Shown here: positions 1 through 64,000 of the stretch, one piece after another
Position numbering within the stretch: the first letter of the stretch is position 1
How the letters are laid out: each line of letters starts with the position of its first letter
Assembly: GCA_963750165.1 (NCBI GenBank)
Contig: CAVVPN010000004.1
Span: forward strand, 1,024,001 to 1,088,000
From: an uncultured Gemmataceae bacterium
GTDB taxonomy: Bacteria > Planctomycetota > Planctomycetia > Gemmatales > Gemmataceae
Length of the DNA: 64,000 nt
Direction of reading: 5' to 3'
Position numbers and translations under genes: made by a program
Notes under the pieces: model-generated
The model's database searches: none
Told to the model about the DNA's origin: nothing
The model's input: the letters and a program-made list of their open reading frames with translations, nothing else

Positions 1-58
1 AGCGGCTGCGGAATGTGTGGATGCTGCACGGGTGAACCAACCGCGTTTCGGAGAGCGG

Positions 59-472
59 ATGAGCGGCATTGTGTTGCGACTTCCTGGTTACCTTTGGGCA
101 CTCCCCGTCACCCTCGTGGGATTGCTCTTCGTGCCAGTCGCCTGTCTGACCGGTGGCCGTTTTCGAATCGTGGCCGGGGTGATCGAAGTCCAGGGCGGCC
201 TGGTGGCGACCTTTCTGCGCGGCAGTTTTCTGGGTTTTCGCGGCGGGGCGGCCATGACGCTTGGGCACGTGATCCTGGGCCGCAATGTGCAGTGCCTGGA
301 GACGAGCCGAGCCCACGAGCGCGTTCACGTGCGGCAATTCGAGCGGTGGGGGCCACTGCTGCTGCCGCTGTATTTCCTTGCCGGCCGCCGCGCCCGGTGG
401 CGCGGCCTGGATCCGCATTTGGATAATCTGTTCGAGATCGAGGCGTATGAGCGGGGCCGGCATGGTGAATAA
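59..472 (+). CDS. Conserved hypothetical protein with HExxH-like motif (HERVH)
   Basis: ORF 17..472, likely ATG at 59; N-terminal hydrophobic stretch, AMTLGHVILG...HERVHVRQ...FEIEAY; overlaps next gene. Confidence 0.7.
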   Translation: MSGIVLRLPGYLWALPVTLVGLLFVPVACLTGGRFRIVAGVIEVQGGLVATFLRGSFLGFRGGAAMTLGHVILGRNVQCLETSRAHERVHVRQFERWGPLLLPLYFLAGRRARWRGLDPHLDNLFEIEAYERGRHGE

Positions 473-1244
473 CGCGAGCGCACTGAGCCCCCTCGACCGC
501 CTCAGCAGCGAACAACACTTCCACGACCGCCAGGCGTCTGAACGGGCTGCGGCCCTGGCGGCTCAGCCCGATGCCCTGCGCTTCACCGATCAAGCCTATC
601 TCGATCACGAAACGTGGATTCGCCCCGCGCTGGCGCGGTTGGGCAAGCTGCGTGGGCAGGCCGTCCTGGACTACGGCTGTGGCCACGGCATGGCGGCGGT
701 GGTGCTGGCGCGCGGCGGCGCCCGCGTCACGGCCTTCGACCTGTCGCGCGGCTACCTGGCCGAGGCGACGGCGCGGGCGGCGGCCAACGGTGTCCGCGTG
801 GACTTCGTGCAGGCGGACGGCGAACGGCTGCCGTTCGCGGACGCGGCCTTTGACGGCGTCTGGGGCAACGCGGTCCTGCACCACCTCGACCTGGCGAAAG
901 CGGGCCGCGAGTTGCGGCGCGTGCTGCGGCCCGGCGGCGTCGCGGTCTTCTGTGAGCCGTGGGGCGAAAACGTGCTGCTGAACCTCGCCCGCCGCTGGCT
1001 GCCCTACCCCGGCAAGCGGCGCACCCGTGACGAGCAACCGCTGCGCCGCCGGCAGCTGCGGCCGCTGTTCGACCTGTTCGGCCGCGTCGAGCTGCACGGC
1101 TACCAGCTGCTGGCGATGGTGCGGCGGGCGCTGCCGGGTCGGCGCCTGCCGGCGACGCTGGAGCGCTGCGACGCGGAACTGCTGCGGCGCGTGCCGGCGC
1201 TGGCCCGCTTCTGCCGCTACGCCGTCCTCACCCTGACCCGGTAA
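462..1244 (+). CDS. Class I SAM-dependent methyltransferase
   Basis: VLDYGCGHG SAM-binding motif, FVQADGERLPF, VLHH, LRPGG. Confidence 0.85.
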   Translation: MVNNASALSPLDRLSSEQHFHDRQASERAAALAAQPDALRFTDQAYLDHETWIRPALARLGKLRGQAVLDYGCGHGMAAVVLARGGARVTAFDLSRGYLAEATARAAANGVRVDFVQADGERLPFADAAFDGVWGNAVLHHLDLAKAGRELRRVLRPGGVAVFCEPWGENVLLNLARRWLPYPGKRRTRDEQPLRRRQLRPLFDLFGRVELHGYQLLAMVRRALPGRRLPATLERCDAELLRRVPALARFCRYAVLTLTR

Positions 1245-1453
1245 CCCGGTCACGCTTTCTCCTGACCTTCCCACTCAGTCCATTTTTTCCGTTCGCAGTA
1301 AGGAACCAGTGATCCGGGCCGATAAAACCCAGAGGCGGTACTGTGGGTGAGGTGAGCAGCTCAGCTCATGGGTGCGTTCGATCAGGTATCGGGTGTTTAC
1401 CGCCCTGGTCTACCTGCGCGGCCGCTGTCCGGAGGGCGTCCTCGACATGACGC

Positions 1454-1637
1454 TCGAGCGGTTCACGCACGGTTTGCACACGAGTGGGCGGCGGGCACGG
1501 CTTGACCACCAGCGGCCTGCATTGCCACAGCAAGGGGGCCAAGGAGGCCAAGGGGGCCAACTTTTTCACACGTCGAGAATCGCCGCCTGGCAGCGCCGGC
1601 CTGCCGTTCGTGGTCCACACAACTGGGAACCACTCTG
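1454..1637. mobile_element. MITE-like element copy A1 (9-mer repeat cargo)
   Basis: Left end TCGAGCGGTTCACGCACGGTTTGCACAC and right end CGTGGTCCACACAACTGGGAACCACTCTGG match the two ends of the element at 7191. Confidence 0.55.
1524..1579. repeat. Dispersed 9-mer tandem repeat module (CAAGGGGGC)x3 + CTTTTTCACACGTCGAGA
   Basis: Near-identical reverse-complement copies at 47218 and 54440. Confidence 0.85.
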
Positions 1638-1760
1638 GAGCGGTTCGCAAGCGCGTGGACCACAAACCGTGGCACGGCTCTCCAGAGCCGTGGTGGAAAC
1701 CGCACGGCTCTGGAGAGCCGTGCCACGTCGTGTGCGCCTGCCCTTCGTGAACCGCGCTAA
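1635..1760. mobile_element. MITE-like element copy A2 (REP double-hairpin cargo), inverted relative to A1
   Basis: CTGGAGCGGTTCGC...CACGGCTCTCCAGAGCCGTG...CACGGCTCTGGAGAGCCGTG...GTGAACCGCGCTAA; colinear with reverse complement of 7191..7318. Confidence 0.7.
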
Positions 1761-2159
1761 ACGGCGGCTTTGGCACCCGCCACGCGGCGCTGCTCTGGGA
1801 CCTGGACGGCGACAACGCTGCGGAGGTGCTGGAGTTGGTGGCCGTGGGCCGTGAGTCGTGGGGCCTGCTGTTCTGGGTGCCGCTCATGGCCGGCGCGGAC
1901 GCCGATGCCGTCGTCGCCTGGGAACGAGGACTGGAGGGCTGGGAAATGACTGAATCACAAGTCGTCAACCGTTGGATCGGCGAGACCGAAGTCAAGGCGA
2001 CACTGGCGGCTTTCCGCCTCGCCCTGATTCGTATCCTTTGCAGCCGGTTTGGAGAGCCAATCCCGGATGAAGTATTGGAGACAATCAATACCCAGCCGAG
2101 CGCGACGTTGCTCGTAGACTGGATTGATGCGGCGTCGTTGGCCACCACCCTGCAAGACT

Positions 2160-5069
2160 TCATCGCGGTTCTGCGCCGCTGACCCAATCCCGGGCCAGCA
2201 GCTGCCGCAGCATGAACGGCAGAATGCCGCCGTGCCGGTAGTACTCCACCTCAATCGGCGTGTCCACGCGCAGCGTCACGCGCGTCTGGTCCTCGCGGCC
2301 GTCGGCCCGATGGATCACCAGCGTCACCGCCTGCCGCGGCGACAGCTCGCCCTCCAGCCCGAGCAGGTCGAACGTCTCGGTGCCGTCCAGCTTCAACGTC
2401 CCGGCGTTCTCGCCGTCCTGGAACTGGCACGGCAGCACGCCCATCTGCACCAGGTTGCTGCGGTGGATGCGCTCGAAGCTCTGCGCCACCACGACAAGCA
2501 CGCCCAGCAGCCGCGTCCCCTTCGCCGCCCAGTCGCGCGAACTGCCGGTGCCGTACTCCTGGCCCGCGAACACGATCAACGGAATGCCCGCCGCCTGATA
2601 CTTGATCGAGGCATCGTAAATGCTCAGCCGCTCGCCGCCCGGGTGGACCAACGTCTCGCCCCCCTCGACGCCCGGCACCATGCGGTTGCGGATGCGCACG
2701 TTTGCAAACGTGCCGCGCACCATCACACGGTCGTTGCCGCGCCGCGCTCCGTAGGTGTTGAAGTCCTCCACCGGCACGCCCTGCGCCAGCAGGTACACGC
2801 CCGCCGGCGACTTCGGGCTGATCGTGCCCGCCGGGCTGATGTGGTCCGTCGTGATCGAGTCGCCGAAGATCGCCAGCGGTCGAGCGTTCTTGACCGGCCG
2901 CAGCGACTCCGGCTCCAGGCCGAACTTGTTGAAGTACGGCGGCTCCTGGATGTACGTCGAGGCCGGGTCCCACTCGTACACCTTGCCGGTCACCGCCGGG
3001 ATCTCGTCCCAGAGCGGATTCAGCCCCGTGAAGTTGCCGTACATCAGCCGGTACGCCTCCGGGTCCGCTGCCGCCTCCAGCGCCCGGCCCACCTCCTCGG
3101 TGCTCGGCCAGATGTCGCGCAGATACACCTGCTGGCCGTCCTTGCCCATGCCGAGCGGCTCGTTGGCCAGGTCGATGTCCACGCGGCCGGCCAGCGCGAA
3201 CGCCACCACCAGCGGCGGACTCATCAGGAAGTTCGCCTTCACGCTCTGGTGGACGCGCGCCTCGAAGTTGCGGTTGCCGCTCAGCACGCTCGCCACCACC
3301 AGGTCGTTCTTGCCAATCGCCTTTTCCAAATTGGGGTCCAGCGGCCCCGAATTTCCGATGCAACTGGTACACCCGTAGCCCACCGTCCGGAAGCCCAGCG
3401 CGTCCAGGTACGGTTGCAGACCAGTGCGGTCCAGGTATTGCGTCACCACGCGCGAGCCCGGCGCCAGCGACGCCTTGACCGCCGTCGGCACCGTCAGGCC
3501 GCGCTCCACCGCCTTCCGCGCCAGCAGCCCCGCGGCCAGCATCACGCCCGGGTTACTGGTGTTCGTGCAGCTGGTGATGGCGGCGATCACCACGTCGCCG
3601 TTGTGCAGCTCCACCCGGTCGCGCGGGAACTCCTCGGGCAGCACCTCCTCGATGCGGTCCGGTGTCGGCCGGTCCTGCATCATCTCGATTTCCGTCTCGG
3701 GGTTGGTGTTCTTTTCGCTGGTTTGCGGCGCCGGCGCCCTGGGCATCGTCGCCGGATCCTGCAGGCCGCCGCCAGGCAGTGGCGCCCCGTTGTTGGCCTT
3801 GACGCCCGTCTTGACCGGCACACGCTTGTGGACCTCCGCCGCGGTCTTGCCGTAGCCGCCCGCCTCCGGGGCCTTGAACAGCAGTTCGTGGAAGCGGGCG
3901 CCGACCTGCGGCAGATCAATGCGGTCCTGGGGCCGCTTCGGCCCCGCGACGCTCGGCACCACCTCCGCCAGGTCCAGTTCCAGCACGCGTGTGTAGTCGA
4001 TGTCGCCGCCGCGCGGCATGCCGAACATGCCCTGGACCTCGTAATAACGGCGGAAGTTGCCGATGTGCTCCGGTCCACGGCCGGTGGCGGCAAGGTAGCG
4101 GCAAGTCTGCTCGTCGGGCGGGAAGAAACCCATCGTGGCGCCGTACTCGGGAGCCATGTTGGCGAGGGTAGCGCGATCCGGCACCGTCAGCGACGCCGCG
4201 CCTTCGCCGTGGAACTCGACGAACTTGCCGACCACGCCCGCCCGCCGCAGCACCTGTGTGACGTACAGCACCAGGTCCGTCGCGGTCACGCCGGGGTTCA
4301 ACCGGCCGCACAGGTGGACGCCGAGCACGTCCGGCGTCAGGAAGTACACCGGTTGGCCAAGCATGCCCGCCTCGGCCTCAATGCCGCCCACGCCCCAGCC
4401 GACCACGCCCAGGCCGTTAATCATGGTCGTGTGCGAGTCGGTGCCGACCAGCGTGTCCGGGTAGAGCAGACCGCCTTCGTGGACCACGCCGTTGGCCAGG
4501 TACTCCAGATTGACCTGGTGGCAGATGCCGACGCCCGGCGGCACCACGTTGAAGCCGTTGAACGCCTGCGTGCCCCATTTCAGGAACTGGTAGCGCGAGC
4601 GGTTGCGCTTGACCTCCATCTCCATGTTGCGGCGCAGGGCGTCGGCGGTATTCGCGAAGTCCACCTGCACAGAGTGATCGACGACCAGATGCACCGGCAC
4701 CAGCGGCTCGATCAGTTCCGGGTCGCGGCCGAGACGCACCACGGCGGAGCGCATGGCCGCCAGGTCCACGAGCAATGGCACGCCGGTGAAGTCCTGCAGC
4801 AACACCCGGGCCACGACGAACGGGATTTCGTCGGTGCGCTCGGCCCGCGGCTGCCAGGCGGCCAGGCGGCGCACCGCCTGCTCGTCCACGCGGTTGCCGT
4901 CGCAGTTGCGCAGCACCGACTCCAGGACGACGCGCAGGCACACCGGCAACCGCGACACTGCCCCCAGCCCCGCCTTCTCCAGCCGCGGCAGCGAATAATA
5001 CTGGGCGCTGCCACCGTTCTTCAGTGGGATGGATTGCAGGGCGTCGAAGCGGTTGTGTTGCTCGCTCAT
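2160..5069 (-). CDS. acnA: Aconitate hydratase A
   Basis: [64 protein letters not shown]. Confidence 0.97.
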
Positions 5070-5229
5070 GGGTCACCTCCGGGGGGTCGGTCGGGCGGGG
5101 AAGGCGCGTGTCGCTACAGTGCGTTATATACCCGGGGGAAGGGGGCGGCAGCGAAGCAGGGCCCGCTGAAAGATGTGCAGGAGATCGGCGTCCCGAGCTT
5201 CTGCCGCAAGCGCTGGAGAAAAAGAAGGA

Positions 5230-7125
5230 TCAGGGCTCCTCGACAAAACTGACCCCCCAATCGACGACCCGCTGCAGCACAACCCAGCGCTGATCGACCC
5301 GCAGCAGCAGATAATAAAGACGACAACCCCGAAAGTCGGTGAACCCGCCGGCGTGGCCTCCGGCGTTGAACAGATAAAACTGGACGTTGGCAATCTCGAA
5401 CGGCCAAAAATCGCCGAACGCAACCCGTTCCAGGCTGATGCCCAGCATCGGCTTCTTCAACAGGCCAAATTTTTCATTGTGGACCGGCCGCTGCTGATGC
5501 CCCGGCACTGCGGCGTGAAACCATCGCGGCCAGGCCATCGCCCAGTTCTCATTCGCCAGGGCGAATTTGCCGGACGCAGGAGTCCCATAAACCGCACGTG
5601 CCGTCTTGAGTTTCGGGTTTGTCAATGCGTCGGTCAGGGCGGTTTGCAGCAGTTGCTCCACGCCCGCGACCCGGGGCGGGTAGGCGGGCGGCCGCTCGTC
5701 CGGATCCTTCGCGGCGCCCTTTTCCCGCGCCGGCTCCACCGCTTTCACCTTGCCCTTCGGCACCGGCTGCGGTCCGGCTTTGCGAATCTGCTCCTCTTCC
5801 TCTTCAATGTAAATCCTGGGCTCGGCCACCATCAGCCACACCCGATCCTTCGCCGCGGGCTGGTAGTCCACCGGCATCAGGATCGTCGTGCCGTCGTCAA
5901 TCTCCACGAAGCCCGTCCGCACGGCGGTGCGCACCGCCGGCACTTCGCGTTCCTGGACCTGGCCCGTCTTCAGATTCAGCATTTTCGCCTTCGTGATGCC
6001 CGCCAGCTGGGCCACGTCCTGGATGAGATGCAAACGGATGGCCCGGCGGTCGGGGCTGACTTCCACCCGGGCACGGAACGCCACGCCGGACAGGCCGGTG
6101 TCGTATTCGTTCACCACCGGATTGATCTTGTCCGGTTTACCGAAGCGCGTCACGTAGCGGTAGGGGAACTGTACAGAGAGGAACGCGGTCGCCTTACCCG
6201 GCTTGATTTTCACGTCGCTGCCGTGCTCGAACGGCTTCAGCTTCTCCAGCTGCTGCCACAGCGCGACGGTGACCGGCACCGCCCAGTTTTGCTTGCCGTT
6301 CACCGCTTTCGGCAGCAGCGGGGCCACGTGCTTGCCGTAGAAGGCGCGATCGACCTCGTAGAGCCGGGCGTTCATGACGACGGCCAGGTCGCCCAGTCGC
6401 CGCAGGGCCGCGAGCAAGTTCGCGATGAGTTCGTGCCGGTCGCGGTTGGTTTCGACCACCAGTTTCGTGCCGTTCACCACGCGAATGGTGGCGGCATTTT
6501 TTATGCCCTGCGGCCAGGGCCCCGGGGCCAGTTCCTGGTAGATCAACTGCACCAGCAGGGTCGCGGCGTCGGGCGCGGTGTTCGGCTTCGGAGCGGCCTT
6601 GTCGATAACGCCAAGGAAGCGCAGCGGGTTTGTACTGGGGTAGCGCTTCAACAGCTGCACCACGTCGCCCACGTCGTAGGTCCGCGTGGAGACGGTGTGC
6701 TGCATGGTGGTGATGAGCACGTGCGTCGGCAGGACAAGGTAATCCGGCCGGTCACCCACCTCCAAAACGATTCTGAAAAGGGCCATGCGAATCAGCGTGT
6801 TCAGGCTCACTCTCCTCGGAAAGGGCGGCAGTTTGACCTGCGTCGCCTTGACCGCGGCCAGTTCCTTGCCGAACGCCTTTTCATCGAAGCGGAAGGACAC
6901 CTTCCTGTCCCTGGGCAGCTGCTTCTCCACCGCCGCCAGGAGTTCCGCCAGCGACATCGGTTTTTGCAGCTTCTCGGTTTCGATCGATTGTTCGAGCAGG
7001 TTTTGCAAGCGCGCAATCTGCTCTGCGGCTTTCTTGTCTTTGGCGTCCGGGGCCTGGGCCAGGCCGGCGGCGCCGCCGAGCAACAGCAGCACGGCCGCAA
7101 GACGAAACGAGGTCGCGGCGGACAT
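5230..7125 (-). CDS. Exported hypothetical protein (planctomycete secretin-N-like/STN-like architecture)
   Basis: Signal peptide after RBS GAAAGGGG; TRTYDVGDVV and EVSPDRRAIRLHL segments typical of these proteins. Confidence 0.6.
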   Translation of the reverse strand: MSAATSFRLAAVLLLLGGAAGLAQAPDAKDKKAAEQIARLQNLLEQSIETEKLQKPMSLAELLAAVEKQLPRDRKVSFRFDEKAFGKELAAVKATQVKLPPFPRRVSLNTLIRMALFRIVLEVGDRPDYLVLPTHVLITTMQHTVSTRTYDVGDVVQLLKRYPSTNPLRFLGVIDKAAPKPNTAPDAATLLVQLIYQELAPGPWPQGIKNAATIRVVNGTKLVVETNRDRHELIANLLAALRRLGDLAVVMNARLYEVDRAFYGKHVAPLLPKAVNGKQNWAVPVTVALWQQLEKLKPFEHGSDVKIKPGKATAFLSVQFPYRYVTRFGKPDKINPVVNEYDTGLSGVAFRARVEVSPDRRAIRLHLIQDVAQLAGITKAKMLNLKTGQVQEREVPAVRTAVRTGFVEIDDGTTILMPVDYQPAAKDRVWLMVAEPRIYIEEEEEQIRKAGPQPVPKGKVKAVEPAREKGAAKDPDERPPAYPPRVAGVEQLLQTALTDALTNPKLKTARAVYGTPASGKFALANENWAMAWPRWFHAAVPGHQQRPVHNEKFGLLKKPMLGISLERVAFGDFWPFEIANVQFYLFNAGGHAGGFTDFRGCRLYYLLLRVDQRWVVLQRVVDWGVSFVEEP

Positions 7126-7190
7126 GACTTCCCCTTTCTCGAAAGGCACTGACCCACCCACGGTGTAGAACGACCGATCAGGGCCGTCGT

Positions 7191-7318
7191 TTAGCGCGGT
7201 TCACACTTGGTTTGCGCACAGCCTGTGGGACGGCTCTCCAGAGCCGTCCTTGTCTCGGAGACGGCTCTGGAGAGCCGTCTTACGGGGCGTGATCCACGCG
7301 GCTGTGAACTGCTCCAGA
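7191..7318. mobile_element. MITE-like element copy B with REP double-hairpin cargo
   Basis: TTAGCGCGGTTCAC...GACGGCTCTCCAGAGCCGTC...GACGGCTCTGGAGAGCCGTC...GTGAACTGCTCCAG; imperfect terminal inverted repeats. Confidence 0.7.
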
Positions 7319-7366
7319 CCGAGTTGCAATCGGTTGTAGCAGTTTGGATGTATTGCCCCCGTGACT

Positions 7367-7489
7367 TTACGCCGAAGGCGTTGCATCGAAGTGATGCAAC
7401 GCCTTCGGCGTAGGTCCAATTGAGATGACACGTTGACCCGGGGTGCGCTGCGCGACCCCAGGCTTTGCGATGCAACGCCTTCGGCGTAA
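7367..7489. repeat. REP-like cluster TACGCCGAAGGCGTTGCATC (one forward, two reverse copies)
   Basis: Palindromic units at 7368, 7393-7412 and 7469-7488 with internal hairpin GGGGTGCGCTGCGCGACCCC. Confidence 0.75.
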
Positions 7490-7491
7490 GG

Positions 7492-8526
7492 CTAAAACCC
7501 CTTGCCCTTCGTCGTCGTGCGAATGCGGGTCAGCCAGTGGTTGGCGGTCACGTACAGCGTGCTGCCGTCGTCCCCAAACGCGCAGTTGGCGGTCGGCACA
7601 CCGGTGTTGATGGCGCCCAGCAACTTGCCCTCCGGCGAGAACACCAGCACGCCGCCCGGCCCCGTCGCCCACAGGTTACCGTCCTTATCGACCTTCATGC
7701 CGTCCGGCAGGCCCGCCTTGCCTTTCTTGCCGACCCACTTGGTCGCGTCAAAAAAGATACGGCCGGGGGTGGTGATCTCGCCCGGGGCCTTCACGACGAA
7801 CGCCTTCCAGTACGCCCGGATGGGGTCGCTGTTGGCGACATACAGCGTCTTGCCGTCCGGCGACAGCGTGATGCCGTTCGGCCGCGACATCTCCTTGGTC
7901 AGCAGCTTCAGCTTGCCGTCCTTCGACAGGAAGTAGACACCGCAGAAGTCCAGCTCGCGGGCCGGGTCGTCCCAGTTCTTTTCCAGACCGTAGGGGGGGT
8001 CCGTGAAGTACAGGTTGCCTTCCTTGTCGAACACCAGGTCGTTCGGGCTGTTGAAGCGCTTGCCCTCATACCTGTCCGCCAGGGTGGTCTTCTTGCCGTT
8101 CTTCTCGATGCGCGTGACGCGGCGGTCGCCGTGCTCGCACAGGCACAGCCGGCCCTCCGGGTCGAGCATCAGGCCGTTCGAGCCGGGTTCGCCGCCGCGC
8201 TCCTTCTTGCCGGTGTAGCCGGACGGCTTCAGGAACGTGGTCACGCCCTTGCCCGCTTGCCACTTGTTGACGACGTTGTTCGGGATGTCCGAGAACAGCA
8301 CGTACTTGCCGGCCGGCACATAGCACGGGCCCTCGGTCCACTTGAAACCCTCGGCCAGCTTCTCCAGTTTGGCGTTTTTGGGGACGAGCTTGTCGAAGGC
8401 AGGGTCGAGGCGCTCGATGGTGCCGACCGTTTCGGGGGGTTGTTTGTCCTGGCTGACGCCGGCGGCGCCCAGGGCCAGCAGCAGCCCGGCGGCCAGCGTG
8501 CCTTGCAGCAGTTGACGCGGTTTCAT
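7492..8526 (-). CDS. SMP-30/gluconolactonase/LRE family protein, exported
   Basis: Signal peptide; WTEGP, FSDIP, GSNGL, FNSPNDL, FTDPPYG, RPNGI, PDGMKVD. Confidence 0.93.
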   Translation of the reverse strand: MKPRQLLQGTLAAGLLLALGAAGVSQDKQPPETVGTIERLDPAFDKLVPKNAKLEKLAEGFKWTEGPCYVPAGKYVLFSDIPNNVVNKWQAGKGVTTFLKPSGYTGKKERGGEPGSNGLMLDPEGRLCLCEHGDRRVTRIEKNGKKTTLADRYEGKRFNSPNDLVFDKEGNLYFTDPPYGLEKNWDDPARELDFCGVYFLSKDGKLKLLTKEMSRPNGITLSPDGKTLYVANSDPIRAYWKAFVVKAPGEITTPGRIFFDATKWVGKKGKAGLPDGMKVDKDGNLWATGPGGVLVFSPEGKLLGAINTGVPTANCAFGDDGSTLYVTANHWLTRIRTTTKGKGF

Positions 8527-8608
8527 GGGGAGATTCGCCACGGTTTGAGGAGAGTACGCCGGGGCCGTCCCGGCATCGTGAGCGAATCGTACCACCGTGG
8601 CGCGGCGG

Positions 8609-8887
8609 TCACAACCAATTTCCGCCGCCCGGACACGGCGGTCGGCGGCGTCGCTTCGGCGGCCGTTCCGGGGCGAACGTGAAGTCCCGCGCCGGCCGCA
8701 GCAGGCGATACTGCGCCTGTTCGAGCTGGAGTAATTCCGTCGGGGTCGCGCGGACAATCTCGTACATCACGGCCTCGACAGCCTCCATGAGGAAGCCCTC
8801 GTCGCCGTCATAGGCGAGGAGCCGCCGCTTGCGCGGGTGCATCCGGGCTCGCAGCAGCAAACCGTCGAGCGTGCAGCGCAAGATCAC
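8609..8887 (-). CDS. Small hypothetical protein
   Basis: GTG start preceded by GGAGG; protein-like composition. Confidence 0.6.
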   Translation of the reverse strand: MILRCTLDGLLLRARMHPRKRRLLAYDGDEGFLMEAVEAVMYEIVRATPTELLQLEQAQYRLLRPARDFTFAPERPPKRRRRPPCPGGGNWL

Positions 8888-9092
8888 GAATCCAACCTCC
8901 AGGAAGTGATGAGGAACTCCCCTTCCTTTTTCTCCAAACTAGCAGGCACTTACCGGAAAAGCCAGCCCGGTAGCCGCGGTGGCTGCCGGCGGGCCTTTTT
9001 CGTCGGTGCGGGACCGGACTGGTGCCGCCTCATACAATTTGAGAAAATGAGGCGGCGCCCTGACCCGATCAATCCCGAACAACGGTCCAGCC

Positions 9093-9911
9093 ATGATCTG
9101 GTTCGCCTGCAACAAATGCGGCAAACGCCACAGCCGGCCGGAGTCCTCCGCGGGTACCTTCGTGTTTTGCGACTGCGGCCAGGGCAATCCCGTGCCGTGG
9201 GAGAGCACCGTGGAGGCTGCGGAGGTCGCGCCGGCGGCGCCGGCCATCGTGCTGCCCGCCGAGCCCGTCGATGTCCCCGAGTTGATGCCGCCACCGCTGC
9301 CGCCGTTGCCGCGCTTCGACGCCGTGCCCGTCGGCGAGGAGCGCGTGCCGCCGCGCCCCGGCCCGACCCCGGTCGCCTTCAACGATGACAAAAAACCCGA
9401 GCGTCCCGCCGTCGATTTCGACCGCGACCGTGTGGAGCGCGGGCCGCGCCGCCGGCCCGGCACGCGCCGCCGTGACCCGCGCTTCTGCCTCAACCACGAG
9501 GACCGGCCCACGGAGCAGCCCTGCGCCGACTGCGGCGACGGCTTCTGCGCTGACTGCCTGGTGACGCTCAACAGCAAGCAGGTCTGCGGCCCGTGCAAGA
9601 ATTTCCGCGTCCGCAAGATTCACGGGCCGCAGCGGGTGTCGCTGTACGCGGTCATTGGCGTCATCCTGGCGCCGCTGGCCGGGCCACTGGCGTTCTGTCT
9701 GCTGCCGGTCAGCGAGTCGGCCGGCAGTCCGCTGATCGCCATCCTGGCGCTGCTGCCGCAGCTGGTCGCCGTGGTGCTCGGCGGCCTGGCCCTCCGCGAG
9801 ATCGAAACCGACCCGCGCATCACCGGCCGCGGTCTGGCGCTGACCACGCTGGTGACCGCCAGCTTCATCCTGTTCCTGACCCTGTTCCTGACCCTCTTCG
9901 GGTCGCGCTGA
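9093..9911 (+). CDS. Zn-ribbon / B-box-like zinc-finger membrane protein (DUF4190-like C-terminus)
   Basis: CNKCG...CDCG, Pro-rich linker, CLNH...CADC...CADC...CGPC, three C-terminal TM helices with GRGLA. Confidence 0.75.
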   Translation: MIWFACNKCGKRHSRPESSAGTFVFCDCGQGNPVPWESTVEAAEVAPAAPAIVLPAEPVDVPELMPPPLPPLPRFDAVPVGEERVPPRPGPTPVAFNDDKKPERPAVDFDRDRVERGPRRRPGTRRRDPRFCLNHEDRPTEQPCADCGDGFCADCLVTLNSKQVCGPCKNFRVRKIHGPQRVSLYAVIGVILAPLAGPLAFCLLPVSESAGSPLIAILALLPQLVAVVLGGLALREIETDPRITGRGLALTTLVTASFILFLTLFLTLFGSR

Positions 9912-9929
9912 GCTGCGGGGACCATTGCC

Positions 9930-10535
9930 ATGGACTGCCGTTACTGTGGGGAATACCTGGCCGGCGACCCGGACAAGATCGGCGCCCGCTGCCCGCGCTG
10001 CCGCGAACCGCTCTACGAAAAGCCCGAGCCGGCGCGGCTGCAAAAGGAGGCGACCCGGGCCAACGGCGGCACCTGCGCCACGCACCCACGCAGCCCCGCC
10101 GCGGCCAACTGCCAGCGCTGCGGCGCCGCCGTCTGCCCGGTGTGCCGGTCGCGCTGGCTGGAAGAGGTCGTCTGCACCGCCTGTCTGGAAAAAGCGCTCG
10201 CGGTCAAGCACCTGCGGCCGGAGGAGGCAGTCGCCCACCGCCGGCAGGCGCTGCTGGGCATCGGCCTGGGGGGGGCGGCGTGGGGAGTGGTGCTGCTCGC
10301 GGGCGTTCCGCTGCTGGGGCTGCGCGGCCACGAGGGCGACACAGGGCTGGCGATCACCGCAGGCGTGCTTGCGCTGCTCAGTCTGCTGCCGGCGCTGTTC
10401 GGGCTGGGCCTGTCCGCGGCGGCGGTGCGCGTGCGCGGCGACTGGCTGCGGTTGGCGACGGTCGCGCTGTGCGTGTGCGGCGTCCATCTGGGGGCGGTGC
10501 TGGGGCTGCTGCTGTTCGCGGTGTGGAACCGGTGA
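9930..10535 (+). CDS. Zinc-finger (B-box-like) membrane protein
   Basis: CRYC, CPRC, CATH...CQRC...CPVC...CTAC, then TM helices. Confidence 0.75.
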   Translation: MDCRYCGEYLAGDPDKIGARCPRCREPLYEKPEPARLQKEATRANGGTCATHPRSPAAANCQRCGAAVCPVCRSRWLEEVVCTACLEKALAVKHLRPEEAVAHRRQALLGIGLGGAAWGVVLLAGVPLLGLRGHEGDTGLAITAGVLALLSLLPALFGLGLSAAAVRVRGDWLRLATVALCVCGVHLGAVLGLLLFAVWNR

Positions 10536-11374
10536 TGACCCTGGAAACGCTCACCATCGTCGGCGTCGGCCTGATCGGCGGCTCGGTGGGGCTGGCGGCC
10601 CGCCAGCGCCGCGTCGCCCGCCGCGTCATCGGCCTGGGCCTGCGCCGCGACGACCTCGAACGCGCCCGCCGGCAGGGCGTCATCGACGAGGTGTCGCTGG
10701 ACCTGAGCGCCGCTGTCCGCGCCGCCGACCTGGTGATCTTCTGCACCCCCGTCGATCAGCTGGTGGATCAGATCGTGGCCGCGGCGCCGCACTGCCCCGC
10801 GCACGCCGTGCTGACCGACGTGGGCAGCACCAAGGCGGTGATCGTGCGCGGCGTCGAGGAGCGGCTGCCGGCGGCGGCCTTCGTCGGCAGTCATCCGCTG
10901 GCCGGCTCCGAGAAGCAGGGGGCTGACCACGCGACGCCGCACCTGTTCTCCAACCGCGTCACGGTCGTGACACCGACGCCGCGAACCCCGGATGCGGCGC
11001 TGGAGCGTGTCAGCGCCTTCTGGGCGGCGCTGGGGGCGCGTGTGCAGCGGCTCAGTCCCGAGGACCACGACGAGGCGCTGGCACTGACGAGCCATCTGCC
11101 GCACCTGCTGGCGTCAGCGCTGGCGGGCCTGCTACCGCCGCCCCTTCACGATCTGACCGCGCTGGGCTTCCGCGACACGACGCGCATCGCCGCCGGCGAC
11201 CCGGCGCTGTGGACCGCCATTTTCACGCAGAACCGGCCCGCGCTGCTGCGGGCGCTGGCGCTGTTGCGCGACCGCCTGGACGGCATCGAGGTCGCTCTGC
11301 AGAAGAACCATCCGCCCGTTGTCCATGCCTGGCTGGAGCAAGCCAAGAAGGTGCGAGATGCTCTGGGAAGTTGA
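10535..11374 (+). CDS. tyrA: Prephenate dehydrogenase
   Basis: IVGVGLIGGS, TDVGSTK, GSHPLAGSEK, HD...TSHLPH, GFRDTTRIA; TGATG coupling with upstream gene. Confidence 0.93.
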   Translation: MTLETLTIVGVGLIGGSVGLAARQRRVARRVIGLGLRRDDLERARRQGVIDEVSLDLSAAVRAADLVIFCTPVDQLVDQIVAAAPHCPAHAVLTDVGSTKAVIVRGVEERLPAAAFVGSHPLAGSEKQGADHATPHLFSNRVTVVTPTPRTPDAALERVSAFWAALGARVQRLSPEDHDEALALTSHLPHLLASALAGLLPPPLHDLTALGFRDTTRIAAGDPALWTAIFTQNRPALLRALALLRDRLDGIEVALQKNHPPVVHAWLEQAKKVRDALGS

Positions 11375-14357
11375 GATCGAGCAGAAGGGCGGCGCCGACG
11401 CTGAGGCCGCTCGTGTTCGCGCCGAGGTGGCGCTGCTGGCGGCCGACCCCGCGGCGGCGCACTTCGCGGTGCGCGCCGCCCGCGGCTACCTGCTGGAGGG
11501 ACTGCTGCAGCGTGACGACGCGGAGCGGCTGTTGCAGGAATTGCTGGTCGATCCGCTGGTGGAGACCGGCCGCCTCCTGGGCCGCGATGAGCCGCCGCGG
11601 TCGGGGCAGAAGACGGTGCTGCTCAAGCCCGGCGTGATGGACCCGGCAGCGCAGAGCGTGCTGGCCGCGGCCGTGGACCTTGGCGTTCACCTGGAGGCCG
11701 TGCGCACCTTCCGCCGCTACTTCGTCGAGGGGCCGCACTCAGCGGATTTGCTGCGACGTGTGTTGGCCAACGACGCCATCGAGCAGGTGATTGACAGCCC
11801 GCTGTCACCGGAGCACCTGGCGCTGGGCCAGACGTACCGCTTCCAGAAAATCGCCGTGCCGCTGCGCGACCTCGACGACGCGGCGCTGCAAAAGCTCAGC
11901 CGTGACAGCCTGCTGTCACTCGACCTGGCCGAGATGCGGGCGATCCAGCAGCACTTCCGCGAACTGCAGCGCGACCCGACGGACGTGGAACTGGAGACGC
12001 TGGCGCAAACGTGGTCGGAGCACTGCTCGCACAAGACGCTCAAGGGCACCATTGACTTCAACGGCCGGCTCATCAAGAACCTGCTCAAGGAGACGATTTT
12101 CGGTGCGACCCAGGAAATCCGCCGCCGGCTGGGCACGGACGACTGGTGCGTCAGCGTCTTCGAGGACAACGCCGGCGTCGTGCGCTTCGACGAGCGGCAC
12201 AACGTCTGTTTCAAGGTAGAAACACATAATCACCCGTCGGCGATTGAGCCGTACGGCGGCGCCAACACGGGGCTGGGCGGCGTCATCCGCGACCCGCTCG
12301 GCACCGGCCTGGGCGCGAAGCCGGTGTGCAACACGGACGTGTTCTGCTTCGCGCCGCCAGAACGTGGGGTGGCTCGTGGGACGGCTCGTGGGACGGCTCG
12401 TGGGACGGCTCTCCAGAGCCGTCTGCCCGGAGACGGCTCTGGAGAGCCGTCCCACGAGCCGTCCTACGAGCCGTCCCACGAGCCGTCCTGCGAGCCACTG
12501 CTGCCGGGAGTGCTGCACCCGCAAAAGGTGATGCGCGGCGTCGTCGCCGGGGTGCGCGACTACGGCAACCGCATGGGCATTCCGACGGTCAACGGCGCCG
12601 TCTGCTTCGACGAGCGCTACCTGGGCAACCCGTTGGTCTACTGCGGCACCGTCGGCGTGTTGCCGGTGGACCGCTGCCAGAAGGCGGCGCAGCCGGGCGA
12701 CCTGATTGTGGCGGTCGGCGGCCGCACCGGGCGCGACGGCATCCACGGGGCGACGTTTTCCTCAGTCGAGCTGACCTCGGAGTCGGAGAAGGTCAGCGGC
12801 GGGGCGGTGCAGATCGGCAACGCGATCACCGAGAAAAAGCTGCTCGACGTGCTGCTGCAGGCGCGCGACCGCGGGCTGTATCACGCCATCACGGACTGCG
12901 GCGCCGGCGGCTTCAGCAGCGCGGTTGGCGAGATGGGCGAGAAGCTCGGGGCGGTCGTGCATCTGGAGAAGGCGCCGCTGAAGTACGAGGGGCTGTCGTA
13001 CACGGAAATCTGGATCAGCGAGGCGCAGGAGCGCATGATCCTGGCGGTGCCGCCGGGAGACTGGGAAGCGCTGCGGGCGCTGTGCGCCAGCGAGGACGTG
13101 GAGGCGGTCGCCATCGGCAGCTTTGAGGCGACGGGCCGGTTGCAGCTGTTCTACCAGGGCGAGCCGGTCGCGAATCTGGACATGCACTTCCTGCACGGCG
13201 GCCGGCCGGAGGTGGTGCGCCGCGCCACCTGGACTGCGCCGCCCGCTGCCGCGATACCGACGCCGAAATCGAGCAACTGCACCGAGGATTTGCTGAAGAT
13301 TCTCGGCGCGTACAACGTCTGCAGCAAGGAATGGATCATCCGCCAGTACGACCACGAGGTGCAGGGCGGCACGGTGCTGCGGCCGCTGGTCGGCGCGCAA
13401 GACGACGGCCCCGGCGACGCGGCGGTGCTGACGCCGGTGCTCGGCTCATGGGTGGGGCTGGCGGTCGGCTGCGGCATCAACCCGCGCTACGGCGACCGGG
13501 ACCCGTACGCGATGGCCGCCGCGGTCATTGATGAGGCGGTGCGCAACGTGGTGGCGGTCGGCGCGGACCCGGCGCGGATTGCACTGCTGGACAATTTCTG
13601 CTGGGGCAACACCAACCGGCCGGAGGTATTGGGCTCACTGGTGCGGGCGGCGGAGGCGTGCCGCGACGTGGCGCTGGCCTACGGCATGCCGTTCATCAGC
13701 GGCAAGGACAGCCTGAACAACGAATTCCACGCCGCGGGCCGGCACATCGTCATTCCGCCGACGCTGCTCATCAGCGCCCTGGGCCGCGTGCCGGACGTGC
13801 GCCGCTGCGTCAGCATGGACCTGAAGGAACCCGGCAACGCCCTGCTGCTGCTCGGCGTGACGCGCGACGAACTGGGCGGCTCGCACTATCACCTGATCCA
13901 CGGCCACGAGGGCGGACGGGTGCCGCAGGTGGATGTGCAGCTGGCGCCGCGGATTTTCCGCGGATTGCATCAGGCGCTGCAGCGCGGCCTGGTGCGGGCG
14001 TGCCACGATTTAAGCGAGGGCGGATTGGCGGTGGCGGTCGCGGAGATGGCGTTCGCCGGCGGCGTCGGCGCGGACGTGACCGGGCTGCGCGAACCAGCGC
14101 TGCATGGGCAGGCGGCGCCGGAACTGGCGGACGAGGTGCTGCTGTTCTCCGAGTCGGCGACGCGGTTCGTGCTGGAGGTGCGGCTGGCGGACGTGGCGGC
14201 GCTGGCGGCGTGCTTTGCCGCGGCAGTGCCGCTGTGGCGGATCGGGCAGACGGTCAAGGAGCCGCGGCTGCGGATCGCGGGCGGCGGCGGCGAGTGGCTG
14301 GTGTGGGCGCAACTGGCGGATTTGAAGGAGGCGTGGCAGAAGCCGCTGCGGTGGTGA
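11358..14357 (+). CDS. purL: Phosphoribosylformylglycinamidine synthase subunit PurL (PurS-like N-terminus)
   Basis: AQTWSEHCSHK, ETHNHPSAIEPYGGA, TGRDGIHGA, DCGAGG, SEAQERM, SGKDSL, HDLSEGG. Confidence 0.96.
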   Translation: MLWEVEIEQKGGADAEAARVRAEVALLAADPAAAHFAVRAARGYLLEGLLQRDDAERLLQELLVDPLVETGRLLGRDEPPRSGQKTVLLKPGVMDPAAQSVLAAAVDLGVHLEAVRTFRRYFVEGPHSADLLRRVLANDAIEQVIDSPLSPEHLALGQTYRFQKIAVPLRDLDDAALQKLSRDSLLSLDLAEMRAIQQHFRELQRDPTDVELETLAQTWSEHCSHKTLKGTIDFNGRLIKNLLKETIFGATQEIRRRLGTDDWCVSVFEDNAGVVRFDERHNVCFKVETHNHPSAIEPYGGANTGLGGVIRDPLGTGLGAKPVCNTDVFCFAPPERGVARGTARGTARGTALQSRLPGDGSGEPSHEPSYEPSHEPSCEPLLPGVLHPQKVMRGVVAGVRDYGNRMGIPTVNGAVCFDERYLGNPLVYCGTVGVLPVDRCQKAAQPGDLIVAVGGRTGRDGIHGATFSSVELTSESEKVSGGAVQIGNAITEKKLLDVLLQARDRGLYHAITDCGAGGFSSAVGEMGEKLGAVVHLEKAPLKYEGLSYTEIWISEAQERMILAVPPGDWEALRALCASEDVEAVAIGSFEATGRLQLFYQGEPVANLDMHFLHGGRPEVVRRATWTAPPAAAIPTPKSSNCTEDLLKILGAYNVCSKEWIIRQYDHEVQGGTVLRPLVGAQDDGPGDAAVLTPVLGSWVGLAVGCGINPRYGDRDPYAMAAAVIDEAVRNVVAVGADPARIALLDNFCWGNTNRPEVLGSLVRAAEACRDVALAYGMPFISGKDSLNNEFHAAGRHIVIPPTLLISALGRVPDVRRCVSMDLKEPGNALLLLGVTRDELGGSHYHLIHGHEGGRVPQVDVQLAPRIFRGLHQALQRGLVRACHDLSEGGLAVAVAEMAFAGGVGADVTGLREPALHGQAAPELADEVLLFSESATRFVLEVRLADVAALAACFAAAVPLWRIGQTVKEPRLRIAGGGGEWLVWAQLADLKEAWQKPLRW
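12369..12498. repeat. 130-bp palindromic REP-derived insertion inside purL, reading frame preserved
   Basis: (GGCTCGTGGGAC)x3-GGCTCTCCAGAGCCGTCT / AGACGGCTCTGGAGAGCC-(GTCCCACGAGCC)x4; same core as at 1673 and 7229. Confidence 0.9.
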
Positions 14358-14614
14358 ACACCATCCCGACGAAGAAGCACTGACAGGGAAGAAATAATGT
14401 CCGGCCCCCGCGGCCGCCACAGGTATTTTCAGAAAAAAAGCTGGCACTGTCCTATCTTTTGTCTGAATTTCGATTTCTCTAATAGGCAATCGCGCCGCTC
14501 CCGACGAGGGTCTGCGCGACCGGCTTCCCGCAGTGCAGGCAGTATCCGCGCCCTGCCGCCCCGCGGGTGCAACGCCTTTCTACCGCAACGAAATCCTGCA
14601 CCCGAGGTGGAACC

Positions 14615-15485
14615 ATGAACGAAAGTGAAGCGAAAACCGCCGCAGAGACGGCTGTCCACGGGCGTTGGCCAACCTTGGTAGACGTCCGGGCCGAGACCTG
14701 CGTTCGTGAGTTCTTCGACGGCTGGCTCGTCGTCGTGACAGCCGTGGACAGCGGCGCCGCGACTGAGCGGTTGGCATACCTCGGCCCCGAGGACGAGCGC
14801 CGCACCTTCTTGAACTGCAAGGAGATGGCGACGGCGCTGAGCGGCAAGCGGTTGCCCGGTTCGCCGTTCGAGGTGCTCGGCAGCGCGGCGAACTGGTACG
14901 GCCGCTTGCTGGAGAACCTGGCGAACCTCCTGCGCGGCCTCAAGGGCTGGCAACTGGTGTTCGGCATCGTGATCTGCGCCACCTTCGGCGGTCTGGGGCT
15001 GTTGCTCGTGACGGCGGCCTTGCGCGGGCGAACCAGGCGGCGGCCTCAGCTCCACCGACGCTTTCATCATCTGTATGGTGGCGGGCATCGGCGTCACCGC
15101 CGTGTGCTACATCTTCTCCGCCTACCTGGAGCACGCGGTGCGCTTCGAGAAGCTCATGAAAAAGGCGGAGCGGCAACTCATCAACGGCATCGGCCTGGAC
15201 CCGACGCTGCGAGCCCGCCTGCACACCTACACCATCGTGTGCAAACTGCTGGAGGACGAAACCGATGAGTGGATCGAGAAGTTTCACGCCAACCGGCCGA
15301 AGCGGAAAACCGGCGTGCTGGACCTCAACGAGCTACACGGTTATTTCACCCTGCGCTTCGTGCTGCAGGAGGCCAAGCGGGGCGGTCTGATTTCTCGCTA
15401 CGCCCCCCGCGAAGACGCCGCCACCGTGTTGCAGGCGGTCCAGGATCTGTACGACCTGCTCGACCGCATCCCGGTACGATCCTGA
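14615..15485 (+). CDS. Hypothetical 2-TM membrane protein (frameshift ~15027)
   Basis: ATG with GAGGTGG RBS; ORFs 14567 and 15075 join as ...LLLVTAALR-GEPGGGLSSTDAFIICMVAG... Confidence 0.55.
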
Positions 15486-15511
15486 GCGCGAACCTGCGAG
15501 GAAGAGTTCCC

Positions 15512-17311
15512 ATGACCGAGAGCATTCTGACGCGGATCGCCCAGGCCCATCAGCTGGTGCGGGACCGGGGGCTGGATTCCCCGGAACTGGCCGCCTTGCT
15601 GGCAGAGAACCGGGACCATCCGGAGTTCCTGGCGCTGAAGGCCGTCGTGGAACTGGAGAAGAACAAGCGGACAACGCCGCCGCCGCCCAAACCCTCCCCG
15701 GACAGCAAGCGCCTGGTGCGCGCCCTGGCCGCCGCCCTGGTGCTCCTGGTAATCCTCGTCGGCGGAGCGCTGTGGTTGGCCTGCACTGCCTTGAGCAACA
15801 ATGCCCTGGAGAAGAAGGCTCACGCCGCGGCGGAGGCCCAGCGCCGGGCCGAAAAAGAACGGGCGGACGCGGAGGCCGCCCAGCGCCGGGCCGAAAAAGA
15901 ACGGGCGGACGCAGAGCACAACAAGCGGGAGGCGTTGACCCGGTACGTGCTGGTTTTCGCCACCAATCCCGCGGTGGCCCGCCTGACCCGGGAGTTGCAG
16001 GACTGGAAAGACGACGGCGGCAGAGACATCCGGAGTCTCACCTTCACCCTCACGGCGGACGACAAGCAGTTGATTGACGTGCTCCCCGATCTGCTCGAAC
16101 CGCTGACGGACGCCTTTATCAAGATGCTCCAGAAGGAGGAGCCGGCCGCGCAGATGACGGCGGCCTACGCCCTGCGGTCGCTGAAGTTGAGTGCGGACCA
16201 GCAGCGGCAGGCTCTGCCGCGGTTGGCCGCCCTCCTGAACAGCCCCCGCGTGGACGTCCGCCGCGCCGCCTACGTCGCCCTGGGCAACATCGGCAAGACG
16301 GCGGTTCCGGAGGTCGTCAAGGTCTGGGACACCGGCCAGCGCAAGTCCGACGCGATTTTCACCCTGGGCCTCATCGGACAAAAGGAGGGGGCGCTGGACG
16401 ACCGCTACATTCAGCGCATCGTCGAGACGTTGGCGGAACAACAGGCCGACGCGCCGGCCCAGCGTTTGGCCGCCGCCTACGCGCTCAGCAAGATTGACCT
16501 GAGCGACTTGACCCGAGGGGGGCGGGGGAAGAATCTTCAAGTGTTGCTCGTCAACCTGCTGAAGGATCAGAGCCTCGACCCGCCGCTGCGGGACGAATGC
16601 GTGGAAGTGCTGGGGCGGGTCGGCGGCAACAGCCAGGACGCCTTTGAAATCCTCCTGGGGTTCATGCTGGGCAAGGATGCGACGACCTCCAGGCGGGCGG
16701 CGGCGGCCCTGGGGGAACTCGGGGGCAACACGACGGCGAAGGACCTGCGCGACCAGTTCCGGGCCCGGTTGCTGATGTTCCTAAAACCGGAGGAGAAGCC
16801 GAAAACCTCCAACAACGTCCGGGCCAACGCCATCGTCGCGCTGGCAGGCATGCCCGCCGGCGACGAGGAGGTGGTCAAAATCCTGACCACCCTGCTGAAG
16901 AACAACAAGGATTTCGCCGTCCGCGCCGCCGTCCAGGGCTACTTCAAGAAAGCAGCCGAGGATCCGGACCGGGCGGAGAAACTCCTGGGCGTCAATGGCT
17001 TCCTCACCGCCGACAAGAAGAAGATGGTCAACAACCGTTATTGCGTTTACTTCCCCGTCAAGATGGCGGTGGGCCACGTTTACCGGATTGACCTGAACAG
17101 CAAGGCCTTTGACGCCTACCTGTATTTGGAGAAGGAAGAGGGGGGCGCGATCCTGGAACGGGACGACGACTCGGGGGGAGGCCTCAACGCCAGGATCTAC
17201 TACTCGCCGCCGGAGAACGGGACGTATTACCTCCGCGCCACGACCTTTTCAGCCGGCGAAACCGGGAGCTACGACCTGACGGTGTGGGAGATTCCCAAGA
17301 AACCTCGGTGA
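15512..17311 (+). CDS. Membrane-anchored HEAT-repeat protein with C-terminal PPC-like domain
   Basis: TM helix, duplicated AEAQRRAEKERAD coiled coil, VRRAAYVALGNIG HEAT units, FDAYLYL...DDDSGGGLNARI...GTYYLRATT...GSYDL. Confidence 0.75.
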   Translation: MTESILTRIAQAHQLVRDRGLDSPELAALLAENRDHPEFLALKAVVELEKNKRTTPPPPKPSPDSKRLVRALAAALVLLVILVGGALWLACTALSNNALEKKAHAAAEAQRRAEKERADAEAAQRRAEKERADAEHNKREALTRYVLVFATNPAVARLTRELQDWKDDGGRDIRSLTFTLTADDKQLIDVLPDLLEPLTDAFIKMLQKEEPAAQMTAAYALRSLKLSADQQRQALPRLAALLNSPRVDVRRAAYVALGNIGKTAVPEVVKVWDTGQRKSDAIFTLGLIGQKEGALDDRYIQRIVETLAEQQADAPAQRLAAAYALSKIDLSDLTRGGRGKNLQVLLVNLLKDQSLDPPLRDECVEVLGRVGGNSQDAFEILLGFMLGKDATTSRRAAAALGELGGNTTAKDLRDQFRARLLMFLKPEEKPKTSNNVRANAIVALAGMPAGDEEVVKILTTLLKNNKDFAVRAAVQGYFKKAAEDPDRAEKLLGVNGFLTADKKKMVNNRYCVYFPVKMAVGHVYRIDLNSKAFDAYLYLEKEEGGAILERDDDSGGGLNARIYYSPPENGTYYLRATTFSAGETGSYDLTVWEIPKKPR

Positions 17312-17971
17312 CGCCCAGGCGGGCTGTTAAGGGAGAAAAGGGGCCGCAGCTGCTGCCCTGAAAATGAATTCTAGGGAGGGACACAAACTCCCCCTCCCCA
17401 ACGGGCACGTGGGTTCGCGGAGCGACCGAGGGCGGACAAGACATCAGGGGCCCCGGCGCGACAGACCTCAAAGGGTAGAACAAGCTGCCCTGCGTGCTCC
17501 CCGCGGGTGCGGGGGCGACCAATTCGGGTTCGAGACGAGGTCGTGGGCCAGACTCTGGAGCGGGCTCATGGCACCATGCAGAAAGCGGCCTCAAGTCGCA
17601 CCGGAGAGCCCCCGGGTAGCGCTGGCCCAACTGCCCGACCCACTGCAGCAGGCCGTCATTCTGCGTTACCTGGCGCCCCGAGTGCGACGGTCGCTGACCT
17701 TTGATGCGTTGCGGATCGCCTCTCCTATCGACGTTGGCAAATCTCTGATTGCTTATCTCCCCAATGGGGCAGGGTCATGGGCTTGTTCGAGCCCCCGTTC
17801 GCAAGCAATGTGTCCGGTGCGCCCGCCTTTACTAGCGGCAGCGCTGACCGTCTGACCGCCGGCTGCGGTGCATCGTGCTGGACGGATTTCTGATCGGTCA
17901 GGGCGAAGTGGAAATCCTTCTTGCTGGTCCCGTACTATTACAATGGAGGCCTCGTTTCGGGGAGGCACGTC

Positions 17972-18892
17972 ATGCACAGTGAAGAGCCTGAACCCGGTGG
18001 ACCTCGGGGACCCCTTGCCGTGCTGCGCAAGGTCATTCCCTACCAGGCGGACGCCGCGAGCGACTGGCTGGGGTGGGTCGGCCTGGACGCGGCACGCTAC
18101 CGGGCGGCGCCCGCCTCGGAACTCCACCCGCCCGCCCTTGCCCAGCACCGTCTCGTCCTGTTTGCCCGGCCGCCGGACGAACTGGAGCTGCGCTACGAAG
18201 GGGTCAAGCGGCACGTGCCGCCCCCCGCGGGAGCGATCTCCGTGGTGCCGGCCGGCAGCCCAGTCCATTGGCGCTGGAGCGGGGGCTTCGACTGGCTTCA
18301 TATCGTACTGGAGCCGAGGCTGGTGGCGCGGGTGGCCGCGGAGGCGTTCGACCTCGACCCGGCGCGGCTGACGGTGCCGCCACTGGACGGCCTGGACCTG
18401 CCGCACCTGCGGGCCGCGATGGCGGCCGTGGACGCCGAGCTGACCGCCGGCGGCGCCGGCGGCCCGCTCGCCGCCGAGTCGCTGGCCAACGTCCTGGCCG
18501 TCCACCTGATCCGCCACGCCCAGGCTCCCCGCCGGCCGGAGCGCCGGCGGGACGGCGCCCTGCCGCGGAGCCGGCTCCGCGCCGTCCTCGAGTTCATCGA
18601 GGAACACCTCGGCGCCGGCCCGACCCTGGAGCAGATCGCGGCGGTGGCCGGCCTGAGCGCCTATCACTTCGCGCGGCAGTTCAAGGCGGCCACGGGCTTG
18701 CCGCCGCACCAGTACGTCATCGCCCGCCGCGTCGAGCGGGCCAGGCACCTCTTGCAAGGCGGGTCGGACCTGTCCCTGGCGGACGTCGCCGCCACCGTTG
18801 GCTTCTTGGACCAGAGCCAGTTCTCCCAGCACTTCAAGCGGATCGTCGGCGTCACGCCGCGGCAGTTCCGGGCGCCCGCAAGAATCGCCTAA
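17972..18892 (+). CDS. AraC family transcriptional regulator
   Basis: LEQIAAVAGLSAYHFARQFKAATGLPP...LADVA...GFLDQSQFSQHFKRIVGVTP. Confidence 0.93.
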   Translation: MHSEEPEPGGPRGPLAVLRKVIPYQADAASDWLGWVGLDAARYRAAPASELHPPALAQHRLVLFARPPDELELRYEGVKRHVPPPAGAISVVPAGSPVHWRWSGGFDWLHIVLEPRLVARVAAEAFDLDPARLTVPPLDGLDLPHLRAAMAAVDAELTAGGAGGPLAAESLANVLAVHLIRHAQAPRRPERRRDGALPRSRLRAVLEFIEEHLGAGPTLEQIAAVAGLSAYHFARQFKAATGLPPHQYVIARRVERARHLLQGGSDLSLADVAATVGFLDQSQFSQHFKRIVGVTPRQFRAPARIA

Positions 18893-18941
18893 TCGCCGCA
18901 AACACCAGCAAGAATCCGGAACCGGCTGCCCCTACCATTCC
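18876..18941 (+). promoter_or_regulatory. Putative AraC-activated promoter, copy 1
   Basis: CCGCAAGAATCGCCTAA...CCGCAA...CAAGAA-N18-TACCAT; repeated at 20296 and 23291. Confidence 0.65.
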
Positions 18942-18970
18942 TCACAGTCGCCGCAAAGGAGGGACGATTC

Positions 18971-20263
18971 ATGCGTCGCATCGGCATCCTGTGTTTCTCT
19001 TCGCCGGGTCACTTCTATCCGCTCACGGCCCTGGGGAGGCGGCTCCAATCACGGGGTCATGAAGTGGTCTTCTTTCAGGTCGCCGACCTGGAGCGGCCGA
19101 TCCGGGCGGCGGGCCTGCGGTTTCGCCAGATCGGCCGGGAGGACTTTCCCCTCGGCGCGCTCCGCGGCGGGATGAGGAACTCGGTAAGCTCACGGGCCGC
19201 GCCGCCCTGCGGTGCGGGCTGCGCGGCATCGAACAGAAGGCGCGGATGCTCTTCCGGGACGCCCCGGCCGCGCTCCGCGCGGAGGGCATCGACGCCCTCA
19301 TCGTCGATCAGATCGAGATGGCGGGCGGGACCGTGGCCGAACACCTGGGGCTGCCGTTCGTCAGCGCGGCGGCCGCCCTGCCGATCAACCTCGACGCCTA
19401 CGCCCCGCCCGTCAACTTCCCGTGGCCCCACCGCGCCGGCGTTGCGGCCCGGCTCAGGAACCGGGTGGGGAATGCCGCCGTCGCCTGGAGCTTCTCGGGG
19501 GTCGTGCGGACGATCAACCGGCAACGCCGAGCCTGGGGGCTGCCCCCCGCGCGACTCCGACGCGCTGTTCTCCAGGCTCGCCCAGGTCACGCAACTGCCG
19601 GCCGCCCTGGAGCTGCCGGGCCGCCGCGTGCCGCCCCACTTCCACCACACCGGCCCCTGGACGGACGCGGCGGGGCGGGCACCAGTGGACTTCCCCTGGT
19701 CGCGCCTCGACCCGGGCAGGCCCCTGGTGTACGCCTCGATGGGGACGCTCCAGAACGGCATCCTGCCGACCTTCCGGATGATCGCCGCGGCGTGCGCGGG
19801 GTTCGATCTGCAGCTGGTGATCTCCCTGGGCGGCGGTCAGGATCCGGCGTTGCTCGGGGACCTCCCCGGTGCCCCGGTCGTGGTCGGGTACGCACCACAA
19901 CTCGACCTGATCCGGCGCTCCACCCTGACGATCTCGCACGGCGGGTTGAACACGGCACTGGAGTCGCTGGCGTGGGGCGTTCCCCTGGTGGTCCTGCCGG
20001 TGACCTATGACCAGCCGGGAGTCGGGGCCCGCGTGGAATGGTTCGGCGCGGGCCGGTCGATTCCCGTTGGGCGGTTGACGGTGGACCGCCTCCGCGCAGC
20101 GATCCACGACATCCTGGGCGACCCGGCCTACCGCACGCGGGCCGGCCGGCTCCAGGCGGCCATCGAGGCTGGCGACGGCCTGAACCGGGCGGCGGACGTG
20201 ATCGAGGGGGCATTCGGGACGGGCCGGAGGGCCGAGCCGGCCGAGACACTCAGACGAGCCTGA
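18971..20263 (+). CDS. GT1 family glycosyltransferase (MGT/UGT), two compensating frameshifts
   Basis: PGHFYP...RGHEV; VYASMGT; YAPQLDLI...ISHGGLNTALESL...DQPG; middle segment (IDALIVDQ...LGLPFVS) lies in frame of ORF 19246. Confidence 0.88.
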   Translation: MRRIGILCFSSPGHFYPLTALGRRLQSRGHEVVFFQVADLERPIRAAGLRFRQIGREDFPLGALRGGMRNSVSSRAAPPCGAGCAASNRRRGCSSGTPRPRSARRASTPSSSIRSRWRAGPWPNTWGCRSSARRPPCRSTSTPTPRPSTSRGPTAPALRPGSGTGWGMPPSPGASRGSCGRSTGNAEPGGCPPRDSDALFSRLAQVTQLPAALELPGRRVPPHFHHTGPWTDAAGRAPVDFPWSRLDPGRPLVYASMGTLQNGILPTFRMIAAACAGFDLQLVISLGGGQDPALLGDLPGAPVVVGYAPQLDLIRRSTLTISHGGLNTALESLAWGVPLVVLPVTYDQPGVGARVEWFGAGRSIPVGRLTVDRLRAAIHDILGDPAYRTRAGRLQAAIEAGDGLNRAADVIEGAFGTGRRAEPAETLRRA

Positions 20264-20295
20264 CGAATGACACCAGTATCCGTCCACTCGAACGC

Positions 20296-20362
20296 CCGCA
20301 GGAATCGCATAAACGGCCGCAAATGCGTCCAAGAAACCCGTCGGAGAGCCCCATACCATTCC
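20296..20362 (+). promoter_or_regulatory. Putative AraC-activated promoter, copy 2 (no AraC gene upstream)
   Basis: CCGCAGGAATCGCATAA...CCGCAA...CAAGAA-N18-TACCAT. Confidence 0.6.
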
Positions 20363-20467
20363 CGGTGACCAGGTCAACCCGTTCTTCCCCGAAGGCAGTT
20401 CGACCCGCTTTTCGGGATGAGGTTCTGACCGGTTCTGACACCGAACACCGAAACAGAGGATGCAACG

Positions 20468-21474
20468 ATGACCGAACCGCAACCCTGGCAACAACTGTTC
20501 CAGATGCTCACCGGCTCCTGGGTCGCGCGGCGCTCTACGCCGTCGCGAAACTCCGCGTGGCCGACCACCTGCGGAACGGCCCGCTCCCGGTCAAGGACCT
20601 CGCCGACGCGGTCGGCGTGCTGCCCCGGCCGCTGTACCGAACGCTCCGCGCTCTGGCCAGCGTCGGCGTCTTCGCCCGGGAGTCCGACGGGCGCTTCCGC
20701 CTCAACCCGCTGGCCGATCTCCTCCGCGCGGACGGCCCGGACTCGATGTGGGCGATGGCGGTCATGTTTGGCGAGGAGCAGGACCGCTGCTGGGGCGACC
20801 TGCTCGAGACCCTCCGCACCGGCGCGCCGGCCTTCGAGCGCCTGTACGGCCGGCCGGTCTTCGCCTACCTGGGTGAGCACCCCGAGCAGGCTCGGGTCTT
20901 CGACACCGCCATGGCCGGGTTCAGCCGCCGGGGGTTGCAGGCCCTGCTCGACGCCTATGACCTGTCGGACGTCGGCACCCTGGCGGATGTCGGCGGCGGC
21001 ACCGGCACGAACCTGGCCGGCATCCTGGGCCACTACCGGGCGATGCGGGGCCTGCTCTTCGACCAGCCCCAGGTCGTCGCGCGGGCCCGCCTGCACCTGA
21101 AGGCCGCCGGCGTCGCGGATCGCTGCGCCGTCATCGCCGGCAACTTCTTCGAGACGATCCCCGGCGGCGCCGAGGCCTACCTGATGCGCCACATCCTCCA
21201 CGACTGGGACGACGCGCAGGCCGGCCGCATCCTCGACAACCTGCGCCGCGTGATGACCGCCCGGGGGCGGCTGCTGGTCGTCGAGGTTGTCCTGCCGGAC
21301 GGCGACGGGCAGCCGTTCGGCAAGTGGCTCGACCTGCACATGCAGGTCGTCCTGGGGAGCCAGGAGCGGACCGAGACGGAGTACCGGCAGCTCTTCGCCG
21401 CCCACGGCTTCCGCCTCAACCGCGTCGTCCCGACCGCCGACGACTACTCCGTGATCGAGGCCGTGCCGGTCTGA
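20468..21474 (+). CDS. O-methyltransferase (Methyltransf_2 type), frameshift ~20528
   Basis: ALYAVAKL dimerisation domain, ADVGGGTG, FDQPQV, GNFF, MRHILHDWDD, ERTETEY. Confidence 0.88.
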
Positions 21475-21521
21475 TCGAACAACCCGAACGTGAGTCCTTC
21501 GCCCGGAGAGGAGTCAATGCG

Positions 21522-22292
21522 ATGGCAACCGATGGAACCCTGTCAAGCGCCTGGGACCAGCACCTGGCGGCCGAGTTCGCCGCCAAAAGTCCGGAGCAAG
21601 CGCTGGCGACGATGACCGCCGAGCCCTACGTCAACCTCGTCCCCTTGATGTTCGGGGCCTGTGGGCGCGAAGAACTGTACGACTTCTACGCGAACCACTT
21701 CCTGAACCAGATCCCGCCGGACCTGGAGACGGTTCCCGTCTCGCGGACCGTCGGACAGGGCCGGGTCGTCGATGAGATGATCCTGCGCTTCACGCACTCG
21801 ATCCGCCTGGACTGGGTGCTGCCCGGCATCGCGCCGACCGGCAGGCGCGTGGAAATCCCGCTGATCGCCGTCGTGCAACTCGAGGGCGACAAGGTCGCGC
21901 ACGAGCACATCTACTGGGACCAGGCGTCGGTGCTCGTTCAGGTCGGCCTGCTCGATCGGGCGCTCCCCGTGCGCGGCGGCGAGATCGCGGCGCAGGTGCT
22001 CAACCCCACGCAGCCGATGAACGAGCTGATCCGTGCGCTGAACAAACCCAGGCAGCCTGACCCATTCGAGTGGGCCGACCGTTCCGCGAGCAGGGTGATG
22101 TCGGGACGACACGACCCTGCTCGATTTTTGAACCACGTGTTCATTTTTCGAGCCACCCGCCGGTCCACCGCCCCGTCCGGCAACCCGTCCGACACCGCTT
22201 GCGGCTGGCGATACGAGGGGGTTTCTACGGCCTGGCCGGATGGCGTTAAGCCTTCGGCACCCCCCAATTCACCGGCACACCCCTTGCCTTGA
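21522..22292 (+). CDS. SnoaL-like ester cyclase / carboxymethylenebutenolidase-like protein (true 3' end probably ~22050-22100)
   Basis: WDQHLAAEF...ALATM...PYVN...SRTVG...VVDE...PTGRRVEIP...HEHIYWDQASVLVQ. Confidence 0.8.
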   Translation: MATDGTLSSAWDQHLAAEFAAKSPEQALATMTAEPYVNLVPLMFGACGREELYDFYANHFLNQIPPDLETVPVSRTVGQGRVVDEMILRFTHSIRLDWVLPGIAPTGRRVEIPLIAVVQLEGDKVAHEHIYWDQASVLVQVGLLDRALPVRGGEIAAQVLNPTQPMNELIRALNKPRQPDPFEWADRSASRVMSGRHDPARFLNHVFIFRATRRSTAPSGNPSDTACGWRYEGVSTAWPDGVKPSAPPNSPAHPLP

Positions 22293-22389
22293 TAGATACC
22301 AGGAATCCCCTGGCAGCGCCGCGCGTTCCGGCGTTTCCGGGGGAGTTCTGTTGCGGCACCGGGCTGCGCTGTTCAGGGAGAGCCGAGTC

Positions 22390-23307
22390 ATGCAACAGCA
22401 AGAGCCGGAACGCGGCGCCCCGATCGGGCCCCTTGATTGGTGGAAGAAACTCTCGTTTGAGCCGGCCGCGGTGAGCGACCCACTGGGGTGGGTTGGCTTG
22501 CAGGCGGTGCGCTACCGTGCGGCGCCCGCCTCGGAACTCAACCCGCCCGCCATGACCCACCACCGGCTCATCCTCTTTGCCCGGCCGCCGGAGGAGTTAG
22601 ACCTGTTGTATGAGGGGGTGAAGCGGCACGTGCCGCCCCCGGCCGGGTCGGTCGCGGTGGTGCCGGCCGGCAGCCCCGCCCGGTACCGCTGGGGCGGGTG
22701 CATGGACACGCTCAACATTTACCTGGAGCCGGGGCTGGTGGCGCGGGTGGCCGCGGAGGCGTTCGACCTCGACCCGGCGCGGCTGACGGTGCCGCCGCTG
22801 GACGGCCTGGACCTGCCGCCCCTGCGGGCCGCAATGGCGGCCGTGGATGTCGAGCTGACCGCCGCCGGCGCCGGGGGGCCGCTCGCCGCCGAGTCGCTGG
22901 CCAACGTCCTGGCCGTCCAGGTCATCCGGCACGCTCTGGCACCCCGCCGGCCGGAGCGCGGCCGCGACGGCGCCCTGCCGCGCGGCCGGCTTCGCGCCGT
23001 GGTCGAGTTCATCGAGGAACACCTGGGCGCCAGCCCGACGCTGGAGCAGATCGCGGCGGTGGCCGGCCTCAGCCCCTACCACTTCGCGCGGCAGTTCAAG
23101 GCGGCCACCGGGCTGCCGCCGCATCAGTTCGTCATCGCCCGCCGCGTCGAACGGGCCAGGCACCTGCTGCAAGGCGGGTCGGACCTGCCCCTGGCGGACG
23201 TCGCTGCACTCGCCGGCTTCTCGGACCAGAGCCATTTCACCCAGCACTTCAAGCGCACCGTCGGCGTTACGCCGCGCCGGTTTCGGATGTCCGCAAGAAT
23301 CGCCTAA
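22390..23307 (+). CDS. AraC family transcriptional regulator (close paralog of 17972)
   Basis: Long DNA stretches identical to first AraC; same HTH motifs. Confidence 0.93.
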   Translation: MQQQEPERGAPIGPLDWWKKLSFEPAAVSDPLGWVGLQAVRYRAAPASELNPPAMTHHRLILFARPPEELDLLYEGVKRHVPPPAGSVAVVPAGSPARYRWGGCMDTLNIYLEPGLVARVAAEAFDLDPARLTVPPLDGLDLPPLRAAMAAVDVELTAAGAGGPLAAESLANVLAVQVIRHALAPRRPERGRDGALPRGRLRAVVEFIEEHLGASPTLEQIAAVAGLSPYHFARQFKAATGLPPHQFVIARRVERARHLLQGGSDLPLADVAALAGFSDQSHFTQHFKRTVGVTPRRFRMSARIA

Positions 23308-23356
23308 TCGCCGCAATTCGATTCAAGAAACTCCCGGGCGAGCCCCTTACCATTCC
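23291..23356 (+). promoter_or_regulatory. Putative AraC-activated promoter, copy 3
   Basis: CCGCAAGAATCGCCTAA...CCGCAA...CAAGAA-N18-TACCAT. Confidence 0.65.
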
Positions 23357-23424
23357 TTCCGGGCGGCGTGGAGTTTCGCGCCGACGGCAGGTCGATACTT
23401 TCCCCCCTGAAGAGGAGTCCCGTC

Positions 23425-24161
23425 ATGGGTGGTCGGAACAGTCTCAAGCGTTTCCTGGGCCTGGCAGCCGCAACGGTTCTGCTCGTAGGCTCGGGCATTG
23501 GTGTGGCGATCTTCCTGTCCGCGACTCGGTCACCGTTCCGATCGCCTGCGGCTCCCGGGGTTCGCAGCGGCGACGAGCGCGCGGCCGGGTCGATGGCGGT
23601 CGAGCTGGCCACGGCGATCCGCGGGGGGGATGTGCGCACCGTCCGCCGATTGCTCGACGACGGCGCGGACGTGAACGCCCGCGATGCGGCGGGCAACACG
23701 CCGCTTATCCTGGCCGCGTTCTACGCCGGCCCGGAATGCGTCGAGCTGCTGCTTGAGCGCGGCGCCGACGTGAACGCGGCGAACAAGGCCGGCGTCACGC
23801 CGCTGATCCGTGCCGCGACGGACCCGGAAAAAACACGCTTGCTGGTGGACGCCGGCGCGAACGTCCGGGTGCGGCTGCTGCTGGCACACGGCGCCGACCC
23901 GAACGCGGCGGGCGGTGAATCGGTCGGCGCGTTCGGACTGGTGCCGCAGACCCCGCGACGGATCGCAGAAAAACGGGGCCGGACTGCCGTGATCGATGCC
24001 CTCGAGGCCGCCGGTGCCGACGACCCGCCCCGGGCCGTGCGCGGCGCTTCCCCGCGCTGACGGCCGACGAGGCCGCGCTGCTCCGCACGTGGATCGACCA
24101 GGGCGCTGACTGGCCGGCGGGTGTGGTGCTCACGTCGCCACCGACCGAGAGTCAACGGTGA
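23425..24161 (+). pseudogene. Internally deleted ankyrin-repeat protein with out-of-frame planctomycete cytochrome-c C-terminal remnant
   Basis: GADVNARD..GNTPLILAA ankyrin units with abrupt junctions; 24042..24161 reads FPALTADEAALLRTWIDQGADWP. Confidence 0.65.
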
Positions 24162-24219
24162 CCCGCCCAGGAGTGTGTTTCGTTTACGTAACGTTCGCCC
24201 TATCGCAGGAGGTTTCACC

Positions 24220-25297
24220 ATGCCGGCATTGACGGGGATGAAAGGCTCAGGGTATTACGACCAACACTCGACACTGCAGCTGTCCGCGATCCGGGCCTTC
24301 CAGGACTGGGCGGAGGACGCTGTCGCCGACCTGCCGCTGCCGGACGCCACGCGGCCGGTCACCGTCCTGGACCTGGGCTCCTCGGAAGGGCACAACGCCA
24401 TCCAGCTCATGGGGGCCATCGTCGCGGGACTCCGGCGGCGCACCGATCAGCCCCTGCAGACGATCTACAGCGACCTGGCCAGTAACAATTTCAACCGATT
24501 GTTCTCCAGCCTGGAGCAGGCCCGGCGCGCCGGCCTGCTTGCGGAGGGCGTTCACCCCGGCGCGGTGGGAGGCTCGTTTTACGGCCCACTGCTGCCGCCG
24601 CGCACTGTCCACCTCGCCACCTGCTTCAACGCCCTTCACTGGCTCGACCGACTGCCGGCGGTCCTCGCGCCGGTCGGGGTCGTCTACCGCCGGCCGCACC
24701 CGCCCCGACCGGGACTCGCCGTGTCGCCGCAGGCCACGGCGGCCTTCCAGGCCCAGGCCGAACAGGACCTGGAGCAGTTCCTGGAGTGCCGCGCCCGCGA
24801 GTTGGTCTCGGGGGGCAAACTGCTGCTGGCCGGCCCGGGCGACACCGACCAGGTGCGCATCAGCGACGGGCTTTGTGAAGTCCTCACCGACGCCTGTCTC
24901 GACCTGGTCGCTTCCGGCCGGCTCCAACGCGAGCAATATGAACGCCTCACGATCCCCGCGTATTTCCGCACCACCGCGGAGCTGCTGACACCGTTGCGGC
25001 GCGGGCTCTCCCGTGCGCGGCGCGTACTCCGTCGAGCGCGCCGAGGCGCTGGAGGTGCCGCCGCCGTTTCTCGTCGAGTACCGGCGCGGCGGTGACGTGG
25101 CGGCTTACGCCACGGCCTACACCGGCTTCTTGCGCACCGTCACCGAGCCGGTGGTTCAGGCGGCCTTCAACCAACCGGAAGGGGATGTCTGGACCGTGGA
25201 ATCGCTGTACGAGCGCATCCGCGCCCGGCTGCTGTCCGAGCCGGAGCGCTACACGTTCCGCTACATCCTGGTGGCGACCCTGTTGACCCGACGCTGA
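24220..25297 (+). CDS. SAM-dependent carboxyl methyltransferase (SABATH / Methyltransf_7 family), frameshift ~25003
   Basis: MKGSGYYDQHSTLQ, VLDLGSSEGHN, YSDLASNNFNRLF, GGSFYGPLLP, NALHWL, QDLEQFLECRAREL..GG, PAYFRT; GGAGG RBS. Confidence 0.85.
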
Positions 25298-26002
25298 ACG
25301 AGGCGGCGCCGCCTCGCGCTCGGGGAACTGGGTCGCCGACCGAGAGACGGTGTCACGCCAGCAAAGAGCTAGCGGACAAAACTCGTTCGGAGGGCGAGCG
25401 GCGCGGCGCCCTCGCCCCCTCCTAAGAAAAAGGCGCCGGTGCAGCGGGTTACCGGCGGGCTGACGCCGCGCCGCTCGCCTTTGGTCCGTCAGCTTTAAGG
25501 GTCTTGAAGACCGGGAGGGGAAGCATGTCGGATACAGGGACCAACAGGCCTGGGAGGGATTGGGGCAGCCCGCAGGTCCGGAGTCCGCGGAACGGGCCAC
25601 CCAGCACGCAGGGTCGAGGCCCGGAGGCGACGGGGAGCTGGCATTCCCGGGGTGCGGGCCGTTTCCTGTCCGAGACTGGTCCGATGGACCCCGTCGGGAC
25701 GGCCCCGGTCGCCGACCCGCGTGGCTTCTCCCCCAGGGCGGTGATCGCCACGGACACTCGGCCCGAACCGACCTGCGCGGCCCTGCCGGCCGTTCGGGCC
25801 CGACTGCGCCCCTGGCGGTGGTCTTCGTCCTGATCCTGGCGCTGGCGACTTCCTGGCGCTGCGCCGTCCTCGGGGACCATGACGTGGTGCTCCACTACCT
25901 CGATGCGACCGTCCTGGTGGCGCTGGGGGCGCCCTCGCCCTGCTGATCCTCGCGGCCGGCTCCGCGCTCGGGGCCGGGGCGATCGCCCGGCTGCACCGCC
26001 GG

Positions 26003-26929
26003 GTGGCCGAGGCCAGGCAACTCGGCCAGTATCGTCTCGGTCAGCGGATCGGCGCCGGGGCCATGGGCGAGGTCTTCCTGGCCGAGCATCAGCTCCTGAA
26101 GCGCCCGTGCGCCGTCAAGCTCATCCGGCCGGACAGCGTGGGGGATCCGCGGGCACTGGCGCGGTTCGAGCGCGAGGTCCGTCTGACGGCGACGCTCTCG
26201 CACCCGAACACCGTCGAGATCTACGACTACGGCAGGACCGCGGACGGGACGTACTACTACGTCATGGAATACCTGCCGGGCCTGAGCCTGGACGAGTTGG
26301 TCGCACGGCACGGGCCGCTGCCCCCGGGGCGAGTGGTGTACCTGCTGCGGCAGGTCTGCCGGGCCTTGCGTGAAGCGCACGCGGTAGGCCTGATCCACCG
26401 CGACATCAAGCCGTCGAACATCATCGCCGCGCGCCGGGGTGGGATGGACGACGTGGCCAAGTTGCTCGACTTCGGGCTGGCCCGGCCCACGGCGACCGGC
26501 CCTGCGGCGGGCCTGAGCGCGGAAGGGCAGATCCTCGGCACGCCGCTGTTCATGTCGCCCGAGCAGGTGACCGGTGATCGGGAACTGGACGGGCGTAGCG
26601 ACCTCTATTCCCTGGGGGCCGTCGCCTACCATCTGCTCACGGGACAGCCGCCGTTCAGTGGAGCCGGCGGGCTGGCGGTGCTCGTGGCGCACGCCCGCGA
26701 TCCCGTGGCCCCCCCGTCCCGGGTCCGCCTCGGCATCCCTGACGACCTGGAGCGTGTGGTGTTGCGGTGCCTGGCCAAGGACGTCGCCGATCGGTTCGCG
26801 GACGTTGAGAACCTGGAGCGCGCCCTGGGCGAGTGTGCCTGCCAGAGGGACTGGGATCAGGATCGTGCCGACCGGTGGTGGCGAGACGCTGTCCGGCTTT
26901 CGCCGCACACGGCGACCGCTGCGTCGTAA
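26003..26929 (+). CDS. Hanks-type Ser/Thr protein kinase (N-terminal membrane region ~25684-26000 degraded)
   Basis: IGAGAMGEV, AVKLI, HRDIKPSN, DFGLA, GTPLFMSPEQ, DLYSLG. Confidence 0.88.
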   Translation: MAEARQLGQYRLGQRIGAGAMGEVFLAEHQLLKRPCAVKLIRPDSVGDPRALARFEREVRLTATLSHPNTVEIYDYGRTADGTYYYVMEYLPGLSLDELVARHGPLPPGRVVYLLRQVCRALREAHAVGLIHRDIKPSNIIAARRGGMDDVAKLLDFGLARPTATGPAAGLSAEGQILGTPLFMSPEQVTGDRELDGRSDLYSLGAVAYHLLTGQPPFSGAGGLAVLVAHARDPVAPPSRVRLGIPDDLERVVLRCLAKDVADRFADVENLERALGECACQRDWDQDRADRWWRDAVRLSPHTATAAS

Positions 26930-27026
26930 TCGTCAACCGGTGAAGTAGCGCGCAGCGGTCCGACATCCATGCGGGCCCCACTGTCAAGACCAAAGGGCAA
27001 GACGGGCACGGGACTTCCCAGACTTC

Positions 27027-27470
27027 CATGCGGGTCGCCGCGCTGGACCCGCTCGAAGTAGGCCCGGAGAGTCGGCGAGCGGCGCAGCGCCTGCCAGTCC
27101 GCCTCGGCGACCAGTTGGCGCACGACCGGCGACCCCTCGCGGGTGATGTGTCCCAGCCGGTTCTTGTCCCCCGACTGGTCCTGGCACGGGACCAGCCCGA
27201 AATACCGCCCCACCGCCCTGGCGTTGCGAAAGCGCTGCGGGTCATCAATGAACGCGGCCGCCGCCTCGGCGGTGCGGGCGCCAATCCGGGGATGGTCCGC
27301 AGTTGGGCGACGGCGGACGTCTGCTGCGCCTGCTGGTTCAGCGCGTGTTCGATCCGCCGGATCTGGCGGAGGAGCGTCTCGATCCCCTCCAGGAGCAGGT
27401 CCCGCCGCAACTGCTGCGAGACCGTGGGCAACTCCAGCTGCCGGAGCCAGGCCAGACCGTGTCAGAGCCC
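27027..27470 (-). mobile_element. IS110-family transposase remnant (C-terminal domain fragment, frameshifted)
   Basis: LRTIPG...TAEA..AFIDDPQRF...GRYFGLVPCQDQSGDKNRLGHITREGSPVVRQL; no N-terminal RuvC domain. Confidence 0.85.
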
Positions 27471-27654
27471 CATAGCAACTCTACCACCGTTTCCCACATC
27501 CGCTGGCGACCGAGGCTACCTTCATAGTTTCAAGCCGACTACAATTTGGCTCTTCACGTTGCGTGCGTCGGTCGGATCGACCGCGGTGGGGCGGACCGAC
27601 GCGCGCTGGATGACCGCATCGTAAGTCCGCCAGTCGACTGGCCTCCTGCGGCGT

Positions 27655-27850
27655 CCACAACGCCAGCAAGGCCGCCGTCCGTTGCTTCGCGGACCTGGAC
27701 GGTGGACCTGAAGGGGCGCAACATCCGCGTCAACGTGCTCAGTCCCGGCACCATCGACACAGCCATCCCAGAAGGCATTGCCGCGCCGCGCGACTCCAGC
27801 TTCCTCACCGGCATCGAGCTGTTCGTCGATGGGGGCGTCGCACAAATATC
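27655..27850 (+). pseudogene. SDR oxidoreductase C-terminal remnant
   Basis: ASKAAVR, RTWTVDLKGRNIRVNVLSPGTIDT...DSSFLTGIELFVDGG, internal deletion. Confidence 0.7.
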
Positions 27851-28058
27851 ATCGCGCGGCCGCCTGGATCGTGCTTCACTTGTTTCCCCGAGCCCCCCGC
27901 GTAAACTCAGGGTGTAGCCTCTGAACGGCGAATCGCCGGACGGCCCACTGATGCCGTGGCCCATTCGATGATTGCCGAAGCGGCGGAATGCCTCAGTGCG
28001 GTCCTCTCCCGGCCTCCTCGCGGCCCCGTCCCGACCTATCCAGAAAGTGACGGAGTCC

Positions 28059-29435
28059 ATGGCCGAAGCATACGACGTCGTCGTGCTGGGGAGCGGCGAG
28101 GCGGGCAAATACCTGGCCTGGACCCTCGCCTCCCAGGGGAAGAAGGTGGCGGTCATCGAGCGCAGGTACGTCGGCGGCTCCTGCCCGAACATCGCCTGCC
28201 TGCCGAGCAAGAACGTCATCCACTCCGCCAAGGTCGCCTCCTACTTCCGCCGCAGCGAAGAGTTCGGCCTCGCCAAGAACGGCTGGCGGATCGACATGGC
28301 CGGCGTGCGGGACCGCAAGCGCCGGATGGTGGAGGGAATGGTCGAGACGCACCTCCGCAAGTACCGGTCGAGCGGGGCGGAACTCGTCATGGGCGATGGC
28401 TCCTTCGTCGGCCCGAAGACGGTCGCGGTCACCCTCCATGCGGGAGGGACGCGGGTCTTGCGCGGGGGCAACGTCGTCATTTGCACCGGGTCGTGCGCCC
28501 GGATCGACGACATCCCGGGCCTGCGGGCCGCCCGCCCGCTGACGCACGTCGAGACGCTGGAACTGGACCGCATCCCCGGGCACCTGATCGTCCTGGGCGG
28601 GGGCTACGTCGGGCTCGAACTGGCGCAGGCCATGCGTCGGTTCGGCAGCCACGTGACCGTGGTGGAGCGAAACGGCTCGCTGATCCACCGCGAGGATCCC
28701 GACGTGACCGCGGCGGTCGAAGAACTCTTCCGGGACGAGGGGATCGCCGTTCTCACAGGCACGATGCTCACCCGCGTCGAAGGGGCCTCCGGGGAGTCCG
28801 TGAGGCTGCACGCGACGCGGGGCGGGTCCGAAACGGTGATCGAGGGGACGCACCTGCTCGCGGCGGCGGGGCGCACCCCGAACACCGACGGCATCGGGCT
28901 GGAGAAGGCCGGGGTCGAGGTCGATGAGCGCGGGCACGTGAAGGTGGACGAGGCGCTCCGGACAACGGCCGAGGGCGTGTGGGCGGTCGGCGACTGCGCG
29001 GGCAGCCCGTACTTCACGCACGTCGCCTTCGACGACTTCCGCGTGGTCCGCGACAACCTCGCCGGCGGCCACCGCGTGACGACGGGTCGGCAGGTGCCAT
29101 CCTGCCTGTTCACCGACCCCGAACTGGCGCGGGTCGGCCTGACCGAGCGGGAGGCCAAGGAGCGCGGGACCGAGTACCGATTGGCGAAGATCCCGATGGA
29201 GTCCGTGCTGCGGGCCGGGACGCTCTCCGAGACGCGGGGGTTCATGAAGGCGCTGATCGGCCCTGACGACCGCGTTCTGGGCTTCACCGCCTTCGGGGTC
29301 GAGGCAGGGGAAGTCATGGCCGTGGTCCAGGTCGCGATGGGGGCGGGGCTGCCCTACACGGTGCTGCGCGACTCGGTGCTGACGCACCCCACCATCGCGG
29401 AAGGGCTCGTCGTGCTGTTCTCCGCCGTGAAGTAA
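28059..29435 (+). CDS. Pyridine nucleotide-disulfide oxidoreductase (RclA/MerA-like, no MerA C-terminal CC)
   Basis: [44 protein letters not shown]. Confidence 0.9.
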
Positions 29436-29493
29436 CGCCCGCGCCGTGAACCCTTGTCGAGATCGAAAGCACTATCCCGAACCGGAGCATCCC

Positions 29494-30366
29494 ATGAGTA
29501 CACAGGTTACGCACAGGACGGTGAAGGTCGGCGAACTGGACATCTTCTACCGCGAAGCAGGCCTGAAGGGCGGCCCGGCGATCCTGCTGCTGCACGGCTT
29601 CCCGACCAGCTCGCAGATGTTCCGTAACCTGATCCCGGCCCTGGCCGACGAGTACCGCGTTGTCGCCCCGGACTACCCCGGCTACGGCCACAGCTCGATG
29701 CCGCCTCACGACAAGTTCAGTTACACGTTCGACAACCTCGCCAAGGTGATCGACGCGTTCACCGAGAAGGTCGGGCTGACGAAATACGCCCTCTACGTGC
29801 AGGACTACGGAGCGCCGGTCGGCTACCGCCTGGCGTCCGCGCACCCGGAGCGGGTCACTGCCATTGTGGTGCAGAACGGCAACGCCTACGACGAGGGGTT
29901 GGACAACCCCTTCTGGGAGCCGATCAAGGCGTACTGGCGGGAACCCAAGAGCCGGCAGAGGCGCGACGCGATCCGCAACCTGCTCACCTACGAGGCCACG
30001 CGCTGGCAGTACACCGACGGGGTGCCGAACCCCGAACTGGTCAGCCCCGACGGCGCGGCCCACGACCAGTTCCTGCTCGACCGGCCGGGCAACGACGAGA
30101 TCCAGCTCGACCTGTTCCTCAGCTACGGCAGCAACCCCCCGCTCTACCCGAGTTGGCAGGATTACTTCCGCAAGCACCAGCCGCCGATGCTCATCGCCTG
30201 GGGCAAGAATGACAAAATCTTCCCGGCCGCCGGAGCCGAGCCGTACAAGCGCGACCTGCTGACGCTGGAGTACCACTTACTGGACGCCGGCCACTTCGCC
30301 CTGGAGACCGAGGGCGACACCATCGCCGGGCTGATGCGCGCGTTCCTCGGCAAGCACGTGAAGTAG
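29494..30366 (+). CDS. Alpha/beta hydrolase (epoxide hydrolase/dehalogenase-like)
   Basis: [38 protein letters not shown]. Confidence 0.9.
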
Positions 30367-30382
30367 TAACCGGAGCGCAGCC

Positions 30383-31009
30383 ATGCGAACGTTCCCGAGC
30401 GACGTCGCCTTCACCCCGGCGGTCAAGGCGGTCCAGGAAGTCAAGGGCTCACGGCAGAGCTATGCCCGGATGGAGACGGGGCGCGGCTGGCGGACGACCG
30501 TCACCCCCGACCTGGCCGACTTCCTGGCCGACCTGGACATGTTCTACCTGGGCACCGCCAACGCCGAGGGGCAGCCCTACATCCAGTACCGCGGCGGCCC
30601 GCCTGGCTTCTTGCAGGCCATCGACGAGCGGACGCTGGGCTTCGCCGACTTCGGCGGCAACCAGCAGTACGTCACGCTGGGCAACCTGAGCGAGAACCCG
30701 AAGGCGTTCCTCTTCCTGATGGATTACGCGAACAGCAGGCGGATCAAGGTCTGGGGCACCGCGCGCGTGGTCGAGGGGGACGCGGCCCTGCTGGAGAAAC
30801 TCCGCGACCGAGAATACCCCGGCGAGGCCGAACGGGCGATCCTGTTCGCGATCGAGGCCTGGGACGTGAACTGCCCCCAGCACATCCACCGGCGGTTCTC
30901 GGAGCGGCAGGTCGCCCCCGTGATCGAGGAGTTACAGGCCCGGATCGCCGAACTGGAGGCTGAGGTCGCGCGGTTGCAGCCCAGGAGCGAAAAGCCACAA
31001 GGAGCATGA
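30383..31009 (+). CDS. Pyridoxamine 5'-phosphate oxidase family FMN-binding protein
   Basis: [40 protein letters not shown]. Confidence 0.85.
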
Positions 31010-31659
31010 CGATGAACTTCAGCAAGTCCGACACGGTGCTGGTGGTGATCGACCCGCAGAACGATGTCCTGAGCGAGAAGGGCGTCTCGTGGGGGCTGGT
31101 CGGTGCCAGCGTCCGGGAGAACGGCACCGTCGAGAACCTCGCGCGGCTCTTCAAGGCCGCGAAGGACCAGGATTACGGGGTGTTCATCTCGCCCCACTAC
31201 CTCTATCCCCACGACCAGGCGTGGCGGTTCGGCGGGGCCGTCGAGAAGTCGATGCTGGAGGGCAAGGAGTTCTTTCGCCCCGACCCGCTCGGTGTCGAGG
31301 GCTTCGCAGGCTCCGGGGCCGACTGGCTCGACCGCTACAAGCCCTTCATCGAGGACGGCAAAACGGTGGTGGTCGGCCCGCACAAGGTATGGGGCCCGCA
31401 GACCAACGACCTGGTCCTGCAACTGCGGAAGCGCCGTATCGACAAGGTGATCCTGGCCGGGATGCTGGCGAACCTCTGCGTGGAGAGTCACCTGCGCGAA
31501 CTGCTGGAGCAGGGTTTCGAGATCGCCGTGGTGAAGGACGCGACGGCCGGGCCCCGTCACCCCGAGATCGGCGACGGCTACAAGGCGGCCCTCATCAACT
31601 ACGGCTTCCTGGCCAACGCGGTCCTGACGACCGACGAGGCCGTGAAGGCCATGCGGTAA
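31006..31659 (+). CDS. Isochorismatase-family cysteine hydrolase
   Basis: [25 protein letters not shown]. Confidence 0.88.
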
Positions 31660-31676
31660 ACAAAGGAGTCGCAACG

Positions 31677-32498
31677 ATGGGTACGATCACGACGAAAGAC
31701 GGCACGCACATCTATTACAAGGACTGGGGCAAGGGTCAGCCCGTCGTCTTCAGCCACGGCTGGCCGCTGAGCGCCGACGCCTGGGAGGACCAGATGGTCT
31801 TCCTGGGCGAACGCGGCTACCGCTGCGTCGCGCACGACCGCCGCGGGCACGGCCGCTCCGACCAGCCCTGGACCGGCAACGAGATGGACACCTACGCCGA
31901 CGACCTCGCGGCGCTGGTCGAGACCCTCGACCTCAAGGACGCGGTCCACGTCGGCCACTCCACCGGCGGCGGCGAGGTCGCCCGCTACGTCGGGCGACAC
32001 GGCACGAAGCGGGTGGCGAAGGCCGTGCTCATCGGCGCGGTCCCCCCGCTGATGCTGAAAACCGCAGCCAACCCCGCCGGCCTACCGATGGAAGCCTTCG
32101 ACCAGATCCGCGCCGGCGTCCTGGCCGACCGCGCGCAGTTCTTCAAGGACCTCAGCGCGCCGTTCTACGGCGCCAACCGGCCGGGCGCCCAGGTCTCGCA
32201 GGGCCTGCGCGACTCGTTCTGGCTGCAGGGGATGCTGGCCGGTTTCAAGGGCGTGATCGACTGCATCAAGGCCTTCTCCGAGACGGACTTCACCGAGAAC
32301 CTGAAGAAGTTCGACGTGCCGACGCTGATCCTGCACGGCGACGACGACCAGATCGTGCCCATCGCCGCGTCGGCGCTGCTCTCCTCGAAGCTCGTCAAGG
32401 GCGCCACGCTGAAAATCTATCCGGGCGCTCCGCACGGCCTGTGCTCGACCCACAAGGACCAGGTCAACGCAGACCTGCTCGCGTTCCTCAAGGCGTAG
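31677..32498 (+). CDS. cpo: Non-heme chloroperoxidase / perhydrolase (alpha/beta hydrolase)
   Basis: [45 protein letters not shown]. Confidence 0.88.
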
Positions 32499-32526
32499 CC
32501 CCAGGCGAAAGGGAGGTTCTCCTGCA

Positions 32527-33271
32527 ATGCAACAGCTCAAAGGCAAGACGGCGCTGGTGACCGGCGGCTCGCGCGGCATCGGGGCGGCCATCGCCCGCGC
32601 TCGCCGCCCAGGGGGCCGATGTCGGCATCAGCTACGTGGCGTCCGCCGACAAGGCGAACGCTCTCGTTGCCGAACTTCAGACCGGGGGCATCCGCGCCGC
32701 TGCGTTCAAAGCAGACCAGGCAGACACCGCCCAGGTGGAGGGGCTCGTCAAGGCGGTCACGGACCATTTTGGCCGCCTCGACATCCTGGTCAACAACGCC
32801 GGCGTCTTCGTCGGTGCCGCCGTGGGCGATGCCGGCGCCGACCTGGCCGCGCTGGATCGTCAGTACGCCGTTAACCTGTTCTCCGTGGTGACGGCCATTC
32901 GGGCCGCCGCGAAGGTGATGGGCGAGAGCGGCCGCATCATTACCATCGGCTCGGGCATTGCGACCCGCGCTTCTTTCCTGGGCACCGCCGACTATGCCGC
33001 CACCAAGGCGGCGGTCGTCGGCTATACGAAGGGGGCGGCGCGCGACCTGGCGGCGCGCAAGATCACCGTGAATGTCCTGCAACCCGGCTCGATCGAGAGC
33101 GACATGAACCCGGCCAGCGGCGCCTTCGCGGAGGCCCAGAAGGCACTGATCGCGTTGGGTCGCTACGGCCGTCCCGAGGAGATCGCCGCCGGGGTGGTGT
33201 TTCTGGCCAGTCCGGAAGCGTCCTACGTCACCGGGACCGTGTTGAACGTGGACGGGGGCTTCGGCGCCTAG
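32527..33271 (+). CDS. SDR family oxidoreductase (frameshift ~32600)
   Basis: TGGSRGIG, LVNNAG, YAATKAA, QPGSI, VDGG. Confidence 0.88.
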
Positions 33272-33536
33272 ACGGCACGCGTGACTGCCATTCGTCTTGC
33301 GGTTGCATTGGCGACGCTGCCCTCTCGGTGCCTAACGAACCGGAGGAACATGCGCCAGGGATCTGCCGGCATCACGCGCGCCGAGGCGCTGTGCGGGTCG
33401 GTCTGATCGTCCGAAGTAACCAGGGTGATTTGCGCAATCTTCTCCGGTCCGACACCCCGCCACAGATCTGACGGATACCACCGGCGGGGCGGGCACGACC
33501 ATACGGTGTCCCAAACGGCCCACCATTACTACTACA

Positions 33537-34531
33537 CTACGGCTGCGCCACCGGCGGCGTCTGGTACACCCGAATCTCCGGCGCGTCCATGCCTTGCAGG
33601 CGCGGTACCGCCAGGTAGAGCCGGCCGGTGGTGCTGCTGAATGCGGACGTCTTGCGCGCTGCGGCGTCTCGATCTTGGCGACGACTACATACTTCTCACC
33701 CTTCTTCTCGATCACGACCATGGCGCCGTCACCGCAGGAGGCGTAAAGCCGGCCCCGTTCGGCATCCAGGTGGATGTCATCGATATTGCCGGGGATCTCC
33801 ACGGACGTCAGCTCCTTGCCGGACTTGGCGTCCATGACCACGACCCTCGGCGGTTTGCGGCAGCCGACGAACAGCAGGCCGTCCTTCGCGTCGTAGGCCA
33901 GCGGGCTGGCACCGTCCGCGAGCTTCAGCGGATACGTGGCGATCAGCTGGTGCTTGGCGAGGTCGATGACGGCAACCTGGCTGGGCTTCAGGTTGACGAA
34001 CAGCTTGCCCGCCTGCTGGTCAATGCGGAACCCCTTGGTGGCGCCTGGCAGCTCGACAGTCGCTTTCACTTCGCCCGTCTTCCCATCGAAGGCCGAAATG
34101 GTATTGCCGTGGGCGACGTACACCGCCCGGGTGCCGGAGTGGTAGGCGACGTTGTCGGCCTTGGGCGCCTTCGCCGAGAAAACGGCCTTGTAGTCCTTGC
34201 CGTCAATGCCGTTGCAAACGCCTGCGCCGTTGCCGACGTAGATCATGTCGAGGTCGGGGGCGTAGGCAACCCCGGACACCTTCACCTGGCCGGGGATCTG
34301 CCGGACCAGCTTGCCGCTTTTGAGGTCGACGATGTCGAGGGAATTATTCACCGTGTTGGCGACAAACAGGCGCTGGCCCCCGGCATCGACGGCGAGGTGG
34401 TCGAGCCCGCCGACCGGCCCCTGGAGCGGGACGGTTTGCACGAGTTTGAGCGGGGGGTCGCCCGCCGACGCACGGCCGACAACCAGCAGCAGGGTCGCTA
34501 CCAGGGCGGCGCAGTGGCTGAGACGGTTCAT
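33537..34531 (-). CDS. Exported YVTN/YncE-type beta-propeller protein (frameshift ~33655)
   Basis: Signal peptide, LDHLAVD...RLFVAN...LFVGCRKP...DDIHLD; C-terminus RLYLAVP...EIRVY in shifted frame. Confidence 0.8.
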
Positions 34532-35087
34532 CGGTGTCCTTTCGGGTAGTGAATGGCGGCGAAAGCCCGTCACAACATATGGAAGGGAGGATAGCAAGTC
34601 AGGGCGGCGGGCATGGCGAAGATTTGAAGAAGAATCGGCCGCGCTGGGGAGGCTGTTTTATCGGCTTGCAAAGCCACGGGCCGGCCGTTAACCATGTGCG
34701 CACGGCAGGGCACCCACGACGAGACCAATTTCGGGACTGCAGGGGCCGGCTCGGTACACACGCTATCGACGCTTCGCCCTGTGGTCAGCCCATCCGGACG
34801 CAAGACGCGCTTCCGGCGGTTGGCCTGACGCTACCGGGTGGGCTCAAAGACCCACTGGGTTCCTCCGAAAGGTTTCGAATTGGTTCCTACATCTCTCCCC
34901 TTTCCCAGACTGTGCCCGGCGCCAACGCGCGGCGGATCGACCCGCCGACGCTGGTTGCGCTGGCCGATGTGACCTCCGCACCCTGGCGACCTCGGCTTAC
35001 GCGCGGAGGTCGAGAGGACCGGAGCACGCCACGTTTCGGCCCTTTCCACGAGAGCCAAGGTGCTTTCCGCGCGGTAGACTGACCGCC

Positions 35088-35627
35088 ATGAGCGACCCAC
35101 AGGCTGCCGACGAGCTCCTGCCGCTAAACTACGACGAGTTGCGCCGCCTCGCCGCCGCGCGGCTTGCCCACGAGGCCCCCGGCCAGACCCTCGACGCCAC
35201 CGCCCTGGTCCACGAAGCCTACCTGCGGCTCGTGGGGCCCGGCGACGCCGACCGCTGGGATAACCGCGTTCATTTCTTTGCCGCGGCCGCCACCGCCATG
35301 CGGCGCATCCTCATCGAGCGCGCCCGCCGCAGGCAGTCCGAGAAGCACGGCGGCGGCCGATACCGGCAGGAGCTAGGCCCGGACCTCGCCGCCGCCCCGG
35401 AGCCGGACACGGACCTGCTTGCGCTAGACGCGGCGCTGGCCAAACTCGCCGAGCGCGACCCGCTCAAGGCCCGGCTGGTCGAGCTGCGCTACTTCGCCGG
35501 GTTAACCGGCGACCAGGCGGCCGAAATCCTGGGCATCTCGCCGAGCACCGCCGACCGCCACTGGGTCTTTGCGCGTGCCTGGCTGCGGCGCGAGATCGTG
35601 GGCGGCACGGCGGCGGAAGAAAAATAG
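35088..35627 (+). CDS. ECF sigma factor (planctomycete TIGR02999-like)
   Basis: YDELRRLAA, TLDATALVHEAYLRL, MRRIL, VELRYFAGLT...W..ARAWL. Confidence 0.9.
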   Translation: MSDPQAADELLPLNYDELRRLAAARLAHEAPGQTLDATALVHEAYLRLVGPGDADRWDNRVHFFAAAATAMRRILIERARRRQSEKHGGGRYRQELGPDLAAAPEPDTDLLALDAALAKLAERDPLKARLVELRYFAGLTGDQAAEILGISPSTADRHWVFARAWLRREIVGGTAAEEK

Positions 35628-35703
35628 CAAAATAATTGGTGCCGCCGCGGCGGTCCCGTCGCATGATAGGGGGACCATCATTTCCCCTTGCCGCGGGGTC
35701 GCC

Positions 35704-39701
<3,998 letters not shown>

Positions 39702-39705
<4 letters not shown>

Positions 39706-39905
39706 GCGAAGAGACGCTGTTCCAGGAAGCGTTGTCTCGATCCCCTGAAGAGCGTGCCGCCTTCCTGGCGTACGCCTGCGCCGGCCGGCCCGCACTGCTG
39801 GCCGCCGTCGAGGCGCTACTCGCCGCCCACGAGAAGTCCGGCAACATTCTGGATCAGCCGCCGGCCGACCCGGGCCAGGCCGTTGATTCCGACCCGGACC
39901 CGGCC
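39702..39905 (+). pseudogene. Truncated N-terminus of a second, paralogous kinase
   Basis: MSEETLFQEALSRSPEERAAFL...ILDQPP nearly matches 35704 N-terminus; ATGA overlap with kinase stop. Confidence 0.8.
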
Positions 39906-40008
39906 CCGTGGCGGTGTTCGGCCAGCGGCCGGTGCGGTCGTGCTGCGCGTCGGCCCAGGCTTGGATTTCCGGGACGGTCAGGGGGACGTTCTGCGGCACG
40001 TCTGACAC
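39905..40008 (-). pseudogene. Fragment of planctomycete repeat protein (LTVxxIxAWADAxHxRTGRWP)
   Basis: MSDVPQNVPLTVPEIQAWADAQHDRTGRWP, truncated where it meets the kinase stub. Confidence 0.5.
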
Positions 40009-40023
40009 CCTTTGTGGCTCGCA

Positions 40024-40479
40024 TCACCCCCCGTTAATCACTGGCAACGGTTCGGTGTCGCGGCGGAGGGTGTAGACGGTCCCGGGGTGCTTCTGGCGAG
40101 ACAAGTCGAAGGTCGCTTCGGGGTCCGCCGGCGCGTCCCAAAAACAGATGACCAGGGTGTCCGCGTCGAAGCGGTAGATGCCTTTCCGCCACGTTCCGGT
40201 GAGCGGCGAGTACAGGTCGATCCGCGGCGGGTTGGCGGCCGGATCAATCTTCACGGCCGCCTTGCTGGAGGAGCCCTTGGCGTCGTAATAGTTGAACTGG
40301 CCCTGGTCGATCTCCAGGTTGAACAGCCCCCGGTGCGTGTGCCGGACCCCGTCGCGCGTCTCGATCCGCACGCACGCCCACTTGCCCTGCAAGTGAGCCG
40401 TTTTGTTTCGTTCCTGAGTCCCGGCGCCGCCGGGCAGCAACAGCGTGGCGACGGCCGCCAGAGTAAAAGCCGACCGCAT
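40024..40479 (-). CDS. TIGR03067-type planctomycete exported domain protein
   Basis: Signal peptide, LQGKW, KIDPAANPPRIDL, GIYRFDADTLVIC. Confidence 0.8.
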   Translation of the reverse strand: MRSAFTLAAVATLLLPGGAGTQERNKTAHLQGKWACVRIETRDGVRHTHRGLFNLEIDQGQFNYYDAKGSSSKAAVKIDPAANPPRIDLYSPLTGTWRKGIYRFDADTLVICFWDAPADPEATFDLSRQKHPGTVYTLRRDTEPLPVINGG

Positions 40480-40573
40480 GGAATCCTTGCCTTTCGTGCT
40501 GAGGGGTGACGAACCGACCCGGATTGTAACGGACCTCGCCGCGGGTCGGAAGGGGAACAGGCGCTCTTCGGCT

Positions 40574-40777
40574 TCAAGCACGCCGCACTGGACTGTGGGC
40601 GGTCGCGCGTACCCAGGCCAGCCGCCACGCCTGCGCCTGTGACGGCGCCGTGACCAGGATGCGGACGTCGGGGCGGTGCGCCTCGACGGTCCAACTGCTG
40701 GAGCCGACGTGCTCGCCCAGCGACCAGCCGGCGCGGTGCAGGTGGTCGCGGCAGTAGTCCACGGTGGTGACAAACAC
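40574..40777 (-). CDS. Small hypothetical protein
   Basis: RDHLHRAGWSLGE...SQAQAW; GAGGA RBS; co-oriented with neighbours. Confidence 0.55.
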   Translation of the reverse strand: MFVTTVDYCRDHLHRAGWSLGEHVGSSSWTVEAHRPDVRILVTAPSQAQAWRLAWVRATAHSPVRRA

Positions 40778-40789
40778 GGAACCTGATCC

Positions 40790-41305
40790 TCACTCCGTAC
40801 CGGCGTGGATGATCTCCAGGCTGGGCAGGCCCGTGGCGGTATCGCGGCCGAGCGTCAGCCGGCCGTGCCGCTCCTGGAACGCCACCAACTCATCGAGGCC
40901 GCCGATCTCGATCACCCAACGGTAGCCGTCCCCGACGCGCTCCCACCGCGCCCCCGCACAGGGCGGGCGGTCGGCGTGGTGCCCGCCCTGCCCGGAGCGG
41001 TAGACGAGGAACCGCGTCGCCGTGCCCCCGCCTGGGCGCTCCGGCGCCAGCCGCCAGTCGTAAGCCCGCAGCCCGCCGCTGGTCTTGCCCCGCTGCAGGG
41101 CGCCGGCGACCTCGCGGGCCTCGTCCTCGTTGACGGCGCCGGGCGGCTCACAGCCGAAGGCGAAGGGAGTGGGGCTGCCGTCGTCGTCCAGCAGTCGGGT
41201 GAAGCCGGCCCCGCCCGGCGCGGCGACGACGCTGCGCAAGAGCACGCGGCCGACGGGGGCCGCCCCCTCCCCGGCGCCGGCCGGCAACAACAGGACGTGG
41301 ACCAT
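40790..41305 (-). CDS. Hypothetical protein
   Basis: ATG preceded by GGAGGGG. Confidence 0.55.
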   Translation of the reverse strand: MVHVLLLPAGAGEGAAPVGRVLLRSVVAAPGGAGFTRLLDDDGSPTPFAFGCEPPGAVNEDEAREVAGALQRGKTSGGLRAYDWRLAPERPGGGTATRFLVYRSGQGGHHADRPPCAGARWERVGDGYRWVIEIGGLDELVAFQERHGRLTLGRDTATGLPSLEIIHAGTE

Positions 41306-41317
41306 TGACCCCTCCGT

Positions 41318-41500
41318 TTATTCCCGGGCAGTTGCCGGCGGCAGCACCACCACGTCCGGCCCCACCACCTGCTTACACCGGCAGTGCAACTCACAGAGGA
41401 TGCACTTGACGCAGTAGTCGGCGGCGCAGGGGCAGCTGCCGAGGGGCTGCCCCTCCTCGGGGTCGGCGAGTCGCACTTCGCAGCACCATCAGCGGATCAT
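41318..41500 (-). pseudogene. Small Cys-rich ORF with in-frame TGA at codon 4
   Basis: MIR*WCCEVRLADPEEGQPLGSCPCAADYCVKCILCELHCRCK...ARE-TAA, immediately before next gene's RBS. Confidence 0.4.
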
Positions 41501-41687
41501 TGAACCAAGCCCATGAGAACCAACGGGCCAGGGAGGGCCAGGACAATGCCGCAATAGACAAGGCGGGCCAGCCCTTCCCCATGCCGCGTCGCCCAGTCAC
41601 GGCAGGAGTCCCGAGCCGGCCCAGGAAGAGTAGAACGCGCCAGCGGGGCCACGTCAAGCGCGTCGATCGTGGGCGAGACGCCGCATC

Positions 41688-41985
41688 TCACCTATCGGCC
41701 AGCAGGGCGACCACGGCGAATAGGAACGCCCCCGCCTTGCCGTGGCCGCCCGGGGCGCCGCTCGCGCGCGGCCCGGTGACATTCAGCGTGGAGATGCCGC
41801 CGCCCCCGATCCATTCGGCTGCGGCGCCGGCGTCGGCCTCCCCGCGGAGGTCCACGACCAGGTGCGGCTTGCCCAACCGACGGCACACCTCGACAATCAG
41901 CTTGGTGCCCCCGGTCGGCGCGCCGGCACTGAGAACCAGCGTGGCGTCGCTGACGCGCACATCCCACTTCGCGTCAGGCAGAGAG
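41688..41985 (-). pseudogene. 5'-truncated putative molybdenum carrier (SLOG-type) protein
   Basis: WDVRVSDATLVL...TGGTKL...GKPHLVVDL...TLNVTGPRAS. Confidence 0.65.
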
Positions 41986-42175
41986 TACAACCCGGCTTTC
42001 CGTGGCTGCGCTGGCCGATGTGTCCTCCGCGCTTTACACCTTGACGCGAACCTACGCAGGTGTGTGCGACCGACGCGAAATGGTGTTCGCCCACCTGCCA
42101 CCACGGAGCCTGTCTGGCGGAACCGCCCCGGCAGTACCCCCGGCGTGTGGGCCGCGTCTTGGGCCAGAGCGGCGA

Positions 42176-42835
42176 TCACCGGCCGGACGCGGTCGGGTCG
42201 ATGCCGGGCAAGGCGGACAGGATCTCCTTGAGGCGCTTCAGCGCCCGGATGTAACGGTTGCTCGCCGCCGTCTTCGTCAGGCCGAGCACGGCCGCCACCT
42301 CACTGTTGCCCAGTTCCTCGAAGTGCCGCAGGGCCAGCACCTCCCGGTCCAGCGGGTCCATGCCGTTGAGCGCCTCCTGCAGCCGCAACTGCCGCTCGGC
42401 CCGGATGGCGGCCTGGCTCGGGCTGGTGAGTCGGCCCAGGAGCAGGTTGGCCAGCGAATGCGTGCTGGCGGCCGGCGGCCCGCCGCGGCACAGCGACACC
42501 TCCTGGGCGGCGTCGCGCATCTGCGTGCCGAGGTGGTGGCGGTGCAGGATCAGCAGCCGTTCGGCGGTGATGAGCCGCAGCCACAGGTACGCCGGCAGGT
42601 CCGGCTTGTCCGCGAACGTGGCGGCCTTCTTCTGCACGTCGAGGAACGCCTCCTGCAGCACGTCGGAGGCGTCGAGCCGGCCCTGCAACCGGCGGTCGAG
42701 GCGCAGCCGCACCATCCGCTTGAGGCGGTCCCGGCAGATGACGAACAGCTCCCCCGCCGCGGCCACGTCGCCGGCGCGGAGGCGGTTCAGCAGAGTATCG
42801 AGGTCAGCAGCATCCGCCATGTCTGTCCCTGTCAT
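42176..42835 (-). CDS. ECF sigma factor (planctomycete TIGR02984-like)
   Basis: RLKRMVRLRLDRRLQGRLDASDVLQE, HRHHLGTQMRDA, TSPSQAA, LRHFEEL...RYIRALKRL; ATGA overlap with upstream kinase. Confidence 0.9.
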   Translation of the reverse strand: MTGTDMADAADLDTLLNRLRAGDVAAAGELFVICRDRLKRMVRLRLDRRLQGRLDASDVLQEAFLDVQKKAATFADKPDLPAYLWLRLITAERLLILHRHHLGTQMRDAAQEVSLCRGGPPAASTHSLANLLLGRLTSPSQAAIRAERQLRLQEALNGMDPLDREVLALRHFEELGNSEVAAVLGLTKTAASNRYIRALKRLKEILSALPGIDPTASGR

Positions 42836-45800
42836 TTGCCATCGGCCGGCAAGCCCTTCCATCTTCGGAACACGCTCCGGTAGTGATCCAGGTTCTTCTT
42901 GAACGTGAAGGGATCGACGAACTCCATGCCGTCGGTTTCGTCGATCCGTTGTCCGGTAAGGAAGCGCACCAGCGAACCAACGTCCTCGAAGGGGAAGTCG
43001 CAGCGTGGGAGCCGAATCGTGAGGGGTGGTTGTCCGTTGAAGGCCGCGTTCACCGACTGCCCGGACCTGTCGAACCACAGGTGATTCGGACTGTCGCCAA
43101 GTGGGATGGTGAGCAGGCGCTCCCCACGTTCCGCGTCCCACACGTGCAAGCCTTTGATCGAGTCGTCATACATGACCAACCGCCGACCGTCCGGGCTTAC
43201 CCCCGCGCTCGCAATTTTGAACGGTTGCCGTATCCCCGGTCCTACCGGAGTACCGTTCTCGGCGTCGTGGACCCGGGCCTGAGTGTCTGAGGTGTACACC
43301 AAAATCCTTCGTCCATCGTCGGAGAACGCGAACGCCGCGGTGATCCCGCCGAACCGCCGGTGGTGGTGAACGACATTTCCTGCATCGACATCCCACACGG
43401 TGAGCGTGCCGCACGACTCGATGAGGACGGCAAGCCGGCGGCCGTCCGGTGACAGGATCGCTTCCCGAACTTCGCCGAACTGTGTCGCCGGCCCAAACAC
43501 CAGGGGGCCGGGGTCCTGGTGTCGGGCCGGGCCGAAAACGCGACGGCCGGACACCAGGTCCCAGACCGAAAGGGTTTTGTGGTCATCCCAGCAGACGACC
43601 CGGGTGCCGTTTCGGGATAGCCTGGGCCGCCCGCCAAGGTCAAACGAGCCCAAGGGGGGGTCGCCACGGCCGTCACTTCCGGCCCAACTGGGGTTACGGT
43701 GTCCGAGTGCCACGCGCGCACGACCCCGCTTCCCGCGACGACGAACCGCGAGCCGTCGTCACAAAAGCGGCAATCGACCACCGAGCCAGGGTGAGGGATC
43801 GACCTCGGCTGGCCGTTCGGCCCGGAGAAATACACCGCTTTTCCGCCCTTGGTCCATTCCACACGCTGCCGACCGTCCGGGCTGTAAACCTGGTTGGTCA
43901 ATCCCTTGTTTGAAACCCAGCGGACGACGTTCGCCCGTCCGCAGTCGCGCCGGTACGGGCGGACGTTGGGCTTACGTGGCCCGGTCGCCCAGACCCGTAC
44001 GGTGCCGTCCTGGCTGGACGCCAGGTACCGCGAGCCGTCCCGACTGAACGCGAGCGCGCTGCAGAAGTCTCCGCACTTTTGCAGCGGCCCGACGGGCCTT
44101 CCCGTAGCCGCATCCCAGAGATGGACCAGACCCCCGCTGCTTGACGTGAGGAGCCACTTGCCGTCCAGGCTGACTCCACCATACGCGGCGTGCCGCGGGT
44201 GTTTCAGCGCGTGGACGACCTTGCCGTCGGTTAGCCCGAGGACGACCACGTCGTTTGTTTGTCCGTTCACAAGCACCCGGTCGGACCCGGGAATAAAACG
44301 GGCCTGGGAGATACGGAACGGCAGCGGGATCCTCCGCACGGGATTCGTGACGCCGCCGGCCCACAGGTACAAATTTTTATCCTTGAAACTCAGCACCGCC
44401 CGTCCGTCCGGGCTGAACCGGGGCCGGCGGTCGTTGTTAAACTGATAGCGTTGGACGTCGGTGGGGGCGGCGTGCGGCAGCGGCGGGGACACGGCCTTGA
44501 GGGTATCCGTCTCCCACACGCGAACGAAGTTATCCCTGCCGGCGGTGACCAGCCGTCAGGCGAAAAGGCAAGAGAATCCAGCACACTTTCGACCGGCAAC
44601 CGCCAGTCGAGCGGCGTCCCGTCGGCCGCGGACCACATGCGCACGGTCCTGTCCTCGGCGGCGGTAACGATTCGGTCGCCATCCGGGTGGAACTCCACCC
44701 AGGTGAGCGGGCCGTCGTGTTTCAGAGTGTACCGCCTGGCCCCGGTCGCGGCGTCCCAGACGCAGGCGCTGCCGTCGGCCGAGGCCGTGGCCACCGACTT
44801 GCCGTCCGGACTGTAACAGACGTGCCGGACCCGCCCCGCGTGCGCCAGCGGCGGGGTGGTCAACCGCGCTTGCTCGTAGTCCCAAAGGTAGGCCTCGTTG
44901 CCGTCGGTTCGAGTCAGCACCCGCCGGCCGTCGGGGGAAAAGACGGCGTCACACACTCGGGTAGTGTGGAAGCAAGCCCCGAGCATCTCGGGCATCTCGG
45001 CCAGCACGCCGGCGATCCGCGCCCGGTGAATGTCGTCGGCGGCCCGGTCGGTGCGATCCTGCTCCCAGGCCCGGTGGAACCAGAGGAGGGCCGCGGAGGC
45101 GTCGCCGGCATCCTGGTATCTCGTCCCGGTCAGGACGTAGAGGCGGATCAGTCGTTTCCGCGATTCCTCGGCCGACTGCTGGGCGGCTATCTGGGAAGCG
45201 GTGGCCTGAGCGCTGGCGGCGTTGGCTGCACCCGTGGCTGCTTCCGCGTCACTTCGAGCTTTGTTTGCCTCGCGCTCCCGGGCGACCGCCCGGTCCCGCT
45301 CGTGGTCCGCCCGGATGGCGAAGAACGACGCCACCGCGGCCCCGGCGGCGAACACCAGCAGCACCGTGGTCAACAGCGCCGCCACGGTCGGGTTGCGCCG
45401 GCACCAGCGCCACGCCACCTCCAGGTTGCCGGCACGTCGCGCCCGGATCGGCCGGTCCTGCAGGAAGCGGCGCAGGTCCTCCGCGAACTCCGCCGCCGAC
45501 TGGTAGCGCTGCGCCGGGTCGCGGGCGATGGCCTTGAGCACGACGGTTTCCAGGTCGCGCGGCACCGCCGGGTTGAGCGCCCGCGGCCGCGGCGGGTTGG
45601 CGGCCAGCACCTTTTCCACCAGGCGGGCGCGGTTGTCCGCCGCGAAGGCGGGCCGCAGCGTCAGCAACTCGTACAGGGTCAGCCCCAGCGCGTACAGGTC
45701 GGCGCGGTGGTCGCCCTGGCCGTCGAAGCGCTCGGGGGCCAGGTAGCGCAGGGTGCCGACCACGTCGCCGGCGTGCGTGAGGTCGTCGGCGTCGGCGGCC

Positions 45801-46657
45801 TTGGCCAGGCCGAAGTCGGTGATCCAGGCGGTGCCGCGCAGGTCGAGCAGCAGGTTGGCGGGTTTGATGTCGCGGTGCAGGATGCCCTGGGCATGGGCGT
45901 ACGTCAGGCCGTCCGCCGCCTGGGCGCCGATGCGTGCCACTGCTTCCCAGTAATGCCGGCCGCCCTCGGACAGGCTGCCCGACAGGGCCGGCGATGACTG
46001 GGCGCGGGGCCGCTGGCGGAGGGCGGGCCGCCGTGGCCGTCGCGCGAACGACCCGGACACCAGGGCCTCGGCCAACTCGGACACGGGCCGCGGCGCCGCC
46101 CCGGCCGCCGACTTCTCTTTGAGCCGGCGGACCTCGTCGATGACCGCGTCGAGCGGGTGGCCGTTGATGAACTGCATGGCGTAGAAATGCCGGCCGTCGG
46201 CCTCGCCGGTGCCGAAGACCGGGACGATGTTCGTGTGGTGCAGCCGGGCCGCCGCCCTGGCCTCGCGGCGGAAGCGCTCCAGGCGGCGGGGGTCGGCCAG
46301 GTGCTCGGCCGGCAGCAGTTTCAGGGCGACGTGCCGGCCCAGCGACTCCTGCACCGCCTCGTAGACGACGCCCATGCCGCCGCGGCCGATGTCGCGCAGG
46401 ATGCGGAACTCGCCGACGCGGACGGGGTCCGCGGGCGTCGGGGCGGGGTCGAAGTCGTCGGTGGGGTCGGCGAGGTCGGGCTTGAGCTGTTACATCTCGA
46501 CGAGGGCGGGGAACAGGTCGCGGATTTCCTCGGCGCGGTCGGGCAGCCGCCGGACGTACTCGGTCAGCGACGGCCGCTGGCCGGCGCGGTAGCGGGCGAC
46601 GAACTCCTCGGCGAGGCGGTCCAGCGGGTCTCGGTCGGCGGATGAGTCGGACATCAT
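42832..46657 (-). pseudogene. Ser/Thr kinase with WD40 repeats; in-frame TAA at 46490 and frameshifts ~44555 and ~43655
   Basis: DPLDRLAEEF.., IGRGGMG, HRDIKPAN, TDFGLAK, GTLRYLAPE; FSPDG/WD repeats spread over ORFs 44390, 43242, 42832. Confidence 0.85.
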
Positions 46658-47217
46658 CAAGCTCCCGGAGGGCGAATTAAGATTGTACCTGCGCGCGGCT
46701 TGTCCCTGTCCACCGAAAAAAATGGCAGGGCCGGCTGCGGACCAGGAGTTGCTCCCCTCCGGTGGGGGTGCCGTAGCCGAGGGTCGCGGCTTGATCCGCA
46801 CCGCGCCTGCGACCTGGGCAGGCGCTTCTGGCTTTCTCGTCAGCGCAGGACGACCGTGACAGTTCCAGGATGGTCCGGGGGCCCTGCGCCCGCGGGCAAC
46901 AAGGCGTTCGACATCCAGGGGGCTGGATTTCAGGAGGCCGGTCGCCGGGGTTGACCAGTGTGCCTCACTGCTGGGGCCCGTACAGCGCTCCGGTCCTCTC
47001 GACATACGCGCGCAAGCCTATGTGCCCAGTGCGCTCCGGGCTGACACACCGCCTTCAGCGGTTGCCTTTGGCCCTTTCGCGGCTCGATCAGATTCAAAGC
47101 CGCTACCACCCGCTCTTATCTAAACGGATGTCATCCTCGGCCCGTGAACACGTACCGAATAACCGCTTCGTCAAGTCAGCGCCAGCCATTTGTGTCCCAG
47201 GGGCCGCCGCGCCTGTG

Positions 47218-47289
47218 GAGCAAGGGCGCCGCTTCTCGACGTGTGAAAAAGATGGCCCCCTTGGCCTCCTTGGCCCCCTTGCTCTGCAA
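47218..47289. repeat. Dispersed 9-mer repeat module, copy 2
   Basis: GAGCAAGGGCGCC...TCTCGACGTGTGAAAAAGATGGCCCCCTTGGCCTCCTTGGCCCCCTTGCTC. Confidence 0.85.
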
Positions 47290-47421
47290 AGCGACGCCAC
47301 CCAGCGAACCCCAGTGCCTCGGCACGCGAATTGCATCAACGTATATTGATGCCCGAAACAATCGCCGGAAGGAGAGAGAGCCATGCGACAGGTCAAGAAC
47401 AACCAGGTCGTTGAGGAACCG

Positions 47422-47607
47422 ATGTCCTCGACCACCGACCGCAAGGACAAGACCGACCAGGCGGGCCAGGACGCGACCCGTAGCGTCGGCAAGACGCAGC
47501 CGAACCAGCAGAATCAAAACTCCTCGCCGGACGAAGCCGTCAACGAGCAACAGCAGAAGCAATCGAAGCCGGGCCACACCCACGGCCAGGGCTGCGGTTG
47601 CGGCTGA
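47422..47607 (+). CDS. Small hydrophilic protein ending HTHGQGCGCG
   Basis: GAGGA RBS before ATG 47422 (alternative 47383); followed by hairpin. Confidence 0.6.
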   Translation: MSSTTDRKDKTDQAGQDATRSVGKTQPNQQNQNSSPDEAVNEQQQKQSKPGHTHGQGCGCG

Positions 47608-47623
47608 ACCACCTGAAGACGCT

Positions 47624-47671
47624 GTGAGCCCCTGGCGGGCGTGTTTCGCACACGGGCCGCCAGGGGCTCGC
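47624..47671 (+). terminator. Stem-loop, probable terminator
   Basis: GAGCCCCTGGCGG...CCGCCAGGGGCTC just after the stop; weak U tract. Confidence 0.5.
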
Positions 47672-47702
47672 GGCTTTCCCGCATGACGAAAGGCGGTACC
47701 TC

Positions 47703-48529
47703 ATGGCCGACGACGGACGGGCCTTCCCTTTTTTGCGCGTCAACCAGCGACCCGCGAAGCCGCGCACCACCGGCCTGACGGAGATGCGCGGGCCCTATTA
47801 CACGCCGCTGGGGCCGCGCTATTTGCAGGACATTCTGGAGACGTTCGGCGCCGCCGTGGACATCCTCAAGTTCGCCGGCGGCGCCTTCGTGCTCATGCCG
47901 CGCAAGGCGCTTCGCGACCTCATCGACCTGTGCCACCGTCATCAGGTGCTGGTCTCGACCGGCGGCTTCCTGGAGTACGTGCTGCCGCAGGGCGCCGCCG
48001 TGGTCGAGCGCACGCTCGGCGAGTGCCGCGACCTGGGCTTCGACATCGTCGAGGTGTCGAGCGGCTTCGTGACGCTGCCGGCGGACGATCTGGTGCGGTT
48101 GACGAAGCGCGTGCAGCAGGCGGGGCTGAAGGCCAAGCCGGAGGTCGGCATTCAGTTCGGCGCCGGCGGCGCCACCTCGGCCGAGGCGCTGGCGGCGGAG
48201 GGCACGCGCGATGTCGGCAGCGCCGCCCGGCTGGCGCGGCAACACCTCGACGCGGGAGCCGAACTCATCATGATCGAGTCGGAGGGCATCACCGAGAACG
48301 TGCACAGCTGGCGCACCGACGCGGTGGCGCGGTTGGTCGAGGCGATCGGCCTGGAACGGCTGATGTTCGAGGCCGCTGACCCGCCGGTCTTCACCTGGTA
48401 CGTCAAGACCTTCGGCCCCGAGGTCAACCTGTTCGTCGATCACAGCCAGGTCGTGCAGCTGGAGTGCCTGCGCGCGGCATCTGGGGCACGATGGATGTCT
48501 GGGGCCGCGTGCTCACGTATAAGCCGTGA
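47703..48529 (+). CDS. comA: Phosphosulfolactate synthase family protein (frameshift ~48475)
   Basis: KPRTTGLTEMRGPYY, LKFAGG, STGG, EVSSGF, KPEVGIQFGAGG, MIESEGITE, FEAA, NLFVDHSQ...LECLR-GIWG. Confidence 0.85.
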
Positions 48530-48587
48530 CGCATGCGTCGGCGGCCCCGGTGTGCGGGCCGTCGCGCGCTTTCTACGATGACGCCAG

Positions 48588-50372
48588 GTGCGCTTGATCC
48601 CAGGTTCCTGGCGGCGAGGTGGAGTGGTGCGGCAAGTCTGGCTGCGACGGGCGTGGGGAACAGCCCAAAATCTGCTGGAGCGGCCGCGCGGCCTCAACTG
48701 GGTGGACCCACTGCTGCTGCTCGGCCTGGTCGGCCTGGTCTTCGGCCTCTTCCACCTGAGCCGCGCCTGGACCGCGGAGCCGCGGCCCACCGTCGAGATC
48801 GACCTGTCCCCCGCCGCGCTGCCGCTGTACACCTTCTTCTCATTGATGCGCGGCCTGCTGGCCTACGTGCTGTCGCTCGGCTTCACGCTGGTCTACGGTT
48901 ACTGGGCGGCGCGCGACGCCCGGGCCGAGCGTGTGCTGATCCCACTGCTCGACATCCTGCAAAGCATTCCCGTGCTCGGCTTCATGCCCGGCCTGGTGCT
49001 GGCGCTGGTGGCGGTGTTCCCCGGCAGCAACGTCGGCCTGGAACTGGCGGCGGTCATCATGATCTTCACCGGCCAGGCGTGGAACATGACCTTCAGCTTC
49101 TACCATTCGCTGCGCAGCCTGCCGGCGGACCTGCTCGAAGTGGGCCGCGTCTACCGCTTCGGCTGGTGGCGGCGCTTCCGCTGGATCGAACTGCCCTTCT
49201 CGACGCTCGGCCTGGTCTGGAACAGCATGATGAGCATGGCCGGCGGCTGGTTCTTCCTGATGATTAACGAAGCGTTCCGCCTCGGCAACCGCGACTTCCG
49301 GCTGCCCGGCGTCGGCTCGTACATGAGCGTCGCGGTTGAGCGCGGCGACGTGCCGGCCATGCTGTGGGCGATTGTGGCGATGACGCTGATGATCGTCCTG
49401 CTCGATCAGCTGCTGTGGCGGCCGGTGGTCGTCTGGGCCCAGAAATTCCGGGTCGAGGAGGGCGGCGACCAGGAGGCGCCGTCAGCGTGGTTCCTGGACT
49501 GGCTGCGGCGCTCGCGCCTGGTGGCCGCGGCCCGCGGGCTGCTGGCCCGGCTGTGGGCCGAGCCGACCGGGAAGCCGGCGGACGCGCAGCCGGTGCATCT
49601 ACCGCAGCGGACGGACGCCGGCGCGTGGGCGGGGTGGCTGTCGCTGACGGTCCTGGCGGCGTTGCTGGCGGCGCTGGCGTGGGGAGCCTGGCTGCTGCTG
49701 GGGATCCTCGGCGACGTGACGCTGGCGGCGTGGGGCGAACTGGTCGTCGCGGCCCTGTGGACGCTCGGCCGCGTGCTGCTCTCGACGGCGCTCGGCACGC
49801 TCTGGGCGCTGCCGGCCGGGCTGGCGATTGGGCTGTCGCCACGGCTGGCGCGGGCGCTGCAGCCGGTGGTGCAGGTGCTGGCGTCGTTCCCGGCGCCGAT
49901 GCTGTTTCCGCTGGTGATCGCAGTCCTGACCTGGGCGGGCGTCGCCCTCAACTGGGGCAGCATCGTGCTGATGCTGCTGGGTACGCAATGGTACATCCTG
50001 TTCAACGTCATCGCCGGCGCCATGGCGGTGCCGGCCGACCTCAAGGAGGCCGCGCGCAGTTACCGCATCACCGGCTGGCGGCGTTTTCGGATGCTGTACC
50101 TGCCGGCGGTCTTTCCGTACCTGGTCACCGGCTGGGTGACCGCTGCGGGCGGCGCCTGGAACGCCAGCATTGTGTCGGAGTACGTGACGTTCCGCGGCGA
50201 GATCCACGAGGCCAACGGCCTGGGGGCGCAGATCAGCGCCGCCGCCGCCGCGGATTTTCCGCGGTTGACGGCCAGCATCCTGGTGATGTCGGTGCTGGTG
50301 GTGGCCTTTAACCAGACGGTCTGGCGGCGCTGCTACCACCTGGCGGAGGAGCGCTTTTCGCTGACGCGCTAA
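48588..50372 (+). CDS. NitT/TauT-family ABC transporter permease (two fused TM domains); start uncertain
   Basis: LDILQSIPVLGF, FTGQAWNMTFSFY, WNSMMSMAGGWFF, GTQWYILFNVIAG, GGAWNASIVSE. Confidence 0.88.
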   Translation: MRLIPGSWRRGGVVRQVWLRRAWGTAQNLLERPRGLNWVDPLLLLGLVGLVFGLFHLSRAWTAEPRPTVEIDLSPAALPLYTFFSLMRGLLAYVLSLGFTLVYGYWAARDARAERVLIPLLDILQSIPVLGFMPGLVLALVAVFPGSNVGLELAAVIMIFTGQAWNMTFSFYHSLRSLPADLLEVGRVYRFGWWRRFRWIELPFSTLGLVWNSMMSMAGGWFFLMINEAFRLGNRDFRLPGVGSYMSVAVERGDVPAMLWAIVAMTLMIVLLDQLLWRPVVVWAQKFRVEEGGDQEAPSAWFLDWLRRSRLVAAARGLLARLWAEPTGKPADAQPVHLPQRTDAGAWAGWLSLTVLAALLAALAWGAWLLLGILGDVTLAAWGELVVAALWTLGRVLLSTALGTLWALPAGLAIGLSPRLARALQPVVQVLASFPAPMLFPLVIAVLTWAGVALNWGSIVLMLLGTQWYILFNVIAGAMAVPADLKEAARSYRITGWRRFRMLYLPAVFPYLVTGWVTAAGGAWNASIVSEYVTFRGEIHEANGLGAQISAAAAADFPRLTASILVMSVLVVAFNQTVWRRCYHLAEERFSLTR

Positions 50373-51998
50373 GAACTCGTGGACCAGTTGATAGACTCGG
50401 TAGCAAGAATCCGCGTAAATCTCTTTTAGGCCAGGCCCTTGCAAGTCCTGCTGTGCGGGCCACACCAGGTCAGTCACCCCGAGCTGGCGTAGTTCCGCCA
50501 GGGCTGCCGCCCGCTGGCCCTCCTTCAGCAGTCGCTGCACCGCCTCCGCCCGCCGCAACCGGTCCCGCCAGGCGATCACCTCCACGTCCTTGTAAGGGAT
50601 GGCCTTGAAATCCACGTAAATCGGTACGCCGGCATACAGCCGAAAGCGCTGCAGGTCCAGCGGGATCACGCTCACGTCCTGCCGCTTCTTCGCGAGCGGC
50701 CGGAAATCGCTCGACGACGAACCGCGCGTGGCCGCCACCAGGTCCGGCACGCGGACGGGCACGAAGTACACCTGCCCCGGCTCACGGTTGCGCCGCACGA
50801 AGTCCATCACGCCCTCTTCCTCCTGGCCGGTGTGGAACGCCAGCCGGCCGACGCTGATCCAAACGCCGCCGGCCGCCAGCGCGACGACGGCCGCGGCGGC
50901 GAGGGTTCGCGCGAATGGCCCACCCAGGGGCAGGGCCGGGACGGCGACCACGCGCGTGAGGACCACCGCCGTGGCGACGGGCACCAGCACGGCGGACATG
51001 CGCCAGGGGAAGAGCAGTGCCAGGGTGTCGTTGCCGGTTAGCGCCTGGGCCGCGGTCAGCAGCAACATCAGCACATACGGGACGGCCAGGACGGTGAACA
51101 GCCGCGTCCGCCAGACCAGGGCCAGCGCCACAGCGATCCAGACGAGTTGCAGCCCGGCGATCGGGTCGAGCCAGAGGTCCGGCCGGGCGTGGTGCGGAAT
51201 GCGGACATTGACGAGGATGGCCTGCGCCTCGGCGAACGTCTCGGGCGTGGTCGGGCCGAAGGTGAGCAGGGCATGAGCGACAACCGGCGCGACCAGCAGC
51301 AGAGCCAGGGCGCCCAGCCCCAGCGCCGGACGGAGGCGGCCCTGCTGGAGGTAAGCCGTCATGAACCCAAGGGTGAGCAGGGCTCCGGGGAGCAGGTACG
51401 TCGCGTGGACCGTGGCGGCGAGGGCGATGCAGATCACGGCCAGCACGGGCCGGCCGCGGACGAACAGGGCGATGGCCGCCACCAGCAGGACGCCGAACAC
51501 GGACGGCTGGAACATGGGGCCGAGCAGGTACTGCCCGGCGACACCGGTTTGCAGATACCAGACATAATCCCAGCCCAGCCAGTGATAGCCGGCCCAGCGC
51601 ACCGCGGCCGCGTGGACGGCGACCAGCAGGGCGAGGAAGACGGGCCAGCGTCGGGCCGCCGTCTCGGGACCGGCGACCGCGGCGAACAGGCCGAGCAGGG
51701 CGGCGGCGTAGACGACCAGGAGCAGGCCGTGGTAAAGGTGGAACACCCACGGAGACAGGAAGCGGGCGGTCACGGCCACCAGGGCACTGAAGCAGGGAGT
51801 CGGATCGAGCGTGTTGGCCAGCCAGTCCTCGCGCAGCAGGACGTGGCTCGGCGCACCGCTGTCGGCGAGGCCGTGCAGGAAATACTGATTCTGGTTGGAA
51901 TAGTACAGCGGTGCCTGGCCGTAGGCGGCCGCGAAGGCCCCGGTCCCGAGCAGAAGCAGCAGGACGGTGCGGGCGGCGCGAGGGGTCGGGTTGGTCAT
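50370..51998 (-). CDS. Polytopic membrane protein (DUF6798-like); 3' end uncertain
   Basis: PLYYSNQNQYFLHG, DWLANT.DPTP.FS, GVAGQY, RIPHH, FRLYAGVPIYVDFK; computed ORF runs on to 49599 antisense to the permease. Confidence 0.7.
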
Positions 51999-52287
51999 GG
52001 GAATCCGCAACGGTGTGGGTCCGTAGGCGCCGGGGTTCGAGGCGGATTGCATTGCGCCAGTGCACACACACAATTGCTTTCGTACCACCGCGGGCCGGTT
52101 CGGCAAGTCCCGCTCCCTCAGCGGCGTTGTGGATATCCTGAACCTGCACGTCGCCGGCGGTGTCGTGAGGATAATACGGCAGCGCCTTGGCGGTTCTTGG
52201 TTCTGGTCGGAGCCCGAGCGCCAGTGCTCCGACCCCTGTGGGGTTGGTTCGGAATCGATCACTGACGGGAAGACCGGGAAAGAGAGG

Positions 52288-54300
52288 TCACTTTTGCTTG
52301 CCAGCCTCGACGCGGACATCCCAGATCAGCACGTTGCCGTTTGAGTAGCCGGACGCCACCCTAGCGCCGTCAGGGGAAACGGTCAAGCAAGTCACCAGAG
52401 TCGGGCCCGTAAAGGTCTTCACGATGGATCGCTTCGCCGCCTCGAAAGCACACACGCGCCCGTCCATCAACGCAAACCAAACGACTTTGCCATTTGGGGC
52501 GAAGGCCAACTGAGTTATCTCATCGCGCTCCGGCAAATCCCAGGAGAACTGGGATTCGCCACCCGGCCAACTGTGGAACACCAGGGCCGGGGGACGTTTG
52601 GCGACGCCAGCCATGCGCGGTGCCCGATAGCCAACGCATACCTTGTGGGAAGGAGCAACCGCGAAGCGATCCGGACCGTCCCCGATGGAATCGACCTTGG
52701 CCAACAATTTTCCATTGATCACATTCCAAAGTCGCAAGGTGCCGGCGTCGTCGCGCGCCGCCACTTGGCCGTTGTCGGCGAATTCCAGACCGCGCGGGTT
52801 GAACCCATGTTTTTCCAGTTTTTGTAAAGGGTTACCCGTCGCCCGTTCCCAGACGCGTAGATACCCGCTAGAGTTCGCACCTGCCAAACTTTTGCCGTCT
52901 GGGGACAGGGCAAGTCCGAGATAGGCTTGCTCATACTTCTCGCCAAAACGAGTAAGCTTGTTACCGGTGTTGGTATCCCAACTGAGCACGGGCACCTGAT
53001 AATCCAAACCCGCGGAAAAAAGGGCTTTGCCGTCCGGGCTGAGTAGCAGGCAAGTGACACCGCGATTTTGCGCCTCAAGACGACGCAATTCACGCCCCTG
53101 GCGCACATCCCACAAGCGGATGGAACCGTCCTTGCTCCCCGTCCACATTTGAGTACTGTCCGCGGTGAAGCAGGCCGTAGGCACTTCCGAAAGATGCCCT
53201 TCATCGGCCCGTGAAACCGGCTGGCCCGTCTCCGCATCCCAGATGCGGACAACGCCGTTTCTACATACCGCCGCTACCTTCTTCCCATCGCTGGAGTACT
53301 CTAATCCCTGGATTTCCAAACCGGGCCTGGGAGTAACGCGAAGTTTCTGTTGCGCCTTAACATCCCACCATTCCAGGGTTCCGGCGAAACCATCTCCACA
53401 TACCAAGCGAGAGCCATCAGGAGACAAGGCCACGGGTCCGGTGGCAGAGGTTTTCAGGCGCGCTATCTCTTTCATGTCAGGCAATTCCCAAACGACCACG
53501 ACGGAAGCTTTATCTGCCCTCCCCCCTGCGGCCAAGAATTTTCCATTCTGAGAGGTCGCCAAAGAACGGACAGATGGCCCAACAATCTTTTTTTTCTGGC
53601 GCCCTGAAGGGATGTGGAACAGGCGAACAGCGCCGTCGTCGCTACCAGCAGCCACGAACTCTTTGGAAATTGCCAGTTTGTCTTTCCGAGTGGTCTGGGT
53701 GACAAACTCTCGGATGGTTTTATCCTTGTCAACTTGGCACATCCCAAGATGCCCGCTCCACGAGACTGCAACCAACACGTTGCCCCCAGGAGTGAATCGG
53801 GCTGAATAAAATTTGTCCGAGTTGATGACTGCAGAAAGACGCTCGGGGGGGCCCTTCAGATTGGAGGGGAACAGAAAAACGCTGCCTTCATGAACGAAAG
53901 CTACCGTCTTTCCGTCTCCCGAGACAGACAACGCAGGGTGGACAGCACCAGGCAAACTGACAGCTCCTGTTGGATTCTTGAGCACGACCGGAAAAGCGGA
54001 CTCATGCCGGACATTTCCTGTCGCCACATCAAACACTCTGAGTTTGCCCCCACTATCAGACACAATCTTGGAGCCGTCAGGAAAGATCGCAAAGCTCCTT
54101 GCGAAACCTCCCGGGGAAAAGCGAACCGTCCCCAGCCGCATGAGTGCGCCGGGAGGCAACGGATCCTGATGGCGATCTATTTGTCCCATGGGTTGGTCCG
54201 GCTGGGCAGATTTTATTGTCTGCAGTTCCGTGAGTCCGGCAACTCCGATCAGCAGTGCGAGGGAAACCCATCTCATTGTGCGGGACAAACATGATGCCAT
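52288..54300 (-). CDS. Exported WD40-repeat protein, atypically AT-rich
   Basis: Signal peptide, DPLPPGALMRLGTVRF, many SPDG..L..G..DG.IRLWD repeats. Confidence 0.85.
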   Translation of the reverse strand: MASCLSRTMRWVSLALLIGVAGLTELQTIKSAQPDQPMGQIDRHQDPLPPGALMRLGTVRFSPGGFARSFAIFPDGSKIVSDSGGKLRVFDVATGNVRHESAFPVVLKNPTGAVSLPGAVHPALSVSGDGKTVAFVHEGSVFLFPSNLKGPPERLSAVINSDKFYSARFTPGGNVLVAVSWSGHLGMCQVDKDKTIREFVTQTTRKDKLAISKEFVAAGSDDGAVRLFHIPSGRQKKKIVGPSVRSLATSQNGKFLAAGGRADKASVVVVWELPDMKEIARLKTSATGPVALSPDGSRLVCGDGFAGTLEWWDVKAQQKLRVTPRPGLEIQGLEYSSDGKKVAAVCRNGVVRIWDAETGQPVSRADEGHLSEVPTACFTADSTQMWTGSKDGSIRLWDVRQGRELRRLEAQNRGVTCLLLSPDGKALFSAGLDYQVPVLSWDTNTGNKLTRFGEKYEQAYLGLALSPDGKSLAGANSSGYLRVWERATGNPLQKLEKHGFNPRGLEFADNGQVAARDDAGTLRLWNVINGKLLAKVDSIGDGPDRFAVAPSHKVCVGYRAPRMAGVAKRPPALVFHSWPGGESQFSWDLPERDEITQLAFAPNGKVVWFALMDGRVCAFEAAKRSIVKTFTGPTLVTCLTVSPDGARVASGYSNGNVLIWDVRVEAGKQK

Positions 54301-54439
54301 AAAACACCTCAATGCTCCATCGGTTCAAGGCAGTCAGGGATGGGTAGCTTCGGGGCCGATCTACCAGCCCGACGACTTTCAAGAACTCGCCGCGATACTC
54401 GGCCAGTACTGATATCGATGACTGCCTTACACCCGAACC

Positions 54440-54508
54440 GCAAGGGCGCCCAATCTCGACGTATGAAAAAGTTGGCTCCCTTGGCTCCCTTGGCTCCCTT
54501 GCTGTGGC
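54440..54508. repeat. Dispersed 9-mer repeat module, copy 3
   Basis: GCAAGGGCGCC...TCTCGACGTATGAAAAAG(TTGGCTCCC)x3TTGCTGTGGC. Confidence 0.85.
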
Positions 54509-54553
54509 TATCCATGCCAGCGGAGGACGGGCGATGCCACCCGTGCGGAGCGC

Positions 54554-55636
54554 CTACTTGACCAGCTTCAACACGCGGTCGTTGTTGCTGTCCACGATGT
54601 ACAGCTCGCCCGCCGGGCTCACGTAGACGCCGTGCGGTTCGTTGAACTGCGCCTGCAGTGGCGGCCCGTCGCCGCCCTGGCTGCCCTTCTTGCCGGTGCC
54701 GGCGACGCGCACGATGGTCCCGTCCTTGACGACGTACTTGCGGATGACATGGTTGGCCGTGTCCGCGATGATGACGTTGCCGTCGCGGTCCATGCACAGG
54801 TGCTTCGGCCCGTTCAGCGTTGCCTTGAGCGCCGGGCCGCCGTCACCGCTCAGGCCCGCCTTGCCGGTGCCCGCCACTGTGCGAATCTTGCCGGCCGCGT
54901 TCACCACCCGCAGTGCGTGGCCGCCGCGCTCCAGGATGTAGACGTTACCCTTATCGTCCACCGTCACCGCGCGCGGATCGACCAGCGGCGCCGCCTTCGC
55001 GTCGGCGCCGTCCGCCGGTACGCCCTTCTTGCCGTTGCCGGCCACCAACCGCACCACCCCGGTGGCCAGATTCAGCACCCGCACACGGCGGTTGTCCAGG
55101 TCCGCCAGGTACAGGTTCTCGCCCCTGGGATCGAGGGTGACGCAGTAGATGCCGCCGAACTGCGCCTTGACCGCCGGGCCGCCGTCGCCGCCGTAGCCCT
55201 TGACGCCGGTGCCCGCCACGGTTGCGATGATGCCCGTCTTGCCGTCGATCCTGCGCACCTTGTTATTCCAGGTGTCGGCGACATAAATGTCGCCGGCGGG
55301 GGTGACGGCCAGGTTGTGCATGCCGTTGAAGGTGGCGCGCAGCGCCGGGCCGCCGTCGCCGCCGGCGCCCTTCTGACCGGTGCCGGCGACGGTCGCCAGC
55401 AGTCCCGTTTTGTCGATCTTGTGGACGCGGCCGCCGTTCAGCTCGACCAGGTAGGCGTTGCCGGCGCGGTCGAAGTCGATGCCGAACGGTGTGACCAGCT
55501 TGGCCTGCGTCGCCGGCGCCGGCTCGCCGCGCCTGTCGCCGCCGCCAGCCACACGCACGAGCCTGTCCGCCCGCGTCGGTGCCACCACCGTCAGCGCCAG
55601 CACCACCGCCAGCAGCCCTTGACCCATCCTGTGCAT
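54554..55636 (-). CDS. Exported NHL-repeat protein
   Basis: Signal peptide; repeated TVAGTG..G..GDGGPA..A.FN.P, IYVADT.N..VRRI. Confidence 0.88.
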   Translation of the reverse strand: MHRMGQGLLAVVLALTVVAPTRADRLVRVAGGGDRRGEPAPATQAKLVTPFGIDFDRAGNAYLVELNGGRVHKIDKTGLLATVAGTGQKGAGGDGGPALRATFNGMHNLAVTPAGDIYVADTWNNKVRRIDGKTGIIATVAGTGVKGYGGDGGPAVKAQFGGIYCVTLDPRGENLYLADLDNRRVRVLNLATGVVRLVAGNGKKGVPADGADAKAAPLVDPRAVTVDDKGNVYILERGGHALRVVNAAGKIRTVAGTGKAGLSGDGGPALKATLNGPKHLCMDRDGNVIIADTANHVIRKYVVKDGTIVRVAGTGKKGSQGGDGPPLQAQFNEPHGVYVSPAGELYIVDSNNDRVLKLVK

Positions 55637-55855
55637 GGCCCGCTCCCTTCCGAAACGTGAGGCGATTGCCTGGGGTTCTCGCTCCATCTTAATCGCCGGG
55701 GCCCATCGGTCAACCTGGGGCGGTTGTGCCGGCCGCGGCAGGCGCGGCCCACCGGCGCGGCGACATTTATTATTTCTAAGCAAGTTGGCCCCGCTGGCGG
55801 TCGATAATTCTCCCTGGAACACTCAGCCGCCCCCCAGGGCAAAGGAGGTGCCACG

Positions 55856-56092
55856 GTGGCGCGTGAATTGAACGTCCTGGCCTTGATTAAGGGGCAAGAA
55901 CGCTACATCTTCGTCTATGATGACGAGAGCCGGTCGGAGTTGATCGATGCCTTCCGCGATCACGCCGCCGACCCGCGGCTGAGTTTCAACTGGTTCGACG
56001 CGGCGGTGCTGACCGACAAGGCTCGCGCCCAGGCGGCCGCCGTGGACGCCGAGGCCGACGCGGCACCGCTGCCCTCGACCCGCCGCCTGTGA
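55856..56092 (+). CDS. Small conserved hypothetical protein upstream of xerC
   Basis: AAGGAGGT RBS; NVLALIKGQERYIFVYDD...LSFNWFDAAVL. Confidence 0.75.
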   Translation: MARELNVLALIKGQERYIFVYDDESRSELIDAFRDHAADPRLSFNWFDAAVLTDKARAQAAAVDAEADAAPLPSTRRL

Positions 56093-56113
56093 CCGCCCAC
56101 CAAGGACCGCAGC

Positions 56114-57028
56114 ATGGATGAGGCACTGGCCGAATTCCTCCGCCACCTGGCTCTGGAAAAAAATGCCTCGCCGAACACCGTCAAGTCCTATCGCGAGGAC
56201 CTGACGCAGGCGCTGGGCTTTTTCCGCACCCGGTTGGGGGACCGGTCGGCGGCCGTGTCGGCGCTGACGACCCGGCTGCTGCGCGCCTACACCGTCTGGC
56301 TGCACGAACAGGGCTACGCCAAAACGACCATCGCCCGCCGCATTGCCTCAGTGCGGGCGTGGTGCCGGTTCCTGTGCCGGCAGGGCGTGCTCAGCGCCAA
56401 CCCCGCCGACGGCCTGCGCGGCCCGCGTCAGGACAAGAAACTGCCGCACTTCCTCGCCCAGGGGGAGATTACTCGCCTCCTCGAAGCGCCTGGCAGTGCG
56501 ACACCGCTGGCCCTGCGCGACCGGGCCTGGCTGGAGACGTTGTACTCCGCCGGGCTGCGCGTCAGTGAGCTGACGGGCCTGAACCTGGCCGACCTGGACC
56601 TGGACGCCAGCCTGACGACGGTGCGCGGCAAGGGCCGGCGTGAACGGCTGGCCATCCTGGGCCCGAACGCCGTGCAGGCGCTGCGGGACTGGCTGGCGGT
56701 GCGCGGCCAGGTGGGCGTGCGACCCGACGGCTTCCGGCCGCGCGGGGCACAGGATGCGGTGTTCCTGAACAAGAACGGCACCCGGTTGACGGCGCGGAGC
56801 GTCGGCCGGCTATTAGAGAAGTACCTCGCCCAGGTAGGGCTGGACCCGCGCACCAGTCCGCACACGCTGCGGCACAGTTTCGCGACGCATCTGCTCGATA
56901 ACGGCGCGGACATCCGCAGTGTGCAGGAATTGCTCGGCCATCGCAGCCTGGGCACCACGCAAATTTACACTCATGTGACCACGCAGCGGTTGCGCGATCA
57001 CTACCAGAAGGCTCATCCACGCGCCTGA
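56114..57028 (+). CDS. xerC: Tyrosine recombinase XerC
   Basis: SPNTVKSYREDL, LYSAGLRVSEL, GKGRRER, SPHTLRHSFATHLL, QELLGH, TTQIYTHV. Confidence 0.9.
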   Translation: MDEALAEFLRHLALEKNASPNTVKSYREDLTQALGFFRTRLGDRSAAVSALTTRLLRAYTVWLHEQGYAKTTIARRIASVRAWCRFLCRQGVLSANPADGLRGPRQDKKLPHFLAQGEITRLLEAPGSATPLALRDRAWLETLYSAGLRVSELTGLNLADLDLDASLTTVRGKGRRERLAILGPNAVQALRDWLAVRGQVGVRPDGFRPRGAQDAVFLNKNGTRLTARSVGRLLEKYLAQVGLDPRTSPHTLRHSFATHLLDNGADIRSVQELLGHRSLGTTQIYTHVTTQRLRDHYQKAHPRA

Positions 57029-57138
57029 GTTATTAGTCATGAGTCATGAGTCATTAGTCATTAGTTGGCCAAAGTAATTGTAGGTTCTCGGACCCGGTTC
57101 AAGCCAACTAATGACTAATGACTAATGACTAATGACTC
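57027..57138. repeat. Inverted heptamer arrays (TTAGTCA)n / (TGACTAA)n
   Basis: GAGTTATTAGTCATGAGTCATGAGTCATTAGTCATTAGTTGGC...GCCAACTAATGACTAATGACTAATGACTAATGACTC. Confidence 0.9.
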
Positions 57139-57197
57139 AGCTGGAGACACGTATCGGCCAACCCCTTCCTGATTTGACAGCTCCAAGGATCACGACC

Positions 57198-58337
57198 ATG
57201 CGTACCCCACTTGTCGGCTGCCTCCTCGCCTTGTCCCTCTCGTTGCTGGCGCCCGAGTTGGTTGACGCACAGGACGTGAAGTGGCGTAGCGACTACGCCA
57301 GCGCCCGCCGCGAGGCGGAAGCCAAGGGGCTGCCGCTCGTGCTCGACTTCGGCACCGCCGGCTGCGGCTATTGCGTCAAGATGGATCTGACCACCTTCCG
57401 CGATGAGTCCGTCATCAAGGCGATGAACGAGAAGTTTATCCCGCTCAAGATCGACGCTGACAAGGAGCCGAACCTGGCGCAGTTGCTGAACATCCGGGTC
57501 TACCCGACCGTGGTGCTGGCGGCGCCGGACGGCAAAATCCTCGGCCAAATGGATGGCTACTACGACGCCAACCGCTTCTACGAGAACCTGCAGCGTGCCC
57601 TGGCCATGGTCGCCAACCCCGACTGGATGTTGCGCGACTATCGCGAGGCCATGAAGGCGCGCGACAAGGGCGACTGCGCTCGCGCCGTGGCGCTGCTGCG
57701 AACCATCCTGGAAGACAACAAGGGCCGGCCCGTACAACAGCACGCCGAGAAGTTGCTGAAGGAACTGGAGCAGCAGGCCGTGGCCCGGTTGGGGCAGGCG
57801 AAGCATCTGCACGAACGGGGCCAGACGGCGGAGGCGATGGACACCTTGACGGTGGTGGTGCGCGACTACGCCGGCACGGCGCCGGCGCGGGATGCGGCCG
57901 AACTGCTCCGCGTGCTGGCGAAGAACCCGGAAGTGCGAACCGCCCAGCAGGGCCGACGGGCGGCGGACCTGCTGGCGCAGGCGAAGAAGGATTTCGAGGC
58001 GCGGCAGTTCCTGGCGTGCATCGAGCGTTGCGAGACGCTGACCGCCAGCTACGGCGACCGGCCGGAGGCGGCCGAGGCGATGGAGATGGTCACGGCCATC
58101 AAGAATAACCCGGAGTGGATCGCGACAGCGTGCGAGAGCCTGAGCGACCGGCTCGGCACGCTGTACCTGGCCCTGGCGGAGACCTGGGTCAAGAAGGGGC
58201 AGGCGCAGCAGGCGGTGCTGTGTCTGGAGCGTGTCGTCCGTGTGATGCCGGGCTCGCGGCACGCGGAGGTGGCGCAGGTGCGGCTGACGCAACTGCGCGG
58301 CGACCTGATCCAGAGTTCGACTTCGCAGAAACAGTAA
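57198..58337 (+). CDS. Exported thioredoxin-fold protein with TPR-like helical C-terminus
   Basis: Signal peptide, LVLDFGTAGCGYC, YPTVV, helical repeats. Confidence 0.85.
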   Translation: MRTPLVGCLLALSLSLLAPELVDAQDVKWRSDYASARREAEAKGLPLVLDFGTAGCGYCVKMDLTTFRDESVIKAMNEKFIPLKIDADKEPNLAQLLNIRVYPTVVLAAPDGKILGQMDGYYDANRFYENLQRALAMVANPDWMLRDYREAMKARDKGDCARAVALLRTILEDNKGRPVQQHAEKLLKELEQQAVARLGQAKHLHERGQTAEAMDTLTVVVRDYAGTAPARDAAELLRVLAKNPEVRTAQQGRRAADLLAQAKKDFEARQFLACIERCETLTASYGDRPEAAEAMEMVTAIKNNPEWIATACESLSDRLGTLYLALAETWVKKGQAQQAVLCLERVVRVMPGSRHAEVAQVRLTQLRGDLIQSSTSQKQ

Positions 58338-58416
58338 AACAAGACCAATCACGAAAACACGAAAAAGACAATAAATGAGGTTGTCTTTTTCGTGTTTTCG
58401 TGATTGGTCTTGTTTT
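58336..58416. repeat. Perfect 36-bp-arm inverted repeat between convergent genes (possible bidirectional terminator)
   Basis: AAAACAAGACCAATCACGAAAACACGAAAAAGACAA-N9-exact reverse complement. Confidence 0.9.
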
Positions 58417-58424
58417 CTTCTGCG

Positions 58425-59225
58425 CTAAGTCGCCAACCGCGCCAGGGCCGCCGCGTGCAAGCGGCCGTTGCTCGCCAGCAGCCCGTGCCGCTGCCACGCT
58501 CCGGCCAGGCCGTAGCGCAACGCCTCACCGCGGATGCCCGTGACCCTACCGCCCGCCTCCGTCACCAGAATGTGCCCCGCGCAGATGTCCCAGTCGTGGA
58601 AAGCGTCGTAGGTATTGAGGTACAGGTCCGCCTCGCCGCGTGCCACCAGCGCCAGCTTCAGGCCCGCGGAATACGTCTCGATCACGCGCGCCGGCCGCAA
58701 CTGCTGCACCCGGGACGACACCTTGCCCGGCGTCGAATGGCTCTGTGTCAGCGTCGCGGCGCTCAGGTCAGCGACCGCGCTGACGCGGCAGGCTTCCTGG
58801 GCCTGGTTGCCGTCTCGCTTCCAGCAGCCCTGGCCGCGCACCGCGCAGGTCAGTCGGCCGCCTACCGGCTCCAGTACCAGGCCCAGTCCGATCTCTCCGT
58901 CCTCGACGAAACCAATCATCACGGAAAACTCGCCGTTCTTGCGGGCGAAGCCGCGCGTGCCGTCGATCGGATCGACGATCCACAACCGCCGGCCGGTGTG
59001 CTCCGCCTCGCTGAGCGTGCTGGTGGCCTCCTCGGCGCACAGGGCGTCGGCGGGGAACGCCTGCCGCAGGTGCTTCAGGATGATTTCCTGCGAGAGCCGA
59101 TCCGCGTCCGTGGTGAGGCCGGCCGGGGCTTCGGGGATGACCTGGAAGCGAGCGTAGCTCTCCAGCAGTGCCGTGCCCGCGGCGCCAGCCGCGGTCAGGG
59201 CGACTTCCAACTCGCGCTCGTACAT
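58425..59225 (-). CDS. cysQ: 3'(2'),5'-bisphosphate nucleotidase CysQ / inositol monophosphatase family
   Basis: TDAD, EE, WIVDPIDGTRGF, SAGLK, WDICAG. Confidence 0.8.
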   Translation of the reverse strand: MYERELEVALTAAGAAGTALLESYARFQVIPEAPAGLTTDADRLSQEIILKHLRQAFPADALCAEEATSTLSEAEHTGRRLWIVDPIDGTRGFARKNGEFSVMIGFVEDGEIGLGLVLEPVGGRLTCAVRGQGCWKRDGNQAQEACRVSAVADLSAATLTQSHSTPGKVSSRVQQLRPARVIETYSAGLKLALVARGEADLYLNTYDAFHDWDICAGHILVTEAGGRVTGIRGEALRYGLAGAWQRHGLLASNGRLHAAALARLAT

Positions 59226-59248
59226 GGTGAACTCGTTGGGAATCTTTG

Positions 59249-59278
59249 CTCCCCTCTCCCCCGAAGGGGCAAGGGGAG
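59249..59278. repeat. REP-like hairpin CTCCCCTCTCCCC...GGGG..AGGGGAG
   Basis: Imperfect palindrome in 60-bp intergenic gap. Confidence 0.55.
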
Positions 59279-59285
59279 AAGGATG

Positions 59286-61511
59286 CTAGGGGCCTGTCTT
59301 GCCAACGGTGGTCGCCGCCGGCGTGCTGCTGTTCAGGGCGGCGAACTCGTTGAACTCCAGGTATTGCAGGTGGCGGTACAGGTCGTTCTGCGCCAGCAGT
59401 TCCTTGTGCTCGCCCGCCGCCTCGATGCGGCCGTTGATGAGCAGGAACACCCGGTCGCAACTGCGGATCGTGGACAGCCGGTGCGGCAGGAAGATCGTCG
59501 TGCGGCCCGGCAGGATGCGCGCGAAGGTGTCGTCCAGCAGCGACTTGGTGTCCTCGTCCAGCGGCGCCGTCGGCTCCTCGACCACGAACAGCGCCGGGTC
59601 GCGCAGGATCGCCCGCGCCAGCGCGACGCGGAACATCTCACCGTGCTTGAGCGAATGGCCCATCTCGCCAATCGGTGTTTCGTAGCCCTGCGGCAGTTTC
59701 TGGATGAACTGGTGCGCGTGGGCGATCTTGGCCGCCTCGATGATGCGCGGCAGCGTGAACGCCGGGTCGCCGCAGCCGATGTTGTTGGCCACGGTGTCGT
59801 TGAACACCAGGTTGTGCTGTAACACCACCGCGATCTGCGCCCGCAGCGAGTCCAGCGTCACCCAGCGCAGGTTCTTGCGGTCGATGCGGATCTCGCCGCT
59901 GGTCGGGTCCAGGAAGCGCGGCAGCAGGTACACCAGGGCCTGCTTCTCCATGTCGTCGGGGCCGACCAGGGCGACGCGCTGGCCGGCCTGGATGGTCAGG
60001 CTGACGCCCTGCAGCAGCTTGCGGCCGGTGCCCGGTTCGTTGAGCGTGACGTTGTCGAACTCCAGCTGCTTCGCCAGCGCCGGCAGGAATTCCGCCTCGG
60101 AACCCTGGCCGACGCCGCCGGGCCGGTCGAGGAAAGCGAACAGCACGATGGCCGACTCGCGGGCGCGCCGCAGGTAGCGACGATGCTCCAGCCAGTTGGC
60201 CACCGGCCAGTACAGGCTCACCAGCGCCGTCGCCAGCACCAGCCCCGCCGTGACGCCCAGCTGGCCGCTCAGCACCACAATGCCGGCGACATAGAGCAGG
60301 ATCAGCGCCGCCAGCACGCCCATGAACACCAGCAGCGGCCGATAGATCGCCTCGCCGAGGTAGCGGCGCCGCTGCGCGGCGCTGTAGCGGGCCATCTGCC
60401 GCTCGATGCGCGCCTGGTTGAACACCTCCATCAGGTAGACCTTCACCAACCGCATGATCATCAGGCTTTCCTGGATCAGCGCCAGCTGGTCGGCGGCACG
60501 GTGGGAGTCGCGGCGGCCCTGGCGGCGGACGTACGCCGCGATCTGGCCGCCGAACAGCCACACCAGGATGGCGAACAGCAGGAACGCCAGCGCCAGCAGG
60601 AAATTCAGCGTCAGCGCGAACAGAAACAGCAGCACGAACTTGACCGGCTCACGGAAAACGACCGTCAGCCAGGTGTACAGCCCCTCGTGGACCGCCTCCA
60701 GGTGCCGCGTCGCCACGCCGACCGCCTCGCTCGGCCCCAGGGCGCGGAAGGCCAGCGTGCCCAGGCGGTACGTCTGGTGGTAGACCGCCCGCCGCAACCG
60801 CGTCGCCGCCGCCGTCGTCGCCAGCGCCGCCGTGTACTGGCTGGTGAACATCAGGCCGCCGCGCACCAGCGCCAGCACAATCGCCACCACCAGCAGGCCC
60901 GTCAGGAAGGTGAAGTAGCCCTGCGCCCACATCCAGGGGTTCCAGCTGGCGAGCCAGCTAATCAGGTGGCCGTCCAGCCGGTGCTCCGTGCGCACCACCA
61001 GGCTGAGCACGCCCAGGCCCGTCACATCGCGGAACAACGCCTCGTCGGCGCCGACGTTCTTGACCTGCTTCGCGAACCCCTTCCGATACTGCTCGGCGGC
61101 GTCGGCGCCCACACGCTCATCCAGCAACCGGTTGACGTGGATGCGCCAGAGCAGTTCCAGCCGATAATCCTGCTCGCGGGCGTTCAACTTTTTGGGGTTG
61201 ACCAGGCAGAGCTGGGTGAATTCCTTCAACTGGGCGGCGTCCCTGATGCCGAGGTCGCGGAGTGTGTCGGCCACCTGCGATTCGGTAGCCTGGAATTCGG
61301 CCTCGCGGAACTTCTCCTGCTCGGCGGGCAGCAGTTGCTGGTAGGCGGTGATTTCGCCGCGGTTGACGGTCAGATCGACGTACAGCCCCAGGACGATGAG
61401 CAAAGCGACGTACACGACGGCGGTGCCGACCGCGGCAGACAGCGCCGCCCACTTGGCCACAGGGTGGTAGTTGAGAAAACGCAGGGCGCGTGAGAAAGCG
61501 GCACGTTCCAC
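59286..61511 (-). CDS. ABC exporter (fused TMD-NBD) with degenerate nucleotide-binding domain
   Basis: TM domain; LEFDNV, PTSGEIRID, FNDTVANNI, AHQFIQKLPQGYET, ALARAIL, HRLSTI. Confidence 0.88.
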   Translation of the reverse strand: MERAAFSRALRFLNYHPVAKWAALSAAVGTAVVYVALLIVLGLYVDLTVNRGEITAYQQLLPAEQEKFREAEFQATESQVADTLRDLGIRDAAQLKEFTQLCLVNPKKLNAREQDYRLELLWRIHVNRLLDERVGADAAEQYRKGFAKQVKNVGADEALFRDVTGLGVLSLVVRTEHRLDGHLISWLASWNPWMWAQGYFTFLTGLLVVAIVLALVRGGLMFTSQYTAALATTAAATRLRRAVYHQTYRLGTLAFRALGPSEAVGVATRHLEAVHEGLYTWLTVVFREPVKFVLLFLFALTLNFLLALAFLLFAILVWLFGGQIAAYVRRQGRRDSHRAADQLALIQESLMIMRLVKVYLMEVFNQARIERQMARYSAAQRRRYLGEAIYRPLLVFMGVLAALILLYVAGIVVLSGQLGVTAGLVLATALVSLYWPVANWLEHRRYLRRARESAIVLFAFLDRPGGVGQGSEAEFLPALAKQLEFDNVTLNEPGTGRKLLQGVSLTIQAGQRVALVGPDDMEKQALVYLLPRFLDPTSGEIRIDRKNLRWVTLDSLRAQIAVVLQHNLVFNDTVANNIGCGDPAFTLPRIIEAAKIAHAHQFIQKLPQGYETPIGEMGHSLKHGEMFRVALARAILRDPALFVVEEPTAPLDEDTKSLLDDTFARILPGRTTIFLPHRLSTIRSCDRVFLLINGRIEAAGEHKELLAQNDLYRHLQYLEFNEFAALNSSTPAATTVGKTGP

Positions 61512-61525
61512 GCGGCGAAACCCTC

Positions 61526-62728
61526 TTAAGCGAGGTCACGGTCTTCAAACAGGATCAGCCCGAACAGCAAGGCGACCCCGGTATAAAGCAAAGCGTACAG
61601 TGTGACGGTGACCGTGTACAGAGCGAACTCCGTGGGCGGCAGCGGTGTATCGCGGACGATGGCCGGCCCCAGGCTGAAATGCTCCAGGCCCGGCAGCACC
61701 GTGTCGAACACCTGCGCCATGAACGACACCAGCTTGAGCTTGTTCGCCGACACGGCGGTCAGGATCGGCGTCAGGTGGCCAAGGAAGTAGAAGAAGACGC
61801 AGACGGGGATGTTCACGACCATGGGCAGGCGCGTGGCCAGGGCAACGGCGATGGCCACCAGCACCATGACCTGGCAGAAGATGATGGTCAACTTGGGCAG
61901 GGCGCGGCCGGCGTCGTGAATCCACAGCAGCGTGCCGCGAAACAGGTCGCGGACCTCGCCGGCGGAAGTGTAATCGTTGACGGCGTTCACCACCCAGGCC
62001 GGATCGGGCGGCTTCTCCACGAGGAAGCCGGGATCGAACGTCGCCTTGAAGTGCAGCATCCACACCAGCCACCAGCCCAGGAGCGTCGCCATCACCAGCG
62101 ACGCCAGCAGGATGCCGAGGAATTTGCCCAGCAAAAACTGCCGCCGCGACACCGGCTTGCTCATGAGCGTGACCGCCGTGCGTCCCTCGATCTCCTCGCT
62201 GATGGACGTGCTGGCCGCGATGACTCCGAAGATCACCGACGCCAGCATCGTCAGGTCGAACTCCAGTTCCTCGACCATCTTGAAGTCTTCGCCGAGCGTG
62301 AAGTAGGGCAGCAGCGTCACCACGCCCATGAGGAAGCCGGCCGCCAGGAACAGCAGCCAGAACATTGGCTGCCGCAACCCCTCGCGGAAGGCCGCCAGGG
62401 CAACGCCGCCGCCCTTGGGCCAGGCCTTCAACACCACCCAGAACACGACGACGAAAAAGTCCGCGATCAGCTGCAGGTGCAGCACGGACATGTAAATGCG
62501 GCCCCAGAAGACCAGTCCCTGTTCGGCGCTGCTGCCGTTGAGCACGAACGCCTCCGCCAGGCCCAGACCCAGCAGGGCGGCCACGAACCAGCCCCAGAAC
62601 ACGGGCTTGACGATTTGAGAGCGGATCAGCCGCAGATCGAGGACGCTGAACCAGACCAGCGCCGCCAGCACCTGAAGCAACGTCAACCCGACGCCGACCG
62701 CCAGGAGAGTCAGGAATGAATTCGTCAT
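61526..62728 (-). CDS. ABC-2 type permease
   Basis: AFREGLRQP, ISEEIEGRTAVTLMSKPVSRRQFLLGKFLG, FEDRDL. Confidence 0.82.
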   Translation of the reverse strand: MTNSFLTLLAVGVGLTLLQVLAALVWFSVLDLRLIRSQIVKPVFWGWFVAALLGLGLAEAFVLNGSSAEQGLVFWGRIYMSVLHLQLIADFFVVVFWVVLKAWPKGGGVALAAFREGLRQPMFWLLFLAAGFLMGVVTLLPYFTLGEDFKMVEELEFDLTMLASVIFGVIAASTSISEEIEGRTAVTLMSKPVSRRQFLLGKFLGILLASLVMATLLGWWLVWMLHFKATFDPGFLVEKPPDPAWVVNAVNDYTSAGEVRDLFRGTLLWIHDAGRALPKLTIIFCQVMVLVAIAVALATRLPMVVNIPVCVFFYFLGHLTPILTAVSANKLKLVSFMAQVFDTVLPGLEHFSLGPAIVRDTPLPPTEFALYTVTVTLYALLYTGVALLFGLILFEDRDLA

Positions 62729-62974
62729 GATGAATGCGTGTCAGTCAGAGCGGACGGATGTCTCAGCCACCGGTATGGTATGCGGCGCCGGCGGATGTGG
62801 CCACTCTTCCGTGGTGCAGGCATGCCGCCTGGCGTTCCGGGCGCGATGGGTGCCTCCGGGACGGATGGCGATCCCGAGGGACGGCGTTGCCGGAACGCCA
62901 GGCGGAACGCCGCCCGCGCAGGGGCAGGCCGTCACCGCACCGGCGCCGCTGCCTGCACTACGTCGCGGCGGCCC

Positions 62975-63826
62975 TCAAGGTTCATGGCGGTAGCCGGGTT
63001 GGGCCGCCCAGCGCAGCTTGTCGCGCAGCGTCTGGTAGAAACTGTGGCCGGGCACCTTGACCAGGCCGAAGGTCACGGGGGCACGGCGGATGGTGACGCG
63101 GTGCCGTGGCGTCAGCGTCAGTGTTTCCTGGCCGTCGATGATGAGCACTGCCCGGGCGCCGTCGCCGGGCAGCGCGATGTTGAAGGTGCGGGCCGCCGAT
63201 TCGACCACCGGGCGGAACGTCAGCGTGTGCGGGCAGATCGGCGTGATGACGAAGGCGTCCAGGTCCTGGGCCAGGATGGGACCGCCGGCCGACAGGCTGT
63301 GGGCGGTTGAGCCGATGGGTGTGCTGACGATCAGGCCGTCGCCACGGAAGCGCGTCACCGCGTCGCCGTCAATGGCCAGTTCCAGGTCCAGGATGGGGAA
63401 CGGCGGCAGCGTGTGAAAGACCACCTCGTTGAGGCCGAGAACGGTCACCGGCGGCAGACCGTCGGGGTCGTCGATGGTGCATTCAAACATGATGTGGCGC
63501 GTGACGTGGAAGTTGCCGCGCAGCACCTGCGTGAAACACTGGCGCAGCTGGTCGGGGTCCAGGTCCGCCAGGAAGCCGAGGCGGCCAAGGTTGACACCGA
63601 GCACCGGCACCTGACGGTAGGCCATCTGCCGCGCAGCGCGCAGGATGGCGCCGTCGCCGCCGAGCACCAGTGCCACGTCGGCAGGCGGGACGCCGGTCAG
63701 GTCCTGCTCGCGCAACAGGTCGTAGACGACGATCTCGCAGCACTGCTGCCGCAAGAACGGCAGCAGTCGCTCCGCCTCCGCGGTGACGCCGGGACGCTGC
63801 GCGTTGCCCAACAGGTAGAGTTTCAT
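62975..63826 (-). CDS. nadK: NAD kinase
   Basis: VLGGDGAIL, GVNLGRLGFL, LNE, GDGLIVSTPIGSTAHSLSAGGP, TPICPH. Confidence 0.95.
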   Translation of the reverse strand: MKLYLLGNAQRPGVTAEAERLLPFLRQQCCEIVVYDLLREQDLTGVPPADVALVLGGDGAILRAARQMAYRQVPVLGVNLGRLGFLADLDPDQLRQCFTQVLRGNFHVTRHIMFECTIDDPDGLPPVTVLGLNEVVFHTLPPFPILDLELAIDGDAVTRFRGDGLIVSTPIGSTAHSLSAGGPILAQDLDAFVITPICPHTLTFRPVVESAARTFNIALPGDGARAVLIIDGQETLTLTPRHRVTIRRAPVTFGLVKVPGHSFYQTLRDKLRWAAQPGYRHEP

Positions 63827-63939
63827 GCAGAGATTATAGCGACCGGCTGGCTTCGCGGGGGTAAAGGGCGGCGGCGAGACCGCCGGAGCCAGGGGGCCAA
63901 GGGCAGGGCTTCCAAGGTGATGCCGCGCCCCAGAGTAGC

Positions 63940-64000
63940 TTAGCGCGGTTTGCAGGTGCGTGTAGCGGGTAGTAGGTCCGGCGAGCCGAGCCGGACCCGC
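63940..64000. repeat. Start of another MITE-like copy with GTAG-type REP hairpin (cut by window end)
   Basis: TTAGCGCGGTTTGC... then GTAGGTCCGGCGAGCCGAGCCGGACC. Confidence 0.5.

Follow-up and report, generated by a model that had tools for sequence, protein, structure and literature searches.

A palindromic insert in purL of an uncultured Gemmataceae bacterium reads as an in-frame GTAG-type REP dimer with mirrored 12-bp arrays

How a long palindrome came to lie inside a gene of purine biosynthesis, and how the gene has borne it, is the question raised by purL of an uncultured Gemmataceae bacterium. The locus was studied within a 64-kb window (the whole stretch of DNA analyzed, G000:C4:1024001-1088000) of a 9.6-Mb genome in 12 contigs. 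The family is probably Gemmataceae on homology as well, since the PurL of a genome in this family is almost identical to a homologue carrying that name. An earlier note had described the palindrome at 12369-12498 of this window with the purL frame intact; both statements were borne out by sequence inspection and ORF translation, the frame (11358-14357, plus strand) being open straight through the repeat. The insert is real and in frame. The protein scored 594.5 bits against TIGR01736 (over the cut-off of 525.75) and 578 against NF002290 (under its cut-off of 648), and its predicted model has a fold matching PurL structures; its N-terminus is presumably PurS-like and followed by a linker, going by the names of homologues. 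The anatomy of the locus is:

11358..14357 (+): purL, FGAM synthetase of 999 aa (TIGR01736) with no glutaminase domain; sole copy found in the genome
12360..12365 (+): host codons Glu335-Arg336; the nearest PurLs have Glu/Gln-Arg here, and the Arg codon overlaps the first unit
12363..12410 (+): left array of four 12-bp half-REP units (foot and 5' stem; TRF and anatomy), encoding RGVA and three RGTA, with two adjacent changes in the outermost unit
12400..12423 (+): left REP, a GTGG foot and 20-nt hairpin
12424..12431 (no strand): REP dimer spacer of 8 nt, unique to the purL copy within the genome
12432..12455 (-): right REP, inverted, with its foot outside
12445..12492 (+): right array of four 12-bp units, the reverse complement of the left unit, encoding EPSH, EPSY, EPSH, and EPSC
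12492..12498 (+): host codons Glu379-Pro380; the GAGCC of the REP is repeated 12 nt away, with 8-bp pairing to 12369-12376
1668..1727 (no strand): non-coding REP dimer of the same family with a variant stem, within a longer MITE-like repeat
7225..7279 (no strand): non-coding REP dimer of the same family, within a longer MITE-like repeat

Two 12-bp arrays were identified by TRF at 12363-12411 and 12444-12496, together with a 24-bp period. The dimer in purL measures 58 nt (12399-12456) and has three extra units on either side; it overlaps host codons (net +45 nt), giving a net gain of 117 nt (45 + 6 x 12) that supports the proposed growth in frame-neutral 12-bp steps. The original count of three left and four right units gave way to four and four, since a fourth, degenerate left unit begins at 12363 and in this register all 62 positions of 12363-12492 are paired, 57 of them by Watson-Crick and five by G-U pairs. 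The ends first proposed pair over 8 bp only, with one right unit looped out at a cost of about 16-20 kcal/mol. The predicted long hairpin was confirmed computationally as a single fold of -146.8 kcal/mol (z = -18) that none of 200 shuffles equaled in stability, and the palindromy could be recovered from the protein alone (0/60 shuffles as good for this PurL). That the units "stay complementary" is true but automatic, because each is half of an inverted repeat; the informative fact is the identical junction in both arms rather than their complementarity.

The REP core noticed in MITE-like copies was indeed present in purL, with the same family at 1668..1727 and 7225..7279. Its 18-nt core recurred genome-wide in 335 hairpins grouped in 172 clusters (one in a reversed-genome control), each REP consisting of a foot (GTAG or GTGG) and, after it, a short stem-loop, as in GTAG-type REPs. 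The clusters were mostly feet-outside dimers with subfamily spacers (120 of the 172 comprising two hairpins), single REPs were double-footed, and six of the 172 lay inside reading frames, giving the many, mostly extragenic copies expected of the class. The exact footed pattern was found 254 times in this genome; of 251 other genomes of the family, 10 had it in 1-39 copies, and the controls had none. Four Y1-transposase matches were identified in the genome and only one, a RAYT-like gene at C11:2305466-2306299, was flanked by this REP; it is bordered by REPs to either side and has HUH and Tyr motifs, a Pfam score just under the cut-off (20.9 vs 23), and three in-frame REPs of its own upstream of the HUH motif (L041:964-1803, G000:C11). 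Among the eight homologous loci examined, five were flanked by their own GTAGGACGG-type variants, two by other footed hairpins, and one by none. On these sequence features, the insert is a GTAG-type REP dimer linked through flanking copies to a RAYT, and the dimer was likely put into purL by this REP-associated tyrosine transposase.

The insertion site was compared with related PurLs, where a short loop had been expected and was found (42-43 residues vs 82 here). Of 29 loci, four of them unscored, 24 of the 25 scored relatives had a 42-residue segment and one had 40, while the three nearest PurLs (84-85% identical) had 43, with Glu/Gln-Arg at its start and Glu-Pro, Gln-Pro, or Glu-Ser at its end. 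Residues G337-C378 (42 residues) stand in for three, a gain of 39 over the nearest PurLs and of 40 over the usual 42; the "about 43 aa" of the earlier note thus shrinks to 39 relative to the three nearest PurLs, its Glu-Arg and Glu-Pro ends being host codons. The PurLs of Thermus and Thermotoga have just a few residues at the equivalent position. In the predicted model, the loop lies between a strand (321-331) and a helix (388-406) with pLDDT below 50 at 338-377, and the insert is predicted to be disordered; low pLDDT is to be expected of unaligned sequence. The suggested placement in a tolerated surface loop agrees with both the alignment and this model, and stands as a prediction.

Long versions of the loop were found elsewhere, as 9 of the 119 scored proteins among the top 120 matches (a list biased by the query) had 45-79 residues here, with unrelated sequences and in four other parts of the tree. 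When their inserts were tested for palindromy from the protein, the best two were matched by 2/60 and 4/60 shuffles and the rest were not significant. Five PurLs (P0068, P0114, P0104, P0018, and P0002) have 58-79-residue versions of the segment; two of these show a seven-residue periodicity suggestive of heptamer repeats, and in one an inverted repeat could encode the two ends. A family survey gave PurL matches in 234 of 252 genomes, and no other loop insert was seen by eye among 150 of the 247 rows of that survey. Eleven other family genomes had more than one PurL match, with a normal loop in 10 (where the multiple matches were frameshifts, contig breaks, or a weak second match) and an unreadable one in G124. 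Protein searches with the insert alone and with residues 326-392 each returned nothing at E <= 10, a weak test for low-complexity peptides, and a match of the insert in G008 was rejected as it lay off-frame over glutamate synthase without a REP. No listed sequencing run reached a share above 0.08 and none of RNA was listed; four runs examined contained only the purL of other organisms, some joining across the loop with short sequence. By alignment, the PurL loop appears permissive yet is filled rarely, and the locus marks it as tolerating 40 extra residues.

How the dimer grew is suggested by its junctions. The dimer would have landed just before the host Glu-Pro codons, where a host GAGCC matches the GAGCC of the REP at a distance of 12 nt and could have seeded duplication of the right arm by strand slippage. 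The right array, followed by AGCCAC, has the order H-Y-H-C, which would fit a 12-bp and then a 24-bp duplication, and the 24-bp TRF period fits such a second, double slippage step. At period 12 the left flank matches by just 1 bp, yet the left end shows the junction in mirror image and is perfectly complementary to the host flank over 8 bp, and we therefore infer that the right arm served as template for the left array on at least one occasion, presumably through a template switch on the hairpin. Two studies (PMC5941160, PMC8604942) support such switching at inverted repeats, both in bacteria and in the coding DNA of yeast; they describe arm homogenization and multi-nucleotide changes, including in coding DNA, as proposed here, and the cases summarized there are substitutions and spacer inversions in short repeats, in contrast to a tandem array copied across a REP dimer. 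Not every step was a copy of one arm from the other, as the foot of the left units is GTGG throughout and that of the right units varies, and later steps may have been independent in each arm. The two-base change that gives the left end its complementarity to the host flank can also be read as two transitions. The term "self-expanding" is not upheld, since slippage and template switching would suffice with no new machinery. The best explanation is probably an in-frame GTAG REP dimer that the RAYT likely placed in purL and that likely lengthened through slippage with copying between the arms; its predicted translation product is a disordered and likely neutral segment.

The same REP insertion may instead have acquired its two arrays separately, by independent slippage or the joining of half-REPs by the transposase where it cleaves, and with no copying between arms, which we consider unlikely. 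Uniform left and variable right units would be consistent with separate origins, as would a one-sided 13-bp arm duplication in the non-coding copy C4:584117 and 12-mer arrays without a REP in other organisms that have three vs four units in near-identical loci. Nevertheless, the identical mirror junction in both arms and the 1-bp microhomology of the left flank at period 12 argue for copying, the 13-bp case uses a different junction, and 12-bp half units were present in one of the 172 clusters. Tandem 12-mers at four genome and eight metagenome loci were rejected as relatives and are simple repeats, with the REP core in the flanks of none of the 12. One pair of near-identical loci (L049:1501-1545 and L051:1501-1521) differs by a single 12-bp EPSH unit near the gene start, with no REP core nearby. 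Scans of the genome and metagenome collections revealed no mirrored 12-bp half-REP arrays.

A bolder, speculative extension joins three ideas, a host-seeded 12-bp hairpin that amplifies itself, a loop that recurs as a safe harbor, and a G-U hairpin kept as a control of purine synthesis, and is very doubtful in this combined form. If it were true, one DNA unit would write two tetrapeptide repeats, the basic RGTA and the acidic EPSH, by arms that copy each other, and the PurL loop would be a safe harbor for palindromic repeats across the family.

The remaining REPs inside genes indicate what the reading frame admits. The six in-frame clusters were in purL, a D-Ala-D-Ala ligase-like gene, a FAD/Fe-S oxidoreductase, a methyltransferase, the RAYT, and an unnamed ORF that was left out of the homologue comparison. 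The D-Ala-D-Ala ligase-like gene, which lies downstream of a lysine-aminomutase-like gene, has five REP hairpins in four 30-nt units (L037:1719-1850; G000:C3:3541217-3541347) within an already variable loop, where other long inserts are present in three of nine homologues. In both the oxidoreductase and the methyltransferase, one REP stands in for a stretch of near-equal length, and the transposase REPs add about 50 residues. The periods of REP arrays within genes (12, 30, and 30) were all multiples of three (3/3) vs 0/11 outside genes (13, 31, 32, 38, 94, or 112; Fisher p = 0.003, or about 0.012 on distinct periods, with non-independent rows), and a three-copy non-coding cluster at C3:1048553 (spacings 31 and 30) was below the array threshold and uncounted. 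As a guard against circularity, copies with differently framed coding flanks were sought and no out-of-frame copy inside a gene was found, the two candidates both being intergenic. Among 23 clusters sampled from five relatives, 2 lay in open coding-like frames and none had 12-bp arrays (30 of 57 matches examined). Open coding-like frames containing the REP of purL were noted in two other genomes of the family, at L146:1480-1560 (G051) and on L152 (G052). The genome-wide period pattern suggests that selection would merely remove changes that are not multiples of three, and in the proposed growth of the purL insert it would act as a filter only.

It is very doubtful that the dimer is real while its 12-bp arrays, or their number, are a long-read consensus artifact over the hairpin. 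The assembly is rich in indels, with 10 shifts in seven of about 68 tested genes (one gene listed twice) over about 80 kb, or about one per 8 kb, and the unit number was read from the assembly alone, such that both this number and the unit variants may be off. Against an artifact, the 120 two-hairpin clusters of the same assembly lack such arrays, the differences between units are patterned and include the natural GTAG/GTGG variant of the family, and array periods follow coding status. A long gene region containing a ClpB-like ATPase (L036:900-4000; G000:C3:1776400-1779500) has an in-frame REP dimer and at least two frameshifts.

Selection of the hairpin as an RNA element (a pause, RNase III site, or decay switch) tuning PurL output would account for the very stable fold and for all five mismatches of the 62-pair register being G-U on the mRNA strand. 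On the coding strand every one of the five is a C-to-T or A-to-G change, which matches a known strand bias, and two pairs of them are adjacent; the deviations are compatible with strand bias and kept RNA pairing alike; the insert occurs in one lineage only and has no compensatory change, and such a function is most improbable.

That purL is dead or relaxed in a pathway no longer needed, the insert having accumulated there, is the least credible reading, since a purQ frameshift near codon 24 (L080:1370-2142, G000:C11) and a purF match slightly under its cut-off (332.9 vs 350) stand against purM and purD genes that are whole and over cut-off, a purL frame open over 3 kb with dN/dS of about 0.3 on a short branch, and a background indel rate that accounts for purQ. 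The earlier note had named an intact second purL elsewhere as a sign of a dead copy; the single purL of the genome keeps its motifs. Three of 280 otherwise invariant columns were changed in this PurL (relatives 0-10), one of which, a Pro-to-Leu change at 382, adjoins the insert. Its branch length was 0.28 (median 0.4), with dN of 0.18 and dS of 0.58 to the nearest sampled genome. Given the background indel rate, the purQ frameshift is probably, and most simply, an assembly error. From its sequence, the enzyme is likely active, and the REP dimer with its arrays is most likely a tolerated passenger that is likely neutral.

Rickettsia palindromic elements (RPEs) measure 105-146 bp and enter many genes as whole units. 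As with the RPEs described, the purL insert is a palindrome encoding an extra peptide in frame in a housekeeping protein and has a similar total length, and in-frame insertion at a surface loop is predicted here from the alignment and the model. In contrast to the RPEs, the mobile unit is a REP of 24-60 nt, and the 130-nt form, a single local outgrowth, occurs once in the genome (other copies mostly 20-65 nt) rather than being repeated as a unit. The earlier proposal of a planctomycete element analogous to that of Rickettsia is replaced by a GTAG-type REP dimer, a class already in print in PVC proteins including an O. terrae PurL. Intragenic GTAG REPs and dimers, most numerous in Opitutus terrae, are described in one report (Di Nocera, De Gregorio, Rocco 2013, PMC3733652) with in-frame inserts spanning 20-30 aa and clusters spanning 43-82 aa in many PVC-superphylum proteins; two in-frame dimers in the O. 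terrae phosphoribosylformylglycinamidine synthase Oter_3711 appear in Additional file 3. Those elements share with the purL insert the GT[AG]G-footed hairpins, feet-outside dimers, link to a RAYT, and in-frame coding, and differ in REP sequence and host. The O. terrae PurL is the 1438-aa form vs 999 aa here, and the two are likened as proteins rather than site by site. Mirrored half-REP tandem units were found neither in the passages of that report that were covered nor in its Additional file 3 (parts 2-3 covered by term search only).

In-frame REPs inside transposase genes are described for TnpA_REP subclass 2.4 (sections of Quentin et al. 2018, PMC6006769), which resembles the RAYT of this genome in its double-foot REPs and their in-frame position; here they are upstream of HUH instead of separating the HuH motif from the Y motif. 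Repeats fused into reading frames have been reviewed (parts of PMC3184786) and multicopy repeats within Geobacter genes noted (parts of PMC2700814). Repeats inside genes, even inside PurL, are already published and only the mirrored growth looks new; no mirrored half-REP expansion was found in the literature searched, outside which lay subscription papers and bioRxiv supplements. As the general phenomenon is known, the gain is in mechanistic detail and not a new system: one locus and its genome may record how selfish palindromes become protein by insertion, host-seeded slippage, arm copying, and a frame filter, and the locus would be a natural substrate for template switching on tandem arrays.

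Two further repeats were observed in the window. A hairpin at 57026-57137 with 7-bp tandem arms (TGAGTCA and ACTAATG types), located between a stop codon and what is likely a ribosome-binding site, suggests a second palindromic family growing by tandem units. About eleven 126-bp tandem repeats at 37497-38982 likely encode a 42-residue TPR array.
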